Of a stretch of DNA of 19,066 bases, positions 1 through 19,066 are shown piece after piece (positions within the stretch are counted from its first letter, which is position 1; each line of letters begins with the position of its first letter). The stretch is from Calditrichia bacterium. Lineage in GTDB: Bacteria; Calditrichota; Calditrichia; RBG-13-44-9. Below the pieces are notes generated by a model, which was given only the letters and a program-made list of their open reading frames with translations, was not told the origin of the DNA and did no database searches. The position numbers were made by a program, and so were the translations under genes. The stretch lies in contig JARRQT010000114.1 in the NCBI GenBank assembly GCA_037381445.1, positions 1 to 19,066 of the forward strand. Direction: 5' to 3'.

Positions 1-1203
1 GGCCCATAGCTGCGAGGCGCTTTTATAATCGCCCTGTGTTTCACTGATCCCGGCGAGCCGGGCAAATGCTTTTGCCCGCAGCGGATGCACCTGAATGTTT
101 AGCAGGAAATCTTTCAGATATTCGGTAGCTTTTGCCAGATCGTTCTGCCGGAAATAGATGTCGGCAATTTTGAAATATGCCGTGCCGGCCAGATCCGGAT
201 TCGCAGATCCCTTCGCCGCATTCAGTTGGATCAGCGCATTTTGCGCGTCTCCCGCCTGCAGGTTTAAATCGGCCAAAATGAGGCGGGCTCTATCCGCCAA
301 ACGGGAATCGGGATAACTGGACACAAAATGATTCCAGAATTTTATTTTCTTATCCAGAGGGATTTGCTCAGCAGAATGTTCGCTGGTGGTTTCCTCCAGA
401 AATGCGTAGGATAGACTGTCTTTTTCGGGTATCGCATTGAGATAACCCATAGCATCCTTAAGTGCTGTCTCGGCTTTGGCAGCATTTGACAAATTCTTCT
501 CTCCCCTGAATTCTTCCAATGCGGCCAAACGCTGGTAGCTTTTCCCCATCAGGAAATAGGCCTGCCCCACCAGCGAGGAATCGGTATTTCCGGCGATAAC
601 AGACTCACAAATACGGATGGTTTCGGGAATGTCCTTCAACTGCTCCAGGTAGAGGTGGGCCAGTTCCAGTTTCAGCCGCTGAACGTTCTCCTGTGCCAGA
701 ACGCGGCCGATCAGACGGGCCAGTTTATTGACCCCCACATTTTGATTCACCGTATAAAAATCCTGCATGATTTCCAGGTATTTCCGGGCCGAATCATATT
801 TTGAGGAGCAGTAAAAATCACCGGTCAGCTCATTCAGTTTTCCGGCGCTCTGGTCATACTGCTTCTGCCCGTAGTAATATTTTCCCAGGGCGAAAAGAAG
901 CTCATCCCGATGGGGATAACTGGGATAATTCCGCAGGATTTTTTCATAAATATTTTCGGCAATGTGTATCTTGCCATTTTTCAGGGCGGCGTAAAAAAGG
1001 TCGGCGTAGATTTCATCATTTCCGTTGTACTGCGGATATTTTTCAATATAAGTGCTCAGCTTTCCATAGCCCTGCTCGAATTGGTTCCGATCGAGGAATA
1101 AATATCCCAGTTGCTTCTCCGCTTCCTGAATGTAATCTGCACCGGCAGTTTTGTATTTTTCATTAGCCAGCAGCGCATTAAAATTTTGCTCGCTCTGATC
1201 AAT
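1..1203 (-). CDS. C-terminal continuation of the large TPR protein (frameshifted from 1199..2092; runs off the window start)
   Basis: Manual translation gives 401 stop-free codons from 1203 to 1 (IDQSEQNFNALLANEKYK...NYPSYPHRDELLFALGKYYYGQKQYDQS...SYPDSRLADRARLILADLNLQAGD...AGTAYFKIADIYFRQNDLAKA). The TPR/BamD-like repeats are the same style as in the upstream ORF. Absent from the ORF track because the stop lies outside the window. Confidence 0.85.
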   Translation of the reverse strand, partial: MDQSEQNFNALLANEKYKTAGADYIQEAEKQLGYLFLDRNQFEQGYGKLSTYIEKYPQYNGNDEIYADLFYAALKNGKIHIAENIYEKILRNYPSYPHRDELLFALGKYYYGQKQYDQSAGKLNELTGDFYCSSKYDSARKYLEIMQDFYTVNQNVGVNKLARLIGRVLAQENVQRLKLELAHLYLEQLKDIPETIRICESVIAGNTDSSLVGQAYFLMGKSYQRLAALEEFRGEKNLSNAAKAETALKDAMGYLNAIPEKDSLSYAFLEETTSEHSAEQIPLDKKIKFWNHFVSSYPDSRLADRARLILADLNLQAGDAQNALIQLNAAKGSANPDLAGTAYFKIADIYFRQNDLAKATEYLKDFLLNIQVHPLRAKAFARLAGISETQGDYKSASQLWA

Positions 1204-2092
1204 TGAGATAGTTGACGGCCGCCAGCAGCAGGTTCAATTCGGCATTTTGCTTATTGGTTTTATACCGGGTCAGATTCTTGTTCAACAAACTGACAGCCTG
1301 ATCAAACTCCCGGGTCTTGGCCAGCAGGTTACCGAGATTCAGCACCGCATCAAACGCCACCGGCGAATCTCCATATTTATCAATGACCAACTGGCACTGT
1401 TTTTTCGCCCGGTCCAATTGACCCAGTTTTTCATAAAAAACAGCCAAGCCAAGGTTGGCTTCCGCCATGACGGCGGGTTCGGCATCGGACTGCAGCACCT
1501 TCTCAAATTCTTTGTTGGCCTGATCGAAATTCTGCTTTTGAATGAGTAATTGGGCAAACAGCAAACGTCCCCTGGGATATACGGCACTGTCAGGATAGCG
1601 GTCCAGGAAATCCTGCAGCACCAGCTGCGCCTTGTCTATTTTATTTTGCCGGAAATAAATTCCGGCGGCATTGTAAAGGGCCATGGGTGCACCGGGATCA
1701 TCGGGATACAAGACTTTTACAGTCTCGAAAGCGCGGGCAGCCTCGTCCGGTTTATGCAGTTTGACATAACATTCTCCCACCTTCTGCCAGGCTTCCGGGG
1801 CACGGCTGTTATCGGGGAAACTGACCGCCAGCGACTGGAATTCGATACGGGCGTTCTCGAAGTCCTTCACCCTGTAGAGAGATTGTGCCTGGTAATATTT
1901 CGCATCGGGCACCCGTTCGCTGTTGGGATAGCGGTTCACGAACAGATTGAACTGCTGGGCGGCGATATCAAAAAAACCTTCATTATACAACTTCAGCGCA
2001 TAGGAAAAGTCATCGCTCTCCCCGTACCGCTGGGAAAAAGCCGAAACGCTGAACAAAAGAATAATAAGCAATACGAGAGATTTTTTTATCAT
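1199..2092 (-). CDS. Secreted tetratricopeptide repeat protein (BamD/CpoB-like repeats), N-terminal part
   Basis: Signal peptide MIKKSLVLLIILLFSVSAFS and repeated 'YP.S...P.A.Y..A' TPR units. The start overlaps the pcrA stop (ATGA, 2089-2092). Ends prematurely at a frameshift near 1202. Confidence 0.85.
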   Translation of the reverse strand: MIKKSLVLLIILLFSVSAFSQRYGESDDFSYALKLYNEGFFDIAAQQFNLFVNRYPNSERVPDAKYYQAQSLYRVKDFENARIEFQSLAVSFPDNSRAPEAWQKVGECYVKLHKPDEAARAFETVKVLYPDDPGAPMALYNAAGIYFRQNKIDKAQLVLQDFLDRYPDSAVYPRGRLLFAQLLIQKQNFDQANKEFEKVLQSDAEPAVMAEANLGLAVFYEKLGQLDRAKKQCQLVIDKYGDSPVAFDAVLNLGNLLAKTREFDQAVSLLNKNLTRYKTNKQNAELNLLLAAVNYLN

Positions 2093-3003
2093 GATTGAGA
2101 CTCCGATTTGTCACTTGTTTTCAAATTTGCATACTCGGCAATCAATTTTTTGATGCTCCGGTTTGAAAACTGAATGGTCAATTTTGTACCGAGGTTGCTT
2201 ACGTCCACATTGAGAATTTGTCCCCTGCCAAATACATCATGCTCGACATACTGGCCGATTTTGAAATCGCTGCCGTTGTTGGGAGCGTTGTTCTGTTGAT
2301 TTGCGGCCATCTTCCGGGCAGTCATCCTTTTGAATCGCAGCCGCTCCTGGTAGCTGCGGTAGCCGGATCCCTGAGGAGCAGAAGTGCGGGTATACTCTTC
2401 CGGGATTTCCTTCAGAAACCGGGATGGAATGGAACGGAACCCGCCGCCGAAATCACCGCTTTGAAAGCGGTGCCGGGATTGTGCATGAAGCAGATACAGC
2501 TTTTTCCGGGCCCTCGTGATTCCCACATAGAACAGGCGGCGTTCCTCTTCCAGATCATCCGGGTCTTCCGCAGCCCGGGAAAGGGGAAACAGCCCGTCTT
2601 CCAGCCCGGCGATAATAACAACCGGAAACTCCAGCCCCTTGGCGCTGTGCAGCGTCATGAGGGTGACAGACGGCCGGTCAGGGTCCCAGCGGTCGATGTC
2701 GGTCAGCAGGGATATCTCGTCCAGGTAATTCTCCAGCCCGGTTTCTCCCGGGTGCGAGGCCACGAATATATCGATACTGTTCAGCAGCTCGACAACATTC
2801 TCCAGCCGCGCTTCATCCTCGGGCTGGCCTGTTTTTTCATAGATGCGCTTCAGCCCGACTTCATCCACCAGTTTCTCGGCGATTTCAATAGCATTGGATT
2901 TTTCAAGAAGTCCGCGGTATCGTTCCAACATCGCATGAAACTTTTTGAGCTGCTTCACAGTCCCGGAATTGATTCCCTCAATCTGGTCCAGTTCCCCGAT
3001 ACA
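2089..3003 (-). CDS. pcrA: ATP-dependent DNA helicase PcrA/UvrD, C-terminal part (after frameshift; ORF-track start GTG 2958)
   Basis: Motifs VTLMTLHSAKGLEFPVV and EEERRLFYVGITRA, PSRFLKEIP, and a C-terminal Tudor-like domain (FKIGQYVEHDVFGRGQI). The PcrA-like frame extends upstream to CIGELDQIEG at 3003. Confidence 0.92.
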   Translation of the reverse strand, partial: CIGELDQIEGINSGTVKQLKKFHAMLERYRGLLEKSNAIEIAEKLVDEVGLKRIYEKTGQPEDEARLENVVELLNSIDIFVASHPGETGLENYLDEISLLTDIDRWDPDRPSVTLMTLHSAKGLEFPVVIIAGLEDGLFPLSRAAEDPDDLEEERRLFYVGITRARKKLYLLHAQSRHRFQSGDFGGGFRSIPSRFLKEIPEEYTRTSAPQGSGYRSYQERLRFKRMTARKMAANQQNNAPNNGSDFKIGQYVEHDVFGRGQILNVDVSNLGTKLTIQFSNRSIKKLIAEYANLKTSDKSESQS

Positions 3004-4282
3004 CTTTTTGACTGGTGGCGCCGATTCCCCGGCTGGGGAAATTCAGAATCCGCTGCAGACTCACCGAATCACTGGGATTCACGATGACCTTCAGATATGC
3101 CAGCACATCTTTAACTTCCTTGCGCTCATAGAATTTCACGCCCCCCACCAGCGAATACGGCACTGCATTCCGCCGCAATTGCTCTTCCAGTGCTCGGGAC
3201 TGGGCATTGGTCCGGTATAAAACAACAATTTCGTTGAGTGAATGATCGTTCTGCGAGGATTCCGTCTGCACAATGTTCACCACCGAGTTGGCTTCGGCAA
3301 TTTCATCTCGGGTTTCCAGAATATTGATAGGCTCGCCGACCTCTTTCTCGGTCCACAGATTTTTTCCCAATCGCTGGGTATTGAAGGCCACCACCGCGTT
3401 GGCGGCGTTGAGGATAGTCTGCGATGAACGGTAATTCTGTTCCAGCCGGATGACTTTGCTCTCCGGGAAATCCCGTTCAAAACTCAGGATGTTTTCGATA
3501 TCCGCGCCCCGCCAGCGATAGATACTCTGGTCTTCATCCCCAACTACGCAGAGGTTGTGATGCCCTGCGGAGAGCAGCTTCACCCAGTAGTATTGCGCCT
3601 TATTAGTGTCCTGGTATTCATCAACCAGCACGTAACGAAAGCGGTCCTGGTATTTTTTGAGAATTTCCGGATGCGCGGTAAAGATTTCGATGGGCAGGAT
3701 CAGGAGATCATCAAAATCCATGGCGTTATTGCGCCGCAGGGAGACTTCATATTCCCAATAGATTTTTGCGATTTGCCGGGAGCGAAAATCATGGGCCTCT
3801 TTTTCATATTGCCTGGCATCCTTCATTTTGTTCTTCGCCTGGCTGATCTCATACTGCACCTGACGGGGCGTAATCGCCTCCCGGCTGATATTCAACGCTT
3901 CCATCAGGCGCTTGATCTGGTTCTGCTGGTCTTCCACATCATAAATTGTAAAATTGGACTGGTAGCCAGCAAACCGGGCTTCGGAATGCAGGATCCGCGC
4001 GGATATGGAATGGAATGTTCCGATCCAGAGCTGGCGGACCGGGGTCTTAAGCAGCGATTCCACCCGCGATTTCATTTCGCTGGCCGCTTTATTGGTGAAT
4101 GTTACCGCCAGTATTTCGTGGGGTGCAGCCAGTCCTTTTTCGATCAGGTAAGCAATCCGGTAGGTCAATACACGGGTCTTGCCGCTCCCGGCGCCTGCCA
4201 GAACCAGCAGCGGCCCCTCCGTCTGGATGACTGCTTCTTTTTGCCGTGGATTAAGTTCCGCAAGTAAATCTTGATCTAGCAT
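2978..4282 (-). CDS. pcrA: ATP-dependent DNA helicase PcrA/UvrD, N-terminal part
   Basis: LNPRQKEAV, Walker A AGAGSGKT, AVTFTNKAA, VDEYQDTN, VGDEDQSIYRWRGA, LEQNYRS, LYRTNAQSR, FYERKEVKD. Homology is lost after PSRGIGATSQK (~3005). Confidence 0.95.
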   Translation of the reverse strand: MLDQDLLAELNPRQKEAVIQTEGPLLVLAGAGSGKTRVLTYRIAYLIEKGLAAPHEILAVTFTNKAASEMKSRVESLLKTPVRQLWIGTFHSISARILHSEARFAGYQSNFTIYDVEDQQNQIKRLMEALNISREAITPRQVQYEISQAKNKMKDARQYEKEAHDFRSRQIAKIYWEYEVSLRRNNAMDFDDLLILPIEIFTAHPEILKKYQDRFRYVLVDEYQDTNKAQYYWVKLLSAGHHNLCVVGDEDQSIYRWRGADIENILSFERDFPESKVIRLEQNYRSSQTILNAANAVVAFNTQRLGKNLWTEKEVGEPINILETRDEIAEANSVVNIVQTESSQNDHSLNEIVVLYRTNAQSRALEEQLRRNAVPYSLVGGVKFYERKEVKDVLAYLKVIVNPSDSVSLQRILNFPSRGIGATSQKVYRGTGPD

Positions 4283-4447
4283 TAAATAAAACCGTTATTC
4301 ATTGATTCAATCAACTTCAAATTTATGAAATATTTCAATTTATTGAAAGGCAATTTTCGGTAACGGAAATAAGACATTTATTCATAGCCAATCAGCGGCC
4401 CCGATCCGCAGGAAATACAATCATATGCCGCAATAAAATTTCAGACT

Positions 4448-5488
4448 TTAATGACGGTGGTTGCGCCGGACTTCCCGCCGCACCCGATTAAAACGCGCCT
4501 TCCATTGAGCATGTTCTGCCGCCGTTCTGGAAAAATGATGTCCTCCATCCCCGGTGGCGACAAAAAACATGTAATTCGTCTTCTCCGGATAAATGGCCGC
4601 CAGTATGGATCGTTTCCCCGGATTGTTAATAGGTCCGGGGGGGAGTCCCCTATGCAGATAGGTATTATAGGGGGAATCAATCTCCAGGTCTTTGAGCAGC
4701 AGGCGGCGCGGCCGGCCGGGAAGAATGTACTGAATCGTCGGATCCGCCTGCAGGGGCCACCCGCGATCCAAGCGGTTATGATACACCGAGCTCACAACAG
4801 CTCTTTCGGAATCCACCTGCACTTCGCCTTCAATGATGGAGGCCAATGTCAGAATCTGATGCGGCGTCATATTTAAAATTTCCAACTGTCTGCGAATGCT
4901 GTCCGGTTCAAATATAGCCATCGTTTTCCGGACCAGAATGGATATTACCTCCTCTTCATTCACGCCAAAAGTGAAAAAATACGTATTCGGCAGCAGGTAA
5001 CCTTCCAGATTGTTGGCCTTTACACCCAGGGATTGGCAAATTCCGCTGTCGGTGGCCAGATCCATGAAGCGGAGGGAGTCAATTTCCAACTGCTGTTTGA
5101 GAATACCGGCAATTTGGTCCAGCCGGACACCCTCTGGAAAAGTAACTTTGATATCCGCGAAACGGGGCTGTGAGAGATATTTTAAAAGTTGCCAGGGATG
5201 CATGTTTTCAGGCACTTCAAACAGACCGGCCTTCATTCGGTTTTCGTATCCGGTCAGTCTTCCCAAAAACAGAAAGAGCCCTTTTTGTTTTACCAGGCCG
5301 CTGTCAGCAAGAATGTCTGCGACCTCGTTGAAACTAGATCCTTTATGAATAAATACTTCTTTTACATTCCCGCCGTTTAAATCAGGCGCATGATAGGGAG
5401 GAAAAACCAGTAGCCAGACGGACACCCCTATCACAACAAATCCGAAAAATATTGAAAAAAACAGATAGCGGCGGCCATAATATTTCAA
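4448..5488 (-). CDS. mltG: Endolytic peptidoglycan transglycosylase MltG (YceG family)
   Basis: N-terminal TM helix, VTFPEG, LEGYLLPNTY, LASIIEGE (catalytic Glu), LQADPTIQY, SPYNTY, GLPPGPINNPG. Probable start is TTG at 5488 (346 aa); the ORF-track start at 5617 overlaps the upstream gene. Confidence 0.93.
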   Translation of the reverse strand: MKYYGRRYLFFSIFFGFVVIGVSVWLLVFPPYHAPDLNGGNVKEVFIHKGSSFNEVADILADSGLVKQKGLFLFLGRLTGYENRMKAGLFEVPENMHPWQLLKYLSQPRFADIKVTFPEGVRLDQIAGILKQQLEIDSLRFMDLATDSGICQSLGVKANNLEGYLLPNTYFFTFGVNEEEVISILVRKTMAIFEPDSIRRQLEILNMTPHQILTLASIIEGEVQVDSERAVVSSVYHNRLDRGWPLQADPTIQYILPGRPRRLLLKDLEIDSPYNTYLHRGLPPGPINNPGKRSILAAIYPEKTNYMFFVATGDGGHHFSRTAAEHAQWKARFNRVRREVRRNHRH

Positions 5489-5570
5489 TACCCGCCAGAC
5501 CAGAAAAATACCGAATGCGATTTGTGCTATATATTGATATATCTTTTTCAAATGCTGTAAACCTTGCTCA

Positions 5571-6380
5571 TTATTCAACCGATTTCCCGGGCCACAGGGT
5601 ATATGCCAGGCGTTCAAGTTCTTGAACCGGATTCTCCCACAGTAACCATGAATCGGGCAGCAGGAACTGGCTTATTCCCTGCGCTTCCCAATCCTGCCTT
5701 TCCTTTGCCGTCCGGGGAAAATGGATAAGAAGAATGGGCAGATCACCCTGGTGCGCTTCCTTTAGCTGCCGGAATATTGCGCTGGACCGCAGGATTTCAT
5801 AACCGGATTTCTCCGCCACGATTCCGCTTATCAGTTCCAATTCCGTCTTTTCCAGATTTTGGGGATTGCTGATTTTCAGGAATGGCTCCAGTCCCATCGC
5901 AAAGGTTATTTCCGTGAATTGGGCCATTTTGGAAGCATCCAGAAATGCGTCATCCAGCAGAAGTCCGTCTGCACCGATGGATTTGGCCTGGTAAATCTGT
6001 GCTTCATCGATAATAAAATCCCGTTGAATGACCGCCACATCCGAACCGGTTTTTACCAGATTAATATGAGAAGGATCGCCGCCCAGATAATCGGGATCGC
6101 TGGCAACAAACAAGACCGGGACTTTCAGTTTGATCAGAGCCCGGGCCAGGCGGAACGGCTGATAATTTTCAATGTGATAATCCAGTTCATTAATGTTGGC
6201 GAGCAGCGGCACTGCAACAGGAAGGGAATCGGGTTCCTGTAATGCCACCTTTGCACTGTAAAATTCGGTGCCCACTGAAAAGGCGGCATTGCGGATCAAT
6301 TCAATATCAAACTGCTCCCGCAGCAGTCTCATTTCTTCCCGTATTTTTTCCAAAATACGCTGTATAATATCATGCTGCAT
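5571..6380 (-). CDS. Indole-3-glycerol-phosphate synthase (TrpC)-like TIM-barrel protein, catalytically degenerate
   Basis: Recognisable TrpC segments (DIIQRILEKIREE; DPDYLGG; RDFIIDEAQIYQAKSIGADGLLL; MGLEP), full length (269 aa), directly downstream of trpD. Catalytic motifs are replaced (see findings). Confidence 0.8.
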   Translation of the reverse strand: MQHDIIQRILEKIREEMRLLREQFDIELIRNAAFSVGTEFYSAKVALQEPDSLPVAVPLLANINELDYHIENYQPFRLARALIKLKVPVLFVASDPDYLGGDPSHINLVKTGSDVAVIQRDFIIDEAQIYQAKSIGADGLLLDDAFLDASKMAQFTEITFAMGLEPFLKISNPQNLEKTELELISGIVAEKSGYEILRSSAIFRQLKEAHQGDLPILLIHFPRTAKERQDWEAQGISQFLLPDSWLLWENPVQELERLAYTLWPGKSVE

Positions 6381-6440
6381 AAAAAACTCGTCTTGTAAAT
6401 CAATTATCTTTCTTCGGTAGTCCTATATCCTTTGGGCTCT

Positions 6441-7457
6441 TTAATTTAGTTTCTGGCTGATCTGAATCATTTGTTCCAATTTATGCAAAGCCGCCCCACT
6501 ATCGATGGCTTTGGTCGCCTGTTTTATTCCATCGGCCAAAGTTTCCGCCAATCCGCTAACCTTGAGTGCCGCGGCGGCATTAATAAGTGTAACATCCCTG
6601 GGTCCGCCGTTTTTTCCCTTTAGAATATCCAGAAAAATGGTCTTGTTTTTTTCCGCGTCCCCGCCCTGTATACTCTCGATGGGCCATCTTTTTAGACCCA
6701 GGTCTTCGGGCTTGATTTCATATTCTTTGATCTCATCACCGTTGATCTCTACAATATGGGTTTTTCCGCAAATGTTCACCTCATCCAGTCCATTCTCCCC
6801 GGAAACCACCATGCCGCTGAAAATTTCAAATTCCTTCAGGACCTGCGCGATGAGCAGCGACAACTTCTGATCGTAGACGCCGATCAACTGACGTTTGGTG
6901 AGGGCAGGTTTGGTAAGGGGATCCAGAATATTGATCATGGTCCTGGCACCCAGATTCTGCCGGATGCCCGCAAAATTCCTGGGGGTCGGTTTATAGCGCG
7001 GCGCAAAAATAAAAGCCAGTCCCGTTTCTTCGAAGACCTGGTAAAAGTCATCCGGAAAGAGTTCGGTCTTGATGCCCAGCGCCCGCAGCACATCCGCGCT
7101 GCCGCATTTGCTGGATACGGAATGATAACCGTGTTTAATCACTTTGGCGCCGGCACCCGCCGCGACGATGGAAGCTGCGGTGGAAATATTGAAAGTCCCC
7201 AGATTGTCGCCGCCTGTTCCGCTGGTATCGATAGCGTTTTCATCGGCAATTGAAAGAGGAGTAATCCGGTCGCGGTAGGCTTGCACGGACCCGGCCAGCT
7301 CATCCACGGTGCTTCCCTTAATCTGAAGCGCCACCATGAAAGCGGAAATCTGGGCTTCCGTGGCGTCCCCGGATAGAATTTCTTCCATTACCTTATATGC
7401 CTCTTCTCGGGTCAGGCTGTGACCGTCCATAAACTTGGCAATTGCTTCCTTAATCAT
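6441..7457 (-). CDS. trpD: Anthranilate phosphoribosyltransferase family protein (divergent acceptor site)
   Basis: DTSGTGGD, FNIST, KHG..SVSSKCGSADVL, R..LG.RT, GLDE, NAAAAL; 338 aa; RBS GAGGA before the ATG. Confidence 0.88.
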   Translation of the reverse strand: MIKEAIAKFMDGHSLTREEAYKVMEEILSGDATEAQISAFMVALQIKGSTVDELAGSVQAYRDRITPLSIADENAIDTSGTGGDNLGTFNISTAASIVAAGAGAKVIKHGYHSVSSKCGSADVLRALGIKTELFPDDFYQVFEETGLAFIFAPRYKPTPRNFAGIRQNLGARTMINILDPLTKPALTKRQLIGVYDQKLSLLIAQVLKEFEIFSGMVVSGENGLDEVNICGKTHIVEINGDEIKEYEIKPEDLGLKRWPIESIQGGDAEKNKTIFLDILKGKNGGPRDVTLINAAAALKVSGLAETLADGIKQATKAIDSGAALHKLEQMIQISQKLN

Positions 7458-7533
7458 AGGATTTCCTCTTCAATTGTTCAGTATATAGTGAATAAATCAT
7501 CATTTGTTCCCGCCCGGCTTACTTTCGCCGGCA

Positions 7534-8439
7534 TCAAAAAGCGCCGCTTTTAAGTTTCCTATAATATTGATCAACATTTTTCTGAAATATTTCCTTTTTC
7601 CCCAGACTTTCATTCACCGGACGGAATTGATTTTTGTAAATTATTTGACCATTCTCTTTGGTAATCTGCAGAAATCCGATGTACTCTCCGTCAACGCCTG
7701 GCTGCAGAACGATCTGTTTTCCCGGCATCCTGCTTTCCTTCCGCTGTGTATGGCCTGTGATTATGACATCCAGCGCCGGAATATCCTCTGCCAATTTCAT
7801 TCCATCCTCATAACCCGCATGGCACAGCAGAACCAGAATATCGCACTTGTTTTTGATATCGGTGATGGTTTGCTCCAGTGCTTCTGATGCGGGCGCAATC
7901 GTTATGCCCGGTTCATCGATAAAATCAAATGCAGATGAATAAACAACTCCGATAATTCCGATTTTCAGGGAGTTCCTTTCGATAATGCGGTATGGCATGA
8001 ATTCCGCTTTTGCCTTTTGTCTATCAACAATATTACAGCTTACCAATTGCAGCGGATATTGTCGACTCTTCTTTCTGATAAAATCCTGCCCCTCCACAAA
8101 TTCCTGGTCGCCCGGCGAAATCGCATCATATTTTAACGAACTCATAAATTCCCACATCAGTGAATTCGCCCCGGGCAGAGTATAGGAATTCAAAAAATCT
8201 CCACTGTCCACCAGAATCAGATCCGGGTGTTCTAACCGAAGGGAATCAACGGCGCTGCCCAATTGCACCATTCCCCCAAGAGTATTGCCTTGGCAATGAC
8301 AGGATTCCAGGGTGCCGTTCAGATTTGCAGTGTATGCCAGGAAAATCGTCTGCGCCTGCAGACTGCTTACCAGTAAGAGAAGTCCGAGGATAAAAGGAAT
8401 CAGGTTTTTATTTTTCATTTCCGACAAATTGGAATTCAT
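7534..8439 (-). CDS. Secreted UshA/5'-nucleotidase N-terminal-like metallophosphoesterase-fold protein with CxC motif
   Basis: Signal peptide MKNKNLIPFILGLLLLVSSLQA (likely true start 8418), VDSGDF, YDAISPGDQEF, LCHAG, DVIITGHTQ, ESCHC. No C-terminal nucleotidase domain. Confidence 0.78.
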   Translation of the reverse strand: MNSNLSEMKNKNLIPFILGLLLLVSSLQAQTIFLAYTANLNGTLESCHCQGNTLGGMVQLGSAVDSLRLEHPDLILVDSGDFLNSYTLPGANSLMWEFMSSLKYDAISPGDQEFVEGQDFIRKKSRQYPLQLVSCNIVDRQKAKAEFMPYRIIERNSLKIGIIGVVYSSAFDFIDEPGITIAPASEALEQTITDIKNKCDILVLLCHAGYEDGMKLAEDIPALDVIITGHTQRKESRMPGKQIVLQPGVDGEYIGFLQITKENGQIIYKNQFRPVNESLGKKEIFQKNVDQYYRKLKSGAF

Positions 8440-8581
8440 AAAATAACTGAATATTATATTTCCATTAATTTGAAAGTTAAATCCTAATCGAGGTAAATGA
8501 AATACGAAATTGAAATAGGTGTGATTGAACTTTTATGAATTCCTGATAAAGTTCGGATAAAAAGAGATGTCGGATCAGAAA

Positions 8582-8842
8582 CTAAGACCCGGTTTCCTTT
8601 AATTTTTCAATCTGTTGATCGGCATGATAGGAGCTTCGCACCAGCGGACCGCTTTCCACATGGGGAATTCCCATGCGCTCTCCAATTCGTTTCAGCTCCC
8701 CGAATTCGTCCGGCGAATAGAATTTATCTACCGGCAGGTGTCGGGCAGTTGCCTGGAGATATTGGCCAATCGTTAGTATATCAAGATTGATGTTAACCAG
8801 ACGTTCAAATAATTCCAGCAATTCCTGCCGGCTCTCCCCCAT
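8582..8842 (-). CDS. lipA: Lipoyl synthase LipA, C-terminal part (after frameshift)
   Basis: MGESRQELLE...DILTIGQYLQ...HLPVDKFYSPDEF...ESGPLVRSSYHA (conserved RSSY motif). Confidence 0.9.
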   Translation of the reverse strand: MGESRQELLELFERLVNINLDILTIGQYLQATARHLPVDKFYSPDEFGELKRIGERMGIPHVESGPLVRSSYHADQQIEKLKETGS

Positions 8843-9374
8843 GGGCATACAGCCGGGGCACCACCTCCAGATTATGGTTAAGGATATCCGGTTTGGCGTC
8901 AAAGATTGTTTGCAGGGCCGCTGTATCTCCCTTTAGGTCGGGAATGAGCACCTCGACCGAACAGCCCGGCGTAAATTCCCTGATAAAACGAATGGTCTCG
9001 CTGAAAATAAAAGCGCCGCCATCTGCCAGATCGTCCCTGGTCACTGAAGTAATGACGGCATGACGCAGGTTAAGCTTTTTGACCGCGAGCGCCACCCTGC
9101 GGGGCTCTTCCCTATCTGCCTCACCGGGAACGCCGCCCTGCACCGCACAAAAGCGGCAATTCCGGGTACAGATATTTCCTAGAATCATAAAGGTTGCGGT
9201 GCGCCGCGACCAGCAATCCGCCAGATTGGGACAGCGGGCGCTCTGGCAAACGGTATGCAGATTCTCATCATCCACCAGTTTTCTGACATCCCGGAATTCA
9301 CTACCGCCCGCCAATCGTATTTTTAACCACTCGGGTCTTCTTTTAATATCTCTCTTTACTGAATTATCACGCAT
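8805..9374 (-). CDS. lipA: Lipoyl synthase LipA, N-terminal part
   Basis: RRPEWLK, CX4CX5C (CQSARCPNLADC), radical-SAM CX3CX2C (CTRNCRFC), VITSVTRDDL, NHNLEVVPRLY; SD GGAGGG at 9387-9392 (minus strand). Homology ends at ~8844. Confidence 0.95.
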   Translation of the reverse strand: MRDNSVKRDIKRRPEWLKIRLAGGSEFRDVRKLVDDENLHTVCQSARCPNLADCWSRRTATFMILGNICTRNCRFCAVQGGVPGEADREEPRRVALAVKKLNLRHAVITSVTRDDLADGGAFIFSETIRFIREFTPGCSVEVLIPDLKGDTAALQTIFDAKPDILNHNLEVVPRLYAHGGEPAGIAGII

Positions 9375-9405
9375 CTAAAGAAACAACCCTCCAAATCCCG
9401 GACCA

Positions 9406-10401
9406 CTACCAGCGCACCAAGCCTGAAGCCCAGGTAAATCCGCTGCCAAAAGAGGCCAGCGCCACCAAGGAATTATCTTTAATTCTGCCTTCCTGCCACG
9501 CTTCACTCAGGCAGATGGGAATACTGGCTGAAGTAGTATTTCCGAATTTATGTATATTGCTGAACATCTTGTCCATTCCCACACCCAGCCGCTGCGCAAC
9601 CGCTTCGGTAATCCGCAGGTTCGCCTGATGGGGAACAATCAGATCCACATCTTCTATCTTATTGCCGGTTGCGTCCAGGGCTTCATGGATCACTTCCGGA
9701 AATCTTGTCACCGCATGTTTAAAAACATATCGCCCCTGCATCTGGGGATAGATACGGTCTGTTTCCAGCATATCGGCGGTAATGCGGGGATGATGGGTCA
9801 CTGCCGGCCATTCGACCCACAATTTATCGGCATACTTTCCGTCAGCATGAATATGGGTAGTTAAAACACCACGCTCGGGATCATCATGCGGGACTAATAC
9901 CGCGGCTCCCGCGCCGTCGCCAAACAGTACGGCAGTATCCCGGCCCCTGGTAGTCAGATCAAGACTGGTGCTTTGAATCTCCGCGCCGATCAGAAGAATT
10001 GTCTTATACTTCCCGGTTCGGATAAACTGGTCGGCAACCGAGAGGCCGTAAACAAATCCGCTGCACTGGTTTCGAACATCCAGGGCCGGCACGCCGGGAA
10101 TTTCCAGCCTGGCCTGCAAAAAGCAGCCACCGCCGGGAAATTCATGGTCAGAAGCCATGGTTGCAAAGATAATCAGATCAATGTCCGTGGGCTTTAAACC
10201 GGCACGATCCAGGGCCATTTTGCTTGCCTCAAAGGCCAGACCGGAAACCGACTCGCCCTCCTTCACCCAGTGCCGTTCCACGATACCAGTTCTTTCCCGG
10301 ATCCATTCATCGGAAGTTTCCATGATTTGTTCGAGATCATGATTTGTGACAACTTTTTCAGGAACATAATGACCAACACCCACGATTCTGCTTCTTTTCA
10401 T
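9406..10401 (-). CDS. fabH: 3-oxoacyl-ACP synthase III
   Basis: TSDEWIRERTGI, catalytic Cys (NQCSGF), FGDGAGA, HQANLR, GNTTSASIP, GSGFTW. Confidence 0.95.
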   Translation of the reverse strand: MKRSRIVGVGHYVPEKVVTNHDLEQIMETSDEWIRERTGIVERHWVKEGESVSGLAFEASKMALDRAGLKPTDIDLIIFATMASDHEFPGGGCFLQARLEIPGVPALDVRNQCSGFVYGLSVADQFIRTGKYKTILLIGAEIQSTSLDLTTRGRDTAVLFGDGAGAAVLVPHDDPERGVLTTHIHADGKYADKLWVEWPAVTHHPRITADMLETDRIYPQMQGRYVFKHAVTRFPEVIHEALDATGNKIEDVDLIVPHQANLRITEAVAQRLGVGMDKMFSNIHKFGNTTSASIPICLSEAWQEGRIKDNSLVALASFGSGFTWASGLVRW

Positions 10402-10452
10402 AAGCCACCCGTCGTTTTTATTTTCCCTAAAGTTTCCGTTATCTCTGATTTG

Positions 10453-10481
10453 AATTTATGGAGTGCAGGCGATAATTTCAA
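10453..10481 (-). promoter_or_regulatory. Sigma70-like promoter for fabH-lipA
   Basis: Minus strand TTGAAA (10481-10476), 17-nt spacer, TAAATT (10458-10453). Confidence 0.55.
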
Positions 10482-10581
10482 GAAAAGATTGAAAATAGGA
10501 AAATTTTTAACTTGCAGAGATGATAAAATAGTCGAAAAATGATAAATAATGTGAAGGGGAAACAGCCTTCGGCATGGGAAA

Positions 10582-11523
10582 TTACTGAAAACTCTCTCCA
10601 ACCGAAATTTTTTGACCTCGCAGGAATTCGTCTGTAGACATCCTTCTTTTTCCTTCCCGCTGCAGCTCAAGGATTTGGAGGATCCCCGGCTTGCAGGCGA
10701 TCTGCAATTCCCCTTCATCCGCCTTTAAGACTGTTCCGGGAGCGGCCTGATATGATTCGTGGTCCAACACCCTGGCACGGTAAATCTTCAATGTTCTATC
10801 ACGATAAAGGCAAAAAGCGGCAGGATAGGGAGATAAACCGTGTATCCAGTTTTTGACTTTTTCCACCGGTTGATCGAAGGAAAGATGGCACAATTCTTTG
10901 GTCAGTTTTGGGGCTGGGGTGGCATATTGATCCTGCTGGGGAATGGGAGCGAGCTGATTGCGGGAAATATTTTCAATCGCTTCCAGCAATAATTCGGCGC
11001 CTGATTCGGCAAGGCGGTCATGCAGGCTTCCCGCTGTTTCATCCGGGTATACGGCCATTCTTTCCTGCAGCAGGATATTTCCCGCATCAATATCTTTGGA
11101 AATCCGTATGATGCTAACACCCGTTTCGGCCTCGCCGTTGATTATGGCCCAGTTAATCGGGGCAGCTCCGCGATATTTGGGAAGCAGCGAAGGATGAAGA
11201 TTGATGGTTCCTTTGGGAGGAATCGAAAACACCTGCTCGGGCAGAATCCTGAAGGCCACCACCACAAAAAGGTCTGCCTGCAAATTGCGCAGCCCTTCGA
11301 TAAAATCTTCATCTTTTAAACTGATCGGCTGAAATATGGGGGAGATGTTGGAATCAATAGCAGCTTGTTTCACCGGGGTCGGGATTAATTTCTGTCCCCT
11401 GCCCCGTTCTTTGTCCGGTTGGGTTACTACGCCCACAATAGTGTTCCGGGAGGCAATTAATTTTTTAAGGGAAGTCACTGCAAAATCAGGACTTCCCATA
11501 AAAATAATTTTTAATCCATTCAC
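10582..11523 (-). CDS. fmt: Methionyl-tRNA formyltransferase
   Basis: IIFMGSPDFA, VVTQPDKERGRG, NLHPSLLPKYRGAAPI, DAGNIL. The GTG start overlaps the def stop. Confidence 0.97.
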   Translation of the reverse strand: MNGLKIIFMGSPDFAVTSLKKLIASRNTIVGVVTQPDKERGRGQKLIPTPVKQAAIDSNISPIFQPISLKDEDFIEGLRNLQADLFVVVAFRILPEQVFSIPPKGTINLHPSLLPKYRGAAPINWAIINGEAETGVSIIRISKDIDAGNILLQERMAVYPDETAGSLHDRLAESGAELLLEAIENISRNQLAPIPQQDQYATPAPKLTKELCHLSFDQPVEKVKNWIHGLSPYPAAFCLYRDRTLKIYRARVLDHESYQAAPGTVLKADEGELQIACKPGILQILELQREGKRRMSTDEFLRGQKISVGESFQ

Positions 11524-12035
11524 CGGTAGGCGTAAGCTCCTTCCAGCTCTTTCAATTGGGGTTCAAGTAATTTCCGCTTCAGGAGGGGAAGTTTGTCAAC
11601 AAAGAGTATGCCTTCCAGGTGATCATATTCATGCTGGAAAACCCTGGCAAGGACTCCGTCCATTTCTTCCTCCACCGTTTTGCCGTTCAGCAACTGGTAT
11701 CTCGCCCTGATTTTGGCCGGGCGATCAACTTCGGCCCGCACTCCCGGAATACTGAGACAACCTTCTTCAATTCTCTCCGATCCCTCCCTGGACAGGATTT
11801 CCGGGTTAATATAGGCCTGCGCCTGCCAGTCCTCGTTGATCAATTCTTTATCCACAACAAATAATCTTTTGGATACATTGACCTGTGGAGCTGCCAGTCC
11901 GATCCCATCGTTCAATTTCATGGTTTCGATGAGATCACTGACAAAATTCTCCAAATCTATATCAAATTGTGTTACCGGTTTTGCTACTTTGCGCAGCGTG
12001 GGATGCCCCATTTTTATAACTGGTAAAACTGCCAT
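11520..12035 (-). CDS. def: Peptide deformylase
   Basis: GIGLAAPQ, EGCLS and QHEYDHL motifs; adjacent to fmt. Confidence 0.97.
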   Translation of the reverse strand: MAVLPVIKMGHPTLRKVAKPVTQFDIDLENFVSDLIETMKLNDGIGLAAPQVNVSKRLFVVDKELINEDWQAQAYINPEILSREGSERIEEGCLSIPGVRAEVDRPAKIRARYQLLNGKTVEEEMDGVLARVFQHEYDHLEGILFVDKLPLLKRKLLEPQLKELEGAYAYR

Positions 12036-12117
12036 AATTATCTATCCATTTAAATTTTGATTTTTAATACCCTTATCAAAATACTTTGTTCCTTCAAAGT
12101 TCATAAAATTAGATGCA

Positions 12118-12438
12118 TCAGGCAGACCGTTTGATACTCGAAACCGCTGTTCGGTCAATCTCCAGCTTAACATTATCATCGACCTTTACCAGCAAAACCT
12201 GATCGTTGTTTTTCAGACCAACGACTTTCCCGTGAATCCCGCCGGCGGTTACGATTTCATCGCCTTTCTGAACTGCATCAAGCATTTTCTGACGTTCTTT
12301 CTGCTTTTTCGCCTGGGGGCGCAAAATAAGGAAATACATGATAACGATAATTAGTATTAACGGTAAAAAAGATAAAAATGCATTTCCACCCTCTGCCCCG
12401 CCACCACTCGGCGCCATTGCATATAATGTTTCCACCAC
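12118..12438 (-). CDS. yajC: Preprotein translocase subunit YajC
   Basis: TM helix followed by YFLILRPQAKKQKE and KGDEIVTAGGIHGKV; follows tgt; SD GAGGAG. Confidence 0.95.
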   Translation of the reverse strand: MVETLYAMAPSGGGAEGGNAFLSFLPLILIIVIMYFLILRPQAKKQKERQKMLDAVQKGDEIVTAGGIHGKVVGLKNNDQVLLVKVDDNVKLEIDRTAVSSIKRSA

Positions 12439-12544
12439 TTTTTGTTCTCCTCTTCTTTTCTATTATTCTGTTAAACTTAATTTACATTTTAAAAAGTTGA
12501 ATTTAATATGTTCTCCTATCCTATACAATTTGTTTTTTCGGGAA

Positions 12545-13675
12545 TCATTCGTGACCGCTCTCAAACCGGGAGACAAATCCCGCCTTCCATTCGGAAAAAT
12601 GATTAGCAATAATAGCATTTCTGGCCTGTGATACCATATCCATATAGAAATGGATGTTATGAATCGTGGCCAGCCGTAGGCCAAAAACCTCGTTTACATT
12701 GAACAAATGACGGATATAGGACCGCGAGAAATTTTGGCAGGCGTAACATCGGCAGTTTTCATCCAGGGGCCGGAAATCTTCTTTATATTTCCCATTTCTG
12801 ATCACCAGCTTTCCAAAACTGGTAAAAACGGTCCCGTTTCGGGCATTCCGGGTGGGCATCACACAATCGAACATGTCCACTCCCCGCTGAATGGCATCCA
12901 GAATATCCAGTGGTGTTCCTACGCCCATCAGGTAACGAGGCTGGTTCTCCGGCAGCGCCATGGTGCAGAGCTCGGTAATCTCATTGCGTTTCTCCTGAGA
13001 CTCGCCTACCGCCAGCCCGCCGATGGCATATCCGTCGAAGCCGATCTCCAGCAATGCTTCCATGCTCTCCTGCCTCAAATGGGGATAAATTCCCCCCTGC
13101 ACAATTCCGAATTGAAATTGCCGGTATCCGTAACGGGGCTCAGTATTCAGAAAATGCTCGCGCGACCGGCGTGCCCATTGCACAGTAAGTAAATGGGCCT
13201 CTCGCGCTGCTTCTTCATTGCTCGGATTGGCAATACACTGATCGAGCACCATCATAATATCCGATCCGATGGCGCGCTGAATATTCACTACTTTCTCCGA
13301 TGTAAAGAAGTGCGTGGAGCCATCCCAATGGGATTTGAAATGCACCCCTTCGGAATTGATTTTACGCAATTCATCCAGGCTGTATACCTGAAATCCGCCG
13401 CTGTCAGTCAGTATGGGCCCGTTCCATCCGTTGAAGCGGTGCAGCCCGCCTGCTTTCTGCAGAATTTCGATTCCGGGTTTTAGATAAAGATGATAGGTAT
13501 TCCCCAGGATTATTTGCGCCCCATTCTCTCTCAAATCCACAGGGCTTAAGGTTTTAACCGTCCCGATCGTCCCAACTGGCATAAATATGGGTGTTTTTAT
13601 CTCACCATGGTCGGTATGAAAAGTCGTTGCTCTTGCCCTGCCCCGACTCGTTTTTGCGTCAATTGTAAAGATCAT
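12545..13675 (-). CDS. tgt: Queuine tRNA-ribosyltransferase (bacterial TGT)
   Basis: TPIFMPVGT, NTYHL, TDSGGFQV, DQC, GIVQGG, GGLAVGE, YLMGVG, DMFDCVMPTR, zinc site CRCYAC...HN. Confidence 0.97.
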   Translation of the reverse strand: MIFTIDAKTSRGRARATTFHTDHGEIKTPIFMPVGTIGTVKTLSPVDLRENGAQIILGNTYHLYLKPGIEILQKAGGLHRFNGWNGPILTDSGGFQVYSLDELRKINSEGVHFKSHWDGSTHFFTSEKVVNIQRAIGSDIMMVLDQCIANPSNEEAAREAHLLTVQWARRSREHFLNTEPRYGYRQFQFGIVQGGIYPHLRQESMEALLEIGFDGYAIGGLAVGESQEKRNEITELCTMALPENQPRYLMGVGTPLDILDAIQRGVDMFDCVMPTRNARNGTVFTSFGKLVIRNGKYKEDFRPLDENCRCYACQNFSRSYIRHLFNVNEVFGLRLATIHNIHFYMDMVSQARNAIIANHFSEWKAGFVSRFESGHE

Positions 13676-13701
13676 CCAGTTTTACTCTTATTTGGGGGCA
13701 A

Positions 13702-13730
13702 AATATAAGGCAGTTGTAAAAGAAAAGCAA
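13702..13730 (-). promoter_or_regulatory. Sigma70-like promoter for tgt-yajC-def-fmt
   Basis: Minus strand TTGCTT (13730-13725), 17-nt spacer, TATATT (13707-13702). Confidence 0.55.
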
Positions 13731-13853
13731 TACTTCGCAATATTAGCCGGGAAATCACTCCCGATCAATCCGGAAATAAATGAGGAATCTTAGGCGGCTA
13801 TTCTTAAACTTCCATCCTAAGACTAATGGATCAAATATTCATCGGAAGCGCAA

Positions 13854-14534
13854 TCAGACCATTTCGATGGCAATAACCAAATCCTTTTCTATATCAAATG
13901 TTTTGGTCATCTTCTTTTCCAGTTCGATCCGGTTAACTTTTTCAATCTGGATTGTAAAATTGTTCTGGTCGGTGGTTTTCTCCAGAAGAATTCCTTCCGT
14001 ATTCAATGTCCCTTTTTGCTTCTCATCATAAAAAGCAACAATAACCCGGTCTTTAACATCCAGGGCAGTCAAAATTTCCCGAAGCTCATCCAGATTTCTT
14101 TCCTGCACCAGGAGCTCTTCGTCTTTCGAGACAGTGATATCCTTTATATCGCCATCGCTGTATTTGAACACGATTATTCCACCGCCTTTCTTGGCATATA
14201 CCAGCTTCTCAGTGGCGCTTTCGATCATCTTCCGTTCCACATTAATGATTCTTCCGGTAAAGTCAGAGTCGGTAATGTCAATGATTTCAACAATGACCGG
14301 TATATCATCAACGGTCCCGTCATAACCGACGCGGGTAATTTCAATCCGGTTCCCGATGCCAATCTCACTTATTTTAGACCGGACCTTGTCGGGTGTCATT
14401 GCCCCCCGCCTTAAATTCGGAATTCTGGTTCTTTTTCGTTTCAGCGGCCACCAGAAATGCCTTTGAGCATAATTAGGACTCTCTTCAAATGAAAGGTTCT
14501 TTCGTTGGTCAAAATAGTATCGTTCCAATCCCAT
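13854..14534 (-). CDS. Hypothetical protein with two internally repeated beta-rich domains (alternative start ATG 14399, 181 aa)
   Basis: Long ORF with protein-like composition from MTPDKVRSK (14399, preceded by AGGCGGGGGG). The upstream ATG at 14534 also has a GGAG, so the start is ambiguous. Confidence 0.8.
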   Translation of the reverse strand: MGLERYYFDQRKNLSFEESPNYAQRHFWWPLKRKRTRIPNLRRGAMTPDKVRSKISEIGIGNRIEITRVGYDGTVDDIPVIVEIIDITDSDFTGRIINVERKMIESATEKLVYAKKGGGIIVFKYSDGDIKDITVSKDEELLVQERNLDELREILTALDVKDRVIVAFYDEKQKGTLNTEGILLEKTTDQNNFTIQIEKVNRIELEKKMTKTFDIEKDLVIAIEMV

Positions 14535-14779
14535 TCTTGCTCCGAATTAATTCATATTAGTGATTTTCCTAATATTATTACATTTCAATAAATAATGCAA
14601 ATTAAATTTTTATCATCTTAATGTTCTGCAAATCAAAAGGTTATTTCTGCTGTTAGAGAAGTGACACTACCATTATTTTTGCTTGGAATCATCTGCCGGC
14701 TGAGAACGTATATCTAATTCCGCAATCAGATATATGCCATTTGGAATTGTGTCCAGCATTTCTGATTTTTACAAAATCA

Positions 14780-14808
14780 TTGAAAATTTCCGCATATATT
14801 TGTAAGCT
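14780..14808 (+). promoter_or_regulatory. Sigma70-like promoter for the dehydrogenase gene
   Basis: TTGAAA (14780-14785), 17-nt spacer, TAAGCT (14803-14808). Confidence 0.5.
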
Positions 14809-14859
14809 TAATCAAATTTTAGAATGGTAAAGGGACAAAAAACATTTGAAAGGGAAGTT

Positions 14860-15795
14860 ATGGGAAGAATACTGGTCACCGGCGCCTGCGGCCAAATCGG
14901 AAGCGAACTGGTTCTCTATTTGGCCGATCAATTCGGTGAATCTGCAATCATTGCAAGCGATATTAAAAATCCATCCTCTTTTATTAAAAATAATATCCCC
15001 TTTTTTTATCTTGATGTTCTTGATTTCGCGGCTGTCAACCGCATCGTCGTGGAACAGAATGTTGGTACAATTTTCCACATGGCAGCCATCCTCTCTGCGG
15101 TGGGCGAGAAAAATCCGCAGTTGGCCTATCAGATAAACATGCAGGGACTGATGAATGTGTTGGAAGCTGCCCGCCAGCACCATATGGAAAAAATAATTAT
15201 CCCCAGCTCAATTGCGGCGTTCGGACCGGATGCGCCCAAGGATAAAACCCCGGACAATACCATAATGAATCCCACCACCATGTATGGCGTGACGAAAGTG
15301 GCTGGAGAAAAACTCGCCCAGTATTACCATTTCAAATATGGGGTTGATGCCAGGTCGTTGCGGTATCCGGGTATCATCAGCAGCGAAACGCTGCCGGGAG
15401 GCGGAACCACAGACTTTGCAGTGGATTTGTATCTGAATGCCATCGACGAAAAGAAATATACCTGCTACATTGCAGAAGAAACAGTATTGCCTTTCATGTA
15501 CATGCCGGATGCAATTAAGGCGATTGTGGACCTGGCGGCTGCCCCCGGGGAAAAATTGACCCAACAGGTTTACAATGTGCACGCACTGAGCCTGGCTCCG
15601 AGAGATATTGTGGCATCAATTCGGAATGAATATCCCTCATTTCGCATCAGCTACGATCCGGACTTCCGGCAGAGTATTGCAGAATCCTGGCCCAGATCTT
15701 TAAATGACAGCGCCGCACGCCGGGACTGGAATTGGTCTCCGCGGTATGACCTGCACGCCATGACCAGGGACATGCTAAAAAAATTAAAAAAGTGA
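14860..15795 (+). CDS. NAD-dependent epimerase/dehydratase family protein, probable L-threonine 3-dehydrogenase (extended SDR type)
   Basis: TGACGQIG, PSSIAAFG, YGVTK (YxxxK), RYPGIIS, PGGGTTD, MYMPDA and RQSIAESWP are typical of SDR-type threonine dehydrogenases. Start ATG 14860 follows AAGGGAAG (ORF track starts at 14824). Confidence 0.85.
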   Translation: MGRILVTGACGQIGSELVLYLADQFGESAIIASDIKNPSSFIKNNIPFFYLDVLDFAAVNRIVVEQNVGTIFHMAAILSAVGEKNPQLAYQINMQGLMNVLEAARQHHMEKIIIPSSIAAFGPDAPKDKTPDNTIMNPTTMYGVTKVAGEKLAQYYHFKYGVDARSLRYPGIISSETLPGGGTTDFAVDLYLNAIDEKKYTCYIAEETVLPFMYMPDAIKAIVDLAAAPGEKLTQQVYNVHALSLAPRDIVASIRNEYPSFRISYDPDFRQSIAESWPRSLNDSAARRDWNWSPRYDLHAMTRDMLKKLKK

Positions 15796-15984
15796 ACAAA
15801 TTCCATTTAACAAAGTAGCTAATAAAAATTATGGAAATTATAGATTGAAGAAGATTTAACAAGCAGCGGTACATTTTAAAATGAATGATGAAGTTAAATG
15901 ATCGCAAATTATGAGGAAGTTGAAAAATGGTTTTTTCAAAAAAAGAGACACCGTTACAGGAAAAAATTATGTTCCTCTTTTTCA

Positions 15985-16013
15985 TTGACACTATATATGA
16001 GAGCTATTAAATT
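15985..16013 (+). promoter_or_regulatory. Sigma70-like promoter for the 451-aa hypothetical gene
   Basis: Perfect TTGACA (15985-15990), 17-nt spacer, TAAATT (16008-16013); SD GGAGGT at 16029-16034. Confidence 0.7.
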
Positions 16014-16041
16014 TTATTGAAATTTACCGGAGGTCGCAGTA

Positions 16042-17397
16042 TTGTCTGAGCGGTTTCAAAAATCTTTCATTTCGGCACGGGAGTTTGTGGAAAGCTGGGA
16101 TAAAGAACTTTATGAATTGAATAATCTGGATTTTTTTATATATCTGACAATTAACCGTTTGGGGAATCAGCTTGAGAAACGTTTTTTTGTTCAGGACAAA
16201 GTTAAGTCTACTCTTTTCCTCGATTTTGAACATATGGGTACCGTATGTTTTAATATCGGAGACAGTCTGGAATTTTTTCTGGAAGAAAATTGCCTGGGTT
16301 CCTGTCCGCTGAACTGCCCCCGAAACCTGGAAGGTCGGGTGGATGTGGACAAAGCCCAGGTAGCAGACAATATCAAACGCAAACTCCGTATTTTGCAGTC
16401 ATTTATGGCCGGGCAACTGGACAAGGAACAGTGCCTGCGGATGGACCTTATGAATCATGTCATTCTGGACACGCTTCTTCAATTTTATAATGAAGAACTG
16501 GAGCTTGAAATCAAGGAAAATGATCCGGATCTGCTGGAGCTGGCAGAATTTATGGAGGAAGTCCTTATAGAATTTATCCGCTTTGAGGGACAGACCCTGC
16601 TGAGCAGACCTTTTGAAATAGCCCTGAATTACTTCGAAGAACTATTACAAACTGAGGCAGATGAAGAATCAAATGCAGAATGGTTCGACGAAGATAAAGG
16701 CTGGGAATCCGAGGAGGATTCGGAAGACTGGCAAAGGCCCAACGAAGAAATTACGGAGATCTTCACAAATTTTGTCTCGGATGAACATTACAATCCCGGT
16801 CAATCCGGCAGTGCGCTCATGCATGATATCAAGTTTCTGAATGTCTATTTGAAAGAACACGCCCATATCAAAAATATCAGGGAATTGAACGAACATCATC
16901 TGGCGGAATTTTTCAGTGTCTGGCTGGTTCAGGAGTTGTATCTTTCAGATGAGAAACAAATCCCCTTCATTTTTCGGGCCACGGCAAGATTCATTACCTA
17001 TTTATACCATCATTACAATATCAATCTTAAAAAAGACTTTTTAAAATATTACCAGAAACTGAAAACTGATTTACCGCGAGTCATTGAGGCGAGTCATCTG
17101 TTTTTGGATGATTACAATCTGCTGGACATTCTGCTTACGCCGGAGAATGGCGAAGGTGAAGAGCGAACCGGGTTCTTTGAAATCACTCAAATTCATGATC
17201 GAGGTTCCCGCAAAGTGGACCTGAGGGAGATAAATCTATTCGAGCAGTTAAATGAAACCGTCATTAATTCCGCAGCTTTCTCCAAATTGAAAAAGGGTGA
17301 TATTATCCATGCCGGTGTTTTGAAAAAAGAGGGAGGCTGGGAGGTTCTGGAGATCCAGTTTGTATATCCTGCTTTAGCGAAGGAATATCTGGGATAA
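16042..17397 (+). CDS. Hypothetical acidic protein with Cys cluster (CX3CX3C), integrase core-binding-like helical region and C-terminal beta domain
   Basis: 451-aa ORF with a TTG start, strong SD and promoter. No enzyme family recognised. Confidence 0.85.
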   Translation: MSERFQKSFISAREFVESWDKELYELNNLDFFIYLTINRLGNQLEKRFFVQDKVKSTLFLDFEHMGTVCFNIGDSLEFFLEENCLGSCPLNCPRNLEGRVDVDKAQVADNIKRKLRILQSFMAGQLDKEQCLRMDLMNHVILDTLLQFYNEELELEIKENDPDLLELAEFMEEVLIEFIRFEGQTLLSRPFEIALNYFEELLQTEADEESNAEWFDEDKGWESEEDSEDWQRPNEEITEIFTNFVSDEHYNPGQSGSALMHDIKFLNVYLKEHAHIKNIRELNEHHLAEFFSVWLVQELYLSDEKQIPFIFRATARFITYLYHHYNINLKKDFLKYYQKLKTDLPRVIEASHLFLDDYNLLDILLTPENGEGEERTGFFEITQIHDRGSRKVDLREINLFEQLNETVINSAAFSKLKKGDIIHAGVLKKEGGWEVLEIQFVYPALAKEYLG

Positions 17398-17438
17398 TCT
17401 TTAAATGAAAATTTTAGGCAATTCCGCCAAAAAAATTC

Positions 17439-17467
17439 TTGATTTTAAAATGTCTTGAGCTTAAATT
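17439..17467 (+). promoter_or_regulatory. Sigma70-like promoter of the candidate sRNA
   Basis: TTGATT (17439-17444), 17-nt spacer, TAAATT (17462-17467). Predicted +1 is G17474, the first base of the stem. Confidence 0.6.
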
Positions 17468-17473
17468 GAAAAC

Positions 17474-17573
17474 GGTGATGGGGCTCTCCCCTCAAAGAAA
17501 CCTCCCTCCCAAAAAATAAATTTTAATTTGGCCCCATCGCCATAAAGGGACATCAGAGGATGTCCCTTTTTTT
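17474..17573 (+). ncRNA. Candidate small regulatory RNA with C-rich anti-SD loop
   Basis: Stem GGTGATGGGGCT (17474-17485) pairs with GGCCCCATCGCC (17530-17541), 12 bp including 2 G-U. The loop contains CTCCCCTC and ACCTCCCTCCC. A terminator follows and there is no credible ORF with an RBS. Confidence 0.65.
17544..17573 (+). terminator. Rho-independent terminator
   Basis: Perfect hairpin AAAGGGACATC-AGAG-GATGTCCCTTT with a T7 run at 17567-17573. Confidence 0.88.
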
Positions 17574-17720
17574 ATTGCCTGCCATTTTTGTCGTAAATAT
17601 TCCGTCACAAAGAACATGCTTATGCTTCATTGGGCAATCCGGGAAATCGATATTTTCCGATTTCCATGGTAAAGTGAAATATTCAACTCAGACTTCCATT
17701 TCATCAATCAACACAATCTA

Positions 17721-17749
17721 TTGATTTTTCTCGAAATATTATTTAGAAT
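17721..17749 (+). promoter_or_regulatory. Sigma70-like promoter for acnA
   Basis: TTGATT (17721-17726), 17-nt spacer, TAGAAT (17744-17749). Confidence 0.6.
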
Positions 17750-17855
17750 TAGTATTGGTAAAATTGAATATGAACTTGTTGTCATCTAATTCGTTTTATT
17801 ACTGTTTTGATTTGAATGTCTGAATAATAATCATTCAACTTACAAAGGAGATCCT

Positions 17856-19066
<1,211 letters not shown>

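Follow-up and report, generated by a model that had tools for sequence, protein, structure and literature searches.

RsaE/RoxS RNAs are about 100 nt long. They are C-rich sRNAs that pair with Shine-Dalgarno (SD) sequences independently of Hfq, and the source describes two single-stranded C-rich motifs able to pair with SD-like sequences and a clade-wide occurrence (PMC6158497). The RNA considered here, from one order of Calditrichota, resembles them in these features and in that Hfq would not be needed; Hfq is missing from Calditrichota genomes (over the cut-off in 0/86), while ProQ was found in none of five genomes. It differs in lacking any Rfam match, in belonging to a Calditrichota order rather than to Firmicutes, and in holding both motifs within a single 44-nt loop closed by an end-pairing stem; neither a conserved regulator site nor a conserved TCA-cycle target was found for it.

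Members of the cuckoo family (RSs0680/CcsR, alpha-r14) likewise combine variable stems with an invariant anti-SD-like motif in the loop, with several siblings per genome that often lie downstream of a hypothetical gene. As far as the source describes them, they occur in Alphaproteobacteria and consist of 2–4 short hairpins, each with CCUCCUCCC in its loop, and RSs0680a binds Hfq (PMC4615179). The Calditrichota RNA is instead one long-loop hairpin followed by a terminator, with the motif CCUCCCUCC, in a phylum without Hfq, and the suhB/mmgR model scored only 11.2 bits on it against a threshold of 41 bits. Yfr1 of cyanobacteria, too, is a small RNA found throughout a lineage, and its C-rich motif is unpaired and ultraconserved; its 54–69 nt place an 11-nt motif between two stem-loops (PMC2190773). 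That motif was missing from the Calditrichota RNA alignment, where the C-rich motif lies inside the loop. The iron-sparing sRNAs IsrR and FsrA also have C-rich regions that can pair with ribosome-binding sites (PMC11257911); unlike these and RyhB-type RNAs, the Calditrichota RNA has no Fur box, its pairing with aconitase is weak and not conserved, and conserved pairing with Fe-S mRNAs was found for neither acnA nor lipA across genomes. For Calditrichaeota, PMC9029176 gives one annotated sRNA in its Table 1. A literature search on Calditrich* small or noncoding RNA returned no description of this RNA, which the supplements of large motif surveys could nonetheless list.

The element together with its promoter occupies positions 17439–17573 of the window, i.e., of the whole stretch of 19,066 nucleotides that was analysed. 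Its parts, its neighbours and the loci elsewhere in the source genome (G000) that enter the argument were as follows.

16042–17397, plus strand: gene for a 451-aa hypothetical protein, the usual upstream neighbour (28/31 RNA-bearing genomes), outside the RNA
17439–17467, plus strand: predicted sigma-70-type promoter, TTGATT-17-TAAATT; hexamers and spacing kept in 26/27 orthologues
17474–17485, plus strand: 5' arm of stem P1, from fold and covariation; its first base is the predicted +1
17486–17493, plus strand: C-rich motif 1, CUCCCCUC, consensus CUCYCCU, from column counts in 27 orthologues
17496–17510, plus strand: A-rich linker and C-rich motif 2, AAACCUCCCUCC, from column counts and unpaired probability in 27 orthologues
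17511–17529, plus strand: A/U tract of variable length, from the alignment; unpaired probability 0.33–0.98
17530–17541, plus strand: 3' arm of stem P1, from fold and covariation
17544–17573, plus strand: intrinsic terminator with an 11-bp stem and a U-run, from the terminator scan and paired cells
17856–19066, plus strand: 5' part of acnA, which follows the RNA in a single family and has a promoter-like site of its own at 17721–17749
G000 C254:1647-2807 (L439): gene for a Balon-like ribosome hibernation factor, patchily distributed (7/37 order genomes)
G000 C118:565-629 (L239), C225:2847-2907 and C271:4435-4492: three sibling hairpins, each 32–34 nt after the stop codon of a T9SS-tail gene

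As read from the sequence, the promoter comprises a -35 hexamer at 17439–17444, a 17-nt spacer and a -10 hexamer at 17462–17467. P1 has 12 pairs, two of them G-U, and closes a loop of 44 nt (17486–17529), in which C-rich motif 2 itself is ACCUCCCUCCC at 17500–17510; a weak inner hairpin was predicted within the A/U tract of some orthologues. The 100-nt fold of 17474–17573 on the plus strand reached -38.3 kcal/mol (z = -4.44), and none of 200 shuffles was as good. The terminator, with its stem at 17544–17569 and its U-run extending to 17573, ranked first among 22 in the window. Totals for the window scans were at chance level, both for terminators (22 vs 23.0) and for promoters (31 vs 28.8), and the promoter, absent from the promoter scan's list, agrees with the consensus at only 8 of 12 bases; the case for it therefore rests on conservation. 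All of the parts named in the preliminary description (promoter, stem, 44-nt loop with two C-rich motifs, A/U tract and terminator) are in the sequence, as are the hexamers that it reported to be shared: the -35 TTGATT recurs at the acnA-side site TTGATT-17-TAGAAT (17721–17749) and the -10 TAAATT at 16008–16013 and 10453. A small minus-strand ORF behind an SD-like complement, 16 codons long here, was lost in orthologues on inspection by eye and was rejected.

The structure was retained through compensatory change. Among 18 orthologues, 100% of the P1 cells were paired and 6 of the 12 pairs were compensatory; with siblings added these values became 97.7% and 11/12, while the terminator stem had 91.4% of cells paired and compensatory change at 9/11 pairs in the 18 orthologues. 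For the whole structure, 95.9% of cells were paired, compared with 88.3 ± 0.6 for shuffles and 33–56% for slid controls. The loop consensus over 27 orthologues was CUCYCCU-(1-4 nt)-A(G/A)AAACCUCCCUCCY-A/U tract. In motif 1 the sole variation was a C/U exchange at 17489; in motif 2 the C residues at 17502, 17504, 17506 and 17508 were invariant (27/27), and the first CCUCC had a predicted unpaired probability of 0.81–1.00 in every orthologue. Loop substitutions were mostly C/U exchanges, so that pairing with G was retained. By its conservation and predicted accessibility, the motif 2 region (17496–17510) is most likely the seed of the RNA. Upstream, TTGnnn-17-TAnnnT ended 6–9 nt 5' of P1 in 26/27 orthologues, and at exactly 6 nt in 15; the spacer sequence varied and the flanks diverged while the hexamers and the 17-nt spacing were kept, and no further conserved upstream motif or operator was found near the promoter in the 27 orthologues. 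At the level of sequence comparison, the RNA element at 17474–17573 was confirmed as real, and the predicted gene unit of promoter, P1, loop and terminator was shown by these alignments to be under selection independently of its neighbours.

When a 600-nt query was compared with 40 relatives by BLAST, strong matching was confined to the element (query range 17473–17576), sometimes with the promoter. A covariance model built from 18 copies was applied to 37 genomes of the order and to 49 genomes of other Calditrichota orders. This located the RNA in 31/37 genomes of the order, representing all three families, and in 0/49 of the others, where a single weak match (G073) was without the stem; a hairpin-only model also gave 0/49 matches outside the order. 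Nor was a diverged copy found behind the upstream anchor gene in other orders at the 20 loci examined. The six genomes of the order without the RNA were G012, where an assembly gap begins just 3' of the -35 box; G021, where the contig stops after the upstream gene; G006, G014 and G033, which are 83–86% complete and are missing the upstream gene too; and G030, which looks like a true loss. Scanning 185,579 genomes for the loop pattern produced 61 loci. Scores exceeded 60 bits at 23 of them and were no higher than 21.8 at the remaining 38; 18 of the high scorers carry Calditrichota names, and five more seem, judging by their scores and coordinates, to belong to the same order. Metagenome matches to the loop pattern scored with the model in 12 of 13 cases; phage copies were rejected, given that 0/4 viral pattern matches scored.

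No known family was matched. In the window scan with Rfam 15 the locus had no match at E ≤ 10, the best score in a 171-nt scan was 21 bits against a 60-bit threshold, and there were no matches at gathering threshold in six orthologue or sibling loci. Possible look-alikes (the fluoride riboswitch, Y RNA and SRP) had no Rfam match and were discarded. Two expectations of the preliminary description were borne out by these comparisons, namely that Rfam would hold no counterpart, at the locus or in the six further loci, and that homologues would preserve the stem and loop, which they do within the order. The RNA is a new family of an already known kind.

The preferred reading, to which a probability of roughly 60% is attached, is that the RNA acts in trans and independently of Hfq, its C-rich loop pairing with SD sequences and likely blocking translation. 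Transcription would start from a housekeeping-type promoter; P1 may clamp and protect the RNA ends while displaying the loop; AAACCUCC would pair with GGAGG and a U-rich spacer, reaching the start codon; and initiation on target mRNAs, with hpf as the best candidate, would thereby be blocked. An undescribed trans-acting sRNA had been suggested from the window sequence; of that suggestion, the self-contained, conserved unit with exposed C-rich seeds stands, and base pairing in trans is inferred.

Candidate targets were sought through the complement of the loop. GGAGGTTTYT occurs at the start of six source-genome genes, encoding an S46 peptidase, hpf, glucose dehydrogenase, dnaK, a sigma-70 factor and a baeRF protein. 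For hpf, which was chosen post hoc after these six matches had been seen and whose occurrences in kin are not independent, GGAGG[R]TTT was present at the start in 22/30 RNA-bearing genomes against 0/33 outgroup genomes. Within the group, the same pattern was found at khpA in 7/29, dnaK in 6/25, the upstream gene in 2/27 and rplS in 0/20, and the background in the source genome was 31 of 661 GGAGG genes. In fixed register, spacer positions 2–4 of hpf were paired in 89, 86 and 75% of 28 in-group genomes, compared with 19, 31 and 66% of 32 outgroup genomes. The predicted source-genome duplex has 13 pairs (-17.0 kcal/mol) and spans -10 to +4. Beside CCUCC, the RNAs of G008 and G016 have U rather than A, matched in hpf by A rather than U, while their sister genomes G013 and G015 retain A in the RNA and U in hpf; across 28 genomes only 57% are paired at this switch position, with mismatches in G028, G032, G018, G017 and G019. 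Part of what is seen at hpf can be put down to common descent, since in other highly expressed genes, too, the spacer is inherited within families.

Pairing energies did not single out hpf, which ranked only 196 of 4083 in the source genome. Mean cognate energies were alike for hpf (-13.4), khpA (-13.6), dnaK (-13.5) and the upstream gene (-13.4); any GGAGG gene pairs with the loop about equally well. Cognate and non-cognate pairing of hpf did not differ across 30 genomes (p = 0.46). As targets, dnaK (pattern 6/25; cognate test p = 0.22) and an rpoD-like gene (pattern kept in G009, pre-set form absent in G008, G016, G013 and G015) were both rejected. A limited literature search found no sRNA that represses hpf, as judged by titles and abstracts. 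On the strength of its start-site patterns, hpf is the best lead and a possible, if doubtful, true target. Between 45 and 60 nt 5' of the hpf start, in-group and outgroup genomes alike have CAUCC/CACCC followed by a GC-rich stretch (L303-L332, L363-L396), and an A/C-rich unstructured tract follows this conserved motif.

A wider set of co-evolving targets was also considered. In the first batch of a clade-swap test, counted over the first 30 loci of 46, 52, 31 and 67 matches and including the genes that had prompted the idea, the cognate sets gave 4/9 and 2/6, compared with 0/11 twice for the non-cognate sets. On fresh loci, predicted in advance, the result was 1/10 vs 1/9 and the effect was not replicated; overall, the last set covered 55 of 67 among the matches listed. 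Matches without a source-genome orthologue or with an ORF shorter than 45 codons were dropped before counting. For genes with GGAGGTTT in the source genome, A-forms and T-forms numbered 4 and 1 in G008 and G016 and 0 and 3 in G013 and G015 (one-sided p ~0.07). The baeRF protein matches Balon structures (8RD8), and the NCBIfam hibernation-factor model matched it below its cut-off. This Balon-like gene shows the same U/A switch in G008; as a target it fitted 2/5 RNA-bearing genomes, the majority prediction failed, and it was rejected. In swap scores for 122 orthogroups, a set enriched by the pattern searches made here, the Balon-like gene ranked first and hpf third, within a symmetric distribution (23 below -2, 23 above +2, opposite tail +7.3). 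A broad co-evolving regulon was rejected on the failed replication and this symmetry. It seems unlikely that an Hfq-independent mimic of the 16S anti-SD end keeps ribosomes active by co-repressing HPF and the Balon-like protein, with co-evolution of the RNA and its targets and with a protein partner shared by the siblings at mRNA 3' ends.

Other readings of the locus concern a protein partner or the neighbouring genes. A protein might bind the loop, with the stand-alone RNA as a decoy that titrates a C-rich-RNA-binding protein (e.g., KhpA, or a factor binding the 16S anti-SD end) off the same loops at mRNA 3' ends; this is improbable. The highest copy numbers under the hairpin-only model were 8 (G020) and 7 (G022), and several sibling copies are a hairpin and U-run shortly 3' of a gene; among 21 siblings examined, CCUCC was kept in 15 and lost in 6, and a promoter-like site was present in 4. 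In siblings the middle base of CC-N-CC could be U, A, G or C. An independent scan of the source genome for large-loop, G-poor hairpins with a U-run recovered exactly three, all sibling-like, against none in two shuffles of that genome. The same architecture thus ends other transcripts, including those of the T9SS-tail genes, and because siblings terminate other mRNAs a protein-binding role is possible; however, the three source-genome siblings look like copies of one module, and the main copy retains a strict anti-SD sequence. KhpA was over the cut-off in 36/37 genomes of the order, often in several copies, and in genus g13 a sibling lies ~19 nt 3' of a khpA paralogue (L241, L242; G022, G020). 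Against this, hairpins were found at 0/20 other extra khpA loci, so that a general khpA linkage was rejected and the association is one event in one genus. T. thermophilus KhpB is described as binding a C-rich 10-mer in vitro (bioRxiv 10.64898/2026.10.12.757534), although the portion of the KhpA literature covered yielded no sequence-specific KhpA motif, and no KhpB-sized match exceeded the cut-off in the KH search. As separate observations, many genomes of the order have 2–5 khpA paralogues, several directly 5' of a sigma-factor-like gene (L283-L302; G000 C194:3155-3394); a sibling also stands behind a khpA remnant (L251), and tandem siblings lie 450 nt apart in L243 and L250. The source genome has two CsrA genes and two Fur-family genes.

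Gene order bears on the readings in cis. Of 27 loci, 9 have acnA next downstream and 10 a radical SAM/SPASM gene; a different gene on the same strand follows in 4, and in the last 4 the next gene is convergent or lacking. The radical SAM/SPASM start codon is 10–37 nt 3' of the terminator in 9 of its 10 loci, leaving no room for a promoter; the terminator may therefore also limit read-through, and G030, without the RNA, has both genes directly adjacent. These facts would suit a cis-acting leader or attenuator limiting read-through into the radical SAM/SPASM gene of an ancestral operon, a rather remote prospect given that the loop was not predicted to form a competitive antiterminator (loop to terminator arm, -7.4 kcal/mol; terminator stem, -17.6 kcal/mol) and was equally conserved in the 18/27 loci with a convergent next gene, no next gene or one more than 100 nt away. 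That the RNA is nothing more than the upstream gene's 3' end with its terminator is the least credible reading: the upstream gene is co-oriented in 28/31 genomes, its stop ~50–400 nt away, but the promoter is conserved at fixed spacing to P1, the loop is near-invariant, and G004 keeps promoter and RNA behind another upstream gene. The independence from acnA suggested at the outset was upheld by loci that keep the RNA with other, convergent or no downstream genes; acnA follows at 118–542 nt in its 9/27 loci, all of one family, and this adjacency is accordingly attributed to local rearrangement. Control of Fe-S enzymes, also suggested there, was not upheld. A Fur-controlled iron-sparing sRNA against aconitase, lipoyl synthase and other Fe-S enzymes would agree with the two Fur-family genes, the Fe-S proteins encoded downstream in 19/27 loci and the lipA match in the source genome, and is nevertheless very unlikely. 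As first described, lipA matches strongly here and acnA weakly (-22.8 and -7.2 kcal/mol, ranks 42 and 3254 of 4043 start regions, some of them wrong in the home-made gene calls). Across genomes the means were -8.1 kcal/mol for lipA, with GGAGG in 1/20, and -9.0 kcal/mol for acnA, with GGAGG in 1/10; lipA was rejected as a target because its match is private to the source genome, and acnA because its pairing is weak and not conserved. The best Fur-like box at the promoter (11/19) was equalled by 51% of shuffles, and the 27 promoters gave 10–13 of 19 matches to a Fur-box consensus, which is chance level in the source genome.

Several features of the window were recorded besides. The lipA gene at 8582–9374 (minus strand) is split between two frames near 8830–8850 and is missing ~30 residues present in G009; its open frame of 189 aa, compared with ~290 in relatives, reflects either an assembly error or a pseudogene, and a second lipA is on C112. 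A 226-aa ORF at 13854–14534 (minus strand) is without a Pfam family. The 451-aa upstream gene was present in 81/86 genomes of the phylum, including 53/53 near-complete ones; its protein belongs to no Pfam or NCBIfam family, its structural neighbours in the Atlas are unnamed clusters and weak SEC-C-associated folds, and it is a candidate phylum marker for Calditrichota.

The RNA is a well-supported new family from a phylum that has no Hfq and in which hardly any riboregulators are known, and it is in line with a repeated origin of C-rich anti-SD sRNAs. For pairing with hpf, G008 and G016 versus the remaining genomes constitute a natural allele pair. If the hpf lead were true, ribosome hibernation would have a direct link to an sRNA in slow-growing bacteria of sediments.
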